Source: an uncultured Acidobacteriota bacterium (GTDB lineage Bacteria > Acidobacteriota > Thermoanaerobaculia > Multivoradales > JAHEKO01). From it: a stretch of DNA of 64,000 bases. The notes below the pieces were generated by a model. It was given only the letters and a program-made list of their open reading frames with translations. It ran no database searches and was not told the DNA's origin. Below are positions 1 through 64,000 of the stretch, one piece after another (position 1 is the stretch's first letter; each line of letters starts with the position of its first letter). The translations under genes and the position numbers were made by a program. The DNA is taken from positions 553,794 through 617,793 of the forward strand of contig CAVQNG010000003.1 of the NCBI GenBank assembly GCA_963713825.1, written 5' to 3'.

Positions 1-850
1 GAATCCCAGTCAAGTTGATCTGGTGGAAACGTGAGCGACCCCGCCGATCGACCTCCTCGATCTCGGCCTCCTCGAGGTCGTAGTCGGACTTCGCGAACCG
101 ATGCAGCTGCTCCAGAACCTGTGGGTCGTCTTTGGGTAGCAGGCGTTCCAGCGTGGCACCCACGAGCTGTGATGGTGACTCCAGTCCGACCATGAAGGAG
201 AGCGCACTGTTGCATTCCGCGAAGTGTCCGTGCTCGTAGAGAAATTCGACCTGCTCGGCCAGGGGCAACGAGACCGGCATCGGCTCGTCGAGCTCCAGGC
301 GCCAGATTCCCTCGGCGCTGTGAGCCAGGAAGTCGCGATAGCGCTCCTCGCTGGCCCTCAACGCGGCTTCCGAGGCTCGGACCTCGGTCACGTCCAAAGC
401 CACCCCTACCGTTCCTATGACCGATCCGTCATCGTCCCGCAGAGGCTCCACCAGAGAGTGGAAGCTCTGTCCGCCCCACTCCAACTCGAAGGCGAGAGAC
501 TCGCCTGCGATCGCTTGGCGGTGGGCCACAATGGCCGGAAACTCCTCGTCATCCGTGCCGAAGTACTCGAAGATCGTTTGGCCGACCGCCTGATCCGGCT
601 GCAACCCGAGGCCCACCAGGGCGGCGCCCCGGCTCGAGGTGAACTCCAATTGGGCATCGGTGGTCCAGACAACGGCTGGGAGCTGCTCGAGCATGACCCG
701 CAGCCGCGCCGCGTCGTGCTGAAGCGTCTGTTCGACCTCCAGCAGTCTGTCCCTCTCGCGGCGCAATCGACGGAACTGCGCGACTGCCCAACCGACGGCG
801 CCCAGGGCGAGAGCCAGGGAAAGAGCCGCCAAAGCGAAGGAGCCTGTCAA
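1..850 (-). CDS. Membrane-anchored multi-PAS sensor protein, partial; the 3' end lies beyond the window start
   Basis: A hand translation of the minus strand in the frame whose lowest codon positions are 2 mod 3 is open from the stop TAG at 920-922 down to position 1. It reads (M)TGSFALAALSLALALGAVGWAV (N-terminal transmembrane helix), AQFRRLRRERDRLLEVEQTL (coiled coil), then a PAS domain (LEQLPAVVWTTHAQLEFTSSRG ... GSVIGTVGVALDVTEV, a PAC-like motif), then a second PAS start (SEERYRDFLAHSAEGIWRLELDEP). The likely start is TTG at 850-848, five nt downstream of a GGAGG. The ORF track omits this gene because no stop falls inside the window. Confidence 0.7.
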   Translation of the reverse strand, partial: MTGSFALAALSLALALGAVGWAVAQFRRLRRERDRLLEVEQTLQHDAARLRVMLEQLPAVVWTTDAQLEFTSSRGAALVGLGLQPDQAVGQTIFEYFGTDDEEFPAIVAHRQAIAGESLAFELEWGGQSFHSLVEPLRDDDGSVIGTVGVALDVTEVRASEAALRASEERYRDFLAHSAEGIWRLELDEPMPVSLPLAEQVEFLYEHGHFAECNSALSFMVGLESPSQLVGATLERLLPKDDPQVLEQLHRFAKSDYDLEEAEIEEVDRRGRSRFHQINLTGI

Positions 851-924
851 CGATGCCTCCAGAATCTCGAGCGTTTCCCGATCACGGCGATTGAAACTAT
901 CAGCTGGGTCTCCGGTGCGCTATC

Positions 925-1638
925 TCAGCTCTCAATGCCCAAGGCTGCCAACTGAGCTCTCGCCTGACCCTGCCAATCGCGATTGGCCGCCGGGCTCGCC
1001 GGACTTGGATGGAGGATTCCCGCCACCCGCACGTCGAGGCCCTCGAGAGCGCGTCTAGCGCTCGCCTCCGCGAACCGGCCGACGCCGATGACCCATGTCG
1101 GGTCGAGCTCCTGAACGGAGAGCCGCAGCGCTTCGTCACAGGCTTTCAATAGGGGGGCTCGCTCTCTCGCGGGTAATCGATCCGGCGTCCGATTGCGGCC
1201 ACTGGACTCGAGGAACATCAGCGGACAGTAATTGGCGATGAAGAAGCGTTCGAAGAAGCGCTCCGGCGTCTCGAAGCGCTCTTTCGCCCATCCCCAGACT
1301 CGCCGACCACTCACCTCACTCCTCGAACAGGCCAGACCTTCTACCGGTCGTTTCGGGTGCTCGGAGTCGGGGCGACCCACGGAACTTTCGATCGCCAGCC
1401 AGTCCTTGACGAAAGAGATCTCCCCGAAGGGGACTCCCGTCTGTGCCATGCCCCACGGGCCCGGGTTCATCCCCACCAGGACGACTTCCTTCGGACCCTG
1501 CCCGAAGCGCCGCAGGTACTCCCGATGCGCCGGCCAGGCGTAGTCGAGCGGGTCGTAGACGTGAGTCACCGGTGCAGCGAACCGGAGTGGGCGCAAAGCC
1601 GCCGAGAGGTTCTTCGCAACAGCAGGTAGACCAGACAC
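925..1638 (-). CDS. SMUG1-family (family 3) uracil-DNA glycosylase
   Basis: Motifs GMNPGPWGMAQTGVPF and HPSPASPAANRDW match the SMUG1 signatures GMNPGP and HPSPRNPxANKGW. Length is 237 aa. Confidence 0.8.
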   Translation of the reverse strand: MSGLPAVAKNLSAALRPLRFAAPVTHVYDPLDYAWPAHREYLRRFGQGPKEVVLVGMNPGPWGMAQTGVPFGEISFVKDWLAIESSVGRPDSEHPKRPVEGLACSRSEVSGRRVWGWAKERFETPERFFERFFIANYCPLMFLESSGRNRTPDRLPARERAPLLKACDEALRLSVQELDPTWVIGVGRFAEASARRALEGLDVRVAGILHPSPASPAANRDWQGQARAQLAALGIES

Positions 1639-1654
1639 GCGGCGCCCTCTCCGA

Positions 1655-2194
1655 CTACCCGTGCGCGGTCACCATGTTGGCCAGGAGCTCTGCCGGATCG
1701 ACCCCCATGGCCAGAGCGACCTTTTCGAGCACATCGCCGAAGCGTTCCGGGTCGAGTACCACAAAGAGCCCGACCGCTTCGGCCAACGGCTCGCCACCCT
1801 CGTCGAGCAGCCTGCCACGAGTTGTCACCTTTCTACCGGTCGCCTCTTCGACCCACGCTTCCAGGAGGGCGTCCGTTCCCAGGGGAATCATTCTCGAGAA
1901 ATCGACCTCGAGATGTGCCGCCACCGAGGCGTAGCCACTCGACCAGGCTGCGACCCCCATGGCCTCATCGAGGACGGCAGCAATGCTGCCACCGTGCGCA
2001 TGGCTCGGTGGACCGGCCGCTCCCGGTCCAAACCAGGCCCGACCCACGACCGCACGATCGCCCCGTCGTTTGAAGTACTGGACCCGCAAGAGACCGCTCT
2101 TTGGCTTGCCGCTGACGAAGGACCTCTGTCCTCCTTCCAGAGCGAGAGCCACGAACGGCTCCCAATCGGGCTCCGCTACCACTTCGGGTGGCAT
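1655..2194 (-). CDS. PaaI/4HBT-family hotdog-fold thioesterase
   Basis: The core HGGSIAAVLDEAMG is typical of PaaI thioesterases. I placed the start at the internal Met (MPPEVV) to avoid overlapping the divergent downstream gene. Confidence 0.65.
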   Translation of the reverse strand: MPPEVVAEPDWEPFVALALEGGQRSFVSGKPKSGLLRVQYFKRRGDRAVVGRAWFGPGAAGPPSHAHGGSIAAVLDEAMGVAAWSSGYASVAAHLEVDFSRMIPLGTDALLEAWVEEATGRKVTTRGRLLDEGGEPLAEAVGLFVVLDPERFGDVLEKVALAMGVDPAELLANMVTAHG

Positions 2195-2268
2195 CTCGGA
2201 GAGGCCCACTTCACTCTTCGTACCGCGTCGATTTTCCACCGCTATAATCCCTGCAGGATATCGCCGAC

Positions 2269-4722
2269 ATGAGGCCATCTCCACCCCCCTCGCCCTCCCT
2301 GACTCAGGCCGAGCATTGGTTCAGAATCTTAGCTGAAACCATGCCGGTGGCCATCTTCGTCCACCGCGAGAAACTGCTCTATGTAAACCCGGCCGCCGAG
2401 GCGATGACCGGGTACTCGGCCCCCGAGTTGATGGACATGGGCTTGCACGATCTAGCCAAGCCTCTGTCCACCAGCGATAACGGGTCCACGGCACGCTCTC
2501 TTCCCGAAGACGAAGCAGAAATCTGGAAACTCCGCCGCAAGGACGGGCAGGAGCGCTGGATTCGGCTGACCTCCGGATACGTCGAGCTCGACTGGCAGCC
2601 AGCCACCCTGGTCACGGCCTTCGACGTGACCGTCCAGGAGCAGTCGGCCATCGCGCTCCACGACGTTCGGCAGCGGCTTGCATTTGCCCAACAGGCTGCC
2701 CGGTCGGTGACCTGGGAATGGGACCCCGACAACGACGCCCTGACAACGTCTGAGCTCATCGATCAGGTTTTTGGTTTGCCCCTGCACGACCAGATCACCA
2801 GTGGTCGCGGATTCCTGGAGCTCGTTCACCCGGAGGATCAACCGAGTCTGGAACAAGCGCTGCTGCGCCTGATCAAAGGCGAGGACGAGAACCTGTCTGT
2901 CGACATCCGCTGCCTGTCGCCTCGCGGCGAGATCCGTTGGCTGGCCGAGAGAGCGGTCGCGATGCGCCATCCGTCGGGTCGCGTGCAGCGGGTCATTGGC
3001 GTCGCGCACGACATTACCGAGCGAAAGATCGCTGAGAACGCCCTATTCCAGGAAAAGGAACGGGCCTTTGTCACGCTAGCCTCGATCGCCGATGGGGTCA
3101 TTCGGACCGATGCCCGGGGCATCATCGACTACCTCAACCCAGTCGCCCAGAAGCTCACGGGGTGGACCCTCGAGGAGGCGTACGGCCAAGAGGCCGAGGC
3201 GGTCTATCGAGTGGTCGACGAGGCGACCGGTAAGAAGGTCCTCGACCCGGTCCACCACTGCCTGGAAGAGCGCCGGGAGGTCGCCTTCCTCGGCCAACGT
3301 CTCCTGGTCCGCAGGGATGGAAGCACGTTTCCCATCCATGACTCGGCCGCACCGATTCGCAACCAGGAAGGCAAGGTCATCGGCTCGATCCTGGTCTTCA
3401 AAGACCTGACCCAGGTGCGTCGCGTGGAAGACGAAATGGAGCACCTGGCCAGCCACGACCCGCTGACCGGCCTGATCAATCGTCGCGAGTTCGAGCGCCA
3501 GCTCCGTCAGACCTTGCAGGCTCGCGACGGACTGGGTGGCAGACACGCACTGTGTCAGCTGGATCTCGACGCGTTCAAGTTGGTGAACGAGACCTGTGGC
3601 CACACCGCGGGGGACCAGTTGATCCGGAAAATCGCCTCGGTCATCGAGGACCGGGTCCGACAACAGGACGTCCTGGCGCGCCTCGGTGGCGACGAGTTCG
3701 GCATCCTCTTTCGAGACTGTCCCTCGGAGGAAGCTGAGAAGCGCGCCAAGGAGATCGGCGAAGCCATACACAGCTTTCGCTTCCATTGGGGCGGCCGCAC
3801 CTTCACCAACCGGGTCAGCGGCGGTTTGGCACCGCTTTCCACCTCACACTCCGGGGCGGACGCGCTGCTGAGTGCCGCCGATGCTGCCTGTTTCGTGGCT
3901 AAAGACAAAGGCGGTGGAACCATCCACATCTATCAGCCTGGCGACCGCGAGATTGCCGAACGGTATGGCGAGATGCAGTGGATCTCACGCCTCCAAAAGG
4001 CCCTCGACGAGGACCGCTTCAGGCTCTATCACCAGATCATCAAACCGCTTGGCGCGAGCAATAGCGAACCGCCCTTGAGCGAGCTCTTCATTCGATTGAT
4101 CGACGAGGAGGGCAAGCTCGTCTATCCGGGATCTTTCATCCCTGCAGCCGAGCGGTACGGGTTGATTCCAACAATCGACCGCTGGGTCCTGCGCACCGCT
4201 CTGCATCTGCTGGCGGACGGCGGCAAAACCGTCATCGCTGACAACAGCCGCTTTGCCATCAACCTCTCGGGTCTCAGCCTCGGTGCCGAAGGCTTTCTCG
4301 ACTTCGTCGTCGATGAGCTCGACAAGACCAGGATTCCACCCGACCGGGTCTTCTTCGAAATCACGGAGACCTCCGCCATCGCCAATCTGCCAACGGCCAT
4401 GCGCTTCATCTCGGTGTTGAAGGGCATGGGTTGCCGCTTCGTACTGGACGATTTCGGGCAGGGCTTAAGCTCGTTCGGCTATCTGAAGAATCTCCCCCTG
4501 GACTTCCTCAAGATCGACGGCGGCTTCGTGAGAGAAATGGTCGCCGACCCGATCCAGGCGGCGCTCGTGGCTTCGATCCACGAGATTGGCGAAGTGATGG
4601 GCCTTGGCACCATTGCCGAGTCGGTCGAAGACGAAGCTACACTCGAGGCGCTGCGCCAGATCGGAGTCGATTACGTTCAGGGGTACCTTTTCCAGCGGCC
4701 ACGGCCGCTGAGCAAAAGCTAG
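2269..4722 (+). CDS. Multi-PAS/PAC GGDEF-EAL protein (diguanylate cyclase / c-di-GMP phosphodiesterase)
   Basis: Three PAS/PAC units are followed by a GGDEF domain (SHDPLTGLINRREF ... RLGGDEFGILF) and an EAL domain (ELFIRL ... DDFGQGLSSFGYLKNLPLDFLKIDGGFV). Confidence 0.9.
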   Translation: MRPSPPPSPSLTQAEHWFRILAETMPVAIFVHREKLLYVNPAAEAMTGYSAPELMDMGLHDLAKPLSTSDNGSTARSLPEDEAEIWKLRRKDGQERWIRLTSGYVELDWQPATLVTAFDVTVQEQSAIALHDVRQRLAFAQQAARSVTWEWDPDNDALTTSELIDQVFGLPLHDQITSGRGFLELVHPEDQPSLEQALLRLIKGEDENLSVDIRCLSPRGEIRWLAERAVAMRHPSGRVQRVIGVAHDITERKIAENALFQEKERAFVTLASIADGVIRTDARGIIDYLNPVAQKLTGWTLEEAYGQEAEAVYRVVDEATGKKVLDPVHHCLEERREVAFLGQRLLVRRDGSTFPIHDSAAPIRNQEGKVIGSILVFKDLTQVRRVEDEMEHLASHDPLTGLINRREFERQLRQTLQARDGLGGRHALCQLDLDAFKLVNETCGHTAGDQLIRKIASVIEDRVRQQDVLARLGGDEFGILFRDCPSEEAEKRAKEIGEAIHSFRFHWGGRTFTNRVSGGLAPLSTSHSGADALLSAADAACFVAKDKGGGTIHIYQPGDREIAERYGEMQWISRLQKALDEDRFRLYHQIIKPLGASNSEPPLSELFIRLIDEEGKLVYPGSFIPAAERYGLIPTIDRWVLRTALHLLADGGKTVIADNSRFAINLSGLSLGAEGFLDFVVDELDKTRIPPDRVFFEITETSAIANLPTAMRFISVLKGMGCRFVLDDFGQGLSSFGYLKNLPLDFLKIDGGFVREMVADPIQAALVASIHEIGEVMGLGTIAESVEDEATLEALRQIGVDYVQGYLFQRPRPLSKS

Positions 4723-4870
4723 TGACTCTCGAGCCGACCGACACCCCTGTACCTCGGCCCAGCAGAGGTCTGACCTGCAGTCTTGCTGATATATTGAAAG
4801 TCTCCGAAACGGCGGCCGGTTCGGGCCCCGTGAGCCCGAAGTCCGACCAATAGAAGAAAGGCCAAATCCG

Positions 4871-6718
4871 ATGAGATTTACCTCGCCCCAAAAAGCTCCG
4901 CCTACCTCGAACCCGAAATTGCTGGCCTGGGTCGAGAGAGTCATCGACCTCTGCAACCCGGGCAAGGTCTGGTGGTGTGATGGATCGACCGAGGAGTATG
5001 ACGAGTTGGCCCAGATCATGACCGAGACTGGAACGGCTCGATGGCTGGACCAGGAGTTGCGTCCCAATTCGCTCTATGTGCGCTCAGATCCGGCCGATGT
5101 GGCCCGCGTCGAAGACCGCACATTCATCTGTTCCCAGCGTCATGAGGATGCTGGACCGACGAACAACTGGGGTGATCCTGCGGAGATGAAGGCCCACCTG
5201 CGAGGCCTCTACGACAGCTGTATGGAAGGCAGGACGATGTTTGTCATTCCCTACTCCATGGGCCCCATCGGCAGCCCCATCGCCAGAATCGGCATCGTCA
5301 TTACCGACTCGCCCTACGTCGTCTGCAACATGCACATCATGGCTCGTGTGGGCACGAAGGTCCTGGAGGCACTCGGCGACGGTGAAGACTTCGTTCGCGG
5401 GATCCACTCGGTGGGATACCCCTTGGACAGCCAGAAGAAGCCCGATCAGCCCTGGCCCTGTAACGCCGACAACAAATACATCTGCCACTTTCCCGAGACC
5501 CGGGAGATCTGGTCCTACGGCTCCGGCTACGGCGGCAACGCTCTGCTCGGCAAGAAGTGCCACGCGCTGCGCATCGCCTCGGTCCAAGCGCGCGATGAAG
5601 GTTGGCTGGCCGAGCACATGCTGATTCTCAAGCTCACCAACCCGCAAGGGCAATCCAAGTTCGTCGCGGCGGCCTTCCCATCAGCCTGCGGCAAGACCAA
5701 TCTCGCGATGATGAATCCCACGCTGCCGGGCTGGAAAGTGGAGACCGTGGGCGACGACATCGCCTGGATGAAGTTCGGTGACGACGGCCGGCTCTACGCC
5801 ATCAATCCCGAGGCCGGCTTCTTCGGTGTAGCACCCGGCACCAGCATGCACTCGAACCCGAATGCCATGCTGTCGCTGGCCAAGAACAGCATCTTCACCA
5901 ACTGCGCCCTGACTCGGGAAGGTGACGTCTATTGGGAGGACATGCTAGACGAGAAGCCTGCCTTCCTCGTCGACTGGCTGCGCCGCCCATGGACATCGGA
6001 AAGCAAGCGGTCGGCCGCCCATCCCAACGCCCGTTTCACCGCTCCGGCCAGTCAGTGCCCAGTCATCGCGGACGAGTGGGAGGATCCGGCCGGAGTGCCG
6101 ATCGACGCCATTCTCTTCGGTGGACGCCGGGCAAAGGTCGTGCCACTGGTGACCGAGGCCTTGGGTTGGGAGCACGGCACCTTCCTGGGATCGATCATGG
6201 CGTCGGAAAAGACAGCCGCCGCCTCGGGCAGAGTTGGCGTCGTACGCCGAGATCCCATGGCCATGCTGCCGTTCTGCGGCTACCACATGGGTGACTACTT
6301 CGCCCACTGGCTCGAAGTCGGAGCCAAAGGGGGTGCCGAAGGCAAGAGTGAATGGGGATCGATGCCGCGGATCTTCTACGTCAACTGGTTCCGCAAGGAT
6401 GAGGACGGCAACTTCCTGTGGCCCGGCTTCGGTGAGAACAGTCGCGTTCTCAAGTGGGTCTTCGAGCGCTGCAACGACGAGGGCGATGTCCAGGAGAGCT
6501 TCATCGGCCTCCATCCGACCGCCGGTGGTCTGGACCTGGAAGGTCTCGACATCTCACAGGAGGACCTCGATCAGCTACTCGCAGTCGATGCCGAAGACTG
6601 GCGGCGAGAGGTCACGCTGCTGCACGACCACTACTTCCAGTTCGGTGATCACCTGCCGAAGGCCCTCGCCGATCAGCTGGCCGAGCTCGAGAGCGTGCTC
6701 AAGGCGATGACGGACTGA
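4871..6718 (+). CDS. pckG: Phosphoenolpyruvate carboxykinase (GTP)
   Basis: 615 aa. The kinase-1a motif [13 protein letters not shown] is present and the architecture is that of GTP-dependent PEPCK. Confidence 0.92.
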
Positions 6719-6797
6719 CTCGACGTGGCCTGGCCTCCAGGTCACTTGTGAATCAACGAACGACCCAATTGCGATACGTTGAGCGAGGAGAACCAAC

Positions 6798-8426
6798 GTG
6801 GACATCGAAGGTAGCAAGGTACTCGTCCTGGGCGGCTATGGCCTGGTGGGGATGGCGGTCTGCCGGGAGTTGTTGGAGCACAAGCCGCGAGAGATCCAGA
6901 TCCACAGCCTGCGGCAGGAAGAATCGGCAGAGGCTCGTGAGCTGCTGACGCCGTTTGCGGAAGGCGTCAAGCTCTCGATCTCGAGTGGCGACATCTTCGG
7001 ACTTGCCGAAGAAGCCTCCAGAATAGAGCGCATCGCGGCTCAGCTGAGCCCCCTTCGCGACTCGGATTGGGGAAGGTTCCTGCTGTACCGGTTGCTGGTC
7101 GATGGCAAGCCGGACATCGTGATCGATTCCGTCAACACCGCGACTGGCATCGCTTACAGGGACGTCTATTCGGCCTCGGCAAAGGTGCTGAAAAGCCTGG
7201 AAGCCGGCAGCTCGCAGTGCGATCAGGTCGAGGATCTGCTCGAAGCCCTCTATGTGCCGCGACTGATCCGCCACATGCAGCTCCTGTATGGAGGCATGAT
7301 CGACGCCGGTACTCGTGCCTATTTCAAGGTGGGGACCAGCGGCACGGGTGGCATGGGCCTCAATGTTCCCTACACCCATTCCGAAGAGAAGCCGAGCCGT
7401 GTTCTGCTCTCCAAGAGCGCCATGGCGGGAGCCCAGTCCATGTTGCTGTTTCTCATGGCCCGCACGCCGGGAGCTCCCATCACCAAGGAGATCAAGCCGG
7501 CGGCCGCTATCGCCTGGAAGAAGATCGACCACGGGCCCATCTACCGTGGACGAAAGCCCATCTACATCATGGAGGCCACCCCCCAGACCCTGGGCGAAAC
7601 CTTCTCAACCAACGATCCGACGGCAGCCAAGGCCACCGAGAGCATTCTCGAGACGGCCTACATCGATACCGGTGAGAACGGCATCTTCAGCGTCGAGGAG
7701 TTCGCGATGCTCACCACGTCTCGACAGATGGAGTTCGTGACGCCCGAAGAGATCGCTCAGTACCTCATCTTCGAGATCGGCGGGGGCAACACGGGGCACG
7801 ACGTCATCAACGCACTGGACAACGCGGTACTGGGTCCCACCTATCGGGCCGGTCTCATGCGCCATTGGGCTCTGGAACGAATGATGGAGTTCGAAGCGCA
7901 GGGCAAAACCAAGAGCGTCGCTTTCGAGATGCTGGGGCCGCCACGCAACACCAAGCTGCTCTTCGAGGCTCACCTCCTCCGAGAGGCGTTCGTCACGATG
8001 ACGGCTGTTCGCGAAGCGACCCCGGACGAAGTTGTCGAGAAGATAGAAACGATGCTTCGGGAAGAGCCGCGGCTTGCCAACGAAGTGGTCTCGGTTGGTA
8101 TTCCCATCCTCTTGTCTTCAGGCGAGATCCTGCGGGGCCAGGAGGTCATCGTGCCAGCCGAGGCGGACCACGAGCCGATCACCCCCGAGAAGCTGGAAGC
8201 CTGGGTGCACGACGGGTGGGTCGACTTGCGGCGCGAGAACTGCGCCAGTTGGATCGATCGGATGCAGCGTATCCACGACGACACGGCGGCCATTCCCAAG
8301 GACGACACCTCGAGTCGCCATTTGCGGAATGTCAGGTTCTGGGACGAGGAGAAGAGGATTCAGCCCGGCAAGATCCTGGGGTGGATTCTCTCAGTCGAGG
8401 AGCACGGCGCCCGCTTCAAGCACTGA
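6798..8426 (+). CDS. NAD(P)-binding Rossmann-fold protein of unknown function (542 aa)
   Basis: The N-terminus KVLVLGGYGLVGMAVCREL is a glycine-rich dinucleotide-binding motif. A conserved GTSGTGGMGLNVP block follows and there is a long C-terminal extension. I do not recognise a family. Confidence 0.6.
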   Translation: MDIEGSKVLVLGGYGLVGMAVCRELLEHKPREIQIHSLRQEESAEARELLTPFAEGVKLSISSGDIFGLAEEASRIERIAAQLSPLRDSDWGRFLLYRLLVDGKPDIVIDSVNTATGIAYRDVYSASAKVLKSLEAGSSQCDQVEDLLEALYVPRLIRHMQLLYGGMIDAGTRAYFKVGTSGTGGMGLNVPYTHSEEKPSRVLLSKSAMAGAQSMLLFLMARTPGAPITKEIKPAAAIAWKKIDHGPIYRGRKPIYIMEATPQTLGETFSTNDPTAAKATESILETAYIDTGENGIFSVEEFAMLTTSRQMEFVTPEEIAQYLIFEIGGGNTGHDVINALDNAVLGPTYRAGLMRHWALERMMEFEAQGKTKSVAFEMLGPPRNTKLLFEAHLLREAFVTMTAVREATPDEVVEKIETMLREEPRLANEVVSVGIPILLSSGEILRGQEVIVPAEADHEPITPEKLEAWVHDGWVDLRRENCASWIDRMQRIHDDTAAIPKDDTSSRHLRNVRFWDEEKRIQPGKILGWILSVEEHGARFKH

Positions 8427-8439
8427 TCCCACCCGCCCT

Positions 8440-8600
8440 CCCGAGGGTTGAGGCGGCCGGGCGTACCTTCCGGCCGATCTTTGAGGGCCTGGGGGTTGAA
8501 GCGGCTGGACTTTGTCCGTCCGGTCTCTGGGGCAGTGGGGCGCAGGTGGTGTTGGGCCCGGCCTCCCCTAAGCCCTTAAGCCCTTACCCCCCTCCCGAAA
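8440..8600. repeat. GC-rich mosaic hairpin repeat locus (REP/BIME-like family)
   Basis: Contains gggttgaggcggccgg-N8-ccggccgatctttgagggcctgggggttgaag, which is the reverse-complement orientation of the unit at 33180-33245. It also carries the cccctaagcccttaagccc motif. The locus lies between convergent genes. Confidence 0.75.
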
Positions 8601-9692
8601 GTCGCTGAGGCGGACGGGTAGCCGGCGTGCACCCCAATCCCCCGGGCTGCCATCGAAGCGTCCCGCACATGGCGTGCCACAGGCGCGGCAACTGCCGTCT
8701 GCCGTCAGTCGCCAATCGTTCAAGACATACCAGTCACGACCGATGAGCCTCTCGCCACACTCGTGGCAATAGGTACTGCCGCCTTCGTGGTCGTGAACGT
8801 TGCCGGTGTAGACATAGCGAACACCGTTGCCCATCGCGATGCGTCGAGCTCCGCTCAGCGTCTGATGCGGCGTCGGCGCGCGGTCCATCATCTTCCAGTC
8901 GGGGTGAAAAGCGGTGAAATGCATCGGCACGTCTCGGCCCAGTTTGTCCACCACCCAGCGCGACATCGCGTCGATCTCTTCGGGTGAGTCGTTTTCGCCT
9001 GGGATCAGCAGCGTGGTGATCTCGAACCAGACATCCGTTTCGTGCTGCAAGTAGACCAGGGTTTCGAGGACAGGCTGTAGGTGTGAGCCGCAGATCTCCC
9101 GATAGAACGATTCGGTGAAGGCCTTGAGGTCGACATTGGCGGCATCCATGTGGCGGTAGAACTCCTCGCGCGGCTCGGCACAGACCTCTCCTGCCGTTAC
9201 CGCCACGGCCTGGATGTCGAGCTCATGACAGGCCTGGGCAACATCGATCGCGTACTCGTGGAAGATGACCGGGTCGTTGTAGGTGAAGGCGACGCTGCGG
9301 CAGCCCAGTTCTCTTGCTGCTCGGGCGATGGTCTCCGGAGCTGCCTGATCGGCCAGGGTGTCGAACTGCCGGGACTTGGAGATGTCCCAGTTCTGGCAGA
9401 AACGGCAGGCCAAGTTGCAGCCCGCCGTTCCGAACGACAGCACCGGGGTGCCCGGAAAGAAGTGGTTCAGGGGCTTCTTCTCGATGGGATCCACACAGAA
9501 GCCACTCGAGCGACCGTAGGTAGTGAGAACCACCTCTCCGTCCAGGCAGCCACGTACGAAGCACAGCCCACGCTGTCCCTCACGGAGCTTGCAGAAACGG
9601 GGGCACAGATCGCACTGCACCCGGCCATCTTCGAGCTCATGCCAATAGCGAGTCGAAACGACGCTGGCGTCACGAGTGATGGGTACGTCCAT
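8568..9692 (-). CDS. AmmeMemoRadiSam-system-type radical SAM enzyme (PFL-activase-like)
   Basis: The N-terminal zinc ribbon CDLCPRFC and the CNLACRFCQNW cluster (CX3CX2C) match the TIGR04337-like pattern VxCxLCPxxCxLxEGxxGxCxVR. Length is 374 aa. Confidence 0.8.
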   Translation of the reverse strand: MDVPITRDASVVSTRYWHELEDGRVQCDLCPRFCKLREGQRGLCFVRGCLDGEVVLTTYGRSSGFCVDPIEKKPLNHFFPGTPVLSFGTAGCNLACRFCQNWDISKSRQFDTLADQAAPETIARAARELGCRSVAFTYNDPVIFHEYAIDVAQACHELDIQAVAVTAGEVCAEPREEFYRHMDAANVDLKAFTESFYREICGSHLQPVLETLVYLQHETDVWFEITTLLIPGENDSPEEIDAMSRWVVDKLGRDVPMHFTAFHPDWKMMDRAPTPHQTLSGARRIAMGNGVRYVYTGNVHDHEGGSTYCHECGERLIGRDWYVLNDWRLTADGSCRACGTPCAGRFDGSPGDWGARRLPVRLSDFREGGKGLRA

Positions 9693-9837
9693 GCCTGAGG
9701 CTTCCTCTCAATGCAACCAACCAAGACTGCACCGAATTCCAGTCAATGACGTACTTTCGGAGGTCCGTTGCGGGGCGTAGGAGCGTGAGGGATGGGCCCC
9801 CCACTGCTCAGAGAATCAGCCGCCGGAGTCGGAGGCT

Positions 9838-9945
9838 GATTCAACCCCCAATGCCCAAGAGCCGGCTGGAGGTACGACGGACGGTCCAACCCCCAAGCCC
9901 CCAAAGAGCGCCCGGCGGTGAGCCGGGCGCCTCCTCCCCCCGGTC
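9838..9945. repeat. GC-rich mosaic hairpin repeat locus
   Basis: Contains tcaacccccaa.gcccaagagccggctggaggtacgacggacggtccaacccccaagcccccaaagagcgcccggcggtgagccgggcgcctc, the same unit family as at 44490, 56790 and 33180. Confidence 0.75.
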
Positions 9946-12900
9946 AGGGATTCACGAGCTTCACCCAATTGCGCATTGCACCCAAACTGCAGCCGAACTT
10001 CTCGTGGCCTTTGCCCAGATGCTGCGCCTCGATGATCTGCTCGCAAGAGCAGCCCCCTGTGTCACCCACCGTGAAGAAATCGGTGGGGCCACTCTGGAGC
10101 CGCCTCTGGTTACCACGGCCACCGGGGGCCGTCGTATCGAACACCCCGTCCTCATCCACCAGCGCGTACCGATTGACTCCCAGACGATCCGTCGGTACCG
10201 ACTCCGGAATCACCGTCGCCGGACAGACATCCACGTCATCGGGCACCCCGTCGTTGTCAGCATCGCTGGCCACGAAGAGAACAAGCCCGTCGTGATCGGA
10301 TGAGCGCAGGGGCGTCGTGTCGTCGTTGATCAGATCGACGAAGGCGTCGGCGTTGCCACGACCGAACTCCAGACCAGCCAGGAAGTCGTCCAACCCTTCA
10401 CTCGTCAGCGCATGGTCGAGGGCTTGACCGTTCCCAGTGAAGATGTAGGAGTAACGTTCCGCCTGATCCAGTTTCGCTGTCTGATTCGTCAGATCGGGCT
10501 CCACCAGATCAGCGCATGGGTTCGTGTCGCAGACGAGATTGTCGGCTGGCTCGAAGTCACCCACGATCTGGCCGACTGCGTCGACGTACCCGTCGGTGAA
10601 TTCAAAAGCGTTGTAGTCACCGATCACCACCAGGTGCACTTCAGGGTTCGCCGACTGCAGGGCCTGGACCTTCTCGGCAATGGACTGGGCCTGTTCGTAG
10701 CGCTTCTGCCTTACCCTCTCGCCACCGCTTGGATCATCGATCCCACCCAGGGAACGATTGTGGACCGTCATGACCGCAATGGAGAACGACCCAAACTCGA
10801 GCTCGAAAGCACCCTCGAGTAGCAAAGGTGGACGATCGTGCAGTAGCGAGCCGTCATAACTCAAGATCTCGTCCTCGCCGAGTTGGGTGATCTGGTCAAT
10901 CGTCACTGTGTCACGCACCATGAAGCCGACATCGATGCCGCCAACGTCGTTGCCCTCGATCAGGATCGGCGTGTAGATCACAGACGAATCCTCGAAAGCG
11001 ATGTCCACGGCCAGGTCCTCGAGGACCTCGATTTTCTCCGCCTCCTGGACAGCCAAGACATCGGGGGCATCGAGAACGTCGAGGATGTAGTCGACAAACT
11101 TGGCCTTCCGTCCGAAGTACTCGGCATTGTCGAAGAAACGCAACATGTTCAAGCTGCCCACTGTAAATTCTCCTGCCGCGCGCGCTCTGACCGGGCGCAA
11201 CACATCCGGCACCGGCCCCACCGACATCATCTTGGGTACAACCTTGTATCGACCGAAGGTGAAGTTCAGGGGGCCATAGCCCGAAATCGCCTGGCCGGCG
11301 AATACGGGGTCGGAGATGCCATCCAGGCCATCCGTGTCGACGTCGAAGACTTCGGGGTTTCCATCCCAGACGGGAAGATCTGATAGGCCCGGAAAGATGA
11401 TGCCGGGCTCTCGGAAGGGCCGCGGATTATCGACAACGAGACTGACCTCGCCGAACCGATTCGTCGGCCCTGAAGCGATGCCATCGAAGCTGACCAGCAT
11501 ACCCTCGAATCGCTCGAGATCCGGAACCGGAAACGGCTGGTCCGAAGGTGTCGTCGCATCGAACGGAGTTACTGTAGGCAGGGGTTCGCCGCCCCCCAGG
11601 ATGTCCACAGTTGGCGAGTCCGTGATCTCCGTCAGTTCGAAGTACTCCTGCACCCGCCCAATGACTCGTACGCGGTCTCCAATAGAGACCATTGGTGGGT
11701 CCACGCCCGTGTAGACGTAGATACCGTCCGAGGTATAGGGATCATCATCGCTGTCTGCGTCAGGTGTCTGCATGTAAAAGCTGCGAAAGGCCACTGCTGT
11801 GACCACGTTTTCGGTTGTCTTGACTTCCATGCCCTCATAGGGCGAGTAGAGGCCATCGCCCTGGATCTCCCAGATCTCCACCGTCGGGGGTCCCGGCGGT
11901 GGCTCGACTCCAGAGGTGACCATGAGGTTCTGAAAGGCGATGGCCTCCGAGCCACCATCGGTATTCGCCGTCAGGATCAGGGTGAGCGTTGAGCCGGTGC
12001 CCGTGAGCGGCGCGTAGAACGGGGCCATGTCATTGTTCAGCAGGTCTCCGTTCACCAGCATCGGGTCACTTAGGGTGACGATCGCACCGCCCTCCATCGT
12101 GTAGTCCTGCGAGGCATCCTCGTCGATCGAGCTCTGAAACGCCGTCTGTACCGCGCCACCGTCGATGCTGTAGCTCCAGTTAAAGAAATCATTCGCCGCC
12201 TCGAAGTCCCCCATCGCTCCCATGTCGATCGACAGCCCGAGATCCGACGCACCATAGATGTCGAAGACCCAGGTCGCAACTACGTCACGACCCGAGGTGT
12301 CGCCATTATTCGTGTCGACAATCCCGAAGAACTCGTCCGTATTCCCTGTCTTGATGATGCCGAGCGTATCCCCCGGGAAGGAGCCCGCAGAGTCGTCCAC
12401 CACCGCAAAAGGAATCGACGCCGATACTCCCCGCTGGAACTTGTTGAAACCATCCCCGGCAGAGGTGAACGGAATTGCCGGGTCGTCCGTAAACGACAAC
12501 AGGTTCTGCGACGCCGAGCTCACCATGTCAAAAGCGATGACTGTCGGTGGCGGTGGTGGCCCGACTCCCGCGGTGATGACGAGGTTCTGAAAGGCGATCG
12601 CCTCCGAGCCACCATCGGTGTTCGCCGTCAGGACCAACGTCAGCTGCGAACCGGTTCCCGAGAGAGCCGTGAAAAACGGGGTCAGGTTATTCGTCAGCAA
12701 CACCCCATTCATCAACATCGGATCACTTAGGGTGACGATCGCACCGCCCTCCATGGTGTAGTCCTGCGAGGCATCCTCGTCGATCGAGCTCTGAAACGCC
12801 GTCACTGCCGGACTGCCGTCGATGCTGTAGCTCCAGTTGAAGAAATCATTCGCCGCCTCGAAGTCCCCCATCGCTCCCATGTCGATCGACAGCCCGAGAT

Positions 12901-13957
12901 CCGACGCTCCACTGATATCGAAGACCCAGGTCGCAATTACGTCACGACCCGAGGTGTCGCCATTATTCGTGTCGACAATCCCGAAGAACTCGTCCGTATT
13001 ACCTGTCTTGATAATGCCCAGCGTATCCCCTGGGAAGGAGCCCGCAGAGTCGTCCACCACCGCAAAAGGAATCGACGCCGATACTCCCCGCTGGAACTTG
13101 TTGAAACCATCCCCGGCAGAGGTGAACGGAATCGCCGGGTCGTCCGTGAACGACAACAGGTTCTGCGACGTCGAGCCCACCATGTCGTAGGCAACCGCCA
13201 TCGGCACAGCAGTACTGACGATGAGGTTCTGGAAGGCGATCGCCTCCGAACCACCATCGGTGTTCGCCGTCAGGACCAACGTCAGCTGCGAACCGGTTCC
13301 CGAGAGAGCCGTGAAAAACGGGGTCAGGTTATTCGTCAGCAACACCCCATTCATCAACATCGGATCACTTAGGGTGACGATCGCACCGCCCTCCATGGTG
13401 TAGTCCTGCGAGGCATCCTCGTCGATCGAGCTCTGAAACGCCGTCACTGCCGGACTGCCGTCGATGCTGTAGCTCCAGTTGAAGAAATCATTCGCCGCCT
13501 CGAAGTCCCCCATCGCTCCCATGTCGATCGACAGCCCGAGATCCGACGCTCCACTGATATCGAAGACCCAGGTCGCAATTACGTCACGACCCGAGGTGTC
13601 GCCATTATTCGTGTCGACAATCCCGAAGAACTCGTCCGTATTACCTGTCTTGATAATGCCCAGCGTATCCCCTGGGAAGGAGCCCGCAGAGTCGTCCACC
13701 ACCGCAAAAGGAATCGACGCCGATACTCCCCGCTGGAACTTGTTGAAACCATCCCCGGCAGAGGTGAACGGAATCGCCGGGTCGTCCGTGAACGACAACA
13801 GGTTCTGCGACGTCGAGCCCACCATGTCGTAGGCAACGACCTGAGCCTCCGACGCGGTCGGTAGAGCCAGCAGTAATGCCATCAAGGCCAAGAACAGAGT
13901 GGAAACCGAAACAAACCTCGAGGTCTTTGCGAGCATCACCATTCTCCTCCCAGGCAT
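9944..13957 (-). CDS. Secreted extracellular nuclease of the endonuclease/exonuclease/phosphatase (EEP) family, COG2374-like, with three tandem copies of a novel N-terminal 214-aa domain
   Basis: A signal peptide is present (MLAKTSRFVSVSTLFLALMALLLALPTASEAQ). Three 214-aa repeats follow, then the IWEIQGDGLYSPYEG ... VVTAV module typical of predicted extracellular nucleases, an EEP catalytic domain (LNMLRFFDN ... VLAVQE ... SDHDGL), and a C-terminal Asp-rich thrombospondin-type-3-like segment (DSDADNDGVPDDVDVC). Confidence 0.8.
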   Translation of the reverse strand: MPGRRMVMLAKTSRFVSVSTLFLALMALLLALPTASEAQVVAYDMVGSTSQNLLSFTDDPAIPFTSAGDGFNKFQRGVSASIPFAVVDDSAGSFPGDTLGIIKTGNTDEFFGIVDTNNGDTSGRDVIATWVFDISGASDLGLSIDMGAMGDFEAANDFFNWSYSIDGSPAVTAFQSSIDEDASQDYTMEGGAIVTLSDPMLMNGVLLTNNLTPFFTALSGTGSQLTLVLTANTDGGSEAIAFQNLIVSTAVPMAVAYDMVGSTSQNLLSFTDDPAIPFTSAGDGFNKFQRGVSASIPFAVVDDSAGSFPGDTLGIIKTGNTDEFFGIVDTNNGDTSGRDVIATWVFDISGASDLGLSIDMGAMGDFEAANDFFNWSYSIDGSPAVTAFQSSIDEDASQDYTMEGGAIVTLSDPMLMNGVLLTNNLTPFFTALSGTGSQLTLVLTANTDGGSEAIAFQNLVITAGVGPPPPPTVIAFDMVSSASQNLLSFTDDPAIPFTSAGDGFNKFQRGVSASIPFAVVDDSAGSFPGDTLGIIKTGNTDEFFGIVDTNNGDTSGRDVVATWVFDIYGASDLGLSIDMGAMGDFEAANDFFNWSYSIDGGAVQTAFQSSIDEDASQDYTMEGGAIVTLSDPMLVNGDLLNNDMAPFYAPLTGTGSTLTLILTANTDGGSEAIAFQNLMVTSGVEPPPGPPTVEIWEIQGDGLYSPYEGMEVKTTENVVTAVAFRSFYMQTPDADSDDDPYTSDGIYVYTGVDPPMVSIGDRVRVIGRVQEYFELTEITDSPTVDILGGGEPLPTVTPFDATTPSDQPFPVPDLERFEGMLVSFDGIASGPTNRFGEVSLVVDNPRPFREPGIIFPGLSDLPVWDGNPEVFDVDTDGLDGISDPVFAGQAISGYGPLNFTFGRYKVVPKMMSVGPVPDVLRPVRARAAGEFTVGSLNMLRFFDNAEYFGRKAKFVDYILDVLDAPDVLAVQEAEKIEVLEDLAVDIAFEDSSVIYTPILIEGNDVGGIDVGFMVRDTVTIDQITQLGEDEILSYDGSLLHDRPPLLLEGAFELEFGSFSIAVMTVHNRSLGGIDDPSGGERVRQKRYEQAQSIAEKVQALQSANPEVHLVVIGDYNAFEFTDGYVDAVGQIVGDFEPADNLVCDTNPCADLVEPDLTNQTAKLDQAERYSYIFTGNGQALDHALTSEGLDDFLAGLEFGRGNADAFVDLINDDTTPLRSSDHDGLVLFVASDADNDGVPDDVDVCPATVIPESVPTDRLGVNRYALVDEDGVFDTTAPGGRGNQRRLQSGPTDFFTVGDTGGCSCEQIIEAQHLGKGHEKFGCSLGAMRNWVKLVNP
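11940..13860. repeat. Three tandem coding repeats of about 642/657 bp inside the nuclease gene; copies two and three are identical over about 595 bp
   Basis: The antisense ORFs at 12837-13190 and 13479-13832 are identical 117-aa strings exactly 642 nt apart. By eye, 12611-13206 equals 13253-13848. The third copy (about 11940-12575) is roughly 90% identical and has a 15-nt longer linker (GVGPPPPPTV in place of STAVPMAV). Confidence 0.9.
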
Positions 13958-14149
13958 GCAAATGGATGGATACCAGCCAGAGACACGCCTCCCGTGTACA
14001 TGTCCTCGTACCGGGTGGCCTCCATGCCTGTCTCCCTCCAGACATTGCTCACCTGCGCTGCGGGTGAGCGGATTCCAGGTGTACTACTAACTTAGCCCAC
14101 CCAGCGAAGGAGTCAAGCAGGTATTGACACTTGTCTATGGGTCTTCCTC

Positions 14150-14340
14150 GCGTCGACACGCCGGCAAGGGAACACTCCCTCCCAATCGTCCAGAGGCGTG
14201 GGTCTTGGGGTTGAAGCGTCCGGTCGTCCCACCCGGCCGGTCCTTGAGGGCTTGAGGTTGAAGAGCCCGTCGTCCCTCCGGCCTACCTTTGAGGCAGTGG
14301 GTCTCCCTCCCGTTTTCCTAAGCCCTTAGGCCCCTACGCC
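14150..14340. repeat. GC-rich mosaic hairpin repeat locus
   Basis: Contains gggtcttggggttgaagcgtccggtcgtcccacccggccggtccttgagggcttgaggttgaag and ends with ctaagcccttaggcccctacgccctta, the gcgtaggggcttagggg motif in reverse orientation. Confidence 0.75.
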
Positions 14341-14615
14341 CTTATTGCCTTCAGCGGTGCCAGAGGTTCGTCCCGGGGCCTCTCGACAAGCGCAGCGCAA
14401 GAGCCATGGCAATGCTAGACAGATCCGGTTCGCAGGTGGCGGCCCGCCCTTGAAGTAGGGGAGGGGCTTGCCCCCTCCCACTGGAGCCCTCAAGGGGCTC
14501 CCCTACATTGCCGACGCCGTCCCCCTGCGAGCCACCCGGACGGATCTCAATTCGAGAACGGCCCCGAGACACTGAATAAGAGAACGGCCGGCAGGGGCGC
14601 CGGCCGCTTGAGGAT
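14340..14615 (+). repeat. Structured element of about 200 nt, copy A (candidate MITE or small-RNA family); a ggccggc-loop-gccggcc hairpin follows at 14583-14605
   Basis: Copy A shares these blocks with the copies at 63230-63440 and 51880-52100 (reverse strand): ggtgccaRaggttcgtccSgg, ctcgacaagcgcagcgcaagagcc, caggtggcggcc, gccgacgccgtccSc, and gaRccaccYgg. Relative to the other two copies it carries an extra hairpin pair, ggggaggggcttgccccctccc plus gagccctcaaggggctc. Confidence 0.7.
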
Positions 14616-14631
14616 TCTCACGTATGTGATG

Positions 14632-14976
14632 TCAGTCGCTGGTGCCGCCCTCGAGGCGGTCGGCCTTGGCGGCCCAGACGAAGTCGCTTTCGGTCAGGCC
14701 GTCGATCTTGTGGGTCCAGATCTTCAAGCCTACCTTGCCCCAGGTCAGGAAGATCTCGGGGTGATGGTTCACCTCTTCCGCCAGCTCCCCGACCCGATTC
14801 GTAAAGGCGAGTGCTTCGACGAAGTTACCGAATCGATACTGCTTCTCGAGGTGATGGCTGTCCACCAATTTCCAGTCGTTCCCGAGCCGTTCGTAGAGAC
14901 CCGCCAGTTCTTCGCCTTCGAGAGGAGGTACGCCTCCCCTGCAAGGTACACAAATGCCATCCGCAAGCTCACTCAT
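14632..14976 (-). CDS. phhB: Pterin-4a-carbinolamine dehydratase (PCD/DCoH)
   Basis: 114 aa. The active-site motif EEVNHHPEI matches the PCD family. Confidence 0.85.
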   Translation of the reverse strand: MSELADGICVPCRGGVPPLEGEELAGLYERLGNDWKLVDSHHLEKQYRFGNFVEALAFTNRVGELAEEVNHHPEIFLTWGKVGLKIWTHKIDGLTESDFVWAAKADRLEGGTSD

Positions 14977-15023
14977 CCGCAGTCTCCTTCGGCTTGCCTT
15001 CGGTTCGCTGTCGCGTCACCGAT

Positions 15024-15752
15024 CTAGTTGCTGTCACTGTAGTTGACCATGGCCTGCGTCCCGTCGTCGGTAGCAGAGATGATCACCATTACCGTGCGAT
15101 CCTCAGTCTCTTGGGAAGCGATGACCTGGCCACCCTTGCCGTCGGGTCCCGAGTACTCGGTCTTCTGGACGCTCCACTCGTCGTCTTCGAGCTGCTCGAC
15201 GTAGAAAGCCAGCACGTCATCCACCGATTCCGAGGTGGTCAGTTGGAACGATCCACCCACGCCGTCGGGTGTCGACGCCGAGTAGGTGCCTGTCGTCGTG
15301 CCGCCGGGAAAGACCGGCACCCAATCCGGCAGGCTGTCCATGTCGGAGCTGCCGACTCGCATGGTCTCCCCACCATCCGTCGTCACTGTGAACAGACCCT
15401 CTTCGGGGTCGCCCGAGGCACTGAACTCCATCTCTCCCTCGTCCGTCTCGAAGCTCAGCTTGCCCTTTTCGATGTCGGCGTAGTTGACCGTGATGACCTC
15501 GCCACTGTCCTTCTCGCGAATCGTGATCGTGCCCGCATCCCGATCACTGTCCACGAGCTCGAGATCCGGGTTCATCTTGATCAACATCTCGGCCGCCGCC
15601 TCTGGATTCTCCTGAAAGTCCTCAGCGAAGTCACCGACCTTCTTGGCTACGAAGAAGCCGCTCACCGACACGATGATTGCACACACCACCAGCAGGCCAC
15701 CGCAGCCAATCGCCACCCAGGCCCACGGGCTCAGACCTTTCTTTTCGGTCAT
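15024..15752 (-). CDS. Single-pass membrane protein, hypothetical; possible anti-sigma partner of the upstream ECF sigma
   Basis: One N-terminal transmembrane helix (WAWVAIGCGGLLVVCAIIVSVSGFFV) followed by an acidic, Thr/Gly-rich extracytoplasmic domain. The start is placed at MTEKKG. It sits immediately downstream of an ECF sigma gene on the same strand. Confidence 0.55.
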   Translation of the reverse strand: MTEKKGLSPWAWVAIGCGGLLVVCAIIVSVSGFFVAKKVGDFAEDFQENPEAAAEMLIKMNPDLELVDSDRDAGTITIREKDSGEVITVNYADIEKGKLSFETDEGEMEFSASGDPEEGLFTVTTDGGETMRVGSSDMDSLPDWVPVFPGGTTTGTYSASTPDGVGGSFQLTTSESVDDVLAFYVEQLEDDEWSVQKTEYSGPDGKGGQVIASQETEDRTVMVIISATDDGTQAMVNYSDSN

Positions 15753-15889
15753 AGGATCTCCTTTCCGCGCTGTCTCTCGAACAGAGACAAAAACTACCAC
15801 AGCCCCGTCTCGGTCCCGCCTGACGGTGAACTGGGATCGGTGGAACCGCCAGAGGCAACTGGAGCCTTCAACCTGTCGAGGTCAGGCGG

Positions 15890-16726
15890 TCAGCCCGTCG
15901 ATACCTGGTCGAGGATCGACTTTCGAAGGGACTCCGGGAGTCGATCCAAGTCGAGCTGCCGACAGGCATCGAAGGTCAGGTCGAGCGTCGACATCACCGA
16001 CTTGCAGCGCGAGCAAAGCTCATCGGGAGGGACCGGAAACTCGACCCCTCGATCGAGGGCCTCTTGCTTGGCACTCAGAAGATCCAGGCAGACTTTCTGG
16101 GAGTGATCCGGTGGCGGTGCCGCCCGCTGGGGTAGCGAGTCGGCCAATTCCTTGCGCAGCGCCAAGCGGCCACGGTGAACCCTGGTCTTGACCGTCGCCT
16201 CTTTGAGACCCAGGATGTCGGCGATCTGCGACAGAGACAACTCGGTGATGTCCTTGAGAAGCAGCGGTAGCCGCAGATGAATCGGCAGACTGGCAAGCGC
16301 CTCATCGACGCGCTCCTGAGCCTCCCTACGCAGCTGCTCATCGAGTTGGCTCTCCTCGGGAGAGGGTAGCGTCGCGACCATTGGCTGGCCCGAGGGCAAG
16401 AGCTCCGAGAGCGACTCGACCCTGGCCGGCTCGCCCGACCGCAGCCGATTGCGCCGCTGACAGATTCTCGCCGCGATCGTGTAGAGCCAGCTACTCGGCG
16501 CGGAGCGCCCTTCGAACTGATCCCATTTCCGGAAGGCCTGCAGGAAAGTCTCCTGCACCAGGTCCTCGGCTTCCTCGCTGTTGCCGCAGAGCTTCATCCC
16601 GAGGCCGTACATCCGCCCGCCCTCCTCATCCATGAGGCGTTCGAGAGCCAGATCGCGGGGCTCAGCAGCGAGTGAATCAGTATCCGTCATGGGATTGGAA
16701 TCAGTCGGCCCAGGTCGAAAAAGCAA
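15890..16726 (-). CDS. ECF-type sigma-70 factor with a Cys/His-containing C-terminal extension of about 90 aa
   Basis: Sigma region 2 (EDLVQETFLQAFRKWDQF) and region 4 (LSLSQIADILGLKEATVKTRVHRGRLALRK) are present. The C-terminal extension contains H-x4-C ... C-x2-C (DHSQKVC ... CSRC). Confidence 0.8.
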   Translation of the reverse strand: MLFRPGPTDSNPMTDTDSLAAEPRDLALERLMDEEGGRMYGLGMKLCGNSEEAEDLVQETFLQAFRKWDQFEGRSAPSSWLYTIAARICQRRNRLRSGEPARVESLSELLPSGQPMVATLPSPEESQLDEQLRREAQERVDEALASLPIHLRLPLLLKDITELSLSQIADILGLKEATVKTRVHRGRLALRKELADSLPQRAAPPPDHSQKVCLDLLSAKQEALDRGVEFPVPPDELCSRCKSVMSTLDLTFDACRQLDLDRLPESLRKSILDQVSTG

Positions 16727-16765
16727 CTGGCCGCCGGAGATAGCCCGGCGGCCAGAAATTTGAAG

Positions 16766-16840
16766 TGGCTCCCCGGGAGGGAGTCGAACCCCCGACCAAT
16801 CGGTTAACAGCCGACCGCTCTACCACTGAGCTACCGAGGA
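16766..16840 (-). tRNA. tRNA-Asn (anticodon GTT)
   Basis: The reverse complement folds as a cloverleaf: acceptor TCCTCGG/CCGGGGA, D-arm GCTC-AGTGGTA-GAGC, anticodon stem GTCGG/CCGAT with loop CTGTTAA, T-loop TTCGACT, and an encoded CCA. Confidence 0.85.
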
Positions 16841-16932
16841 ATATGGGGCCTTTGAGAGGCCTTCAAAGGCGAGATATTAGGAGCCGAAGTCCTCTTTGTC
16901 AATCGCTGCCTGGTGCGCAATATCCAGTCGAA

Positions 16933-18646
<1,714 letters not shown>

Positions 18647-18652
18647 AAGATT

Positions 18653-20425
18653 TCATTCCTCCGGGCCGCGATGCAAGGCTCTACTGAGAGCAGTCTTCTC
18701 CTCGAGCAGGGTCCGCAGACGATCATCGTCACCGGCTCGTTGCGCTTCGGAGATCTCGCCCGAGAGAACTCGCAAGCGGTGCTGCACCCAACGCCGATTC
18801 AGCTGGCCCAATGCCACACCCAGGCCGTTCGCCCCTTCAGCGATCGAACCTTCTAGCAGAAGCCGAGCCACTTGGTCAACTTCTTCGCTGTCGAGGGGCA
18901 CGCTGGCCACGACCTCTTTCACTGCTGGCCGACGACCCTCTCCGTCCCTATATAGATCACAAAAAGTGCTGTAAATATTCCTGCAAGCAGGGATCAGGAA
19001 CGCCTCCGGAGGAGGTAAGTCGTCGAACGAAGGGAGCTCTTCGTCCCCAGCCAGTAGGAGTTGCAGCGTCTGTTCTTCCAGACTTCGCACCAACTTGGGG
19101 CTTTTCTGGACATCGTCGGACGGGGCCTTCGCGTCCAGGTCCGGCTTGCCGCCGACCCTGCGCCAGAGGATCTCGACTGGCACGCCGAGCCGTTCCGAGG
19201 CCTTTTGACTGTAGCTGTATCGCAGAATGCTGTCGCGAACCGACTGCAAAAGCTCGCTCACCTGCTTTCCTGCTTGGGCTTGCAGGCGGGGGTTCTGGTG
19301 AACGGCCGGCGGAATCAAGCGCTCGAGCTCCATCAGCACAGCATCCTCTGCCTCGGTCACCGCCCCGAGGACCGCTTCCGGTCCGTCCAAAGTGCGCAGA
19401 GAATCCGGATCCTGGTCTTGGCCAAACCGCGCACGCCTTACGGTCAGCCCCTGAGAAAGGAGGAGTGGAAGAACGCGTTGAAAAGCCTGCTCGCCCGCTT
19501 CGTCCCCGTCATAGCCCACCACCACCTCGCTGGCGAAGCGACTCAGCAGCCGCGCCTGATCTTCGGTGAGAGCCGTACCCATGGTAGCCACGGTGGCATC
19601 TACCCCGGAAGCCACGGCGCCCATGACATCAAAGTAGCCCTCGACTACCAGGGCCGTGCTGCTCTCCCGAATCGCCCTCTTCGCGAGGTCCAGCCCGTAC
19701 AAGACATATCCTTTGCGGAAGGCCGCGGTCTCGTGACTGTTGATGTACTTCGCCCGATCGTCGGCCAGAGTGCGCCCGCCAAATCCCAATAGCCGACCCG
19801 AAGCCGCCCGGATCGGGAACATCAGCCGCTGACGAAAGCGATCGTAGTACTTGCCGGATTTCTGCGAGATGCCGACCAGGCCCGCTGCCTTGAGGTCGGC
19901 CAGCGGAATCCGGGGATGCAGTGCTTCGAGAAGATGAGTCCACCCATCGGGCGCATAGCCGACACCGAAACGCTCCACCAGCTCCTGCGGCATCTGTCGC
20001 TTCTCGAGATAGGCCAGCGTTTCGGGCGACCGCTTCAAGGCGTCGATGAAGAACTGCGCGGCCGCCTCGAGTGCCGGCTCGAGATCCGGCTCCCGCGGGC
20101 CCCCTCTCTGCTGGCGCGGCGGCGGCAAAGGAACACCATAGCGACGAGCCAGCGTCTCGATGGCAGCGGGGAAGTCGTCGCCACTGAGTAGCATGTGGAG
20201 CTTGATGGCGTCACCACCACGGCCACAGCCGAAGCAATAGAACAGCCCCTGGACCGGGTCGACGCTGAACGAAGGGGTCTTCTCCCGATGCAACGGGCAA
20301 CGACCCATGTGCCGTCGCCCGCTCTTGCGGAGACGGGTGTGCTCGCCGGCGATATCGACGATATCCACCACGTCGCGCACCGCCTGCACGAACTGCGGCG
20401 TGAGTTGGATGTTGCTCAACGCCAT
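18653..20425 (-). CDS. dnaG: DNA primase DnaG
   Basis: The CHC2 zinc finger ([30 protein letters not shown]) and the TOPRIM domain are present. Confidence 0.92.
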
Positions 20426-22834
20426 TTACGATCTCCTCATGGTGACCACGGTGGCCCCATCCCCTCCCTCGTTACCGCGCCCAGGTCTGGATCCCGACAC
20501 CGCCGGGTGGTCCCGAAGCGACTCGCGCACCGCCCGTCGCAGTCGGCCAGAGCCAAAACCATGAACGACTCGGACCTCGCGATGAGGGCTCAGCAGCGCA
20601 CGATCCAGATAGCTGTCCAACTCATCGAGGGCCGGCTCCACACGCCACCCAATGAGGTTCAGCTCCTTGTCCAGCTCGGCCTCGTCTTCAGCCTCGCGTT
20701 GTAGTCGCACGGCCGGCTTCGAATCGGCGGGACTCACATCAGAGCTGCCGGCCGGCGCCAGATCCTCCAGCTCACAGCGAAATCGCTTGCCCCGCACCAG
20801 AACCTGGGCTCTAGTATCCCGAATCTCCTGCAGGGTTCCTACCCAACCGAGGCTCGAGTGCCTCACCTCGTCTCCGACTTCGATCGACCCTGCCGTGAAT
20901 TCTTCCGCCAGCTCGACCCTCGGCGCTGCTTGAAAAAGGCGCTCCACCGCGGCCTCCGGCACTCTCTTCTTTCTGCCGGCCTCGAGCTGCTGCCGCATGG
21001 TCTCGAACTCGGCCTGGAGCTGCCCTCTCACTTTGCGCCGAAAGGAATCCAACTCCTCCTTGAGCTTGGTGCCCAGCTGGCGGCGCTCGTCTTCGAGGGC
21101 CTCCCGCTGTTCCGACAAGGTCTCCAGCTCGTCCTCGAGAGCGAGTCTGGTGCGCTCCTGGAGAGTCTGTTCGTCCGCCAACTGCCGACGCACGACCTCG
21201 ACCTCTTGAAGGAGCCGCTGCAAGTTGCGGTGCTCTGGGCCCAGGAGCTCTTCGGCCCGTTCGAGGAGACTGTCGGGCAGCCCCAGCCTGCCGGCCAGGG
21301 CCAAGGCTTCGCTACTGCCTGGAGCGCCGGGACGCAAACGATAGGTCGGTCGCCCGGTCTCTGAATCGAACTCCATAGCGGCGCAGGAGGCACCTGGACG
21401 CTCCAATGCCATGGCGGCCAATTGCGACAGGTGCGTCGTCAAGACCGCCAGAGGCTCTTTCTCCAGAAGCTCCTCGACCAGAGCAACGGCAAGGGCGGCG
21501 CCCTCGTCCGGGTCGGTTCCCGAGCCCAACTCGTCGAGCAGGATCAGGCTGTCGGGGCCGGCCAACTCCCAGGCCTCTTTCAATCGCAGCAACCGACCAC
21601 TGAAGGTCGAGCGATCAGCCAGCAGGTCCTGCTCATCGCCAACCGTGGCCACGACAGAAGAGAAGAAAGGAAACCGGGTACCGCTGTCTGCGGGAACCGG
21701 CAATCCACACTGATGGGCCAAGGCCAGCAGCCCGACTGTCTTCAGAGCCACGGTCTTGCCGCCAGCGTTGGGACCGGTAATGACCAACAGGCGGCGCTGC
21801 TCGTCGAGCTCGACATCCAGTGGCACAACAGGCTCGACATGGCCCGATTGCCCCAGAGCCAACTGCCTCAGCTCCGCCAAGGCTGGGTCGAGAAGCGGAT
21901 GCCTGGCGCCGATCAGCCGCAGCGAGTGACCCTCGGAGATCTCGGCCAAACGGCCCGAGCACAGGTCGGCAAAACGATCCATGCTCTGCAGCAGATCGAG
22001 CTCAGCCACGAACTCTACCGTCGCCTCCAGATCGACCAGGGACTCCCGCACCTCCGCCAAGAGCTCGATGAAAATCCTGCGGCGTTCAGCCTCCTCTTCC
22101 TCCAGGGTCTCCTGCAAGCCGTTGTTGGCTTCCACGACACTCAGGGGCTCGAAGTAGAGGCTCTGACCGGTCCCTGATCGACCATGCACCAAGCCCTTGA
22201 TACGACCGCGGGATCCGGCGTGGAGCAAGAGCATCAGCCGTCCCTCTTTCAGGGAGACGGTCTTCTCACTCAAATGCTCCTCGTGCTGGGAGACGGTTTC
22301 CTGCAGATTCTTGTAGAGGTCGTCCCTGATGCGGCGTGACCGCCGACGCAGAGCCGACAATTCCGGGCTGGCATCGTCTCGCACTACGCCTCGCTGGTTC
22401 AGTGTTTTGCTGATCCTGCGGCGCAGTGGTTCGAGATCCGGCAGGCTCGCCCTCAAGTCCTCCAGGGCGGGGCACTCCGACGCGCTGACCGCGATCCGAT
22501 GCCGCGCCTCGTGCGTCATCTTGAGCACCTGGGCCAGTTGCACCAGTTCTCGCCCCGTGACGGCGGCATCACCCTGTTCCAGATTCTCCAGCAGTGGCAG
22601 GATCGGCTCATCCTGGCTCTGCACCAGTCTGCCGTCATGCAGCAGCACTGCCACCTCCGACAGTCGCTGTCGATGGCCTTCCAGCTCCACTGACGACTCG
22701 ACCGGGCGTAGGGCTTCGGCGCGAAGGCGGCCCACATCTGTGACCGCCAACTCTGCCACCAGAGATAGGAGAACGGGCAACTCGAGGGCCGACTCGGAGA
22801 CTGCGGAGGTCACCCGCAATGGGCTCATTTCCAT
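20426..22834 (-). CDS. mutS2: Endonuclease MutS2
   Basis: The Walker A motif (GPNAGGKTVALK) sits within a MutS ATPase domain. The C-terminal Smr domain is present (VVHGFGSGRLRRAVRESL). Confidence 0.9.
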   Translation of the reverse strand: MEMSPLRVTSAVSESALELPVLLSLVAELAVTDVGRLRAEALRPVESSVELEGHRQRLSEVAVLLHDGRLVQSQDEPILPLLENLEQGDAAVTGRELVQLAQVLKMTHEARHRIAVSASECPALEDLRASLPDLEPLRRRISKTLNQRGVVRDDASPELSALRRRSRRIRDDLYKNLQETVSQHEEHLSEKTVSLKEGRLMLLLHAGSRGRIKGLVHGRSGTGQSLYFEPLSVVEANNGLQETLEEEEAERRRIFIELLAEVRESLVDLEATVEFVAELDLLQSMDRFADLCSGRLAEISEGHSLRLIGARHPLLDPALAELRQLALGQSGHVEPVVPLDVELDEQRRLLVITGPNAGGKTVALKTVGLLALAHQCGLPVPADSGTRFPFFSSVVATVGDEQDLLADRSTFSGRLLRLKEAWELAGPDSLILLDELGSGTDPDEGAALAVALVEELLEKEPLAVLTTHLSQLAAMALERPGASCAAMEFDSETGRPTYRLRPGAPGSSEALALAGRLGLPDSLLERAEELLGPEHRNLQRLLQEVEVVRRQLADEQTLQERTRLALEDELETLSEQREALEDERRQLGTKLKEELDSFRRKVRGQLQAEFETMRQQLEAGRKKRVPEAAVERLFQAAPRVELAEEFTAGSIEVGDEVRHSSLGWVGTLQEIRDTRAQVLVRGKRFRCELEDLAPAGSSDVSPADSKPAVRLQREAEDEAELDKELNLIGWRVEPALDELDSYLDRALLSPHREVRVVHGFGSGRLRRAVRESLRDHPAVSGSRPGRGNEGGDGATVVTMRRS

Positions 22835-22857
22835 TCACCCAAGTCTACTATCGAGCT

Positions 22858-22899
22858 TTCTACAAAAAGCAAAGAGAGCGGGGATCCCTCCCCGCTCTC
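22858..22899 (-). terminator. Intrinsic terminator or attenuator hairpin between rpsU and mutS2
   Basis: A perfect 10-bp stem, gagagcgggg-atccct-ccccgctctc, at 22874-22899. On the transcribed minus strand it is followed by TTTGCTTTTTGT. Confidence 0.6.
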
Positions 22900-22927
22900 T
22901 GGATCTTGCGAAGTTCGAAGAGCTTGC

Positions 22928-23137
22928 TCAGCTCAAACCGAGCCGACGCTCTTCCGACAGTTTGCGCATCATCTTCTTGCGCGCCTGGACTTCCTTGCGC
23001 TTGCGCTTGACCGAGGGCTTTTCGAAGTGTTGCCTCTTCTTGAGCTCAGTGAGAATTCCCGACTTCTCACACTTGCGCTTGAAGCGGCGCAATGCACCCT
23101 CGAAACTCTCGTCCTCTCGCACTGTAACCAACGGCAC
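22928..23137 (-). CDS. rpsU: 30S ribosomal protein S21
   Basis: 69 aa, [42 protein letters not shown]... Confidence 0.92.
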
Positions 23138-23282
23138 TATTCAATCACCTCACCTTCTCTGCGACTCAAATTCGGCGCGGCCGCCGCCGCGAGGCGGAAG
23201 TCTCGCTGATCCGGCAGTCCTTGTCAATCGACCCGGGTATTTCGTCTCTGCTGGCCCAGGGCCTCTTCAGGCCCGGAAGGCT

Positions 23283-24098
23283 CTACTCTTCGGCGGCCTG
23301 TCCCGGCTTAACCGCCTCGAACTTCACCTGATAGACCGTCATGACGCTGGTCTTCTTGTCAGGCTGAAACCAGACCGCTGCGGCCTCTCCCGTCTCGCTA
23401 GTCGGGTAGAACCAGGCAGTGACGCCCTTGTCTTCGTACTTCCGAACGTTGTGCAGGTTGGCCTGACCGAGCAGCTGACGAATGTCGGCTTCCGTCATTC
23501 CCTTCTTCACCTGCGAGAAGCGCTCCGCTGACATGTAGCGGTTGGTCTCTGCCTCTGCCAGGGCGGCCTGCAGATTGGCGTTGTCCGGATCGAACATCAG
23601 GGCGGTGTTGTAGATCTCGATCGCTCGCTTGTAGTCGCCACCCTTCACGATCCACTCTTGAGCGAGAACGATGTCCTCGTCACTCTTCATCGCCAGCAGC
23701 GCCAATTGCCTTTCGGACGGGGGCTCGCCTTCGATCATGGGATCGGCGTTCAGAAGGCCGACCAGCCGCCCTGTGTACTCTTCCGTCAGGGCCGCTACCT
23801 CGTCCTCCAACTCTGCCAGCCGAGCCACCGGATCTTCGACAGGCTCCATTGCCTCACCCTCGACCTCTTCCGCCGCTTCCTCTTCGGCCACTTCCTGCGT
23901 CGCCGCCAGGGCCACGGCCTCTTGCAGATCGGCAAGCTCCTGCCGCTTGGCGCTGAGCTCCTGCTGTGTCTCTTGCAACCAGGTCCATTCTGCCTCGTTT
24001 GCCAACTCCTGCTCTGAAGGACCGCCGCCGCCACAACCGGTGGCTACGAGTGCGAGCAGAACTGCGGCAATCAGCAGGCCGTTACGGGTCCCAAACAT
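23283..24098 (-). CDS. Lipoprotein with a coiled-coil/TPR region and a C-terminal SmpA/OmlA (BamE-like) domain
   Basis: A lipobox (LVATGC) follows the start at MFGTRN. The C-terminus KGMTEADIRQLLGQANLHNV resembles the BamE motif. Confidence 0.6.
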   Translation of the reverse strand: MFGTRNGLLIAAVLLALVATGCGGGGPSEQELANEAEWTWLQETQQELSAKRQELADLQEAVALAATQEVAEEEAAEEVEGEAMEPVEDPVARLAELEDEVAALTEEYTGRLVGLLNADPMIEGEPPSERQLALLAMKSDEDIVLAQEWIVKGGDYKRAIEIYNTALMFDPDNANLQAALAEAETNRYMSAERFSQVKKGMTEADIRQLLGQANLHNVRKYEDKGVTAWFYPTSETGEAAAVWFQPDKKTSVMTVYQVKFEAVKPGQAAEE

Positions 24099-24341
24099 GA
24101 TCCGTCCTCCTATCGAGTGCACTCGAGTGCACGGAATTCGAAGGTACCACAGGCCCCTGGCTCCCACAAGCTCGAAACAGCCTGAAGCAAGCCACGCGAC
24201 CACTGCGTTACGACTATCCTAAACCTCTCATCCTCAAGGAGTTTGGTGGTGTGTTACCTTGACACCGCCAACACGGCCAAGCATACAATAGGCGTCTACG
24301 AAAAAACCGTTTTCGACTTCGAAATTTGCTGGAGGATCCGC

Positions 24342-26192
24342 ATGTCTTCGCAGGAGTCTTTTGACGAACTCGAGCCCAAGATCATGGGCCTCGTAGAAGA
24401 GGCTATCCGAGAGGTCAAAGAGGAGTACCTGCGGCGCCTGCAGGACACTCGAAACGTGATCGATGAACTCCTCGGCGAGGCGGAGGAGGCCATGGAAGCG
24501 GGCGCCGTAGCTGAGGCCGATATCGCCGCTGTCGTCGCACCCGAGCCGGTCGAGCTTCCGGAACCCCCGAAACACTACCTGCCCGACCTGCATACAGCGG
24601 TGACCAATCTGGACCGTTGTCGGACCCAGGACGAGATTCTCTCGAGCCTGGTGGCGAGCGCCGGTTCCTTTGCGTCCCGTGCCGCCCTGTTCCTGACTCG
24701 CGAAGACGGGCTCCAAGGTTGGAGCAGTCACGGTTTTGCAGCGGGAGACGAGGCTTTCGAGTCTCTCATCCTCGAATACGACGAAGGTTCCCCTTGGGGT
24801 CGCCTTTCCGAAGGACGCGGGGTCATCGAACTCGATGCTGACGAATGCACGGAGCTCTGTAGCCGCATCGACAACAGTAGTCCTGTCAATGGCGCCCTCG
24901 TTCCAATCGTTCTCAGAGATCACCTTGCAGTGGCTCTCTACGCCGACCAGGACGAAGAGGACGACACGATCGGTCTCTTTGCACTGCAGCTGCTGGCCTA
25001 TGTAGCAGCCCAGGCGCTGGAGACTCTGCCACTTCGCGAGCGTTCTTCCACCGCGACCCTTCGACTCGCGACTGAAGCGCCGTACGGAGAGCCTGTCCTC
25101 TCCCTGTGGCAGTTCGTCGCTCCGCAGGCGGACGTCTCGATCGTGGAAGAGATCGAGGCGGCAGCGGAACCTGCCATCGAGGAAGAGGCCGAAGATCTCT
25201 ATGCCGCAGAACCGGTCGAGGAGGTCGAGGAAGCCTACGAAGAAGAAGTCGCTGAGGTCGTCGATTTCGACGCAGTCGAGGACGAGGTCGAGGTGACCGA
25301 AGAGGCGCCTGAGGAGACCGCAGAAGCTGTCGCCTTCGAAGAGGTCGAGGAAGCTTACGAGGAAGACGTCGAGGAGGCCGTCGACTTCGAAGAAGCCGCG
25401 GTGGCCGCAGAAGCACCGGAGGTGACCGCAGAGGCTGTCGCCTTCGAAGAGGTCGAGGAAGCTTACGAGGAAGAGGTCGCTGAGGAGGAGGCGGAAGCGG
25501 CTGAAGCCACTGACCTCGAAGAGGCGGAGGAGGCAGAAGCCGAGACGGCCGAGGAAGCGCTCGAAGAAGCGGTGGCCGAAGACGAAGCGGAATTGGCAGA
25601 GGCTGTCGACCTCGAAGAGGCGGAGCAAGCCTACGAAGAAGAGGTCGCTCGAGACGAGGTGGAGATTGCTACCGAAGCCGACCTACAGCCTGCCGAGGAC
25701 ACCGGATTCGAAGTCGAGCCGGCGGCCGAGCAGGAATGGGACACGCCCGCAGAGCACGAAGAAGTGCCTGCCATGGAAACCGCCAGCGATGAGATCGAGG
25801 CGCCACCCATGGAACCTGAGGTCGCAACCGAACCAGCCCCGGCAGTCGCCATCGACGGGGCTGAGATCAGTCCTCCCGAAGACGCTCAGGGACCGGGCTG
25901 GGCCTTCACCACCAACCGATTCAGCGCTGACAATGCCGGTGAGGCTGTGCATGAGGAAGCACGTCGACTGGCCCGCCTGCTAGTGACCGAGATCAAGCTC
26001 TACAACGAAGAGCAGGTGGAAGCTGGAAGGCGCAATCGCAACATCTACGAGGTCCTTCGCGAAGACATCGACCGGTCGCGTCAGATCTATGAAGAGAGAA
26101 TCGACGACACCGTCCGCACTGAAGCCGACTACTTCCACGACGAGTTGGTGAGGATTCTCGCTGCCGGCGAGTCGGAAATCCTGGGCCTGTGA
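24342..26192 (+). CDS. GAF-like domain protein with a long acidic tandem-repeat region and a conserved C-terminal domain; function unknown
   Basis: The start at MSSQESF is preceded by GGAGGA. A GAF-like region spans about aa 90-230. About 250 aa of E/A/V-rich repeats follow (AVAFEEVEEAYEEEVAE ...), with repeated DNA blocks near 25320 and 25430. The C-terminus reads EARRLARLLVTEIKLYNEEQVEAGRRNRNIYEVLREDIDRSRQIYEERIDD. Confidence 0.7.
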   Translation: MSSQESFDELEPKIMGLVEEAIREVKEEYLRRLQDTRNVIDELLGEAEEAMEAGAVAEADIAAVVAPEPVELPEPPKHYLPDLHTAVTNLDRCRTQDEILSSLVASAGSFASRAALFLTREDGLQGWSSHGFAAGDEAFESLILEYDEGSPWGRLSEGRGVIELDADECTELCSRIDNSSPVNGALVPIVLRDHLAVALYADQDEEDDTIGLFALQLLAYVAAQALETLPLRERSSTATLRLATEAPYGEPVLSLWQFVAPQADVSIVEEIEAAAEPAIEEEAEDLYAAEPVEEVEEAYEEEVAEVVDFDAVEDEVEVTEEAPEETAEAVAFEEVEEAYEEDVEEAVDFEEAAVAAEAPEVTAEAVAFEEVEEAYEEEVAEEEAEAAEATDLEEAEEAEAETAEEALEEAVAEDEAELAEAVDLEEAEQAYEEEVARDEVEIATEADLQPAEDTGFEVEPAAEQEWDTPAEHEEVPAMETASDEIEAPPMEPEVATEPAPAVAIDGAEISPPEDAQGPGWAFTTNRFSADNAGEAVHEEARRLARLLVTEIKLYNEEQVEAGRRNRNIYEVLREDIDRSRQIYEERIDDTVRTEADYFHDELVRILAAGESEILGL

Positions 26193-26289
26193 GGCGAGGG
26201 TCCGCCCCAGCAGCACGACCCTCGTCACTCTGCGCCTGTCTCGAACTTCACATTCTGCGCCCTGGGTGTAGGCGTACAATTCAGCTGAA

Positions 26290-28524
26290 GTGAAGCTCCG
26301 CGCTCAGCTGCGGTGGGTGCTTCTGCTCGCCGCCATCTCTGTTTCGGCCGCCCTGGTCCGGGAGTCCCCTCGCGCCTCCACCGGGACAATCAAGCCGACC
26401 CCTCCCAAGCGGCTGGAGCTTCGCATCGACCCCCTCTCTCCAGCTTATGAAGCAGCGGCGGAAGCGCATCGACAGCAAGACTTCAACGCTGCTAGTCAGA
26501 TCCTCTCGCCCCTCCTCGAGGGCCAATCTTCCACCAAGCTCGCCAGTCTCGTTCTCGGTTTCTATGCCTATACCAGCGATGAGATACAACTGGCGCGTCA
26601 GTACCTCGACACCGCCAGAGACCCTGATGGGATCTTCGAGGATTGGCGCCTTCTCGTCGTGGCGGACACGGCGCTGGCCAATGAAGACTGGTCTGTGGCG
26701 GATACGGCGCTCGAAACGCTACTGAGCCGGCATCCAGCCTCGCCCATCCGAGCTCACGCCGCCGTTCGGTGGGTCGAACTGGCTCGAGCGCAAGAGGAAT
26801 GGACAACCGCGCTCGAGCGCATCGAGCTTCTTCGTCGGCAAACCCTCCCTCCCAGCGCACTGCGAGAGATCGAGATCGCAGCCTGGGAGATCGGCGAGAC
26901 TGCCGGACAAACCAAGCTGCGTTCGAGCGCGGCGCGCCGACTTCTCGTCGCCTTTCCCATCGACGCCTCCAAGCTCGAAGTCATTGAAGTCTTCCGCTAT
27001 CCGAACGGCGACCTCCACTGGGAGGAGATCCTCTCCGACAACGAGCTCATGCAGCGGGCCAGGAACCTGCTGGCTGTCCGCTTGGAGGAGTCGGCGCTAG
27101 AGATGATCAACCAGGTCTCCGAGGAGGGTCGAACCGACGCCTGGACCCTGCTCCGAGCGGAAGCTCTCACCGCGAATCACCAGGGAGTCGAGGCGCTCTC
27201 CGCGCTCAAAGAGCTGAACCCGGCGGAGGCGGCATTCAAAGCCGAAGTCGCTTGGCAAAGGGCACTCGCCGCCCTGGATGGCGCCGCCGCCAGGCGCGGC
27301 AGAACCAACTTGCCCCAGTCGCAGCGGCAGCAGCTGCACAGTCTGGCTCTCGGCTACCTCGAGCTGGTCGTCGAGTTGGACCACGACCGCGACCAGGCCG
27401 TGGCGGCCCTCAACCGGATCTTCCGAGAGCTGGCGGATGAAGAAGAGAACTTCGACGAAACACTCCTGACCCTCCGGCGCCTGCGCCAGATGGTACCGAC
27501 CGACACCTCTGGTGCCAAGCATCTCTGGCAACTTGGTTGGAGAGACTTCGAAGACAGGAACTACAGCGGTGCCATCGGCCTGTGGGGCGAGCTTGCCGGC
27601 CTCTATCCGGAGAGCCGCTACTCTCGAAGCGGGCACTACTGGTCCGGCCGCTCCTATGAAGCTCTCGGGCAGGCTCAACGCGCCACCTCCATTTATCAGC
27701 AGATCACCGCTGCGGCCAGTACCGACTACTATCGGCAGCATGCTCTGGCCCGGCTGGAGAAGACCGGCTACGAGCCCGATCCAGCTCCTGCGCTGCCGAT
27801 CTCGGCCTGGCCCCAGGATCCGATCCTGGCCAGGGCCGGCTGGCTTCACGAACTCGGCCTCGACGACTTTGCACTCCTGGAGCTCGAAGGGCTGGAAGGC
27901 AAGGCCGAAAGACGAGCGCACTGTGGTCTCGAAGCCAAAGTCCTGGCTGGCCTGGGTCGCCGACGAGACAGCATCCAATCGCTCGCCTGCGCGTTTCCTG
28001 CCCTCGGTAAGTCCCACCAGTCGTCGGTACCCGAAGATGCTCTTCGGCTCTACTATCCGCTGGATTTCAGTGAGGTGATCACGCGGCGGGCACAAGAGCG
28101 GGATCTTGCTCCCCACCTGGTGTTCGCCATGATTCGACAGGAAAGCGCCTTCGACATGTCTGCCAGGAGCTGGGCGGGAGCCCGCGGTCTGATGCAAATG
28201 ATGCCGGCCACCGGCCGCGAGCTGGCTGGCCGCCTGGGCCTGAGTTACTCGAGTGACCGACTCTCCGACCCGGACTACAACATCCGCCTCGGGACCCTCT
28301 ACATCCGCCAGGTCCTGGATATGTTCGACGGCAACGTGGAGCTGGCACTGGCCGGATACAACGGCGGTCCATATCGCATCAAGCGCCTGTGGCGCCAGGC
28401 TGGCACCAACCCGGAGCTCGACCGCTTCGTGGAGGGTCTCTCACTCGAGGAAACCAAGACCTACGTCAAGCGAATCGTGCTGTTCAGCAACAGCTACCGA
28501 CATCTCTACCATCAGCCTGGTTGA
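26290..28524 (+). CDS. slt: Soluble lytic murein transglycosylase (Slt70-like)
   Basis: A signal peptide and a superhelical N-terminal domain are present. The SLT catalytic domain carries MIRQESAFDMSARSWAGARGLMQMM and AGYNGGPYRIKRLW. Confidence 0.85.
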   Translation: MKLRAQLRWVLLLAAISVSAALVRESPRASTGTIKPTPPKRLELRIDPLSPAYEAAAEAHRQQDFNAASQILSPLLEGQSSTKLASLVLGFYAYTSDEIQLARQYLDTARDPDGIFEDWRLLVVADTALANEDWSVADTALETLLSRHPASPIRAHAAVRWVELARAQEEWTTALERIELLRRQTLPPSALREIEIAAWEIGETAGQTKLRSSAARRLLVAFPIDASKLEVIEVFRYPNGDLHWEEILSDNELMQRARNLLAVRLEESALEMINQVSEEGRTDAWTLLRAEALTANHQGVEALSALKELNPAEAAFKAEVAWQRALAALDGAAARRGRTNLPQSQRQQLHSLALGYLELVVELDHDRDQAVAALNRIFRELADEEENFDETLLTLRRLRQMVPTDTSGAKHLWQLGWRDFEDRNYSGAIGLWGELAGLYPESRYSRSGHYWSGRSYEALGQAQRATSIYQQITAAASTDYYRQHALARLEKTGYEPDPAPALPISAWPQDPILARAGWLHELGLDDFALLELEGLEGKAERRAHCGLEAKVLAGLGRRRDSIQSLACAFPALGKSHQSSVPEDALRLYYPLDFSEVITRRAQERDLAPHLVFAMIRQESAFDMSARSWAGARGLMQMMPATGRELAGRLGLSYSSDRLSDPDYNIRLGTLYIRQVLDMFDGNVELALAGYNGGPYRIKRLWRQAGTNPELDRFVEGLSLEETKTYVKRIVLFSNSYRHLYHQPG

Positions 28525-28629
28525 GCCCTCCGTTCAGGCGAGATTCTCGCCTCCACAGCCCCTCCTACGACTCGGTTCTAGCCCCGGCAGGAGTGCTATA
28601 CTTTTCCTCCCCAGCTTCTGGGGAAATGG

Positions 28630-28702
28630 GGGTCCATAGCTCAGCGGTTAGAGCATCCGGCTCATAACCGGCAGGTCCCTGGTTCGAATCCAGGTGGGCC
28701 CA
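28630..28702 (+). tRNA. tRNA with a CAU anticodon (elongator Met or Ile2/lysidine; not an initiator)
   Basis: Acceptor GGGTCCA/TGGGCCC, D-arm GCTC-AGCGGTTA-GAGC, anticodon loop CTCATAA, T-loop TTCGAAT, discriminator A. The 3' CCA is not encoded. The paired G1:C72 argues against an initiator tRNA. Confidence 0.8.
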
Positions 28703-28811
28703 TGAAGTGTGGAAACCGAGGTTTCATTGCAGGGAGATCAACAGCTGACGCGGTGCCGTAGCGACCGCTTGCCCACCGCCAGACGATCTTCAATGCCATC
28801 AGGCATGCGCA

Positions 28812-28845
28812 GGGGGTGTCCTTCGGAGGGACACCCCTTTTCTTA
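28812..28845 (+). terminator. Rho-independent terminator downstream of the tRNA
   Basis: gggggtgtcc-ttcgga-gggacacccc followed by ttttctt. Confidence 0.7.
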
Positions 28846-28931
28846 TCTTCCACCCGAACGGCCCCGAAAGGTCTGCGCCGACTGGGCGGTGGAAGAGTCT
28901 CTTTTCGAATTCGTGGGGGAAACAAGGGTCC

Positions 28932-29666
28932 ATGGGTGACGAGCTCAAGATCATCGTCGAGCTGCAAGGTGCGATCGACGAACTGAAGGCGGCGGAAGAC
29001 CTCCTCGCCGGCATCCCGGACTGGATGCAGGAGTTGCACGAGGAGCACAGTCGGCAGCAGGCCGAAATGGACGGACTCCGGGCTGCACTGGAGGAGGCCG
29101 AGCAGGCCAAACGGCTAGCCGACACAGAGATCAGTGACCTGCAGACCAAGGTCAAGCATTTCCAAGAGCAGATCGGCATGGTCCGTAACCAGCGTGAGTA
29201 CGGTGCCCTGCTGCAGGAAATCGACACTGCCAAGGAACAGATCAGCGGCACTGAGGAGCGGGACCTGGCGGCTATGGAGCAGGGCGACGAAGCCCAACGG
29301 TTGCTGGACGAGCGCAAAGACGCATTTCAGGAGCTCGATGATCGCTACCAGCAGGAGCTCCAGAAATGGGAGGGGCAAAAGCCCGAGGTGGCCCGCAGAG
29401 CGGAAGAGCTCCGCCAGCAAGTGGCAGAGCTCGAGGGGAAGGTGCCGAAGGCAATCCTCGCCGTCTTCGAGCGCACTCGCCTGCGCTTTGGCGGCAACGC
29501 GATGGCCCTGGTCATGGAAGTGGAACGTAAGGGACCCCGCATCTGGCACTGCGGCGCCTGCAACTACCGTGTCCGCCCCCAGACCGTCGTCTCGATCCAG
29601 GCTGAGAACATCGAGACCTGTGACAGCTGCAGACGCATTCTCCACATCGAAGGTGATGTCGGTTGA
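28932..29666 (+). CDS. Coiled-coil protein with a C-terminal C4 zinc ribbon (COG1579/DUF164-like)
   Basis: A long coiled coil is followed by CGACNYRVRPQ ... CDSCRRIL. This family is often found next to rnhA. Confidence 0.7.
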   Translation: MGDELKIIVELQGAIDELKAAEDLLAGIPDWMQELHEEHSRQQAEMDGLRAALEEAEQAKRLADTEISDLQTKVKHFQEQIGMVRNQREYGALLQEIDTAKEQISGTEERDLAAMEQGDEAQRLLDERKDAFQELDDRYQQELQKWEGQKPEVARRAEELRQQVAELEGKVPKAILAVFERTRLRFGGNAMALVMEVERKGPRIWHCGACNYRVRPQTVVSIQAENIETCDSCRRILHIEGDVG

Positions 29667-30115
29667 CCTCTCCTGCAACGCCGAGTGGCCGTGCCTGGAT
29701 CGATGGCGCGTCCCGGGGGAATCCTGGCGACGCCGGATTCGGAGTCTTCCTCGAGACGGATCGAACGCCTGAGGAGATCGTTGGATATCTAGGCAAAGCC
29801 ACGAACAATGTGGCCGAGTATGCGGCGCTGATCGCCGTCCTCACACTGGCCGCTGATCGGGGGATGAAGAAGCTCGTCGTCTACAGCGATAGCCAACTTC
29901 TCGTGCGGCAGGTCAGCGGTGCCTATCGAGTCAAGGCACCTCACCTGGTGCCCATTTTTCTGCAGGCGCTGAAGCTTCGACAGACGATCCCCGATTTCAC
30001 CATCGAGCACGTGGCCCGCGAAGAAAACAAAGAGGCCGACCGCTTGGCCAATCAGGCGATCGATCAGCGAGCCGAGCTGCCTTCCTGGTTGGAGTTTGAA
30101 GTTCCGATCCAATGA
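29663..30115 (+). CDS. rnhA: Ribonuclease HI
   Basis: The type-1 RNase H core is present: WIDGASRGNPGDAGFGV ... NNVAEYAALI ... DSQLLVRQV. Confidence 0.85.
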   Translation: MTSPATPSGRAWIDGASRGNPGDAGFGVFLETDRTPEEIVGYLGKATNNVAEYAALIAVLTLAADRGMKKLVVYSDSQLLVRQVSGAYRVKAPHLVPIFLQALKLRQTIPDFTIEHVAREENKEADRLANQAIDQRAELPSWLEFEVPIQ

Positions 30116-30819
30116 CAACTGTACCCACCGTCGCCGACCGTGTCCGTGGCATTCGCCAGCGCATCGCTGCAGCCTGCGATCGCTGTGGCCGAGACCCCGC
30201 GGAAGTGACTCTGCTGGGCGCCAGCAAGAGCCAGCCTCTAGAACGCATGCAAGAGGCCTGGGCCGCGGGAGTCGAGGTCTTTGGAGAGAACCGGGTCCAG
30301 GAGGCCCTGGCCAAGATGCCCAGTCTCCCAGCCGGAATCGATTGGCATCTGATCGGACCGCTGCAGACCAACAAGGTCAAGAAAGTCGTGCCGCGATTCT
30401 CGACTGTCCACGCCATCGACCGGATCAAGCTGGCCCATGCCCTCGACAAGGAGGCCCAAAGGTCAGAGCGCACCATCGACGGTTTCCTCGAAGTGAATCT
30501 CGGTGGTGAAGAGACCAAGCACGGCTTTCAGCCCGACGATGTGGTGAACGCAGCCGAGCAACTCGCCGCCTTGCAGTCCGTGCGCCTGGTCGGTCTCATG
30601 GCAATTCCGCCAGTCGAGAGCGAAGAAGCGGCGATTCGCGGCTGGTTTCGACAATTGCGAAGTCTTCGCGACGCTCTGCGCCCAGGGCTCGGCTGGCAGG
30701 AATCGGACGGCTACCTCTCCATGGGCATGAGTCAGGACTTCGAGGTCGCCATCGAAGAAGGTGCGACCCATGTGAGAATCGGCACGGCCCTGTTCGGTCC
30801 TCGCGAGATGCGACCGTAG
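30112..30819 (+). CDS. yggS: YggS-family pyridoxal-phosphate homeostasis protein
   Basis: LLGASKSQP ... HLIGPLQTNKVK ... IGTALFG. Confidence 0.85.
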   Translation: MTTVPTVADRVRGIRQRIAAACDRCGRDPAEVTLLGASKSQPLERMQEAWAAGVEVFGENRVQEALAKMPSLPAGIDWHLIGPLQTNKVKKVVPRFSTVHAIDRIKLAHALDKEAQRSERTIDGFLEVNLGGEETKHGFQPDDVVNAAEQLAALQSVRLVGLMAIPPVESEEAAIRGWFRQLRSLRDALRPGLGWQESDGYLSMGMSQDFEVAIEEGATHVRIGTALFGPREMRP

Positions 30820-30861
30820 CCGCCCGCAGATCCCCGGAGTTCATCGACCCCTCTGGACCTC

Positions 30862-31164
30862 ATGCCGAAGTCAGTTCCGCTCGCTGCAACGACCCGCAGA
30901 CTCCTGGCGCACTACAGCGAGAGCAGCGTAGAGCTCCCACAACACCAGGCCTTCTTGATCGGCCGTCTCTTCGAGGAAGGCGATACTCCAGATCTCCGTT
31001 GGCTGACAGACAACGTCAGCGAAGAGGAGCTCTCGGGCTGGCTTCGGACGTACGGAGGTCGCTCCCTCTCGCAACGCTCGCTGGCCTTCTGGGCGACCCT
31101 GCTGAGAGATCCACAAGCCATCGCCGACCGGCCCGCAGCCAATGAGGACCTATGGCCCCTTTGA
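30862..31164 (+). CDS. Small hypothetical protein, putative antitoxin-like partner of the downstream nucleotidyltransferase
   Basis: 100 aa. It overlaps the next gene by 13 nt, which is typical of toxin-antitoxin operon coupling. I see no recognisable motifs. Confidence 0.45.
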   Translation: MPKSVPLAATTRRLLAHYSESSVELPQHQAFLIGRLFEEGDTPDLRWLTDNVSEEELSGWLRTYGGRSLSQRSLAFWATLLRDPQAIADRPAANEDLWPL

Positions 31165-31829
31165 CAATTCGCCATCCCGAGAGCCTGTCACCCAAGAGCA
31201 CGGCTCTTCTTTCTGAACTGGCAAGTCTCGAGTGGGCCACGGAGACTTATCTGGCAGGCTCGGCAGCCCTCGCTCTCTACTTGGGACATCGTCCCGTTCG
31301 CGACCTCGATCTCATGAGCCCTGTGCTGCGGCTGCGCGCCGTCGACCGGCGCGACATCCTGCAGGACCTGCTGAGTGTGGATCAAGCCTGCCGAGTGGAA
31401 ACGGCTCGCGATGGGTTCCTCTACGCCCGGATGAGCGGAGAAGTCGCCCTCAGGCTCTTCTACTACCCCTACCCACAAGTCGACGCCGTAACCGAGCACC
31501 AGGGACTCACGGTGGCTTCACCCATCGATCTCGGACTCATGAAGCTGGGGGCCATCATCAGTCGCGGCACTTGTCGGGATTTCGTCGACCTTTATCTACT
31601 CTGCCAGAACCTTCCCTTGGCAGAGCTGCTGGAGGCGTCGGTCCACAAATTCGGACATGTGAGGGATTTCCCCATCCAGGCCCTCAAAGGACTCAGTGAC
31701 CTCTCGCAGACGACAGGTGAGCCCATGCCTATCCTGTCCAGGCCTGTTGATTGGGAGGATGTGGTTGCCTGGACGAGAGAGCAAGTCGAGACCCTGGGCC
31801 GCGAACGCATAGGATTGGAACTGCCATGA
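31152..31829 (+). CDS. AbiEii/AbiGii-like (DUF1814) nucleotidyltransferase; putative type IV toxin / abortive-infection protein
   Basis: LAGSAALALYLGHRPVRDLDLMSP fits the hG[GS]x9-13DhD nucleotidyltransferase motif seen in AbiEii (GGTAL...R.SxDLDF). Confidence 0.55.
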   Translation: MAPLTIRHPESLSPKSTALLSELASLEWATETYLAGSAALALYLGHRPVRDLDLMSPVLRLRAVDRRDILQDLLSVDQACRVETARDGFLYARMSGEVALRLFYYPYPQVDAVTEHQGLTVASPIDLGLMKLGAIISRGTCRDFVDLYLLCQNLPLAELLEASVHKFGHVRDFPIQALKGLSDLSQTTGEPMPILSRPVDWEDVVAWTREQVETLGRERIGLELP

Positions 31830-33097
31830 GCGAACTGTTGATCACCAACCTGTCCGAAATCGCCACACCGATTGGTAACGAGGCTCTGACCGGAGTCGAT
31901 CAAGGCAAGGTTCGTCGCTTGTCAGGGGTCGAAGTCTTGTGCCGAGACGAAGAGATCGCAGGCGTCGGGACGAGGGACGAGATCGAGCGCCAAATGGGCT
32001 CCCTGGAGGCGGTCGAGCGACTCGATGCCGATGGCGGCACCCTGGTGCCGGGGTTCGTGGACCCGCACACCCACCTGCCCTGGGCGGGCAGTCGCGAGGC
32101 AGAGTTCGCTCAGCGCCTGGCGGGTAAGACCTACATGGAGATCGCCGCCGAGGGCGGGGGAATACTGTCCACCGTGCGCGCCACGCGTGAGGCTTCGGAA
32201 CCGGACCTCGCCGAGAGAGTCCTGGATCGCCTCGACCTGATGCTCACCCATGGCACGACTACCGCCGAGGCCAAGAGTGGCTACGGTCTGACCCTCGACG
32301 ACGAGTTGAAGCAACTGCGGGCAATCCGCCACGCCTCCGAGGAGCATCCGGTCGACCTGATACCGACGCTTCTCGCGGCTCATGAGACTCCGCCCGAGTA
32401 TCGCCAACAGAGGGACCGCTATCTCGACATCGTCTGCCAGGAGATCATCCCCGCCACCTCCGAGGCTGGGCTCGCCCAGTTCTGCGATGTCTTCTGTGAG
32501 GAGGGCGTCTTCACGGCCGAGGAATCCCACCGCGTGCTGACAGCCGGTGCAGAGAATGGCCTGGCCCCGAGACTTCACGCCGACGAGTTTGTCGACTCAG
32601 GCGGCGCCGAGTTGGCGGCCGAGCTCAAGGCCCTGTCGGCCGATCACCTCACCGCAGTCTCTCCGGCCGGCGTCGAGGCGATGGCAGCCACCGGCGTTAC
32701 GGCGGTTCTGCTGCCGGGAACCAGCTTCTTCCTCATGAAGCACAAATACGCACCGGCTCGTAGACTCCTCGAGGCGGGCGTGCCGATTGCCCTGGCCACC
32801 GACTGTAATCCGGGATCCTCCTTCACCGAGTCGGTGCCGATGGTCTTCGTACTGGCGGTTTACGAGTTGGGGCTATCGATCGAAGAGGCCTTGACCGCGG
32901 CGACACTGAATGCCGCCTGCTGCCTGGACCTCGGTGAGCGCATCGGATCGATCGAAGTCGGCAAGCAGGCCGACCTGGTAGTTCTCGCCGCACCGAACCT
33001 GCTGCACCTCGCCTACCACTACGGCATCAACCTGGTGAGCGCCGTCGTCAAGAGCGGCAAAGTCGTGCATCAGGCCAGCAACTACAAGCACCTATAA
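31826..33097 (+). CDS. hutI: Imidazolonepropionase
   Basis: GFVDPHTHLPWAGSR ... KSGYGL ... the HutI amidohydrolase fold. The start at MSELL overlaps the preceding stop as ATGA. Confidence 0.88.
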   Translation: MSELLITNLSEIATPIGNEALTGVDQGKVRRLSGVEVLCRDEEIAGVGTRDEIERQMGSLEAVERLDADGGTLVPGFVDPHTHLPWAGSREAEFAQRLAGKTYMEIAAEGGGILSTVRATREASEPDLAERVLDRLDLMLTHGTTTAEAKSGYGLTLDDELKQLRAIRHASEEHPVDLIPTLLAAHETPPEYRQQRDRYLDIVCQEIIPATSEAGLAQFCDVFCEEGVFTAEESHRVLTAGAENGLAPRLHADEFVDSGGAELAAELKALSADHLTAVSPAGVEAMAATGVTAVLLPGTSFFLMKHKYAPARRLLEAGVPIALATDCNPGSSFTESVPMVFVLAVYELGLSIEEALTAATLNAACCLDLGERIGSIEVGKQADLVVLAAPNLLHLAYHYGINLVSAVVKSGKVVHQASNYKHL

Positions 33098-33245
33098 AGA
33101 GGGGGCATAGGGGCGTAGGGGCTTAAGGGCTTAGGGGCGCGGGAGGGGGGGGGGCCACTGCCCTAAAGGTCAGCCGGAGCGAGCGACGGCTGCCTCAACC
33201 CCCAAGCCCTCGAGGATCGGCCGGAGGTACGACCGGCCGCCTCAA
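33095..33245. repeat. GC-rich mosaic hairpin repeat locus; includes a G10 homopolymer
   Basis: gcataggggcgtaggggcttaagggcttaggggcgcgggagggggggggg ... cctcaacccccaagccctcgaggatcggccggaggtacgaccggccgcctcaactc. The hairpin is ggccgg-aggtacga-ccggcc. Confidence 0.75.
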
Positions 33246-33249
33246 CTCT

Positions 33250-34923
33250 CTAGGCCTGCGGATAGCTCGGGCGAATGTCCACCGGCACGTCGTCCAGGCG
33301 TCCGATCGCTTCCAGTAGCGGCGCCGATGCCTGGCCGTAGGTCTCGAGGAACTTCGCGGTTCCCTCGTAGTCGCCAGTCGCCTGCAACATCAGCATCTCG
33401 TTCAGCAGGACCTCGATCGCGGCGGGGAACTTCTCCGACACCGCGTGGAATCGCCCTTCGGCATCGACTTCCAGAGCACCCTTTTCCAGCAGATAATTGA
33501 ACTGCGAGACCACGCCTTGCCCGTGCGCCTCGTGGACACCGAAGCGCGCTGCCCGGAACAACCCCGCCACATACGTCGCTTCCAGGGTCTCGCGCAGCTC
33601 CTTCGGCATCACACCCTTGTCGACCAAGGCGAGGATGTTATAGACGCCCATGACGTCGGCCTTGGCCTCCTCCATCGTGGAGTAGAGCTCCTTGAGCTCC
33701 AGTCGAACCTCGGTGTCGCGTCCGTCGAGTTGGATGAGACCCGGCCCCAAGCCGTGGCTCAACTCGTGATGCAGACTCTCGCTGAAGAACGCATCGAAGG
33801 AGACGCGGGACAGATCTTCCGGCGCCAGGACACGCTCGGCGATCGGCATCAGGATCTTGTCGAACTTGGCTCGCAGAATGTTGCGCAGCATCACCTTCTT
33901 CGATCCCTTCGCCTCGCGCACCCGCTCGTCGTTGGGAAGATTGAAGGCCAGGGTCTGGACTCCGGCCTTGGTGTCTCCACCAGCGAACAGCACATCGACG
34001 ACTCGGATCGGGCTTTCCGTGCCGCGGTCCAGGTTCTTGTGCTCCTCCGGAATGGGCAGGTTCATCTCCAACCACGGCAATTCCTGTTTGAAGCCATCAA
34101 GGGCCGCCGACTCCGCGGGCAAAGCCACGGTGACGAAGGCCTCGTAGGCAGCTTTGTAGCCGAAGAGGCTGTCCTCGTAGGTCTCATAGGGACCGATCGT
34201 CACCTCGACGGGCGAGTCCAGATCCATCCAAGCCACGTCACTGTCGTAGTAATCGTCGGTCTCGAAAGCGTCAGCCCGTAGGGATAGAAAGCTCTGAAGT
34301 GAGGCGTTGTCGGTTGCCGCGGCCGCCTCCCGCAGGTTGGCGATCGCCGGCTCCAGCCACTGGTGGTACTCCTGAGCGTAGGGCACTGCGACCAGTCCGC
34401 CGTCCTGCCGGCGAATCACCGTGAACTCAGAGGTAAAGGCCTCTTCATCCTCTGGGTGCTCGGCGAGCCAGGTCTCGAACTCACTCTGCGTCATATCTTC
34501 TGGGTAGTAGCCGGCCCCTGGTGGGTGCGGCTTGGCCCCGATAAAAGGCGCCATCTCTTCCAGGCGGTCCCACGGACCGAAGTTGACGCTGAAGTAGGCG
34601 CGGCCTGCATCCATCTCGGCACCCTGGGCGTCCTCGAGCTCCGCTTGCAGCGCCGGGTTACCCTGCCAAACCTGACGCAGAAAGATTTCGTCCATCGAGC
34701 GGGCCGCCTGGACCAGGATCTCCAGGACTCGAAGCTCGTCCTCGGACAAGCTCGAAACGTCGGCGACCAACTCGGTCGGCTCGAAACGGGCCAGCCTTTC
34801 GGCGACGTTGGCAGCCACCTCCAGGCCCTCTCCGGCTGCAGGACCAGGCCCCTGCTCGGCCTTCGGGGCGCACCCAGCGAGAACCGCGACGATCAAGACT
34901 CCACTGATTAGCCTCATGTTCAT
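33250..34923 (-). CDS. Zn-metallopeptidase lipoprotein, dipeptidyl-peptidase III-like (M49-like)
   Basis: The lipobox VLAGC is present. HELSHGLG (HExxH) plus a downstream EEAKAD resemble the DPP III motif pair HEXXGH / EECRAE. Confidence 0.6.
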   Translation of the reverse strand: MNMRLISGVLIVAVLAGCAPKAEQGPGPAAGEGLEVAANVAERLARFEPTELVADVSSLSEDELRVLEILVQAARSMDEIFLRQVWQGNPALQAELEDAQGAEMDAGRAYFSVNFGPWDRLEEMAPFIGAKPHPPGAGYYPEDMTQSEFETWLAEHPEDEEAFTSEFTVIRRQDGGLVAVPYAQEYHQWLEPAIANLREAAAATDNASLQSFLSLRADAFETDDYYDSDVAWMDLDSPVEVTIGPYETYEDSLFGYKAAYEAFVTVALPAESAALDGFKQELPWLEMNLPIPEEHKNLDRGTESPIRVVDVLFAGGDTKAGVQTLAFNLPNDERVREAKGSKKVMLRNILRAKFDKILMPIAERVLAPEDLSRVSFDAFFSESLHHELSHGLGPGLIQLDGRDTEVRLELKELYSTMEEAKADVMGVYNILALVDKGVMPKELRETLEATYVAGLFRAARFGVHEAHGQGVVSQFNYLLEKGALEVDAEGRFHAVSEKFPAAIEVLLNEMLMLQATGDYEGTAKFLETYGQASAPLLEAIGRLDDVPVDIRPSYPQA

Positions 34924-35147
34924 CCTCCTGTTCAGACCTGTTTCACCGCAGCAGAGAACCCGACTCGAAACATCTCGGGCTGTATATCTTCCTCACTCCA
35001 GAGGCTATGCCTGTTGAGCTCTCCCGGCAAGGGTTTGGGCCTGTAAACCAGGTCATCACGCTCCTCGGACACGCTGAGCTACAATCCGCCCCGTATCTGG
35101 CCCCGGCCTCATTCGAGTCCGATCGTGGCCAGCCAAGGAGAACGGTC

Positions 35148-35639
35148 ATGAACAAACTCAGATGGTGCGGATTGATCACGGGTCTCCTGCTTCTGGTCTC
35201 TTCCTCTCCCTCGATGGCGGAGCTGGGCTACCAGACCTGGGGTCTCCGCGGTGGCGTCGGTGTCGATCCCGATCAGGGAATCATCGGAGTCCAGTGGAAC
35301 CTGGGCAACTTCACCCGCAGAATCCGGCTGCAGCCCAACTTCGAGCTCGGCTTTGGCGACAACGCCGTCATCGGCAACCTGGGGATTCCGATTCACTATC
35401 GGTTCGGGAACAGTCCAAACTACACCCCTTTCGTAGGGGGCGGAGTGTTGCTCGGCTACATCAACTATGACGAGAAAAAGTCCGGCAGCAGCAGCGACTG
35501 GTTCATCGAGCCCCTGGCCTTGGTGGGTATCGAGTGGCCCCTGAGTGGAGGCGGCCAGCTCTTCGTCGAGCTAGACCTGTCCTTCGGAGACGCCCATGAC
35601 GCCAAGTTACTCCTCGGCTGGATGCGGCGAATTCGCTAG
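35148..35639 (+). CDS. Small outer-membrane beta-barrel protein (OmpW/OmpA-like barrel)
   Basis: A signal peptide is present. The body shows alternating hydrophobic beta-strand patterning with a C-terminal aromatic residue, and the start is preceded by AAGGAGA. Confidence 0.6.
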   Translation: MNKLRWCGLITGLLLLVSSSPSMAELGYQTWGLRGGVGVDPDQGIIGVQWNLGNFTRRIRLQPNFELGFGDNAVIGNLGIPIHYRFGNSPNYTPFVGGGVLLGYINYDEKKSGSSSDWFIEPLALVGIEWPLSGGGQLFVELDLSFGDAHDAKLLLGWMRRIR

Positions 35640-35686
35640 GCGCTATCGCACAGTCTGTGGGTTCTAGAACCTCGTGTGGCACGAGC

Positions 35687-36322
35687 TCACTCGTCCACTA
35701 CAGCTGAACGGCTTGCCAGATCGAGAAGGCCCTCTCCTTCCATGATCTGCGATCGTCGCCGATCCGTCCGGAAGGTGAGAGTCAGCGCCAACGGATCGTC
35801 GCCACCCTTGGCTTTCGCCAACCAGGCTCGAAGCACCGACGCCGGCAGATCCTCGCGGCGATAGCCCCAGACTTCGACACTCAGGCGCTCGGTCGTGACC
35901 CGTTGCTCGTTCGGGTTCTGTGTTTCCCAGGCTAGTGCCGGACGGGTGGAGATACTCAGATGCGTCGGTGAGCCCAGCAAGATCAGCGCCCGGCCGCGAG
36001 CCGTCAAACTGCCGCGGATACCCTCCTCTGCGTACAGCACATCCGCCGCCGCAACACGCTGCTCGTAGGCCTCATGGTAGGGATTGCCGGGCTCCTCTGG
36101 GCGAGGATCTCGCCGCGACCAGAAAGCCTCGATGAAGGTGGCAGCCTCCTCCGGGTCCTGAATCTGACGGATCTCCCTTCGCTCGCTCGGCAGGAGGAGC
36201 CATCGGACGGGACCCTCTGCCCAGGCGCTCGGATCCTCCGGCCCCGCAGCCCAGGCGCGAGCCGGTGGCCAGCCAACACCAAGAACCACAATCACGGTCA
36301 AGCCGAGAGCCAGGTTCCGCAT
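35687..36322 (-). CDS. GWxTD-domain protein
   Basis: FWSRRDP ... YHEAYEQRVAAADVLY ... GSLTARGRALILLGSP matches the GWxTD family pattern G.xTDRG..yi..G.P. Confidence 0.6.
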   Translation of the reverse strand: MRNLALGLTVIVVLGVGWPPARAWAAGPEDPSAWAEGPVRWLLLPSERREIRQIQDPEEAATFIEAFWSRRDPRPEEPGNPYHEAYEQRVAAADVLYAEEGIRGSLTARGRALILLGSPTHLSISTRPALAWETQNPNEQRVTTERLSVEVWGYRREDLPASVLRAWLAKAKGGDDPLALTLTFRTDRRRSQIMEGEGLLDLASRSAVVDE

Positions 36323-36350
36323 GATCAGACCTGCCCCGAGGACGCCAAGG

Positions 36351-37718
36351 TTAGTCCTGATCGTCCTCGTGTGAAGGCAGCTTCCAGTGCACGGCCTCAT
36401 CGAACTCCCAACGGTAACGCGGGAAATAGACTCCCACTCCGCGCTCCGCGGAAATCATCGAGAAGCTCAAGAAACGGCGGTGATAGTCATAGGGGTACCC
36501 ATCTCGGGCATGGACAGCGACATCGAGCAGATACTCGCCGGGGGCCAGACGAAACGCTGGGCAAACGAGTCGCACAAGGGTCCGACCCTCGACTCCTTCC
36601 GAGGCGTATCCGGAGAGGCCCGTGTTGGTGCCCCAGACCTCGACATCCCGAGGCGTGAAGACGCCGATCCCGAAGACGAAGTCCGTCAACTCCTGATGCG
36701 CTTCGACTTCGATCTCGAAGCACACTTCCTCACCGCTCTCCAGGTTGTATTTCTCCTGACCGTTGGCGTCGAGTAACCGGACACCCAGGATCTCTGCCTC
36801 TCCCGAGCCCCATCGCCGCGGCTCCTCCGCGCCCTCGACACCAGCTTCCCCGTGTGATTGACTCCCCTGCTGACCATCGGCGTCGACGGCCTTGGTCGAA
36901 TCTATATCCGAAGCCTCTACGAGCTCTCTCTGGCGCGCCTCCTTGGCAGCCAGATGCGCCTCACCCTCTCGTTCGGCCACCGCCAATCGATAGGCATCCG
37001 CCACCCGCCGCGGTGAGCCGAGCAGTCGGTTGCGCCCCTTCTCGAGCCACAGCACCTCATCCGAAAACCGCTCGATGGTGTCCAGCGAGTGGCTGACCAG
37101 CAAGAGGGTGTTGCCCTTGGCGAGGAACTCCTCGATACGTCTTAGACAACGATGCTGAAAAGCCTCGTCTCCCACGGCCAGCACCTCGTCCACCAGCAGG
37201 ATCTCGGGGTCCGTATGGATCGCCACCGAGAATCCGAGTCTGACGTACATGCCCGAAGAGTAGTTCTTGACCGGCTCCTCGATGAAATCCGCCAACCCAG
37301 AGAACTCCACGATGTCGTCGTATCGGCGATCGATCTCCTTGCGGCTCAAACCCAGAACCGCACCGTTGATGTAGACGTTCTCGCGACCCGAGATCTCGGG
37401 ATGGAAGCCGGCTCCCAACTCGATCAGTGCGGCCACCCGGCCCGTCACGTCGACGCTCCCCTCGGTCGGCTGCAACATGCCCGCGAGGATCTTGAGCAGG
37501 GTCGACTTGCCGGACCCATTGCTGCCGATGACGCCGAACGCGGTTCCTTTCTTGACCGTGAAGGAGACGTCTTCCAGCGCCAGAATGGTGTCTTCCTCAC
37601 GATGACCTCCAACCAGGCTGCGTTGGAGCAGCGCACTCTTGAGCGTCCTCAACCGGAAGCCAGGCGCCATCCGCAGATAGGACTTGTGCAGGTTCTCGAC
37701 CTGGATGGCGACGCTCAT
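36351..37718 (-). CDS. Polysaccharide/O-antigen ABC exporter ATPase (Wzt/TagH/KpsT family) with a C-terminal substrate-binding domain
   Basis: Walker A (GSNGSGKST), the ABC signature (YSSGMYVRLGFS) and Walker B (LLVDEVLAVGD) are present. The start is the ATG at 37718, overlapping the permease stop as ATGA. The track's longer N-terminus is not coding. Confidence 0.85.
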   Translation of the reverse strand: MSVAIQVENLHKSYLRMAPGFRLRTLKSALLQRSLVGGHREEDTILALEDVSFTVKKGTAFGVIGSNGSGKSTLLKILAGMLQPTEGSVDVTGRVAALIELGAGFHPEISGRENVYINGAVLGLSRKEIDRRYDDIVEFSGLADFIEEPVKNYSSGMYVRLGFSVAIHTDPEILLVDEVLAVGDEAFQHRCLRRIEEFLAKGNTLLLVSHSLDTIERFSDEVLWLEKGRNRLLGSPRRVADAYRLAVAEREGEAHLAAKEARQRELVEASDIDSTKAVDADGQQGSQSHGEAGVEGAEEPRRWGSGEAEILGVRLLDANGQEKYNLESGEEVCFEIEVEAHQELTDFVFGIGVFTPRDVEVWGTNTGLSGYASEGVEGRTLVRLVCPAFRLAPGEYLLDVAVHARDGYPYDYHRRFLSFSMISAERGVGVYFPRYRWEFDEAVHWKLPSHEDDQD

Positions 37719-38521
37719 ACCGCCTCCACCAGGCTGTCGCTGAGTCGGCCGAAGAGCCAGCAGCCCGCGACCCACAGAAGGGCACCCCAACCGACCATTT
37801 GAATCCAGATCTGCAATGACGGCACCACGCCCTGGAACAGAACAGCTTGGTAGGCCCGAGCGTACGGGGTGAAGGGATTGAGCCACTCGATCGCCCATAT
37901 CAGAGGAGGGTAGGCCTTGAGAAAATCGAGAGGGTAGATGATCGGCGTCAAGTAGAAAAGAAGCGCCAGCAGATTGCCGACAATGTCCTTGACGTCCTTG
38001 AAGTGGACATTGAGAGCCGACAGGCCCAGAGTCAAGCCGCCCAGAGCCGGTAGCTGTAGCGCCACGACGATTGGAAACAACACCACCGTCCATCCGCCGA
38101 TGGGATCGCCGAGGATCCGACCGATGATCAATCCGGCTACCAGAATCGGTATCGCGAAGACGAAGTGAACCAGGTTTGAGAGCACCGAGACCATGGGCAA
38201 GACCTCGGCGGGAAAGACAGCCTTGCGGATCAGCCCGGAGTTGGCCGTCAACGACTGGGTGCCCTCCATCAAGGAGGTGGCAACCCAGGTCCATGGAAAC
38301 AGACCGGTCATCAAGAAAAGTACGTACGGGTCCGTGCCTTCGAAGCGAGGCTTGAAGACCACGCTGAAGACGAAGGTGTAGACCCCAAGCAGCAACAGCG
38401 GAGTGACGAGTGACCAGAAGAACCCGAGCACGGAGCCCCGGTAGCGCGCCTTGAGCTCCCTCGACACCAGGGTGGCCAGCAGGCCGCGGAATCGGAACAG
38501 TCTGTCCGCAACTTTGGTCAT
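37715..38521 (-). CDS. ABC-2 type polysaccharide exporter permease (Wzm/TagG/KpsM family)
   Basis: RELKARYRGSVLGFFWSLVTPLL ... six transmembrane helices. The start is at MTKVADRLF. Confidence 0.85.
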   Translation of the reverse strand: MTKVADRLFRFRGLLATLVSRELKARYRGSVLGFFWSLVTPLLLLGVYTFVFSVVFKPRFEGTDPYVLFLMTGLFPWTWVATSLMEGTQSLTANSGLIRKAVFPAEVLPMVSVLSNLVHFVFAIPILVAGLIIGRILGDPIGGWTVVLFPIVVALQLPALGGLTLGLSALNVHFKDVKDIVGNLLALLFYLTPIIYPLDFLKAYPPLIWAIEWLNPFTPYARAYQAVLFQGVVPSLQIWIQMVGWGALLWVAGCWLFGRLSDSLVEAV

Positions 38522-38718
38522 TCTGAGAATCGGACTTTCACTCGGTCGCCCTGACGAGCCGGCATCGCCAACCCTGCCAAAGGCCTGTCCCGCTTGGCGC
38601 CAACGCAAAGAGTACAGCAACGCGACGCAACCATGGTGAACTCAAGCGGAGGCGATGAGAAACACCCCTCCAGATTAGCGCGAAAGGCTGCTATTCAGGT
38701 GACGTGCCGAGGACTGGA

Positions 38719-39906
38719 TCAACCACCCGTCTCGGCGCGGGTCCGCCGCTGATCTTCTTCCAGCCGTCGCAGGCGATCGAGCAGCTCCTGACGACGATGC
38801 TCCACCTCCGCCTCGTAGTCGATCAGCTTGCCGTTGTTGACGACATAGACCCGAGGATATTTCTGGACGTCGCCCCTCTCGTCGAACTGGATGGTACCGG
38901 CGGCACCCGTGAAGTCACGCAGCGATCGCACGGCGCTCCAGAATTCGTTTGGTATCGCACCGGATCGGCGCAGCGCCTCGGCCAGAACCATCATGGCGTC
39001 GAAGCCGTGCACGGCGTAGAGATTGGGGTCACTGTTGTACTTGGCTCGGTAGCTCTCCACGAAAGCCTTCGTCTCGGGCTCTTCTGAGTCGAGATCGAAG
39101 GCCGCCTGGGTCAGAAAAACGCCCTCTGCTGGCCGCCCCACCTTGGCAATGATCTCTGGCGCAGCAAAGGCCGAGGTCGTGAAGATGGTCTCCTTGTAAC
39201 CCTGGTCGCGCAGATAGCCGATCATCTGGGCCAGGTCGTCGGCATAGGCCGCCAGATAGACCGCGTCCGGCTGTAGGGTCATCACCCTCTCGATGACGCC
39301 GGACAGATCCGAGGACAGGGATGGAAACTCGATGGTCTCGACCACCTCTCCTCCGTGGCGCTCGAACTCCTTCCGAAAGACCTCCTGAATCCCCATGGCG
39401 TACTCACTTTGCTTGGCCAGGACCACGACCCTTTCGGCATTCATCTTCTGGGTCGCGAAGTTGCCCATCGTGGCACCCTCGCGGGCATCCGAAGGAAAAA
39501 CCCGATAGAAATTCTTCGAGATTCCGGTGAGCTGGGGCGTCGAGGCCGACGGCGACATCAGCACTCGATCGTTCTCGTCAGCCACTGCCACCATCGACAG
39601 AGCTTCGGGCGTCGTGACGCCGCCGATCACGGCCAATGCATCCTGTTCATAGAGATCCGCCAGGAGCTGCTTGGCTTTCTCTGGATCGCTCTCGGAATCG
39701 ACCACGACCAGCTCGAGCTCGTAGGGAAAGTCACCCAGCGTCTGGAGCTGCTCGATGGCCAGCTCCACGCCCTTGCGGATCGGCTCTCCGTAGACCGCAG
39801 CCTCCCCAGTCAAAGGCAGCACGGCCCCGAATTTGACCGGCTTGTCCTTTTGGCAGGCGACAACTGTCGAGAGCAGAACGAGCAGGAGAATGCTTTTCTT
39901 CGTCAT
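38719..39906 (-). CDS. ABC transporter substrate-binding lipoprotein, branched-chain amino-acid type (LivK/Peripla_BP_6), with a coiled-coil C-terminal tail
   Basis: FGAVLPLTGEAAVYGEPIRKGVELA ... plus a lipobox. The tail is an extra EAEVEHRRQELLDRLRRLEEDQRR. Confidence 0.8.
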   Translation of the reverse strand: MTKKSILLLVLLSTVVACQKDKPVKFGAVLPLTGEAAVYGEPIRKGVELAIEQLQTLGDFPYELELVVVDSESDPEKAKQLLADLYEQDALAVIGGVTTPEALSMVAVADENDRVLMSPSASTPQLTGISKNFYRVFPSDAREGATMGNFATQKMNAERVVVLAKQSEYAMGIQEVFRKEFERHGGEVVETIEFPSLSSDLSGVIERVMTLQPDAVYLAAYADDLAQMIGYLRDQGYKETIFTTSAFAAPEIIAKVGRPAEGVFLTQAAFDLDSEEPETKAFVESYRAKYNSDPNLYAVHGFDAMMVLAEALRRSGAIPNEFWSAVRSLRDFTGAAGTIQFDERGDVQKYPRVYVVNNGKLIDYEAEVEHRRQELLDRLRRLEEDQRRTRAETGG

Positions 39907-40070
39907 GGTCGATTCACCGGCTTTCCGTTGATTGAACCAAGAACCTTTCTAACCCACGACCTACACACTATCAAGCCATCGCAACCCTACCTCGAAAGAT
40001 TGCCACAGATCGACCTCATACCGCTAGTCGAGGCACCACAAATGTAGAAGAGCTAGAATAGACACCCGCC

Positions 40071-40379
40071 ATGACAAAGACACGGTCTCTCACCATTCGC
40101 TGCCCCGATTGCGACGCCCACCTGGTCATCGATGCTGCCACGGGTGAGATTCTCGCCCACCGCGCCGCCAAGCAACCCTTGGCCGGTGGCAAGGACTTCG
40201 AAACCCTCCTCGAGGACCTCGATCGAGACAAGGACGCGGCCGAGGAGGTCTTCGCTCAAGAGATGGCCGCGATGAAAGACCGGGACCGGCTCCTCGAGGA
40301 GAAGTTCAAGCAAGCCATGGAGCGGGCCAAAGAAGAGCCTGACGACGTACCTCCCCCGCGGCCCTTCGATCTCGACTGA
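40071..40379 (+). CDS. Small acidic protein with an N-terminal CxxC ... H ... H putative zinc-ribbon
   Basis: 102 aa, CPDCDAHLVIDAATGEILAH. Confidence 0.45.
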   Translation: MTKTRSLTIRCPDCDAHLVIDAATGEILAHRAAKQPLAGGKDFETLLEDLDRDKDAAEEVFAQEMAAMKDRDRLLEEKFKQAMERAKEEPDDVPPPRPFDLD

Positions 40380-40406
40380 TCCCCGCAGGTTTTCTGCCCA
40401 GGCCCC

Positions 40407-40799
40407 CTACTGAACTAGGAAGTCCTCGCTTCTGAGGATCGAGATGGCTCGTTGCAGGCTCGCCTCTTTGACGAGTAGGTAGTCCGTGTCGAAGGTGGAG
40501 ATCGCGAACACGCTGACTCCCGCCGTCGCCAGCGGTCTCGTCAGTGAAGCCAGGATTCCCACCTCCGTGAACGCCAGCGGACCCTCGACCATGAGGCAGC
40601 GCCAACCTGTTTCGGCCTCAATCTCGGCGGGAACATTGCCCGCCTCGCAGACGATGGATAGCTCCAGCAGGGTCCGGGTCACCGACGAGAACGTGCCGCG
40701 TTGCGCCCAGTCCGGTACGGCCTCGCAAGCGGACAGGCGACAGACGGCAAAGCTCGGCTCCAGCAGAACCAGGTCGACCGCAGTTCCAGCCATCACCAA
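40407..40799 (-). CDS. ACT-domain protein
   Basis: 130 aa with a tandem ACT-like arrangement (AVCRLS ... ISTFDTDYLLV). Confidence 0.6.
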   Translation of the reverse strand: MVMAGTAVDLVLLEPSFAVCRLSACEAVPDWAQRGTFSSVTRTLLELSIVCEAGNVPAEIEAETGWRCLMVEGPLAFTEVGILASLTRPLATAGVSVFAISTFDTDYLLVKEASLQRAISILRSEDFLVQ

Positions 40800-40806
40800 G
40801 GGCCCT

Positions 40807-41178
40807 TCAAGCTTCGTCCGGCTCCGCCGGGGAATCTCCTTCGGCCAGCGGTCGCAGCAGCTCTTCGGCTTCCCGGGCGCGCCCTTTCTCGACCCGTATG
40901 GTGGCGGCCAAGCCGCGGCCCGACTGGCTGATTCCGGCCCCCCAGCGACCCACCGGTAGAACGCTCAGCGCCTCCTCGCCCTGCACGACACAGGGGATCT
41001 CGGCGGAGGCCAGGAGTGACTTGACCACCGGCAACAGCGAGACATCAGCGGTCTCGAAAACCGGTACCAGATCCGCATCAGGATCCTCGGGGGGCAAAAC
41101 TGCAACCAATTGGACTTCGCAGTCCGGACAGGACTCGATCTCATCTCGATACTCGGCTCGGCAGTCGGGACAATACAT
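40807..41178 (-). CDS. DUF2007-like putative signal-transducing protein with an N-terminal zinc ribbon
   Basis: MYCPDCRAEY ... CPDC, and a C-terminal region resembling DUF2007. Confidence 0.5.
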   Translation of the reverse strand: MYCPDCRAEYRDEIESCPDCEVQLVAVLPPEDPDADLVPVFETADVSLLPVVKSLLASAEIPCVVQGEEALSVLPVGRWGAGISQSGRGLAATIRVEKGRAREAEELLRPLAEGDSPAEPDEA

Positions 41179-41391
41179 TCGATTCCTCCATGGCCCACCT
41201 GTGACAATTCTCGAAACCGGTGGTTCTCCGGGTGGGCGTTCCTACTCCCGAGACGATATCCCAGATGAGCTCTGCGATATCATTTCAGAGTCCTTGGCAA
41301 CGCGATCCGATACCGCTCGAAGAAGTCCACGACGCCGTTCCAGCATCGGAGTCGGGCCCACTGTCAATGCTCGACTCTCGAGGAGCCACCC

Positions 41392-41988
41392 ATGACACGC
41401 CCCCATTTCAACAAGAGCCTGCCGATCCTGCTTCTCGTCCTCGGAGCCCCTTGGGTAGCTCTCGGTCTTCCTTCTGCACAAGAAGTGCCGTCGGAGGGCG
41501 AGACCACCGAACTCTCGGGCCCTGGCGATCCACAGAGCCATTTGGCGGCCACGGTCGGAGAGTGGGACATGACCATCCACGTTTGGACCAGTCCCAACAG
41601 TGAGCCGGTGGAGACCCGCGGCTCCGCCACCAGTCGCTGGATCCTGGGCGAGAATTTCGTCGAGACCCGGCTCGAGGGTGAGGTGCTGGACAGTGCTTTC
41701 GAAGGACTGAGGGTCGAGGGCTACGATGTCGCTATCGGCGAGTTCGTCAGCACTTGGCGAGACAGCCGAGGAACCTACACGTTGGTCTTCCAGGGCAAGT
41801 GCGATGCCAATTGTGCCATTCGCACCATGACTGCCGACTTCACCGATCCGGTCTCCAAGACCGCGCTCACCATCAAGAGCGTCACCACCATCGTCGACGA
41901 CGACAGCTATCGGTACGAGTCCTACATCGTCACCCCGAGCGGCACCGAGATCAAGAACATGGAGCTCGTGGCGGCCCGCAAACCCTGA
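41392..41988 (+). CDS. Secreted hypothetical protein (DUF1579-like)
   Basis: A signal peptide is followed by GEWDMTIHVW ... TRGSATSRWILGENFV. Confidence 0.55.
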   Translation: MTRPHFNKSLPILLLVLGAPWVALGLPSAQEVPSEGETTELSGPGDPQSHLAATVGEWDMTIHVWTSPNSEPVETRGSATSRWILGENFVETRLEGEVLDSAFEGLRVEGYDVAIGEFVSTWRDSRGTYTLVFQGKCDANCAIRTMTADFTDPVSKTALTIKSVTTIVDDDSYRYESYIVTPSGTEIKNMELVAARKP

Positions 41989-42046
41989 ACGCGCGCCGGC
42001 AAGCGAATCGAGCCAGCTGGACTTCAAGGCAATCGACGAGGAGCGA

Positions 42047-43339
42047 GTGAAAGAAACAACTCTCACCGCCGCCGACCATTCCTGGCTTCGCCTGCAAGAG
42101 GCTGCCAATCCGATGGCTTCGCTGGCGGTCCTATTCTTCGCCGATGTGCTACCCATCGACGCCCTGAAGGCCCTGGTCGAAGATCGACTGATGTCCTACG
42201 AGCGTTTCCGCCAGAGCATTCAGCCCTCCAGGCTGCCTCGGGCCCGACCCCGGTGGCACGAGGGAGACGACTTCGCTCTCGATCACCATCTGTACCGCGC
42301 CACCCTGTCACCGCAGGGCACGGAGCGAGACCTGGAGACATTTATCGGCCGGCTCCTTTCCGAACCGATGCCAGAGGACCAACCCCTCTGGCAACTTCAT
42401 CTGGTCGAGGAAGTCGCTGGCGGATCGGTGCTGGTGGTAAAGATCCATCAGAGTGTGGCCGACGGCACCTCAGCTTCCAGGATCGTGCTCGGACTGGGCG
42501 ATGTGGAGTCGAGCGAAGGCGCTCCAGAGATCGTCGACCAGGGGCTGGGGAACCACATCGAGACCGAAGAGATCGTCGAGGCCGCCAACCAACCGGGCTC
42601 CACGGTTCGCTCTCTATGCCGTCTGATCGCTCAGCGTTCGGACACCGATTCCCCACTGATGGGCAAGCCGACAAACCCGCGACAGGTGGCCTGGTCGCAG
42701 GGTTTTCCCATACTCAGGCTCAAGAGCTTCGCAACCCGACTGGAGGCCACCGAAACCGAGCTCCTCATCGTCGCGGTTGCAGCGAGCCTTCGGCAGGAGC
42801 TCACGCGACTCAACCTGCTGCCAGAATCGGCGCTCTTGCGCGCGGTTGTACCGTGCAACCTTCGCAGTCCGGATCAGGAACTTCTCGGCAGCCGGTTCAG
42901 CCTGGCAATGCTGCCTCTGCCCGTCGGCAGAACCACCGTCCACTCCCGCCTCCGGAAGCTCCGCCAAGATCTCGAGGAGCTCGGATCCGCACCAGGGTCG
43001 CTGGCCACCTTCCAAGACCCAGGAGATCCCGGATTCCGGATGTCGGAGGTTGAAGATCAGATCACGCGGCAACTCGCCAAGAAGACCACCCTTCTTCTCT
43101 CCTTTGCGCCTCAACCGACGGAGCCACTCTATTTCTGTGGGCAGAGGCTCGAGCATTGGCTCTTCTGGCCCGCCCAGGCCGGCCCGCAGAGACTTTGTTT
43201 CGGGCTGTCGGCGACCTCCGACCAACTCCGTCTCGGAGTCACCGTCGATGCAGGATCAGCCGCCGATCCTCGTCGCCTGACCCAGGCCTTCGACCAGGCT
43301 CTGGCCGAAATCGCCGCAGCTTCCGGCGAGACAACTTGA
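42047..43339 (+). CDS. Wax-ester synthase / diacylglycerol acyltransferase (WS/DGAT) family protein
   Basis: The N-terminal LTAADHSWLRLQEAANPM motif is followed by the active-site variant HQSVADG (HHxxxDG). Confidence 0.7.
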   Translation: MKETTLTAADHSWLRLQEAANPMASLAVLFFADVLPIDALKALVEDRLMSYERFRQSIQPSRLPRARPRWHEGDDFALDHHLYRATLSPQGTERDLETFIGRLLSEPMPEDQPLWQLHLVEEVAGGSVLVVKIHQSVADGTSASRIVLGLGDVESSEGAPEIVDQGLGNHIETEEIVEAANQPGSTVRSLCRLIAQRSDTDSPLMGKPTNPRQVAWSQGFPILRLKSFATRLEATETELLIVAVAASLRQELTRLNLLPESALLRAVVPCNLRSPDQELLGSRFSLAMLPLPVGRTTVHSRLRKLRQDLEELGSAPGSLATFQDPGDPGFRMSEVEDQITRQLAKKTTLLLSFAPQPTEPLYFCGQRLEHWLFWPAQAGPQRLCFGLSATSDQLRLGVTVDAGSAADPRRLTQAFDQALAEIAAASGETT

Positions 43340-44080
43340 TCAATCGAACGGGTTGGCTTCCCAGGAGCCGTAGCTCGGATTCGGAAAGATGAAGAATCGG
43401 GAGCCGTAGTCACCAAAAGCCTCTGGAGAAGAGAGTCTCGATTCCTGGCTCATTTCGGGGAAGTCGTTGATGTTGTCACCGAGCCACATGACGATCTCGA
43501 CCGGCGGCACGCCAGGTGATGCCGTGCCCCCCTCGATCTTCTCCCAGCGTGGCTCCTTTTCGCGGTCATCAGTGCGGCAGAGCAGAACGTCGAACGGTAT
43601 GTCGGAGGCTTCCAGGTTGGCTCGGGTGTCGGGGCAATCACGATCCCTCCTGTTGGTCACAACGGCGATGTGCCCACCCAACTCCTGAATGAGACCCAGA
43701 AATTCCAGGGCCCCCGGCAAGGGCTCTGCGGCTTGCTTGGCCACCCAGGCCACCCACAGCTCGTCCGTGGAATCCTGACCGAGTTCTACCAGTTCCTTCT
43801 CGTAGTCCAGATTGCTGATCAGGGTCTCGTCGGCGTCCAGTGCGACCGCCCAGGTCCCTGGCTTCTTCCCCTCCACGCTCTTCCTGAGCTCCTGCCCAGC
43901 GAGAGAGTACGTCTGCAGAACGATGGCCTGGAATTCTGCAGAGTTCCGCATCCAATGTACGGCGCGCTTCAGGTCCGAATTGGTCGGGCTGGTGGATTGC
44001 GCGGGCTGTGGCGGAGCGGTCCCGCCTGATGAGCAGGCAACTACAAAAACGCAGCAGGCGAGAGAGGCGAAATGCTTCAT
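43340..44080 (-). CDS. Class C acid phosphatase / 5'-nucleotidase lipoprotein, e(P4) family (HAD superfamily)
   Basis: The lipobox VVACSS is present. The DxDxT motif reads LDADETLISN, followed by VTNRRD and GDNINDF. Confidence 0.75.
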   Translation of the reverse strand: MKHFASLACCVFVVACSSGGTAPPQPAQSTSPTNSDLKRAVHWMRNSAEFQAIVLQTYSLAGQELRKSVEGKKPGTWAVALDADETLISNLDYEKELVELGQDSTDELWVAWVAKQAAEPLPGALEFLGLIQELGGHIAVVTNRRDRDCPDTRANLEASDIPFDVLLCRTDDREKEPRWEKIEGGTASPGVPPVEIVMWLGDNINDFPEMSQESRLSSPEAFGDYGSRFFIFPNPSYGSWEANPFD

Positions 44081-44174
44081 TGGGGAGACCCTCCGTTCGA
44101 ATCGAAACGCCGATTCTACTAGCTCGGGCGATCCTACGCTCGACCGACGAACTCACGGTACACTGACGACCATC

Positions 44175-44390
44175 ATGAAGACTTGGCTACTCGAGATCCC
44201 GTGGTCACTGCTCATCCTCGCTTGCCTGACCCTCGGCCTGGCACCCTTTGCTCCTCCCCATATCGTGGAGAAGCTGCGCATGCTCTTTCGCGGCACACTG
44301 GTGCGGCCCATCGACTGGCTCGATCTGGTGTTCCACGGAATTCCCTGGCTGCTCCTCATCCTCAAAGCCTGGGCCACCGCCACGAAATAG
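44175..44390 (+). CDS. Small hydrophobic membrane protein, hypothetical
   Basis: 71 aa, MKTWLLEIPWSLLILACLTLGLAPFAPPHIVEKLRMLFRGTLVRPIDWLDLVFHGIPWLLLILKAWATATK. Confidence 0.4.
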   Translation: MKTWLLEIPWSLLILACLTLGLAPFAPPHIVEKLRMLFRGTLVRPIDWLDLVFHGIPWLLLILKAWATATK

Positions 44391-44394
44391 AGGA

Positions 44395-44575
44395 CAGGGC
44401 GTAGGGGCGTAGGGGCGTAGGGGCGTAGGGGCGTAGAAGACAATACCCAATAGCTCAAGACCTCAGTGCCCCTCAAGCCCCCAAAGGCAGGCCGTAGGAA
44501 CGCCGGCCTCCTCAACCCCCAAGCCCTCAAAGAACGTCGGGCGGTGAGCCGGACGCCTCAACCCTCAAGGTTCCG
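44395..44575. repeat. GC-rich mosaic hairpin repeat locus, including a 4x tandem 8-mer (cgtagggg)
   Basis: gggcgtaggggcgtaggggcgtaggggcgtag ... ggccgtaggaacgccggcctcctcaacccccaagccctcaaagaacgtcgggcggtgagccggacgcctcaaccctcaagg. Confidence 0.75.
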
Positions 44576-46538
44576 AGTCCTCGAGGGGCCGCAAGAGCCT
44601 GAGCCCGTTGAGGACGACCAGAATCGTGCTGCCTTCATGGCCGATGACACCAACGGGTAGCGCCAGGCCGTGGATCAGGTTTACCACCACGAGAATGGCA
44701 ATGACGGCACAGGCGAATGCCAGATTCTGGCGCACGATTCGCTGCGACTTGCGGGCCAATCGAACGGCATAGGGAAGCAGCTTCAGCTCGTCGCGAACCA
44801 GCACCAAATCGGCCGTCTCCAGAGCGGCATCGGTACCGGAGACGCCCATGGCCACACCGACCGTCGCGGCAGCCAAGGCTGGCGCATCGTTGACCCCGTC
44901 GCCCACCATGGCAACCCGCTGCCCTTCTGCCATCATGGCGCGGACGATCGCCACCTTTTCTTCGGGCATCACCTCGGCGTTCCAGTCGTCCACCCCCACG
45001 GCCTCGGCCACCCTTCGGGCCACAACGGGGTTATCGCCGGTCATCATCACCGTTCGATGGGTGCCCAGCCGCTTCAGCTGCTCGATTGCCGACCGCGCTT
45101 CTGGCCGGACCTGATCTTCGATCGCCAGAGCGCCTGAGACCCCATCGCCGGAGAGAAAGACCACGGTTCGGGCTTGCGCCTGCAGAAGCTCGACCTGCTT
45201 CATCTCCTGAGCATCTGGCGCCTGCCCACCCATCTCGATGATGAAGTCCAGGCGGCCAACGGCGATCTCTCGACCCGAGACCTCGGCCACCGCGCCTCGA
45301 CCCCGATGATTCACCAGACCGTGAGCCAAGGGTACCGAGAGGTTCCTCGCCTCCGCTGATTCGACGATTGCACGCCCCAGATGATGTTCCGAAAGGCGCT
45401 CCACCGCAGCCGCCCACCTCAGAACGTCGTCAGCTGCTGACTTCCCGAATGGCACAACAGAGGTCACCACGGGGTGACCTCCGGTGAGGGTGCCCGTCTT
45501 GTCGAAGGCAAAGCTGTCGATAGAGGCTAACTCCTCCAGGGGCGATCCGCCTTTGAAGAGTAGCCCCTTGCGAGCGGCATGTCCGAGGGCCGCCAGAATC
45601 GTGGCCGGGGTCGAGATGACCACGGCACAAGGTGACGCCACGACCAGGAGTGTCATGGCACGATAGAACGCCGGCCGAAACGCCTCACCGAGGGCAACCG
45701 GCAAGACCACCGCAACAGCCGCCGCGAAGATCACCGTCGCTGCATAACCCTGCTCGAATCGATCGATGAACCTCTGGGTCGGAGCTTTGGCCTCGCGCGC
45801 TTCCTCCACCAACTCGATGATGCGGGCCAACGTCGACTCCGAAGCTCGCCGCTCGACCGAGACTTCGGCCGTCCCACCCACGTTGATGGAGCCGGCAAAG
45901 ACCCGATCTCCTGGCCCCTTGGGCTCCGGTGTGGACTCCCCCGTGATGGCGGCCTGGTCCGCTGCCGTATGGCCCGAGACGACCTGGCCATCGACCGGAA
46001 TGCGCTCGCCCGGCCGAATTCTGACGATCTGTCCAGGCTCGAGCTCCTCTGCCGCCACCTTTTTCTCGCTACCGTCCGGTGCCAGCAGCATGGCCTCGTC
46101 CGGCCGCAACTCCATGAGCGACTCGATCGCGCGCGTGGTGCGCCGCAAGGCTCGCGTCTCTAGTGCGTTGGAGAGCGAGAAGAGAAAGAGCAGCGCCGCT
46201 CCCTCGGCGTACTCACCGATGCTTGCTGCACCGAGCGCGGAAAGCAGCATCAGCAGGTCGATGTCGAGGCGCCTGTCCTTCAAGCTCTGAATCGAGCGCC
46301 CGAGGCTGAAGGCACCACCCGCAGCATAGGCTGCCGCAAAAGCCAACATCTCGGCCCACCGGGGCCACCCAAACAGGTCCGGGCCGAGCCATCCAACGAG
46401 CGCCAACGCGCCGCAGACCACCGGTGTCCAGATGGGTTCTTTGCCGTCCGCCAGGGCCTGAACCCAGGCGGGAAGAGCCTCCTGTTGACCTTGTCTTGGA
46501 GTGCTCATGAATCGAGAAGGGACGCGCCAGCTTGCCAT
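44565..46538 (-). CDS. Heavy-metal translocating P1B-type ATPase (Zn/Cd/Co-type), no N-terminal HMA domain
   Basis: The membrane motif SPCAVVIS, the phosphorylation site DKTGTLT, and MVGDGVNDAPAL are present. Confidence 0.88.
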   Translation of the reverse strand: MASWRVPSRFMSTPRQGQQEALPAWVQALADGKEPIWTPVVCGALALVGWLGPDLFGWPRWAEMLAFAAAYAAGGAFSLGRSIQSLKDRRLDIDLLMLLSALGAASIGEYAEGAALLFLFSLSNALETRALRRTTRAIESLMELRPDEAMLLAPDGSEKKVAAEELEPGQIVRIRPGERIPVDGQVVSGHTAADQAAITGESTPEPKGPGDRVFAGSINVGGTAEVSVERRASESTLARIIELVEEAREAKAPTQRFIDRFEQGYAATVIFAAAVAVVLPVALGEAFRPAFYRAMTLLVVASPCAVVISTPATILAALGHAARKGLLFKGGSPLEELASIDSFAFDKTGTLTGGHPVVTSVVPFGKSAADDVLRWAAAVERLSEHHLGRAIVESAEARNLSVPLAHGLVNHRGRGAVAEVSGREIAVGRLDFIIEMGGQAPDAQEMKQVELLQAQARTVVFLSGDGVSGALAIEDQVRPEARSAIEQLKRLGTHRTVMMTGDNPVVARRVAEAVGVDDWNAEVMPEEKVAIVRAMMAEGQRVAMVGDGVNDAPALAAATVGVAMGVSGTDAALETADLVLVRDELKLLPYAVRLARKSQRIVRQNLAFACAVIAILVVVNLIHGLALPVGVIGHEGSTILVVLNGLRLLRPLEDSEP

Positions 46539-46630
46539 TCTAGCTCGCAGGCTCCGATCTGCAGGTCGAACCGACGCCGACTCGACCCGGGGCCCCGAGT
46601 CTGATTAACTCCCATCACGAACTCTCGAGC

Positions 46631-47506
46631 ATGACGACCTACCTCATCGATGCGAGTCCGTACATCTTTCGGGCTCACTTCTCCATGCCTTCGTCCCTTG
46701 TGGACCCGGAAGGCCGGCCGGCGGGTGCCACCTACGGATTCGCCTCCTTCCTTCTCAAGCTCCTCGCCGAAGAGCAACCCAGCCATCTGGCCGTGGCTTT
46801 CGATGGCAGCCTGACCACGAGTTTTCGCAACGAGCTCTACCCGGAGTACAAGGCCAAAAGGGAGACTCCACCAAAAGAGCTGGTGAGCCAACTGGAAGCC
46901 TGCCGCCGTGTGGCGGAGTGCTTGGGGATGGCGACCTTTATTGACCAGTCCTACGAGGCCGACGATCTGATCGGTACCCTGGTGGATCGGGTAACCGGCA
47001 GCGACCAGGCGGCTGTCATCGTGACCTCTGACAAGGACCTGGCGCAGCTCGTCTCCGAGGATGTCACCCTTTTGGACTTCGCTCGGGATGCCCGCTATTC
47101 GATCCCAGCGGTGCAGGAGAAGTTCGGTGTGCGACCCGATCAGATTGTCGATCTTCTGGCCCTGGCCGGCGACGCCGTGGACAACATCCCGGGTGTGCGG
47201 GGAATCGGTGGCAAGACCGCGGTTGCCCTGCTGCAATCGTTCGGCGATTTGGAGACTCTGTACGAGCGCCTGGACGAAGTCGAGGAGCTCCCCATTCGCG
47301 GCGCCGCTTCGGTGCGCGCCAAGCTCGAGGTCGGTCGCAACATGGCCTTTCTCTCGCAGGAGCTCGCCACCGTCGACTGTCGGATCGCCCTCGAAGTGAG
47401 ACTCGAAGACCTGGCCTATGTCGGTGCCGACCGAGATTGTATCGAGACGCTATTCCGGGAGCTCGGCTTCGAACGCATCCGCCAGCGAATCAAGATATGG
47501 GCTTGA
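46631..47506 (+). CDS. Stand-alone 5'-3' exonuclease / flap endonuclease (PolI N-terminal-domain-like)
   Basis: MTTYLIDASPYIFRAHF ... the 5'-3' exonuclease and H3TH fold, 291 aa. Confidence 0.8.
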   Translation: MTTYLIDASPYIFRAHFSMPSSLVDPEGRPAGATYGFASFLLKLLAEEQPSHLAVAFDGSLTTSFRNELYPEYKAKRETPPKELVSQLEACRRVAECLGMATFIDQSYEADDLIGTLVDRVTGSDQAAVIVTSDKDLAQLVSEDVTLLDFARDARYSIPAVQEKFGVRPDQIVDLLALAGDAVDNIPGVRGIGGKTAVALLQSFGDLETLYERLDEVEELPIRGAASVRAKLEVGRNMAFLSQELATVDCRIALEVRLEDLAYVGADRDCIETLFRELGFERIRQRIKIWA

Positions 47507-47720
47507 GATCACTGCGGCTAGAGCCAAGGGCTCTTGTGCACAGGCTCCTGAGGTAGACTTTCCACCTCTTGTCGAAGAAGCGAGACCGATCCTGCCTCGA
47601 CAAGGTCGGAGCACCTTCTCGAGGGTTGGCAGCGCTGACCGGTGGCGGGTTTCTCTCTCGTTTTCGTAAAGGATGAGTAGAACACCAAGTATCCAGGCCC
47701 TCGAAGGAGAAACAACAGAA

Positions 47721-48629
47721 ATGAGAAACCTCCGAAGATCCGTGTCTCTGTCGACTCTGGCCCTAGTAGTAGCCCTGGTCTTCCCAGGCCTCGCCACGGC
47801 GGGTCACTACTACGAGGCCGTCACCACCAGCGATACCGGCCAAAAGAAGAAGCAGCAGGATGTGATGCAAGTGCGAGCCTGGGTGGACGGTGAGGCCGCC
47901 AAGGTGGAATTCGTGACCGGCGAGAAAGAGGGGCCCTTCTCTGCGGGCTCCTACCTGGTCACCAAGGACGGTGGTGAAACGGTCTACCTCGTCAACCCGA
48001 AAGACGAGACCTACGGCTCCTTCGATATGGAAGCGATGATGGCCGCCGCTGGTCAGGCCATGAACGCTCTGAGCCAAACAGGCGGCATGGTGAAGATGGA
48101 GTTCACCAACGTCTCCAGCGAAATGCTCTCCGAGGAGGCCGGCGGCAACGTGCTCGGCCATGACACAACCCACTACCGCTGGCAGAGCGGCTACACCATG
48201 CGCATGAAGATGATGGGCTTCAAACAGGAGAACCGGGTCGACACGATCCAGGATGTCTGGAGCACCGATGCTCTGGATGCCAGAGGTTTCGGCGTCTGGA
48301 TGCGGCCGGACCGAGCCTTGAGAACCGGCAATGAGGAGTTCGACAAGCTCATCAGCTCCCAGGTCGCAACGGTCAAGGGCTTCCCGCTGAAGACGGTCAA
48401 CGTCTCGACCACGACCGGCAAAAAGGGCAAGTCGATGCAGACCACCTCGACCACCGAGGTGACCACACTGCGTGAGGAGTCCATCCCGGGCTCGACTTTC
48501 GGCTGGCCCGACCACTACACCGAGGTCGAGATCCTCCCCCAGATGCCCCAGGGCTCCGATCAGCAGGGCGAGACCCAGGACGATGGCAAGAAGAAAGGAC
48601 TCAAGGGCCTCTTCAAGCCGGGTGGTTGA
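47721..48629 (+). CDS. Secreted hypothetical protein
   Basis: A signal peptide (MRNLRRSVSLSTLALVVALVFPGLATA) precedes a Lys/Thr-rich body. Confidence 0.55.
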   Translation: MRNLRRSVSLSTLALVVALVFPGLATAGHYYEAVTTSDTGQKKKQQDVMQVRAWVDGEAAKVEFVTGEKEGPFSAGSYLVTKDGGETVYLVNPKDETYGSFDMEAMMAAAGQAMNALSQTGGMVKMEFTNVSSEMLSEEAGGNVLGHDTTHYRWQSGYTMRMKMMGFKQENRVDTIQDVWSTDALDARGFGVWMRPDRALRTGNEEFDKLISSQVATVKGFPLKTVNVSTTTGKKGKSMQTTSTTEVTTLREESIPGSTFGWPDHYTEVEILPQMPQGSDQQGETQDDGKKKGLKGLFKPGG

Positions 48630-48779
48630 TCGGAAAGGAACCACCTCATGATTCGACGAACTCTGGCCTGTGAGCTCTGCCCCCAGTTCGCCGACGTCAT
48701 CCTGCAAGAGTCAGGGCCGGCTCCGGCTCCAGTGGTAGAGTCTCCGGGCATCTCACGAACTCGAGACAGGAACGAGCCC

Positions 48780-49937
48780 ATGAAGCCGCCGCGCTCCATC
48801 ACTCTGCTTGTCGTTGCCGTGCTTTTCGGCGCGGTGTCGGCCCAGGCCCAGTTCAACCTCAACAAGCTGAAGAAAGCTGCCGAAACAGCGCTCGACGTGG
48901 CTGATACGGTGGACGACTTCACCTTTTCCGAAGCTGAGGAAGTCGAACTGGGACTGGCTATCAGTAACCGGATTCGAGCTCGATATGGTGTGGCCCAGGA
49001 CCCCGAGGTGACGCGCTACATGAGCCTGGTTGGCGCCACGGTAGCGCAGAAGAGTGGACGGCCCTCCATTCCCTGGCAGTGGATCGTCCTCAATTCCAAC
49101 ATCGTCAACGCCTTCGCTGCTCCGGGCGGCTATGTCCACGTCACCCGCGGTGCGTTGGCGGTGATCGAGAGCGAAGCGGAGCTCGCCGGGGTACTGGCCC
49201 ACGAGGCGGCTCATGTCACCCGCAAGCACACGCTGAAAGCCCTGCAGAAGTCCATGGGAATGGATCTGGCCCAGAATCAGGCCTCGTTCACCGTGGGCTC
49301 GGCTCTGTTCGAAGCGGCCGCGGACCAGGCAGCCAAGGCGGTGCTGGCTGGCTTCGGCCAGGCCGAGGAGTTGGAGGCTGACCAGGTAGGCATCGAGATC
49401 GCCGCCCGGGTCGGATATCAGGCAGCTGGCTTGAGCAACTTCCTGGGCTCCTTGAATACGCTAACCTCTGGATCTTCTTCGAGCTCTGCGCTCTTCCGCT
49501 CCCATCCCGAAACCGACGAGCGGATCAAGAAGCTCGACAAGACGATCCGGCAGGATCACCTTGACGGTGGGGTTTGGCTGGCGGAGCGCTACGCTGCCGA
49601 GGTGACCTACGAGGTGGCGACAGCAAGCACAGGCGGACCCGGAGTCGCGGGGGGAAGGGGCGTAGCCGGCGCGAGCGAAGGCGATGCACCCGCAGAGGAC
49701 GAGGTTGCAGAAGAGGAAGAAGAGGATAAGGCTGGGTTCTCGCTCGCCAAGCTCGCCAATCCCTTCGCCATGGGTGAGGAAGAGAGCTCTGCAGAGGTAA
49801 CGGGTGCCGGAGCGGGACGGGCCGTGGGTGAAGAAGCTGGAGAGGCAGAAGGCGGTGTCAAGAACACCGAGATCGTCGAGATCCAGCTGACACCCGAGGA
49901 GCTCGCGACCTTCCAGAAAGAGGGCGGCCTGAAGTAG
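48780..49937 (+). CDS. M48-family Zn-metalloprotease (BepA/YfgC-like) with an acidic C-terminal low-complexity tail
   Basis: A signal peptide is present. The HEXXH motif reads LAHEAAHVTRKH, with a downstream E in ELEADQVG. The start at MKPPRS is preceded by AGGAA. Confidence 0.75.
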   Translation: MKPPRSITLLVVAVLFGAVSAQAQFNLNKLKKAAETALDVADTVDDFTFSEAEEVELGLAISNRIRARYGVAQDPEVTRYMSLVGATVAQKSGRPSIPWQWIVLNSNIVNAFAAPGGYVHVTRGALAVIESEAELAGVLAHEAAHVTRKHTLKALQKSMGMDLAQNQASFTVGSALFEAAADQAAKAVLAGFGQAEELEADQVGIEIAARVGYQAAGLSNFLGSLNTLTSGSSSSSALFRSHPETDERIKKLDKTIRQDHLDGGVWLAERYAAEVTYEVATASTGGPGVAGGRGVAGASEGDAPAEDEVAEEEEEDKAGFSLAKLANPFAMGEEESSAEVTGAGAGRAVGEEAGEAEGGVKNTEIVEIQLTPEELATFQKEGGLK

Positions 49938-49946
49938 GGTCCCTCT

Positions 49947-51872
49947 GTGAAGAGGCCATCCAAGCGGTCCGCTCTCGTAGCTCTCGCACTGACCTGTGCC
50001 CTGCTTGGCCTACTTGCGAGCCAGACCACCTTTCTCCGCACACTGGAGCTCAAGACTCTCGACCTGCGGTTCCGCCTTTTGGGCGATCAGGGCGTGGCTT
50101 CGATCGATATCGTCCTCGTCGCCATTGACGACGCCAGTCTCAAGACTCTCGAGCCGGCGGTGGGTCGGTGGCCATGGCCAAGGGAGGCTCACTCCGTCCT
50201 GCTGAGCTACCTGAATCGTGCAGGCGCTCGCCTGGTGGTCTTCGACCTTCTTTTCCTCGAACGCGATCTGCAGAACCCCGGGAGCGATGAAGCCTTCGGT
50301 GAGGCAACCACACTGTCAGGCAATGTTGTCCATTCCATCCACCTCGGCAATCAACAGACTTCTGAAGCCCCACCAGACCTGTTGACCAGCACTTCGATCC
50401 CCTCTGTCGGCAGCTTCGACCAATTCGCTGGCGCCGACTTTCCTCTGCAGCCGATCGCGCGGGGAGCCCAAGGCCTGGGTCACGTTGCGATGACCTTGGA
50501 CCAGGACGGCCCCTGGCGACGTTACCTGCTGCTCGCGGCTCACAACGGTCGGCTGCTGCCATCCCTCGGACTGAGCAGCGCTCTTGCCAGCGAGGGAACC
50601 GAGCTCGGGTCACTCGCTTTCGATGAGCGTCAGGTCCGCGTCGGCGATGCCGAGATTCCTCTCGACAGAGACTGGCGCCTGCCCATTTGGTTCAACGGCG
50701 GTCCCGGTACCTATGCAAAGTACCCTTACGGCCAGCTCTTCTACTCTGAGCTGCAGCTGCGCGAAGATCAGGAACCAGGCCTCGATCCGTCTCTCTTCGC
50801 CGACAAGATCGTCATTGTCGGGCTCTCCGCAGCGGGCCTGCACGACATCTTCACAACTCCCTACAGCGGAGGCAAAGGTGAGCCGGGCGAGGGTCTCGGG
50901 AAGATGAACGGCTTCGAGATCCACGCCAATGTGATCGACGATCTTCTGCACCAGCGCTTCCTGCGACAGTCCCCTCCTTGGCAACGATTGGGACTGGTCC
51001 TATTGGTGGCCCTGGTGACCGTCGGCCTGACCCTGTACACCGGTCTGGCGCCCGCACTGGCCGGCGCGGTACTGGTGCCCCTGGCCTATCTGGCCTTCGT
51101 GCAGTGGGACTTCGGCTACCGAAACCAGTTGCCAGTGGTGAGCGTGATGCTCTCCTGGGCCCTGGCGCTGACCGCGGGGCTCGTCTACCAGTACTGGGTG
51201 GAGTCGGCCGAGAAGCGCAAGGTCAAGCGGATCTTCTCCCGCTACGTCTCACCCGATGTCTACCGGGAGTTGTTGGACAATCCCGACGCTGCCTCACTCG
51301 GTGGGACTCGGCGCGAAATGAGCGTTCTCTTTTCCGACCTTCGAGGCTTCACCACGTTCTCCGAAGGACGCACACCCGAAGAGGTCATCGACCAGCTCAA
51401 TGAGTATTTCGCCGCCATGGTGGAGGTGGTCTTCGCGCATCGCGGCACGGTGGACAAGTTCGTGGGCGACATGATCATGGCTCTCTTTGGGGCTCCCCTG
51501 GAGGATGCCGAGCACGCCGACAATGCCGTGCTCTGTGCGCTGGCAATGCAACAGCGTCTGCGGGACCTCAACTTGATCTGGAGGAAAGAAGGTCGCCCCG
51601 AGCTTGCCAGCGGCATCGGTATCAATAGCGGCGAGATGGTCGCCGGCAACCTCGGTTCCGAGAGAATCCAGAGCTACACCGTGATTGGCGACAACGTGAA
51701 CCTCGGAGCCCGCATCGAGTCACTGTGCAAGGAGTTCCAGGCCGAGATCCTCACCAGCGAGTACACCGAGACCCGGCTCACCGCTGACTACGCCCTCGAG
51801 GAGCTTGGCGAAGTCACCGTCAAGGGCAAGACCCGGCCGGTACGGATCTTCCGCGTGCCACTTTCTATCTGA
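49947..51872 (+). CDS. CHASE2-sensor class III adenylate/guanylate cyclase
   Basis: An N-terminal transmembrane helix plus CHASE2 region and additional transmembrane helices precede a cyclase domain: FSDLRGFTTFSE ... FVGDMIMALFGAP ... GINSGEMVAGNLGS. Confidence 0.85.
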   Translation: MKRPSKRSALVALALTCALLGLLASQTTFLRTLELKTLDLRFRLLGDQGVASIDIVLVAIDDASLKTLEPAVGRWPWPREAHSVLLSYLNRAGARLVVFDLLFLERDLQNPGSDEAFGEATTLSGNVVHSIHLGNQQTSEAPPDLLTSTSIPSVGSFDQFAGADFPLQPIARGAQGLGHVAMTLDQDGPWRRYLLLAAHNGRLLPSLGLSSALASEGTELGSLAFDERQVRVGDAEIPLDRDWRLPIWFNGGPGTYAKYPYGQLFYSELQLREDQEPGLDPSLFADKIVIVGLSAAGLHDIFTTPYSGGKGEPGEGLGKMNGFEIHANVIDDLLHQRFLRQSPPWQRLGLVLLVALVTVGLTLYTGLAPALAGAVLVPLAYLAFVQWDFGYRNQLPVVSVMLSWALALTAGLVYQYWVESAEKRKVKRIFSRYVSPDVYRELLDNPDAASLGGTRREMSVLFSDLRGFTTFSEGRTPEEVIDQLNEYFAAMVEVVFAHRGTVDKFVGDMIMALFGAPLEDAEHADNAVLCALAMQQRLRDLNLIWRKEGRPELASGIGINSGEMVAGNLGSERIQSYTVIGDNVNLGARIESLCKEFQAEILTSEYTETRLTADYALEELGEVTVKGKTRPVRIFRVPLSI

Positions 51873-51879
51873 GCCCTAC

Positions 51880-52115
51880 ATAGCCACCAACGAGCGGAGG
51901 TCCGTCCGGGTGGTTCGCAGGCGGACGGCGTCGGCTACTCAGACTGCAACGGGCGGGCCGCCACCTTGTCACGTCATCGCGCCTCATCTCTTGTGTTCTG
52001 CGATGGTCCTTGCGCTGCGCTCGACGTGGCACCCCCTGTCGAACCACCCGGACGAACCTCTGGCACCGGTGGTCGCATTGAGGCAGTGGGGCACTGAAGG
52101 CGTAGGGGCTTAGGG
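51880..52115 (-). repeat. Structured element of about 200 nt, copy C (reverse orientation), plus a gcgtaggggcttagggg motif
   Basis: The reverse complement of 51880-52090 aligns block-by-block with copies A and B: ggtgccagaggttcgtccgggtggttcgacagggggtgccacgtcgagcgcagcgcaag ... caaggtggcggcccgcccgttgcagtctgagtagccgacgccgtccgcctgcgaaccacccggacggacc. Confidence 0.7.
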
Positions 52116-52291
52116 GACAGAAGACTCGTAGGTACAGAAGTACAAGGCCGTGCCCAGGGTTCGGCGTGGGGACCTCCAGGGGGTTCTTGCAGCGGAAGGG
52201 AGGATAGCCCCCTGGGGGCCCCACGGTGAACGCCTCCTTGGAAGAACGGTTTGGGTTGACGCACAAAAGGGCCGCAGAGGCGCCGGTCGAA

Positions 52292-53809
52292 TCAGGAAAG
52301 CGAGAAGAAGGATTGGATCTTCCGCAGAAAGGTCTTCTCATCTTCCACGGAGACTTCGGCTGCCGCTCGACTGCGGCGATCTTCCAGCGTCTCGAGGGTG
52401 TCAATGCGGCGGGCTGCCAGAGCTCGACTCAGGAGCTCGGCAATACGGGGGTCGGCTTCCAGGGTCAGGGCCAGTGCCTGCTTGGTGAGGACCAGAACAC
52501 CGCACGCATCTCTGGCGATGATCGTTGCGCTACGCGGCTCGCCAGTCAGCAGCGACATCTCGCCGAAGAAGGCTCCCTCTTCCAAGATCGCCAGGTCGAC
52601 GTGCCTGCCCTCTGCCTCGGGATCCGACTTCGTCACCCGAACGGCACCCTTCTCGACCACGAACAGGGAGTCGCCATCCTCGTCCTCTCGTACGAGGACC
52701 TCGCCCGCATCGAAGAGCTTGCGCAGTGAAGATGCGGCGAGCTGCCGTACGATCTCGTCGTCGAGCTCTCGGAAGATATCGACCCTCGAGAACAGCTCGG
52801 ATGCCTTGCGCAGTGCTTTGCTTTGCCGATGCTCCTCCATGTCGGGCGCTTCGTGCATGTGGATCGTGCGGATGGGGAAGGGAATCTCGATGCCGTGCCG
52901 CTTGAGCTGATACCAGATGCGCGAGTTGACACCATCCTTGAAGCGAGAGATGTTCGCCGCTCGCCGCGTCCATACCCGCATGAAGTACGTAATCGCGTGG
53001 TCGTCGAAGCTCTCGAGATGTACCCGCACCGGAGGGCGATCGAGTGCTCCTGGCGCAGACAGCGCCGCCTCCTGTAGGACTTCCTTGATCTCGGCTGGCG
53101 GAACTCCATAGGGAAGACCTATGCGCAGCTCGACTGCGAACGGTCTCTCTCCGGAGCCGTAATTAATCAGCCGAGACACCGAGAGATTGGCGTTCGGCTC
53201 ATAGACGTCGAGGCCCTCCTTGGTGCGCAGGTGAGTACTGCGCCAGGACATGTCCACCACCTGGGCCCGGACGCCCCCTTCGATCACCAACCAGTCACCC
53301 GGACGAAAGGGCTTCTCCAGATCGAGCGCCATGCCCGAGAAGACGTTCTTCAGCGTGTCCTGCAAAGCGAGGCCGATCACGGCGGACAGCACGGTCGAGG
53401 AGACCAGCACCGGCCCGATCGGCTGGTGCAGGATCTCGGTAACCGCGAAGAATCCGACGGCGATCAGGAGGCCCAGTCGTAAGACGTCGCGCGCCAGCTT
53501 CGGCACCAATGGTCCCTGGTCTCTGCCCCAGGGTCGTTGAAGAACCAAGGCATCCATGAAGGCATAGAGAACCAGGGTGGAGAACAACAGTGCAACGGTA
53601 GTAGCAATGCCACCGAAGGCGGATCCGAGCAGGTCGATCCCCAGGGATCGCAGAATTGCCAGCACCGCTAAGCTCAAAGCCCAGAGGTGATAGACGACAT
53701 TGAGGCTGAACCTGGGGACTTTCTTCCTCAACAGGAAGTACAGCGCCTCCAAGAACAGAAAGACTCCCGCACCAACTGCCAACGCCATCACCCACTGTCT
53801 CCAGGCCAT
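52292..53809 (-). CDS. MscS-family mechanosensitive channel fused to a C-terminal cyclic-nucleotide-binding domain
   Basis: Transmembrane helices and an MscS beta-domain (RPGDWLVIEGGVRAQVVDMSWRSTHLRT) precede a cNMP-binding domain (FVVEKGAVRV ... FFGEMSLLTGEPRSATIIA). Confidence 0.85.
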   Translation of the reverse strand: MAWRQWVMALAVGAGVFLFLEALYFLLRKKVPRFSLNVVYHLWALSLAVLAILRSLGIDLLGSAFGGIATTVALLFSTLVLYAFMDALVLQRPWGRDQGPLVPKLARDVLRLGLLIAVGFFAVTEILHQPIGPVLVSSTVLSAVIGLALQDTLKNVFSGMALDLEKPFRPGDWLVIEGGVRAQVVDMSWRSTHLRTKEGLDVYEPNANLSVSRLINYGSGERPFAVELRIGLPYGVPPAEIKEVLQEAALSAPGALDRPPVRVHLESFDDHAITYFMRVWTRRAANISRFKDGVNSRIWYQLKRHGIEIPFPIRTIHMHEAPDMEEHRQSKALRKASELFSRVDIFRELDDEIVRQLAASSLRKLFDAGEVLVREDEDGDSLFVVEKGAVRVTKSDPEAEGRHVDLAILEEGAFFGEMSLLTGEPRSATIIARDACGVLVLTKQALALTLEADPRIAELLSRALAARRIDTLETLEDRRSRAAAEVSVEDEKTFLRKIQSFFSLS

Positions 53810-53939
53810 CGTGGTCTGAGCTTACTAGAAAGGCCGACTCTCACCCGAGAGATGAAAGGCTCTGATCCGGCTGTTCAGAGATAGACTTCCCATTCAAGAG
53901 TTGAACGACCGATCGACCGGATCGAGGAGAGAAAAGCTC

Positions 53940-54344
53940 ATGAGAATCAAGCAGCCTTGGCTGGTGATTGTTCTAGCCGTCGCCCTGTTCAGCCTGACCA
54001 TCGCCTGCTCATCTACCAAGACGGTCAAGGAACGGCCCTACAAAGGCCAGGCGGGACGCACTTTCATCAACGAGGAGTCAGGGCCCGCCTACGGTCTCGT
54101 GGTGGAGCTCTCCGGGAGCGCGATCGTCGTCACGGATCCCCAGACCGGCATGGCGGGACCATTCAAGAACGTCCAGGGTAATGGCACCACGCGCCTCACC
54201 TTGAGCAATTCCTCGGCGCCTATCGCCGTCGGGGGTGAAGGGTTCAAGCTCATCTTCCGGTCTTACCCTTCCGGCCTCAAGATTCGCAGCTGGTGGTGGA
54301 TCAACCAAAAAGGCAAGCGGCTCGGTAAAAAGAAGTCTGGGTAG
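53940..54344 (+). CDS. Lipoprotein, hypothetical
   Basis: A lipobox (LTIACSS) is present. Length is 135 aa. Confidence 0.5.
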   Translation: MRIKQPWLVIVLAVALFSLTIACSSTKTVKERPYKGQAGRTFINEESGPAYGLVVELSGSAIVVTDPQTGMAGPFKNVQGNGTTRLTLSNSSAPIAVGGEGFKLIFRSYPSGLKIRSWWWINQKGKRLGKKKSG

Positions 54345-54518
54345 ATCATTCCGTGATGTCCGTGGTGCGAGATGAGCTCGCCCGCTGGGTGGGGGCTGCG
54401 ACTGCTGTTGTCTTTCTTCTCTTCGGCAAGGGCTTGACCGACCTCGGTCGAGTGACCTGGTACGGCCTTCTGTGGGCAGCCCCTGTTGTCCTGATCTTCG
54501 CGTGAGAACACAGGCACC

Positions 54519-56330
54519 ATGAACGAAGTCTTCCTCATCCTGCTGGGCGCAGCGATCCTCTTCGCCAGCAACCGGGTGCGGCCCGATGTCGTGGCGCTGC
54601 TGACGGTGCTGGCGCTCATGCTGACCGAAGTCTTGACCCCGCGCGAGGCCTTGGCCGGATTCGGTGACCCCGTGATCATCGTGATCGCCGGGCTTCTCGT
54701 GGTCGGAGAGGCTCTGACCCGCACCGGAGTCGCACAGGCCATCAGTCGGTGGATCATGCGGTTTGCCGGCAGCAACGAAACTCGGATTCTCATCCTGCTG
54801 ATGGCTTCCGCGGGGCTTCTCGGGGCCGTGATGAGCTCGACAGCCGTCGTCGCGATCTTCATTCCGGTCGCTTTGGCGATTGGGCGCAAGAGCGGTGTCG
54901 CACCCTCTCGGCTGCTCATCCCGCTGAGCTATGCGTCTCTGATCAGCGGCATGCTCACGCTAATTGCCACGACACCCAATCTCGTGGCCAGCTCCGAGCT
55001 CGACAAGGCCGGATTCGAACCCTTCAACTTCTTCGATTTCACCCCGCTTGGCCTGACGGTCTTGGTATTGGGCATCGCCTATATTGTTCTGTTCGGCAGA
55101 CGCTTCCTGCCGGGTCAAGAGAGAACCCCGGTCGAGACTGTGAGGCAGGGAATGCGAGAGCTCCTCGCCGAATTCGACATTCCGGGCCAGGCCGACCGAC
55201 TGCGGATCTCTCCTCTATCGCCGCTCGTCGGCCGGACCCTCGTCGACTCGGAGATCGGGACCCGCTACGACGCCTGGATCGTCCTGCTCGAGCGAGAGGA
55301 GCGCCTGGGACGGGTCACCAAGGCTTCGCCCAGCGGTGATCTGACGCTGCGGGCCGGAGATGTGCTGGTCGTCGGTGGAGCGCAAGAGAGCATCGACCAA
55401 CTCGTCAACGAGACCGAGCTCGAGCGACTGCCCCTGGAGGATCGACATCGGCGGCGCTGGCTGCGGGATGTTGGACTGGCCATCGTTCTCGTTCACCCTG
55501 AATCCCGGATGTTGGGCAAGTCCCTGAAGAAAGGCCGGTTCCGTTCGCGATACTCACTGAATGTGCTGGCCGTCCGTCGAAAAGGCAAGATCTTGGACTC
55601 GTTCCTCGATAAGTCACTCCAAGTCGGCGACGAGCTGTTGCTGCTGGGCTCATGGGATCTCATTGGAAGACTGCAGCGATTCGGTCATGACTTCGTGCTT
55701 CTGGCCCTGCCTGCGGAGCTTCAGGAGATGGCACCAGCGAGACGCCTGGCCCCGGTTGCTCTGCTGATCCTGATCGGAATGGTTCTGCTCACCGCCCTCG
55801 AGATCGTGCCAATCGTCGTGGCGGTGATGTTGGCCGCCCTGGCCGTGGTCGCAACTCGCACACTGACGATGGAAGACGCCTACAGATCCATCCACCTGAG
55901 CAGTCTGGTTCTGGTCGCAGGCATGCTGCCGGTGGCAGATGCCCTACAGAAGACAGGCGGCGTGGATTTGGTCGTTGGTGGTCTGGTTTCGGGCCTCGGT
56001 GACTCAGGCCCCTACCTGATGCTGTCAGCGCTGTTCTGGATGACGGCTGGTCTGGGGGTGTTTCTCTCCAACACCGCTACGGCTGTGCTCATGGCTCCAA
56101 TCGCCATCGGAGCAGCCCAAGCGGTGGGGGTTTCACCCTACGCCTTCGTCATGACCATCGCGATCGCCGCATCAGCGGTCTTCATGAGCCCGTTTTCCAC
56201 GCCCGTAGTGACCCTGGTCGTGGCTCCAGGGGGCTACCGCTTCTCTGATTTTCTCAAGGTGGGGACACCATTGGTAATCCTGACGTGGCTGGTCGCCTTA
56301 CTGCTGATTCCGCTGCTCTTCCCCTTCTAG
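54519..56330 (+). CDS. SLC13/DASS-family anion permease with two central TrkA-C (RCK_C) domains
   Basis: The transmembrane N and C halves have the DASS architecture. Two RCK_C-like cassettes sit between them (RISPLSPLVGRTLVDSEI ... VLVVGG; LNVLAVRRKGKILD ... LLLLGS). Confidence 0.8.
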   Translation: MNEVFLILLGAAILFASNRVRPDVVALLTVLALMLTEVLTPREALAGFGDPVIIVIAGLLVVGEALTRTGVAQAISRWIMRFAGSNETRILILLMASAGLLGAVMSSTAVVAIFIPVALAIGRKSGVAPSRLLIPLSYASLISGMLTLIATTPNLVASSELDKAGFEPFNFFDFTPLGLTVLVLGIAYIVLFGRRFLPGQERTPVETVRQGMRELLAEFDIPGQADRLRISPLSPLVGRTLVDSEIGTRYDAWIVLLEREERLGRVTKASPSGDLTLRAGDVLVVGGAQESIDQLVNETELERLPLEDRHRRRWLRDVGLAIVLVHPESRMLGKSLKKGRFRSRYSLNVLAVRRKGKILDSFLDKSLQVGDELLLLGSWDLIGRLQRFGHDFVLLALPAELQEMAPARRLAPVALLILIGMVLLTALEIVPIVVAVMLAALAVVATRTLTMEDAYRSIHLSSLVLVAGMLPVADALQKTGGVDLVVGGLVSGLGDSGPYLMLSALFWMTAGLGVFLSNTATAVLMAPIAIGAAQAVGVSPYAFVMTIAIAASAVFMSPFSTPVVTLVVAPGGYRFSDFLKVGTPLVILTWLVALLLIPLLFPF

Positions 56331-56460
56331 CTAGCAACTTCTCGGCGGCCGACTGGGGGGTTCAGGCGGGGTCGGTTGGATTCGAGGAGTCAGCACCGGG
56401 CTCGGCCTCGGTGTCGTTTGGACTACATTCCTTCCGGCGACCTGCCGGATTGGGCACCCC

Positions 56461-56547
56461 TCACGTAGGCACCCCCAGGCGCGGCAGTACCACGTACTGC
56501 AGCAGGATCCAGCCCACGATGATGCCGATGAAAAGGAGATTATCCAT
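56461..56547 (-). CDS. Candidate 28-aa single-transmembrane micro-protein (MDNLLFIGIIVGWILLQYVVLPRLGVPT)
   Basis: An ATG-to-TGA ORF found by hand, below the track's length cut-off. It is strongly hydrophobic and has a weak upstream GGACGAG. Confidence 0.3.
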   Translation of the reverse strand: MDNLLFIGIIVGWILLQYVVLPRLGVPT

Positions 56548-56739
56548 AGTTCTCGCTCTCGTCCTTCACCTTAACAGGCTGGACGCCTGTTTCATTCCAG
56601 ATACGGTCCTGGGGTCGTGAGGTCTTGGAGTCCTGCAACATGCGGGAGTAGGGACCTAGGTGAGCAGGGGGGCGAATGAGACCGCGGGTTGCTTTGGGGC
56701 AATGGACCGTGAGGGAGGGGGTCCCACTGCTCAAGGAAG

Positions 56740-56870
56740 CGGCCGGCAGAGGCGCCGGCCGCTTCTGTCCTCAAAGATCAGCCGAGGCACGCCGGCTGCC
56801 TCAACCCCAAGCCCTCAGAGAACGCCCGGCGGTGAGCCGGGCGCCTCGACCCTGACGACCCGAGCCGATA
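56740..56870. repeat. GC-rich mosaic hairpin repeat locus
   Basis: gcggccggc-agag-gccggccgc hairpin, also seen at 14583, followed by ctgcctcaaccccaagccctcagagaacgcccggcggtgagccgggcgcctc. Confidence 0.75.
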
Positions 56871-56945
56871 GCAATCGCTAGCGGTGAAATCGAATACACT
56901 TGCGCCGACTCGAAGCAGGGGCATAGCCCTCGAGGGAGGCTGACA

Positions 56946-57811
56946 ATGCAAGAGATGTTCTCGAAGCGATGGTTCCGAATCCTCATTGGCGTTCTGGCCG
57001 TGTTGGCGTCGGTGTTCATGGGCCGCTATCAGCGCCAGACAGGGCCTACGTATCCGGTTCCCGTGAGTGAAGAGCTCGCCGGTTCGAGCATCTCCGGCAA
57101 ACTGATACGCACCCACGGCGGGGCAGGAGATGCCCATGTCACGTTGAGCGTCGCGTCCTCCACAGCCGAGGGTGAGGTTCTCTGGCGACGCTATCCCACC
57201 AACGAGGATTGGGGCCGGCTCCCCATGCAGCGCGAGGGGGGGAGCTCGCGGCAGACCTGCCTCATCAGATCCCAGCAGCGAAGCTCGAATACTCCGTGCG
57301 ACTGACCGACAGTGGGCAGGAGGTAGTCCTCCCGCACGGCGAGACGGCAGTCATCCGCTTCCGTGATGACGTACCGGCCTGGGTTCTCATACCTCACATC
57401 ATTTTCATGTTCGTATCCCTGGCCATCGTCTTCAGGGCAGCGTTTGGTGCTTTGCTGGGGGAGGACAACGTACGCCGCTTCATTCCCTGGGCTCTCGGAT
57501 TCCTGCTGCCGGGGGGATTCCTGCTGGGGCCCCTCGTTCAGAAGTTTGCCTTCGACGCTTACTGGACGGGCTGGCCCTTTGGTGGCGACTGGACCGACAA
57601 CAAGACACTCGCCGCACTGGTAGCCTGGTTGATCGCCTGGTACATCTGCCGGCAATGGCCTCGCTTCGAACGACTCGCCATCCTCTTTGCCTCCGTCGTC
57701 ATGCTGGGGGTCTATCTGATTCCCCACAGCATTCACGGCAGCGAGCTGGATTGGTCCCAAATGGAAGCGGTAGCAACCGAGCCAGCCCCCGAGGCGGCCG
57801 ACGGAGGCTAG
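56946..57811 (+). pseudogene. Membrane protein gene interrupted by a -1 frameshift in a G7 homopolymer (57235-57241); either a pseudogene or a sequencing error
   Basis: ORF 56946-57305 and ORF 57209-57811 read as one protein (... RYPTNEDWGRLPMQREGG | ELAADLPHQIPAAKLEYSVRL ...) if one additional G is assumed in gagggggggagctc. Both halves are hydrophobic and membrane-like. Confidence 0.6.
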
Positions 57812-57839
57812 ACACAGATTCGCTGTTGCAAGGCGTCAG

Positions 57840-57955
57840 GATCTCGAGACCCCTACGCCCTGAAGCCCCTGAGCCTCTATTGCCCAGGACCCAAGCCCTC
57901 AAGGACCGGCCGAGACAAAGTCCGGCCGCCTCAACCCCCAAGCCCTCATTGCCTC
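57840..57955. repeat. GC-rich mosaic hairpin repeat locus
   Basis: cccctacgccctgaagcccctgagcc ... ggaccggccgagacaaagtccggccgcctcaacccccaagccctca. Confidence 0.75.
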
Positions 57956-59501
57956 AGTGCTTGTGCACGTCCTTGTGCATCAGGCGCCGGCTGGCCTTCA
58001 GGCGCTCACCGGCGGGTAGAGCCTTCAATCGGGCATTGAGCCCTTCATCGGACTCACCTTCGAGCTTGCCGATCACGAGATCGATGAGGCGAGGCGACAA
58101 ACCCCGTGCCTCGAAGAACTCCCGATTCTCGCCAAGGCTACGAGCGGCGGCCACGGCGCTTGCCGGTAGCTGGTCCAGAGAGTCTCCTGCTTCCGGTGTC
58201 TCAGCCCTGCCGTCGCTGACTTCGAGCTGGCGAGCCAGATCCTCCGACTCGGCCGATGAAAGTCCCTCTTCGACACAGAGAGTCACGGCAGCCAAAAGGA
58301 GCTGCGAGAAAGCACTTCCATCTGGGCTTCGATACTCCACCGTCGTCCGCGCCAGGCTCTCGGGGTAAGAACCGGTTTCTGCCGAGTTCGTGACCTGATC
58401 CAAGCGACCCTCGGTGGCGAAATCGAGGGGAACTCGGATGAGACTCGTGCGATTCCGCTCTCCCCAGCAGACGTTGGTCGGCGCTTCCTGTCCCGGTACC
58501 AGTCGCAGATAGCTCGCCGCCACGGTGTTACCGAAGGCCGTCAGCGGTGCCGCTCTCTCGAGCAAGCCGCCGATCATGCGGAGAGATTCTCCTGAGAGCT
58601 CGCCACCAGCATCGCGCATGACGCTCTCACCAGACCGCTGTAAGGCCAGGTGAAGGTGCAGACCGCTGCCAGCCATGCCCTGATCCAGTTTCGGCACGTA
58701 GGTCACCGACGCATCGTGGCGATCGGCGATCACCCTGACCAACCAACGCGTGACGGCCAGCCAGCAGGCCAGGTCCTCGACCGGCATGAGGTCGAACTCC
58801 AACTCGTACTGCTCTACTCTGCGGCCATCGAGCTCGGCCTCCTCGGACTCCAAACGATCGATGTAGCCCACCTCGCTGTGGCAGTACTTGACCTTGCCGG
58901 AAACAGCCGACGCCACACGCAGGATCTCGTCGGCCACGGTATGACCATGCAAGTAGGGCGCACTCTGGTGATAGTTGCGCTGCGATTTGCCGGTGAACCT
59001 GTCGTCGGATCGCTCGAGGACCAGGTAGAACTCCAGCTCGGCCAGGGCCTCCAATTCGAGGCCGGTCCTGTTGCGTAGGCGCTCGGCCGCGGTCACCACG
59101 ACATTGTCAGGTGTGCTGACACAGGGTTGCCCCCGATGGTCGACGAAGCGACAGACGATGTCCAGCTCATCGTCGGCGAAGGGGTTCAAGAAGGCCCAGC
59201 GATAGACCGGCACGGCGTAAAGATCACTCTCCCCAGTGGGGAAGAGCCCGGGGAAGAGACTCGACCCATCGACGCGCTCACCACCCGCCAGGATCCGCTC
59301 GAGGTATGCACGGTTGTTCACCGGCAACCTCAACTCCCTCAGCTTGCCGTCGAACGAGGTGTAGCGGAAGTTCACCACCTGAATGCCATCGGCCAGGCAG
59401 AGCTCCAGCAGATCGGAGCGCTGCCATTGCTCCGGAGGCTTACCCAGCCGGCGTACCAGAGGCCGGATATCCCACGTCAGATCCCCTGATTTCGATTCCA
59501 T
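57954..59501 (-). CDS. Glutamine synthetase family protein
   Basis: The GS catalytic signatures KLDQGMAGSGLHLHLAL and NRTSLIRVP are present. The start at MESKSGDL (ATG at 59501) follows GGTGGAGA. Confidence 0.75.
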   Translation of the reverse strand: MESKSGDLTWDIRPLVRRLGKPPEQWQRSDLLELCLADGIQVVNFRYTSFDGKLRELRLPVNNRAYLERILAGGERVDGSSLFPGLFPTGESDLYAVPVYRWAFLNPFADDELDIVCRFVDHRGQPCVSTPDNVVVTAAERLRNRTGLELEALAELEFYLVLERSDDRFTGKSQRNYHQSAPYLHGHTVADEILRVASAVSGKVKYCHSEVGYIDRLESEEAELDGRRVEQYELEFDLMPVEDLACWLAVTRWLVRVIADRHDASVTYVPKLDQGMAGSGLHLHLALQRSGESVMRDAGGELSGESLRMIGGLLERAAPLTAFGNTVAASYLRLVPGQEAPTNVCWGERNRTSLIRVPLDFATEGRLDQVTNSAETGSYPESLARTTVEYRSPDGSAFSQLLLAAVTLCVEEGLSSAESEDLARQLEVSDGRAETPEAGDSLDQLPASAVAAARSLGENREFFEARGLSPRLIDLVIGKLEGESDEGLNARLKALPAGERLKASRRLMHKDVHKH

Positions 59502-59831
59502 TTTTGTCTCCACCCGAGCGAGCTTAGCAGGGTGGTTCATATTTCTGCAGCGCGGCATCCCACATTCTTGAATCTGCACCAGCCCATGAAAGTCACCACC
59601 ATAAGTTGCTTCTTTACAGCTATTTACACTCCCATCTCTCGATGGGCCGGCGACAGGGTCCGTCACTTCGGAGGAGAAATTCTTCAAGATTCTGCACCTG
59701 CACTAGGAAGTTCCAGTCACCTGAATCCCTGGGTACACGCTTCACGAAATTGAATCCGTGTCCCGAATCGTCAATGTTCCTCTTGCTCCTCAGCCAGATG
59801 CGGCCAGTCGTTCGCTCGAGCTTTCGGCGTT

Positions 59832-59847
59832 TGGCACCCTCCTTGCT
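59832..59847 (+). promoter_or_regulatory. Candidate sigma-54 (-24/-12) promoter upstream of the TonB-dependent receptor gene
   Basis: TGGCAC-cctcc-TTGCT matches the TGGCAC-N5-TTGCW consensus. It lies about 110 nt upstream of the ATG at 59956. Confidence 0.5.
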
Positions 59848-59955
59848 CTAGGCCCACCTGACGAGAGCGATTCACAGCGCGCAGATCCACGTGGAGTTCC
59901 GTTCTCGCGAGCAGCACGCAGCCACATCGATCCAACTACCCAAGGAGGATCACCC

Positions 59956-62900
59956 ATGAGAACAAACAGATGGTTATGGCCGCTAGCGTTGGCATTTGCA
60001 CTACTGCTGAGCACAGCGGCAATCACAAATGCACAAGAGGAGACCGGGAACATTTACGTCCAGGTCACCGACACCGCAGGACAAACTCTGCCAGGCGCCA
60101 GTGTTGAAATGGTGGGTGGCGGAGCGCCCAGACTCGGGATCACCAGCGCGCAGGGTGAAACGCGTTTCCTCGGTCTGGCCCCAGGCAATTACAGCCTGAA
60201 GGCCACCCTGGACGGTTTCTCCACCGTTGAGTACCCGAACGTCAACGTCAGGGTCGGCCGTAACACCACGATCCAGGTGCAGCTCAGTGCTGCCATTGGT
60301 GAGGTGATCACGGTGACTTCTGAGAGCCCACTGTTGGATGAGCGCCGGCTCACCGCCGGTACCACGATCAGTCAGGTCGAGCTCGAGAGCATTCCGAGCG
60401 CGCGTGACCCGTGGGCCATCGTGCAGCAGGCTCCCGGAGTCATGACCGACCGCATCAACGTCGGTGGTAACGAGAGCGGCCAGCAGGCCGTCTTCCGTGG
60501 CCAGGCCAACAACGGCGACGAGAACGACTTTCTTGTCGACGGTGTCCAGATCACGGACATGTCCGCCATCGGCTCCTCACCGACCTACTACGACTTCGAC
60601 CAGTTCTCCGAGATTCAGCTGGCAACCGGTGGTCCCGATGTAAGCAAGGGCGCAGCCGGTGTCTCGGTCAATATGGTCACCAAGCGTGGTACCAACGAGT
60701 TCCGCGGCACGGCACGCTTTCTGCTGACGGATGCCGCTGGTTACTTCGGCGCGCTCGAAGCCGCGGATCCGGGTTACTCGGACAGCGACCTCGGACCGGG
60801 CCAGGACAACTACTCCGGTGACACGGTCGATCGGATTCAGGAATTCGGCTTCGAGGCCGGTGGTCCGGCGTGGCGGGATCGCGTCTGGCTGTGGGCTTCG
60901 TGGGGTCAGAACGACATCAATCGGATCGTCGGTAGTGGCCAGTCCGACCGCACGATCCTCGAGGGCACCGCGGTCAAGTTGAACGCCCAGTTCACCGCGG
61001 CCAACTCCTTCGTTGCCTCCTTCAACAACGGCGACAAGGTCAAGTTCGGCCGTGGTGCGTCGCCGGACAACGATCCGTCGTCGACCCGTAACCAGCGTGG
61101 TCCGACGGGGATCACCAAACTCGAGGACACGCACGTCTTCGGCTCGAACCTGTTCCTGACCGGTCAGTACTCCTTCGTCGATGGCGGTTTCTCGCTGACG
61201 GCGCTGGGCGGCTCAGGCCCAGACCTTCCCGCGATTCCGTTCCCTGGCGGCGAAAAGTACACCAACGGCGACGGTTTCGTGACCAACAACTCTACCGGCG
61301 GCAACAGCCGTCCGACCGAGGAGTTCAAGATCGACGGTTCCTACTTCTTCACCACCTCGAGCTTGAACCACGAGATCAAGTTTGGTGGTCGAACGCGCGA
61401 AGCCTCGACCGAGAGCGCCTGGTCGTATCCTGGCCGCAACATCTTCCACTACGACGGCACCTATGCCGGCGTGGCGGGCGACAGGGAACTCGGTGCCTCG
61501 CTCGGACTGCCTGTGGCCCGTGCGGACGACTACGCTGCGGTCTACGCCTACCGTCAGGGTCCCGTACCTGTCATCACGAACTACGATTCGTTGTGGGTGC
61601 AGGACACGATGACGATGGGCTCCTGGACCTTCAACGTCGGCTTCCGTTGGGACGATCAGTCGGGTGAGAACACGGCTGGCGTCGTGGATGCCAACCTCGG
61701 CTTCCCGAATGAAATGCCGGCCCTCGACTTCGCGGGCAACAACGCCGACGGCCTCAACTGGTCGAGTATCACTCCTCGCCTGGGTGTCACTTACGCCCTC
61801 GGTGAGGAGCGCAAGACACTCATCCGCGGTAGCTTCTCGCAGTTCCCGGATGTCATGTCGTTGACCAACATCAGCCGCGTGAACCCCTTGTCCGGACAGT
61901 TGGCGTACATCGTCTTCGTCGACGATCCGGCTGGTTTCCCGGGCTTTTACGATGACGGCGAACAGTACGCAGTGGCAGCCGGCTACTGGGGCTACAACCC
62001 GAACGACCCGGCGGCTCTGTCGTCCTCGAACAAGAACGATCCGGGCATGGATGCTCCGCTCACCAACGAGTTGATCCTTGGTGCCGAGCATGCCTTCCTG
62101 CCTGAGTTCGTGGTCAGCGGTACCCTCACCTGGCGTAAGGTCACGGATGTACAGGACTTCCAGCGGTTGTTCACGCCGCTCGGCAACGACAACGCGACAC
62201 CGCAGACGATTCCGGCCAGCGAGTACATCACGGACCCGACACCACTCGTGATCACGATCCCGGGTATTGGCGGCCCTGCTGCAACCGAGTCGTATACCAC
62301 CTACTCGGCGGATCCGTCGAAATGGAACTACACAGGTGGTCAGCTGTTCACCAACGGTGATCGTGAGATCGACTACCTCGGTGCAACCATCGGCTTCACG
62401 AAGCGACTGGCGAACCAGTGGATGATGCGTGGCTACGTCCAGTACAACTTCGACGAGTCCTGGAGCGTGCCGGGTAGCTACTTCAACAACAACGATCCCA
62501 ACCGAGTGCTGCCTGGTGTGGCGTCCGGTGCTGTCATCGATGGCTCGACCTACGTCATCCAGTCGACCGGTTCCGGCCGCGACGAGTCCTGGCTGCAATC
62601 GGAATGGGGTTGGAACTTGAACGGCATGTACCAGGTGGCGCCCGACAGGCCCTGGGGCTTCAACGTCGCCGCCAACATGACCGGCCGTCAGGGCTATCCG
62701 ATTCCGTACTACCGGAACAGAACCGGTCTGGACGGAATTTCACGGTCGATTCAGGCTGCACAGAACATCGACGACTATCGCATGGACGATCTGTTCTCGA
62801 TGGATATGCGGCTCGAGAAAGAGTTCAGGACGGCGGGCAACCTCGGCCTGACCTTCTCGATCGACGCCTTCAATATCTTCAACAACGGCGTCGTGCTGGA

Positions 62901-62997
62901 CCGCAACCGCAACACCACCTCCGGCAACGTGGGGTGGATCAGTACCTCGCTGGCACCGCGGGTCTTCCGACTCGGTGTCCGCTTGAACTGGCGGTAA
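59956..62997 (+). CDS. TonB-dependent receptor-like outer-membrane protein with an N-terminal carboxypeptidase-regulatory-like domain (Oar-like)
   Basis: A signal peptide is followed by a CarboxypepD_reg-like domain (GNIYVQVTDTAGQTLPGASVEM ... GNYSLKATLDGF), then a plug region (SIPSARDPWAIVQQAPGV) and a very long beta-barrel ending in the aromatic terminal motif RLGVRLNWR. The start is preceded by AAGGAGGA. Confidence 0.8.
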   Translation: MRTNRWLWPLALAFALLLSTAAITNAQEETGNIYVQVTDTAGQTLPGASVEMVGGGAPRLGITSAQGETRFLGLAPGNYSLKATLDGFSTVEYPNVNVRVGRNTTIQVQLSAAIGEVITVTSESPLLDERRLTAGTTISQVELESIPSARDPWAIVQQAPGVMTDRINVGGNESGQQAVFRGQANNGDENDFLVDGVQITDMSAIGSSPTYYDFDQFSEIQLATGGPDVSKGAAGVSVNMVTKRGTNEFRGTARFLLTDAAGYFGALEAADPGYSDSDLGPGQDNYSGDTVDRIQEFGFEAGGPAWRDRVWLWASWGQNDINRIVGSGQSDRTILEGTAVKLNAQFTAANSFVASFNNGDKVKFGRGASPDNDPSSTRNQRGPTGITKLEDTHVFGSNLFLTGQYSFVDGGFSLTALGGSGPDLPAIPFPGGEKYTNGDGFVTNNSTGGNSRPTEEFKIDGSYFFTTSSLNHEIKFGGRTREASTESAWSYPGRNIFHYDGTYAGVAGDRELGASLGLPVARADDYAAVYAYRQGPVPVITNYDSLWVQDTMTMGSWTFNVGFRWDDQSGENTAGVVDANLGFPNEMPALDFAGNNADGLNWSSITPRLGVTYALGEERKTLIRGSFSQFPDVMSLTNISRVNPLSGQLAYIVFVDDPAGFPGFYDDGEQYAVAAGYWGYNPNDPAALSSSNKNDPGMDAPLTNELILGAEHAFLPEFVVSGTLTWRKVTDVQDFQRLFTPLGNDNATPQTIPASEYITDPTPLVITIPGIGGPAATESYTTYSADPSKWNYTGGQLFTNGDREIDYLGATIGFTKRLANQWMMRGYVQYNFDESWSVPGSYFNNNDPNRVLPGVASGAVIDGSTYVIQSTGSGRDESWLQSEWGWNLNGMYQVAPDRPWGFNVAANMTGRQGYPIPYYRNRTGLDGISRSIQAAQNIDDYRMDDLFSMDMRLEKEFRTAGNLGLTFSIDAFNIFNNGVVLDRNRNTTSGNVGWISTSLAPRVFRLGVRLNWR

Positions 62998-63059
62998 GTC
63001 GTCCATTCAAACCAGGCCACACGCTTCACCGCCGGGGGGGCAACTCCCCGGCGCTTTTT

Positions 63060-63230
63060 GTTCCCGCCTAGCCGATGGCTAGGCAGTCAAGGGTTGAGGC
63101 GTCCGGTCGTTCCTTCCGGACGATCTATGAGGGCTTGGGGGTTGAACCGGCCGCACTCCGTGTCGGCCGGCCTTTGGGGCTTGGGGGAACAGCCGACAAA
63201 CAACCCTCGCGCCCCTACTGTCCTATGCCC
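63060..63230. repeat. GC-rich mosaic hairpin repeat locus
   Basis: gggttgaggcgtccgg-tcgttcct-tccggacgatctatgagggcttgggggttgaaccggccg-cactccgtg-tcggccgg ... ggggcttggggg. Confidence 0.75.
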
Positions 63231-63440
63231 TTACGCCCCCCTTGGTGCCAAAGGTTCGTCCGGGTGGTTCGGCAGGGGGGGCTCGACAAGCGCAGCGCAA
63301 GAGCCGTCGAAGTTCACGGCCCATCCGGCGCGCCGGAGAGCGCAGGTGGCGGCCAAACCCGTCAAAGCCTGAGTAGCCGACGCCGTCCCCCGGCGAACCA
63401 CCTGGGCGCGGACCCCCACTACCAGTTTCTCGATAGGATC
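63230..63440 (+). repeat. Structured element of about 200 nt, copy B
   Basis: ggtgccaaaggttcgtccgggtggttcggcagggggggctcgacaagcgcagcgcaagagcc ... gcaggtggcggccaaacccgtcaaagcctgagtagccgacgccgtcccccggcgaaccacctgggcgcggacc. The 5' block ggtggttcg is complementary to the 3' block cgaaccacc. Confidence 0.7.
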
Positions 63441-63506
63441 AAGTGGACCGATCAGCGTCCCAACAGACGCTTTCAGCTCACCAGCATCTGATCGAGGAGT
63501 CACCCC

Positions 63507-64000
63507 ATGTCCGACCCCCGTCACACCAAGCTGTCCGAGATCCTGGTCCACTACTCCTGCGAACTGAAGGAGGGAGACAAGGTCCTCATCGAGGCCGTCG
63601 ACATCCCGCACGCCTTCACCACCGAGCTCATCCGTGCCGCTAGCGAGGCCGGAGCCCAGCCCTTCGTGACGCTCAAGAACCAGTCGGTCTGGCGAGCGTT
63701 GCAGCTGGCTGGCAGCGAGCCGCAGATGCAGCTCATCGCCGAGATCGAAGCCAAACGCATGGCGGAAATGGATGCCTACATCGGTGTGCGGGGCACCGAC
63801 AATGTCTCCGAGTGGTCCGACATCCCGACTGACAAGATGGGTCTCTATGAGTCCAACGTCTGGAAGAAGGTCCACATCGACATCCGCGTACCCGACACCC
63901 GGTGGGTCGTGCTGCGTTGGCCCAGCCCTTCGATGGCGCAGCTGGCTCAGATGTCGACGGAGAGCTTCGAGAACTTCTACTTCGACGTCTGCAACATCGA
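63507..64000 (+). CDS. M29-family aminopeptidase (AmpS/PepS-like), partial; runs off the window end
   Basis: MSDPRHTKLSEILVHYSCELKEGDKVLIEAVDIPHAFTTELIRAASEAGAQPFV ... is the typical M29 N-terminus. This ORF is open to the window end and is not in the track. Confidence 0.65.
   Translation, partial: MSDPRHTKLSEILVHYSCELKEGDKVLIEAVDIPHAFTTELIRAASEAGAQPFVTLKNQSVWRALQLAGSEPQMQLIAEIEAKRMAEMDAYIGVRGTDNVSEWSDIPTDKMGLYESNVWKKVHIDIRVPDTRWVVLRWPSPSMAQLAQMSTESFENFYFDVCNI

Follow-up and report, generated by a model that had tools for sequence, protein, structure and literature searches.

The closest described system is ExeM of Shewanella oneidensis, an extracellular nuclease that combines a lamin tail domain (LTD), an OB-like module, an EEP domain, and a GlyGly-CTERM (PMC6085458). 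Its N-terminal accessory LTD is dispensable for catalysis, which proceeds faster when the LTD is present (PMC6085458). Among solved structures, sequence similarity to the protein studied here is detectable in one alone, Streptococcus pyogenes nuclease A, SpnA (PDB entries 9SF8 and 9SF9). Within the 64-kb window, that is, the whole stretch of DNA analyzed, we found a gene whose product is best explained as an extracellular, Sec-exported ExeM/NucH-type nuclease of approximately 140 kDa, carrying an array of putative binding modules that evolves in concert. To this reading, taken as a whole, we assign a probability of about 0.65.

The longest open reading frame extends from 9944 to 13957 on the minus strand, which also encodes all of the domains described below, and specifies 1,337 amino acids. 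Translation probably begins at the ATG at 13936, in which case the protein has 1,330 residues. This assignment is based on an identical 1,330-residue protein (P0121) and on a conserved 29-codon upstream open reading frame (13936 to 14025, minus strand), the stop codon of which overlaps this ATG by 1 nt. The same length and the same overlap were observed in five loci. A GGAGGG Shine-Dalgarno sequence is located just upstream of the ATG, within a TGTCT...AGACA hairpin, and a conserved promoter-like element, TTGACT-N16-TAAGTT (14089 to 14116, minus strand), lies further upstream; it was not listed by a simple promoter scan. The N terminus is a Sec-type signal peptide (13844 to 13936, residues 8 to 38, ending in LPTASEA before Q). 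As had been claimed in the first-pass annotation, it is present: residues 14 to 34 contain the sole strongly hydrophobic 19-mer of the protein (Kyte-Doolittle value of 2.3), and equivalent N termini occur in orthologues.

The catalytic half begins with an OB-like (YhcR-like) beta module (11168 to 11884, residues 692 to 930) that starts with EIWEIQGDG and is all-beta in its AF2 model. It is followed directly by the EEP catalytic domain (10274 to 11167, residues 931 to 1228). Both had been recognized in the first-pass annotation, and their succession in a secreted protein is the architecture of ExeM and NucH. Positions 2 to 110 of 546 of the NCBIfam model NF033681 (ExeM_NucH_DNase) align to residues 716 to 826 as the best stretch (E value of 3e-32), although the score of 112.1 bits does not reach the curated cutoff of 300 for membership. 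Similarly, the EEP family PF19580 was matched with an E value of 7e-6 and 25.7 bits, slightly below its cutoff of 27. At the structural level, Foldseek matched the EEP domain to TDP2, CNOT6L, DNase I, and a Bacteroides EEP protein, with E values of 1e-11 to 1e-9 and target-normalized TM-scores (TMt) of 0.57 to 0.78. Across 34 orthologues, residues N937, E972, H1066, D1114/N1116, D1181, and S1220-D1221-H1222 show no or almost no variation; from general knowledge of EEP motifs, we take these to be the catalytic and metal-binding positions. The domain is a predicted two-metal DNA nuclease. SpnA aligns to residues 693 to 973 and 1151 to 1192 (E value of 6.5e-9), with residues 2 to 305 of 9SF8 matched by the OB-like module. 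The earlier designation as a secreted nuclease of the COG2374 type ("predicted extracellular nuclease") is supported, in the form of an ExeM/NucH-type enzyme, by the NF033681 and SpnA matches and by the EEP fold.

A conserved C-terminal domain completes the protein (9947 to 10273, residues 1229 to 1337). It contains four cysteines, a helical end, and one Asp-rich motif resembling thrombospondin type 3 repeats. The domain yielded 114 domain-level matches, and its full 113 residues are covered in most orthologues. The likeness to TSP_3 (PF02412) is confined to a single stretch, residues 1232 to 1248, with 18.6 bits where the cutoff is 25, in a family that usually has several repeats. A hydrophobicity scan revealed no membrane anchor, sorting signal, or hydrophobic helix at the C terminus, and the nuclease itself is devoid of a PEP-CTERM motif (PEP motif, transmembrane helix, and basic cluster). 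A Pfam search at an E value of 1 or less detected in it neither an ExeM-like N-terminal LTD nor any carbohydrate-binding module (CBM) family.

Between the signal peptide and the OB-like module, three tandem 214-codon units start at residues 40, 254, and 473, with start-to-start distances of 642 and 657 nt, confirming the three copies reported initially. A domain HMM matched unit 1 (13211 to 13840, residues 40 to 249) with 298.9 bits and also detected unit 2 (12569 to 13198, residues 254 to 463) and unit 3 (11912 to 12541, residues 473 to 682). Units 1 and 2 are joined by the linker STAVPMA (approximately 13199 to 13210), and units 2 and 3 by a different one, AGVGPPPPP (12542 to 12568). The third copy had been described as about 90% identical to the others and accompanied by a PPPPP linker; both statements hold, since unit 3 agrees with the other two in 571 to 577 of 642 nucleotides (89 to 90%) and in 186 of 214 amino acids, and PPPPP separates units 2 and 3. 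An exact identity tract of 587 nt is common to units 1 and 2 (13251 to 13837 and 12609 to 13195, respectively) and lengthens to 615 nt (12581 to 13195) with 2 mismatches. An exact repeat as long as 587 nt cannot be due to chance. The approximately 595 bp of identity given at first was essentially right but slightly generous, because the upper ends of the quoted intervals (12611 to 13206 and 13253 to 13848) overrun the tract by 11 nt that hold 7 mismatches.

The repeated unit has no match in Pfam, NCBIfam, or PDB sequences, as its initial description as unassignable implied. It is nevertheless common. Among 1.84 billion proteins, the family comprises 523 representatives of 50%-identity clusters at an E value of 1e-3 or less. 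Hundreds of orthologous nucleases carry it at the N terminus, as a rule in two copies, and it is also found in stand-alone proteins consisting of a signal peptide, the module, and a PEP-CTERM anchor. Among the module's 45 aligned relatives, 26 carried PEP-CTERM; the gene neighborhoods around the stand-alone forms gave no functional clue. Two known modules had been named as candidates for a profile match, LTD and CBM, and neither was found. Alignment by hhalign against 22 LTD (PF00932) sequences from related proteins yielded a probability of 0.2%, and in none of the 45 members did the module itself have a Pfam match, including to a CBM family at an E value of 1 or less. The module belongs to a widespread family that is named in no domain library.

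A confident all-beta model of one unit was obtained with AF2 (pLDDT of 95, pTM of 0.91, 16 strands), a predicted jelly-roll beta-sandwich of the class that includes the galactose-binding-like CBM4/9/16/22 modules. Its best Foldseek neighbors were MAM domains, ephrin-receptor ligand-binding domains, CBM4, CBM16, CBM22, hyaluronan-binding modules, and lectin modules of phage tail fibers and tailspikes; in the Foldseek top 50, no jelly-roll domain of a glycoside hydrolase or lyase was identifiable by description. Since these matches are weak (E values of 1e-5 to 1e-3, query-normalized TM-scores of 0.38 to 0.46, 7 to 15% identity), only the fold class is established. Membership in the MAM family was rejected, as the unit has no Pfam MAM match and no cysteine, so that the likeness is at the level of the fold. 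The model therefore portrays an acidic jelly-roll of the generic MAM/CBM class: the module is new as a sequence family, but its structural class is known and its fold is not new.

The fold-level resemblance to MAM, ephrin-receptor, and CBM domains suggests that the unit is probably a noncatalytic ligand-binding module. It is probably stabilized by Ca2+. The module has conserved D/N-rich motifs (FFGxxDTxNxDN and DMGAMGDFE) and a very acidic composition, with a pI of 4.05 and 27 D/E versus 4 K/R in 210 residues. Direct electrostatic binding to DNA is not favored by this charge. Of the earlier proposal of a novel substrate-binding module for DNA or polysaccharide, binding by an unnamed family remains likely; the fold is generic, and the charge argues against direct DNA binding even though the partners are mostly nucleases. 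Across 44 other architectures, the module is joined to LTD in 17, PF03372 in 10, and PF19580 in 5, and also to a 5'-nucleotidase with choice-of-anchor-I; glycoside hydrolases are nearly absent. As the ligand we tentatively prefer extracellular DNA or a matrix that contains it, with divalent-cation bridges or aromatic stacking making the contact, although we hold this at somewhat less than even odds. A glycan, either extracellular or of the cell envelope, is only slightly less probable. Tandem units would increase avidity and so may keep the nuclease bound to a target polymer near the cell. In relatives a lone module is displayed on the cell surface through the PEP-CTERM anchor.

The alternative that survives best takes the module to be functionally a CBM, tethering both the nuclease and the stand-alone PEP-CTERM proteins to exopolysaccharide or cell-envelope glycans, with no unit touching DNA. 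PEP-CTERM proteins are associated with exopolysaccharide-producing diderm bacteria. This association, the CBM4, CBM16, CBM22, hyaluronan-binding, and tailspike lectin neighbors, and an acidic surface with 10% aromatic residues all point in this direction. The module's multidomain partners, however, are overwhelmingly nucleases, LTDs, and nucleotidases rather than glycoside hydrolases or lyases, and profile similarity to CBM families is lacking. We regard this alternative as rather unlikely.

MAM domains mediate oligomerization, and the top structural match of the unit is a MAM domain (8a28, E value of 1.6e-5, query-normalized TM-score [TMq] of 0.39), with 5l73 and 8yt7 also listed. A homotypic, MAM-like domain could let the units of the nuclease dock onto a PEP-CTERM-anchored single-module protein of the same cell, as a tether similar to cohesin-dockerin, which would fit a nuclease without an anchor and stand-alone forms that have one. 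Against this, the 64-kb window holds no stand-alone copy of the module, a candidate co-occurring pair (P0043 and P0129) sits on two different contigs, and the TM-scores are low. We consider such docking improbable.

Returning to the binding array of the preferred reading, its history is recorded in the units themselves. Paralogous units within the window are 94% identical, versus 85 to 88% for orthologous units, and in 13 other orthologues the copies are 97 to 100% identical. In a three-copy relative with the same linker types (L080), unit 2 is a hybrid, its N-terminal part being 96 to 98% similar to its own unit 3 and its C-terminal part 93 to 99% similar to unit 1. The protein on the independent contig P0369 differs over 576 residues only in unit 3, where a stretch of 4 residues has the version of units 1 and 2. 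On the preferred reading, homologous recombination between units, through gene conversion and unequal crossing-over, has recently made units 1 and 2 identical, and the same process generates the hybrid units and the one- to three-copy variants of close relatives. The first-pass annotation had offered very recent duplication or ongoing gene conversion. The hybrid units and the 13 orthologues speak for recombination; gene conversion appears to explain the identity better than a fresh duplication, because the tract is bounded by two different linkers, both of which recur in a three-copy relative (P0373).

The suggested variation in copy number is borne out in part. Copy counts in the 120 best full-length relatives were two in 92, one in 17, and three in 7. 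Near-identical relatives have one, two, or three copies, with hybrid units, but the lower numbers could reflect short-read collapse: these one- and two-copy variants come from short-read (k127/k141) contigs and are exactly the paths expected from a collapsed de Bruijn graph of a three-copy gene. It could conversely be argued that assembly introduced the third copy, or made the identity perfect, and that the true gene has two units like most orthologues, given that 587-nt exact repeats are a classic source of misassembly and that the P0369 contig ends inside the repeat. Repeat expansion, however, is a far rarer assembler error than repeat collapse; the array keeps the reading frame and has two distinct and unique linkers, and the protein is encoded on a 1.9-Mb contig. 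A relative of 85 to 90% identity, on an independent 229-kb contig, likewise has three units and the same two types of linker, and three units recur in more distant lineages (P0132, P0184, and P0213-P0217). We consider such an artifact very unlikely.

The least credible proposal, that the module is itself an enzyme such as a jelly-roll glycanase or lyase with catalytic E114 and E199 in a bifunctional protein, can draw on these two invariant glutamates, many invariant aspartates, the existence of jelly-roll hydrolases and lyases, and the autonomous function implied by stand-alone forms, but the modules matched in the PDB are of the binding or lectin type, the jelly-roll of the matched enzyme entries (phage tailspikes, GH101, arabinanase, and xylanase) is not known as their catalytic part, and tandem duplication is unusual for catalytic domains and typical of binding modules.

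The preferred reading, a secreted nuclease with a concertedly evolving binding array, has parallels in several known systems. As in tandem repeat domains of bacterial surface proteins that evolve in concert, within-gene copies are closer to each other than to orthologous copies, hybrid units and varying copy number occur, and the pattern recurs independently in many lineages. It differs from long surface-protein arrays in having only two or three long (642-nt) units, and its population-level variation is confounded by short-read assembly. With MAM, ephrin-receptor ligand-binding, CBM4, CBM16, and CBM22 domains, the module shares the all-beta sandwich and its general topology, and like CBMs it is attached in tandem copies to a hydrolase. 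It is larger, however (210 residues, 16 strands), without a profile match, and its partners are nucleases, not glycoside hydrolases. The LTD fills the corresponding accessory position at the N terminus of ExeM-type nucleases and accompanies the module in the 17 architectures noted above, but belongs to another fold class, has about 110 residues, and gave a null profile-profile comparison. The alignment to SpnA takes in the OB-like region plus the two ends of the EEP domain; this virulence factor of a Gram-positive bacterium has 562 resolved residues and lacks the jelly-roll module and the four-cysteine tail. The closest overall resemblance is to ExeM, NucH, and Xds, in the Sec signal, the OB-like "EIQG" module directly before an EEP domain with conserved metal and phosphate motifs, the noncatalytic N-terminal accessory domain, and a role, predicted for the present protein, in extracellular DNA degradation near the cell. 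Where ExeM ends in a GlyGly-CTERM anchor, the present nuclease has the conserved, anchorless four-cysteine domain, and where ExeM begins with an LTD, it has three unnamed jelly-roll units.

The nuclease gene occupies a 1337-codon open reading frame on the minus strand (window positions 9944 to 13957), and its three tandem units start at amino acids 40, 254, and 473, with spacings of 642 and 657 nt. The near-perfect identity of copies one and two reported by the first-pass annotation was confirmed. Units 1 and 2 agree exactly over 587 nt (12609 to 13195 and 13251 to 13837), with just 2 mismatches across 615 nt. The tract itself is real, but the upper end of the intervals originally assigned to it lay 11 nt too far, reaching the diverging signal-peptide end or linker 1. 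Copy three, described as about 90% identical and carrying a PPPPP linker, indeed shared 89 to 90% of its DNA positions with units 1 and 2 (571 to 577 of 642 nt) and 186 of 214 residues with unit 1, and AGVGPPPPP directly precedes it. Two distinct linkers stand at the ends of the identical tract, STAVPMA (linker 1) and AGVGPPPPP (linker 2). No further copy of the module was found elsewhere in the window.

Either very recent duplication or gene conversion had been proposed as the source of this identity. Duplication was given less weight, as the linkers are unlike each other and counterparts of both are present in a three-unit relative. Conversion is favored by these linkers, by the 94% likeness of the window units compared with 85 to 88% for orthologous units, and by a patch in P0369, a database fragment on an independent contig. 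Over 576 aa, this fragment departs from the window protein at just four residues of unit 3, where it has the unit 1/2 version. P0369 (NCBI MGB9357554.1; 1,728-bp contig; 99% identity with the window protein) carries the label Acidimicrobiia. Other close named relatives are Thermoanaerobaculia or Gammaproteobacteria, the PEP-CTERM relatives of the module come from diderm bacteria, and the label probably reflects a mis-binned short contig. In the family as a whole, copies of one protein share between 48% and 100% identity. Two copies are 97 to 100% identical at the protein level in 13 other orthologs from different lineages (P0124, P0125, P0129, P0132, P0139, P0147, P0183, P0218, P0220, P0222, P0223, P0224, and P0230), so homogenization recurs in the family beyond this genome. 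Tandem domains are known to evolve in concert, and this recurrence offers a clean natural case of concerted evolution within a single gene.

Five orthologous loci share a synteny of ECF sigma factor, small membrane protein, Pterin_4a, nuclease, and radical-SAM genes. One 90%-identity cluster contained a one-unit protein (901 aa), several two-unit proteins (1117 to 1120 aa), and one three-unit protein (1335 aa, on a 229-kb contig). Segment-wise DNA comparison showed that unit 2 of this three-unit relative is a hybrid, its N part being 96 to 98% like its own unit 3 and its C part 93 to 99% like unit 1. By the same comparison, the one-unit gene is the reciprocal hybrid, and two of the two-unit genes are hybrids that differ from each other. 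Such units match the products expected of unequal crossing-over and, equally, short-read assembly paths through a three-unit gene; every lower-copy contig in the cluster is a k127/k141 assembly. Since assembler paths would look alike, copy-number variation at the population level is suggested, short of proof. Gene conversion in the window is better supported. The third unit of the window gene is favored as real, because it lies on a 1.9-Mb contig in an in-frame array with unique linkers, and because an independent three-unit relative and three-unit proteins in distant lineages exist. As a practical warning, short-read assemblies are unreliable for copy number in this gene family.

When repeat number was compared among the best 120 whole-protein relatives, 92 had two copies, 17 had one, and 7 had three. 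Two copies are therefore, judging from these sequences, the normal state of the nuclease subfamily, one fewer than in the window protein. The closest named relatives of the window protein are Thermoanaerobaculia metagenome-assembled genomes (62 to 68% identity), and labels in the subfamily include Thermoanaerobaculia, Woeseiaceae, other Gammaproteobacteria, Anaerolineales, and Rhodobacteraceae. A two-unit ortholog from a JGI metagenome (P0129, L087 6001 to 9411) adjoins a thymidine kinase gene (L087 4902 to 5540), which hints weakly at a connection with nucleoside salvage. P0129 and P0043, whose contigs have the same length (34,897), proved to lie on separate contigs.

The repeat unit had been regarded as matching no recognized domain. 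Neither the window protein nor 45 aligned relatives gave a match for it in Pfam, NCBIfam, or PDB sequences, and a lamin-tail identity was rejected when a profile-profile comparison (hhalign) with lamin tail domains (LTDs) from related proteins proved null. The family is, however, widespread and belongs to a known structural class. A word-indexed search returned 125 module relatives, and when 1.84 billion cluster representatives were scanned exhaustively with HMMER, 523 matched at E values of ≤1e-3 and 417 at ≤1e-10. As a sequence family it is new, and hundreds of examples are already public under uninformative names.

The class assignment came from structure prediction on one unit. AlphaFold, run with a 45-sequence alignment, yielded a model of 16 strands and zero helices (pLDDT, 95; pTM, 0.91). 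Its Foldseek neighbors in the PDB were MAM, ephrin-receptor ligand-binding, and CBM4/16/22 domains, a hyaluronan-binding module, Cry toxin domain III, and phage tailspike lectin domains, with E values of 1e-5 to 1e-3. Phage tail-fiber and CenC-like modules in BFVD scored comparably. On the predicted structure, the module is a member of the jelly-roll, galactose-binding-like class of binding modules at the level of fold, with TM scores of just 0.38 to 0.46 on the query, and of no named family. It contains no cysteine, has a pI of 4.05, and carries 27 D/E against 4 K/R residues and 10% aromatic residues. Invariant positions lie in the D/N-rich motifs FFGxxDTxNxDN, DMGAMGDFE, and GGSEA, which are likely to be structural Ca2+ sites. 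N79, E114, Y147, and E199 are among the invariant residues.

Many module relatives, about 260 aa long, carry a single module between a signal peptide and a PEP-CTERM anchor. The neighborhoods of four stand-alone PEP-CTERM homologs displayed no nuclease, phosphate, or exopolysaccharide theme. Partners in other multi-domain proteins were LTD (17 of 44) and the endonuclease/exonuclease/phosphatase (EEP) families PF03372 (10 of 44) and PF19580 (5 of 44), as well as RTX repeats and a 5'-nucleotidase with choice-of-anchor-I and CHRD. From the tandem repetition, the fold class, the lack of enzyme-like neighbors, and the autonomous PEP-CTERM display, we concluded that the unit is a candidate non-catalytic binding module. 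Several units would confer higher avidity for a polymeric ligand close to the cell. The domain partners point to nucleic-acid or phosphoester metabolism, whereas the charge of the module argues against plain electrostatic DNA binding, and the candidate roles were ranked on these two grounds. The leading candidate ligand is extracellular DNA or a DNA-containing matrix, bound through cation bridges or stacking, with a probability of about 0.4. A glycan ligand is only slightly less probable: carbohydrate-binding modules stand among the fold neighbors in its favor, and, against it, glycoside hydrolase domains are nearly missing among the partners in other multi-domain proteins. Homotypic docking onto anchored paralogs is quite unlikely. 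A catalytic role, which the lack of enzyme-like neighbors speaks against, is very improbable.

Extended to a joint reading, the DNA ligand would make the module the founder of a new family of extracellular-DNA receptors that combines Ca2+/Mg2+-mediated capture, PEP-CTERM and enzyme-fused roles, and avidity tuning; taken as a whole, this is unlikely. Bound Ca2+/Mg2+ would overcome the acidic surface and capture DNA, and the PEP-CTERM-anchored single module would serve as a cell-surface DNA-capture protein of sediment bacteria. One to three copies fused to ExeM-like nucleases, 5'-nucleotidases, and phytase-like enzymes would feed them substrate, with copy-number shifts through recombination tuning the avidity. 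Extracellular-DNA-harvesting enzymes are known mostly through ExeM-type models. The present subfamily is large and mainly uncultured, and its accessory module, also displayed alone at the surface, is in no domain library. Naming and characterizing the module would improve the annotation of several hundred protein clusters and could show how nucleases, or DNA, are retained at the cell surface. Among the sources of phosphorus, nitrogen, and carbon in sediments, extracellular DNA is a major one (PMC8289736).

Translation probably begins at the ATG at 13936 (Met8) and not at the start of the longest frame at 13957, because of the spacing of a GGAGGAG Shine-Dalgarno sequence, the overlap with an upstream ORF, and the identical database product P0121 (1330 aa). 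A leader at 13936 to 14116 on the minus strand is conserved at four orthologous loci (L080, 2823 to 3001; L001, 1152 to 1330; L082, 948 to 1126; L081, 128 to 306). All five leaders carry a promoter-like TTGACT-N16-TAAGTT and two hairpins, GCTCACC...GGTGAGC and TGTCT-GGAGGG-AGACA, the latter enclosing a Shine-Dalgarno sequence. In all five, a 29-codon upstream ORF keeps its length and shares one base of its stop codon (TGA or TAA) with the nuclease ATG, its peptide being conserved chiefly at the C-terminal end. This arrangement suggests translational coupling or leader-peptide control. The leader was unmatched in Rfam, whose only matches in the window were tRNA genes at 16769 to 16840 (minus strand) and 28630 to 28702 (plus strand). 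Further upstream, the variable intergenic part contains an imperfect 45-nt tandem repeat (14204 to 14294; two copies, 78% matches), much of which is missing from the spacer of L080, the locus of the three-unit relative. A strong terminator-like hairpin (14583 to 14608, minus strand; 11 pairs, 8 of them GC), conserved in L080, directly follows Pterin_4a (14632 to 14976) and suggests that the nuclease is transcribed alone. Core chromosomal genes surround it (rpoD, dnaG, mutS2, PEPCK, and a PAS-GGDEF-EAL protein), and the nuclease is therefore not in an obvious mobile element. The syntenic neighbors at 6798 to 8426 (plus strand; 542 aa) and 15024 to 15800 (minus strand; 258 aa, with an N-terminal hydrophobic segment) had no Pfam match at E values of ≤1e-5; precomputed matches of their L080 counterparts were PF27054 (Beta_methylindole_red_C) and, weakly, PF27226 (AF_1845).

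The initial assignment as a secreted extracellular nuclease held. The C-terminal 650 residues matched the NCBIfam ExeM/NucH model (E value, 3e-32; 112 bits, below the cutoff of 300) and Pfam Exo_endo_phos_3, and the only solved structure matched was SpnA of Streptococcus pyogenes (9SF8/9SF9; E value, 6.5e-9). An AlphaFold model from 34 orthologs (pLDDT, 80) placed an EEP fold after an all-beta N-terminal part, and the EEP part matched TDP2, CNOT6L, and DNase I (E values, 1e-11 to 1e-9; TMt up to 0.78). The EEP motif residues N937, E972, H1066, D1114/N1116, D1181, and SDH1220-1222 are invariant or nearly so in these orthologs. Over the whole protein, the signal peptide is the sole strongly hydrophobic segment, and a C-terminal anchor is absent. 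The last ~110 residues (aa 1229 to 1337, 9947 to 10273 on the minus strand; 113 residues by domain match) constitute a domain whose conservation extends to more than 100 relatives. It contains a DADNDGVPDDVDVCP motif, followed by ...GCSCEQII...GHEKFGCS... and a confidently predicted helical end, with one sub-threshold TSP3-like motif and four cysteines. No Pfam or NCBIfam family matched it above threshold, and it is a second unnamed module of the window protein.

By its sequence, the window protein is functionally an ExeM/NucH-like extracellular nuclease. ExeM, the experimental reference, combines an LTD with an OB-like region and an EEP domain. It depends on Ca2+ together with Mg2+/Mn2+ and stays active when its LTD is removed (PMC6085458). 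Since the window protein falls below the curated ExeM/NucH cutoff and, in contrast to ExeM, has neither an LTD nor a GlyGly-CTERM, it represents a related subfamily whose accessory module is of another kind.

Follow-up and report, generated by a model that had tools for sequence, protein, structure and literature searches.

Three similar elements of about 170 nt lie between the genes of an uncultured Acidobacteriota bacterium (Thermoanaerobaculia; Multivoradales; JAHEKO01), within the 64,000 nucleotides of contig CAVQNG010000003.1 (assembly GCA_963713825.1, positions 553,794 to 617,793) that were analysed here and are called the window. They raise the question of whether such an element is the gene of a structured RNA or a miniature inverted-repeat transposable element (MITE), two readings that an earlier note, made from the letters of the window, had set side by side. 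Part of each is borne out: pairing is specific to one strand and helix P2 of the fold covaries, as befits an RNA, and orthologous loci differ in the presence, orientation and subfamily of their copies, as befits mobile DNA, although a target duplication of 4-9 bp, the mark of a MITE, was not found. The element combines two signatures, turnover like that of mobile DNA and constraint like that of a structured RNA gene, which are rarely so clear together. The Thermoanaerobaculia, among which it is found, are abundant in sediments, uncultured and poorly studied.

The window contains exactly three copies, A at 14356-14548 on the forward strand, B at 63244-63415 on the forward strand and C at 51897-52067 on the reverse strand. 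The places and strands that had been given for them are right, and three methods agree on this: each of three block patterns matches only the sites of copies A, B and C in the window, with a chance expectation of 0.2-0.6; nhmmer, with a profile searched against the window, returns E-values of 1e-53 for copy C, 7e-37 for copy B and 9e-18 for copy A; and covariance model R1 scores them at 207, 127 and 54.5 bits, respectively. At E<0.1, R1 has no match in the window beyond these three except on the reverse strand of copy C (43 bits). Copy C, of 171 nt, has an intact core of the kind that we call type I, with a minimum free energy of -88.8 kcal/mol (z = -4.4); copy B also has a type I core, in which helix P2 takes an alternative form (GCTC../..GAGAGC) and the closing stem P1 has a bulge of 2 nt; and copy A is, by its alignments, R1 score and fold, a degraded copy of a second kind, type II. 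The blocks reported as shared do occur in the order listed, except that copy A is without the second of them (gtggttcgRcaggggg), but the stretches between the blocks, which had been taken to be unrelated, are alignable variable regions, copies B and C being about 75% identical overall. All three copies are intergenic, as had been claimed, and the genes flanking them have ordinary chromosomal functions: a large protein with a weak endonuclease/exonuclease/phosphatase-family domain and a pterin dehydratase for copy A, a TonB-type receptor and an M29 peptidase for copy B, and a CHASE2 cyclase and an MscS-cNMP channel for copy C.

Outside the window the element forms a family. In a scan of one genome for each species, two interior blocks matched 70 stretches. 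The whole element is present in 21 of them, all from four metagenome-assembled genomes (MAGs) that bear the label Thermoanaerobaculia or Acidobacteriota and have 2 to 8 exact matches each; a metagenome scan by the 5' arm returned at least 120 stretches. More than 130 copies beyond those of the window came from the pattern scans, their sources being without exception Thermoanaerobaculia/Acidobacteriota MAGs or sediment metagenomes, and nhmmer on the listed loci and the window gave at least 114 full-length and at least 41 partial copies (94 distinct), with a mean pairwise identity of 81%. Truncated and chimeric copies are present, and in one MAG contigs end inside the element. The nearest sequence among the matches listed is metagenome contig L130 (Ga0316187_10003930), almost identical to the window around copy C, its flanks matching those of that copy at 94.6% identity on one side and 99.7% on the other. 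From the distribution of these matches, the family is specific to one clade of sediment Acidobacteriota, within the Thermoanaerobaculia, with roughly ten to a few tens of copies per genome. Searches of viral contigs and of plasmid and phage collections gave no real match to the element. With Rfam 15, only two tRNAs reach the gathering score in the window, and a permissive search over the copies produced a best sub-threshold E-value of at least 0.2, which is spurious; the literature, searched for the sequence blocks and for repeats of the Thermoanaerobaculia class, likewise gave no match. The element is a previously undescribed, lineage-specific member of a broad kind, the structured dispersed intergenic repeats.

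There is no conserved open reading frame (ORF) in the element. The open frames start at GTG inside the arm, encode strings rich in Arg and Pro and have no conserved start, and the two arm-to-arm length classes (163-165 and 207-212 nt) differ by 44-48 nt, of which 44 is not a multiple of three. The peptide strings shared by predicted ORFs that cross the copies belong to open frames without conservation as genes, so that the earlier dismissal of these ORFs as spurious was correct. A type I toxin-antitoxin locus, with its small hydrophobic ORF, was rejected because no ORF is conserved.

What is conserved is a core with sharp limits. It starts at GGTGCCAGAGG and ends at GGACCTC, outside which information content is at background level, and it is bounded by the arms (GAGGTTCGTYCGGGTGG). 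One strand of this core of ~170 nt folds into a Y shape, in which a closing stem leads to a three-way junction with helices P2 and P3. The closing stem, P1, consists of 21 bp (GAGGUUCGUYCGGGUGGUUCG / CGRRCCACCCGGACGRRCCUC), with two GGUUCG/CGRRCC boxes, and of a 7-bp extension (CAGGGGG / CCSCCUG) that ends at the junction. On the reverse strand of the window, the 5' strand of P1 in copy C (GAGGTTCGTCCGGGTGGTTCG, with its two GGTTCG boxes) occupies 52040-52060 and pairs with the 3' strand (CGAACCACCCGGACGGACCTC) at 51897-51917. The complementarity of the two ends, thought to be close in C, partial in B and less in A, corresponds to this stem: the 21-bp helix and its 7-bp extension are complete in C, copy B has its 2-nt bulge and wobble pairs, and in copy A the stem is truncated by a 13-nt deletion. 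P2 consists of U-GCC-nnn-UC.. / ..GA-nnn-GAC-A together with GCGC / GCGC; in copy C its 5' strand (TGCCACGTC .. GCGC) lies at 52017-52031 and its 3' strand (GCGC .. GACGTGACA) at 51967-51982, reverse strand, and between them (51983-52016) is the apical region, the nearly invariant AGCGCAAG followed by about 27 nt that are the most variable of the core. P3 (GGUGGCGGC / GCCGMCGCC), which in copy C spans 51927-51965 on the same strand (GGTGGCGGC / GCCGACGCC), is capped by a loop of 21 nt, or in type II by a module of two hairpins. The invariant loop motifs of the core are AGCGCAAG and GUCUGAGUAGCC.

Support for this fold was counted over a MAFFT alignment of 87 distinct copies. Standard pairs fill 92.6% of cells, a figure that drops to 38-52% if the partners are displaced by 1-3 columns; for P1 the proportion is 97.5% and for P3 89.6%. 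A check for covariation had been proposed, and the fold does covary, most clearly in P2. Over the whole alignment, none of 500 shuffles attains the covariation score of the real columns or has as many cells changed in both partners, and eight pairs are changed on both sides, counts that are inflated by the subfamily structure of the alignment. Within P2, pair 42/107 is UA in 46 copies, CG in 33 and GC in six, and pair 46/103 is AU in 14 and UA in 12, the two middle positions forming tandem G.A in the remaining copies; the subtype of copy B (winB/L014) has both strands of P2 replaced, by GCUCUC/GAGAGC. In P3, pair 111/146 is present as UG (61 copies), CG (14) or UA (6), and the G.A at 113/144 is turned into G-C in 14 copies. 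Pairing within the apical region of P2 was considered and rejected, since its correlated columns are not base-pair compatible.

The pairing of P1 distinguishes between the two strands, being 97.5% on the given strand and 82.8% on the opposite one. Among the 87 copies, its cells hold 272 G.U against five A.C: purines facing U vary freely between A and G, the Us are conserved, and a G facing C is almost invariant, in an alignment where 66 of the 87 5' arms are fixed by the metagenome search pattern and P1 variation therefore comes mostly from the 3' arm. The same bias, about 47 to 4, is seen in a set of 18 sequences anchored on the interior blocks, and the R1 scores of copy C (207 bits on the given strand, 43 on the reverse) are likewise asymmetric. 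A wobble bias specific to one strand indicates selection on a single-stranded fold, whether of RNA or of single-stranded DNA, and not recognition of terminal repeats as double-stranded DNA.

The latter would be expected of a classical MITE, that is, an internally deleted DDE insertion sequence whose arms are bound as double-stranded DNA and whose fold is incidental. Terminal inverted repeats are certainly present (21-bp arms and the 7-bp extension, 97.5% paired over the 87 copies), and with inverted arms of 21-28 bp, a length of about 170 bp, an intergenic location, subfamilies with internal insertions or deletions and polymorphism in both presence and orientation, the element has much of the appearance of one. 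The mismatches of its arms, however, are nearly all G.T on one strand (the same 272 against 5), the Ts of the 5' arm being conserved while their partners vary, and its internal helices covary. Flanking direct repeats, which the earlier note had proposed as the mark of a MITE, are not in excess: repeats of 4-9 bp within 6 nt of the core ends are no more frequent than in shuffled flank pairings (at k=5, seven observed and 10.5 expected). Nor is there a transposase-bearing partner in the three widest arm-to-arm intervals (2.1-3.6 kb), inside which there are housekeeping genes, and the element is absent from plasmids and phages. We consider a classical MITE improbable.

Copy A had been singled out for two self-complementary insertions, interpreted as a polymorphism of that copy. 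The insertions are real, comprising two hairpins inside GTAGGGG...CCCCTAC in the P3 loop (14455-14506, forward strand), but they are not private to it; the same module, with its CUUG and GCAA loops, is found near-identically in at least 14 other copies, on other contigs and in other genomes, and is the mark of a subfamily. In these type II copies the P3 loop is replaced by GUAGGGGAGGGGC-UUG-CCCCCUCCC-GCG-GGAGCCC-GCAA-GGGGCUCCCCUAC. Copy A has in addition lost 13 nt from the inner 5' strand of P1 as well as the 3' strand of P2, so that one strand of two helices is missing, and it folds no better than shuffled sequences (z = -1.8, against -4.4 for copy C). It is a decaying member of a recurrent, insertion-bearing subfamily and not a simple insertion variant. 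The module resembles the GTAG-tagged REP families (PMC3733652) in consisting of GTAG and a G+C-rich hairpin, twice and inverted. It differs from them in that, at the loci collected, its motif occurs mostly inside the core family and not as an abundant independent REP, and in that the arms of the core (GAGGTTCGTYCGGGTGGTTCG) are without the tag: they are not self-palindromic and have no unpaired GTAG or CGTC, only the type II insertion having the build of a REP doublet. Membership of the CGTC-tagged REPs was also considered and rejected, as the features described for them (PMC3733652) do not fit.

The core is itself embedded in a mosaic of other repeats, M1 to M4. A C-rich repeat of 8-9 nt, M3 (CCCCTAAG / CCCCTACGC), lies directly 5' of nearly every copy, and its periodic consensus CCCCTAnGCC is found upstream of nearly all of 70 distinct copies; in the window, such a leader occupies 14318-14355 before copy A and 63205-63243 before copy B (both forward), where it was recognised by sequence and consensus, and 52068-52117 (reverse), directly 5' of the core, before copy C. 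M4 is a tail with CAGGACC repeats that follows about 40% of copies, and M2 consists of G-rich, hairpin-containing units that are often nearby. A stem motif common to all modules (CGTCCGG/CCGGACG) was rejected, given that the stems of M2 vary and its loops are conserved. The mosaic setting of the copies obscures the ends of the mobile unit.

Copies are gained, lost, inverted and replaced at orthologous loci, and those that are retained are strongly conserved. A locus syntenic with positions 32333-39952 of the window has a core and tail in one orientation in MAG L036 and in the opposite orientation in L019, and in the window it has none, the site (33097-33160) containing only a reverse-complement M3 array. 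Where the window has copy A, an intact type I copy stands in L182, a close relative (identity 96.8% over the best block of the alignment and 86-89% closer to the copy); in L139, which is less closely related, the locus bears a type II copy of reverse orientation, its flanking M3 and M4 turned round with it. At a further locus, L155 and L163 have flanks that are 98% identical and cores that are mutually inverted and 86.5% identical. The cores of a few orthologous pairs share only about 81% identity, a value at the background of the family and consistent with replacement. Orthologous copies that keep their orientation have cores 89-98% identical and free of gaps; the intergenic DNA next to them is 13-60% identical, and in the flanking genes identity is 61-83% at third codon positions, 85-93% at first and 92-99% at second positions. 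This conservation implies either purifying selection on each copy or frequent homogenisation. Conservation is as high in the interior of the core as in the arms, an unusual state for a MITE or a REPIN.

Copies lie between convergent genes in 26 cases, between divergent genes in five, and between tandem genes in the sense orientation in 13 and antisense in 18. Such a placement is that of a tolerated insertion. REPs are found mainly between unidirectional and convergent ORFs (PMC3733652), a location that the element shares. A cis-acting element of the REP or BIME sort at gene 3' ends, serving as mRNA stabiliser, terminator, RNase III site or as a DNA site for gyrase or a nucleoid protein, would agree with the enrichment between convergent genes and downstream of gene ends, with a long stem that suits RNase III, and with the association with hairpin-bearing M2 modules. 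The antisense copies in tandem regions (18 against 13 in sense), however, argue against a role of the sense strand in the upstream mRNA; copy B comes after the canonical terminator of the gene upstream, and copy A is separated from its opposite-strand neighbour by that gene's terminator; and a role as double-stranded DNA would not produce wobble pairing specific to one strand. This explanation we regard as very improbable, and both it and the classical DDE MITE are the less likely explanations of the family.

The genes around the copies give no constant partner. Among 227 neighbouring ORFs there is no recurrent transposase, reverse transcriptase or nuclease, clusters having at most five members, all of them orthologues, and hence the element is neither a leader belonging to a single gene family nor an RNA that partners an enzyme encoded beside it. 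A cis-regulatory RNA, such as a riboswitch or leader, was rejected on these grounds, there being no constant gene family downstream and the orientation to neighbouring genes being variable, as were the guide RNAs of mobile elements (IS110 bridge RNA, IscB/TnpB omega RNA, retron ncRNA), for which there is neither a recurrent neighbour nor a loop that matches the flanks. Complementarity of the variable loops to their own flanks does not exceed that to the flanks of other copies, and the apical region of P2 in copy C, where no base-pair-compatible covariation was seen, is not complementary to its flanks. With E. coli RayT as query, tblastn against the window and 191 loci (about 1.3 Mb from many genomes) gave a best E-value of 0.8.

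The main rival to a mobile element is a set of paralogous small-RNA genes with a function in the host, each copy being transcribed alone into a Y-shaped RNA of about 170-200 nt, with the C-rich leader possibly serving as a seed region or the RNA possibly binding a protein, and with the copies spread by duplication and recombination and not by transposition. Much of the evidence above would follow: the strand-specific pairing and covariation, the invariant loop motifs AGCGCAAG and GUCUGAGUAGCC, orthologous copies that are conserved like first and second codon positions and stand as islands in fast-evolving intergenic DNA, an orientation independent of flanking genes, the position of copies A and B beyond the canonical terminators of neighbouring genes, the CUUG and GNRA tetraloops of the type II module, and the M1 hairpin that stands upstream, at a set distance and orientation, of about 30% of copies. 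Against this, none of the three copies of the window could be credited with a promoter of the sigma-70 type or an intrinsic terminator, and several features are more typical of mobile repeats, namely that a genome has tens of copies that are nearly identical, that closely related strains differ at one locus by replacement or inversion, that some copies are truncated or chimeric, and that divergent intergenic regions are depleted of copies. We think small-RNA genes of this sort rather unlikely.

We tentatively favour, as possible and at less than even confidence, a mobile element of the REPIN/MITE type, non-autonomous and dependent on a single-stranded form, probably RNA, for its copying or its selection. 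This form might be a transcript, or else single-stranded DNA on which an enzyme encoded at another place in the genome acts; the element would settle mainly in repeat-rich DNA beside gene 3' ends, and copies that are transcribed could yield a stable structured RNA, the long stem of which is a putative site for RNase III or for a binding protein. Several observations weigh against it. The arms are not palindromic REPs, the interior is conserved just as well as they are, no mobilising enzyme was found among the three arm-to-arm intervals or in the RayT search of about 1.3 Mb, and retained cores that are 89-98% identical, beside third codon positions at 61-83%, look like the result of purifying selection on each copy, which fits an RNA gene used by the host better than a selfish repeat. 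A further conception would take in both sides, namely a new class of structured RNA gene that is mobile and also used by the host: a Y-shaped RNA of ~170 nt under purifying selection at each locus, with two protein-binding boxes in its stem and a partner encoded in trans. This we hold to be unlikely.

For the favoured reading, the closest precedent is the REPIN. REPINs are extragenic and multi-copy, cause no target duplication and keep their hairpin by compensatory changes (PMC3116915), and they are thought to be mobilised, as a single-stranded intermediate, by an enzyme whose gene lies elsewhere, and to be maintained by vertical inheritance (PMC3116915, PMC3337134). The element is similarly extragenic, non-coding, present in many copies per genome and without target duplication of 4-9 bp, has a long hairpin with compensatory changes, and persists within its lineage by descent. 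It differs in length (about 170 nt, against about 70-110 for a REPIN), in arms that are not short palindromic REPs with an unpaired GTAG or CGTC tag, in an interior that is a conserved three-way junction where that of a REPIN is free spacer, and in that no RAYT was detected by tblastn in the sequence searched. By analogy, the REPIN type is the known kind that best unites the two signatures, and the element would work like a REPIN; it is not filed as one because its arms do not have the REP-doublet build and no RAYT was seen in the roughly 1.3 Mb searched.

Other intergenic repeats are comparable in part. The Correia elements of Neisseria are 100-155 bp long, with 26-bp inverted repeats and a TA duplication, and are processed by RNase III when transcribed; they have no known transposase, and none was seen for the element in its three widest arm-to-arm intervals. 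The element resembles these bacterial MITEs in size, inverted arms, intergenic spread, subfamilies defined by indels and a stem of a length suited to RNase III, and differs in having no 4-9 bp duplication, in its strand-specific wobble pairs and covarying internal helices, and in showing no sequence similarity. Pneumococcal BOX elements and enterobacterial BIMEs are modular intergenic repeats made of chains of short boxes. The mosaic described here is like them, its core travelling with the M1 hairpin, M2 units and the short tandem repeats M3 and M4 in combinations that vary, mostly downstream of genes, but the sequences are unrelated and the core is one large conserved fold.

The family is a ready marker for Thermoanaerobaculia genomes, and it explains breaks in MAG contigs as well as the spurious ORFs that are predicted across its copies. 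It is an unusually clear case of a single repeat that has both signs of mobility and selection on a single-stranded fold as strong as that at coding positions. If its copies are transcribed, a large structured RNA would be added to a phylum with few known RNAs; and if an enzyme moves them, the REPIN type of lifestyle would extend to a more elaborate cargo and to a new phylum.

Of the companion modules, M1 is a long hairpin, present in the window upstream of copy C (52151-52239, reverse strand). A sigma-54-like reading of the spacer between M1 and the core, made by eye, was rejected because the spacing is inconsistent. M1 is a frequent companion, since 39 of its 55 matches are followed, 40-350 nt further downstream, by a core of the same orientation, and it may be part of the same unit as the Y-shaped RNA. 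Its loop and apical part are invariant, and its lower stem covaries, being swapped wholesale between subtypes with complementarity kept.

Among the repeat modules that surround the core element, M1 is a long hairpin of approximately 90 nt (window 52151–52239, minus strand), for which 55 matches were found across the window and the loci collected by pattern scans. The apical part, CCCAGGGGGCTATCCTCCCTTCCGCTGCAAGAACCCCCTGGG, is invariant, and the lower stem, of roughly at least 15 bp, is exchanged as a whole from one subtype to another, its two strands remaining complementary. A core copy follows in the same orientation, 40–350 nt downstream, for 39 of these 55. On the strand as read here for M1, the mismatches in the commonest subtype are C.A, and so, judged by eye, this subtype pairs better on the opposite strand. 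Comparison of M1 with Rfam gave nothing above threshold; the sole Rfam matches within the window are two tRNA genes (16769–16840, minus strand; 28630–28702, plus strand).

The second module, M2, consists of tandem G-rich units at window positions 8428–8541, 9847–9933, 14182–14303, 33156–33258, 44470–44570, 56765–56862, 57885–57948 and 63091–63187, each unit having the layout GGGCTTGGGGGTTGAAGC, hairpin, CTTTGAGGGCTTGGGG. The hairpin loop TCGTNCCTY is conserved and the stems are variable. Situated 3' of many genes and in both orientations, these units look like REP-type or terminator repeats. The pterin dehydratase gene and the TonB-type receptor gene have canonical intrinsic terminators (at 14583–14608, minus strand, and 63030–63053, plus strand, respectively), each placed between its gene and the neighbouring core copy, and at loci other than the window a conserved hairpin, AACGGCCGSCAGRGGCGSCGGCCGCTTC, occurs 25–45 nt 3' of several core copies.

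Nearly all core copies have immediately 5' of them a C-rich minisatellite, M3, with a unit of 8–9 nt (CCCCTAAG / CCCCTACGC), the G-rich strand of which could form a quadruplex. It is found in the window at 14318–14355, 33100–33140, 52068–52117 and 63205–63243, and at approximately 8200–8280 of locus L156; M3 also occurs without a core, for instance as (GGGGCTTA)x7 in L156. The M3 unit is similar to the sequence GTAGGGG that heads the type II module, the two-hairpin insertion in the P3 loop of one core subfamily.

Several long composites carry solo sequences resembling an arm of the closing stem P1, GAGGTCCGYCCGGGTGG, 5' of M1 (L043 1026–1045; L016; L049; L163 ~2000–2020). The same 3' arm thus has two possible 5' partners, at distances of ~385–443 nt and ~165 nt, which could represent nested elements or alternative pairing. 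Internally deleted short forms (L128 ~4338–4454; L176 216–332) have GGTGGCGG fused directly to (G)ACCACCCGGACGGACCTC, or still further 3', a deletion through which helix P3 is lost together with the 3' strand of P1b. Finally, four contigs of a single MAG, CSMAG_2557 (L004, L019, L041 and L064), terminate within the core element, and hence this repeat breaks short-read assemblies of these genomes.
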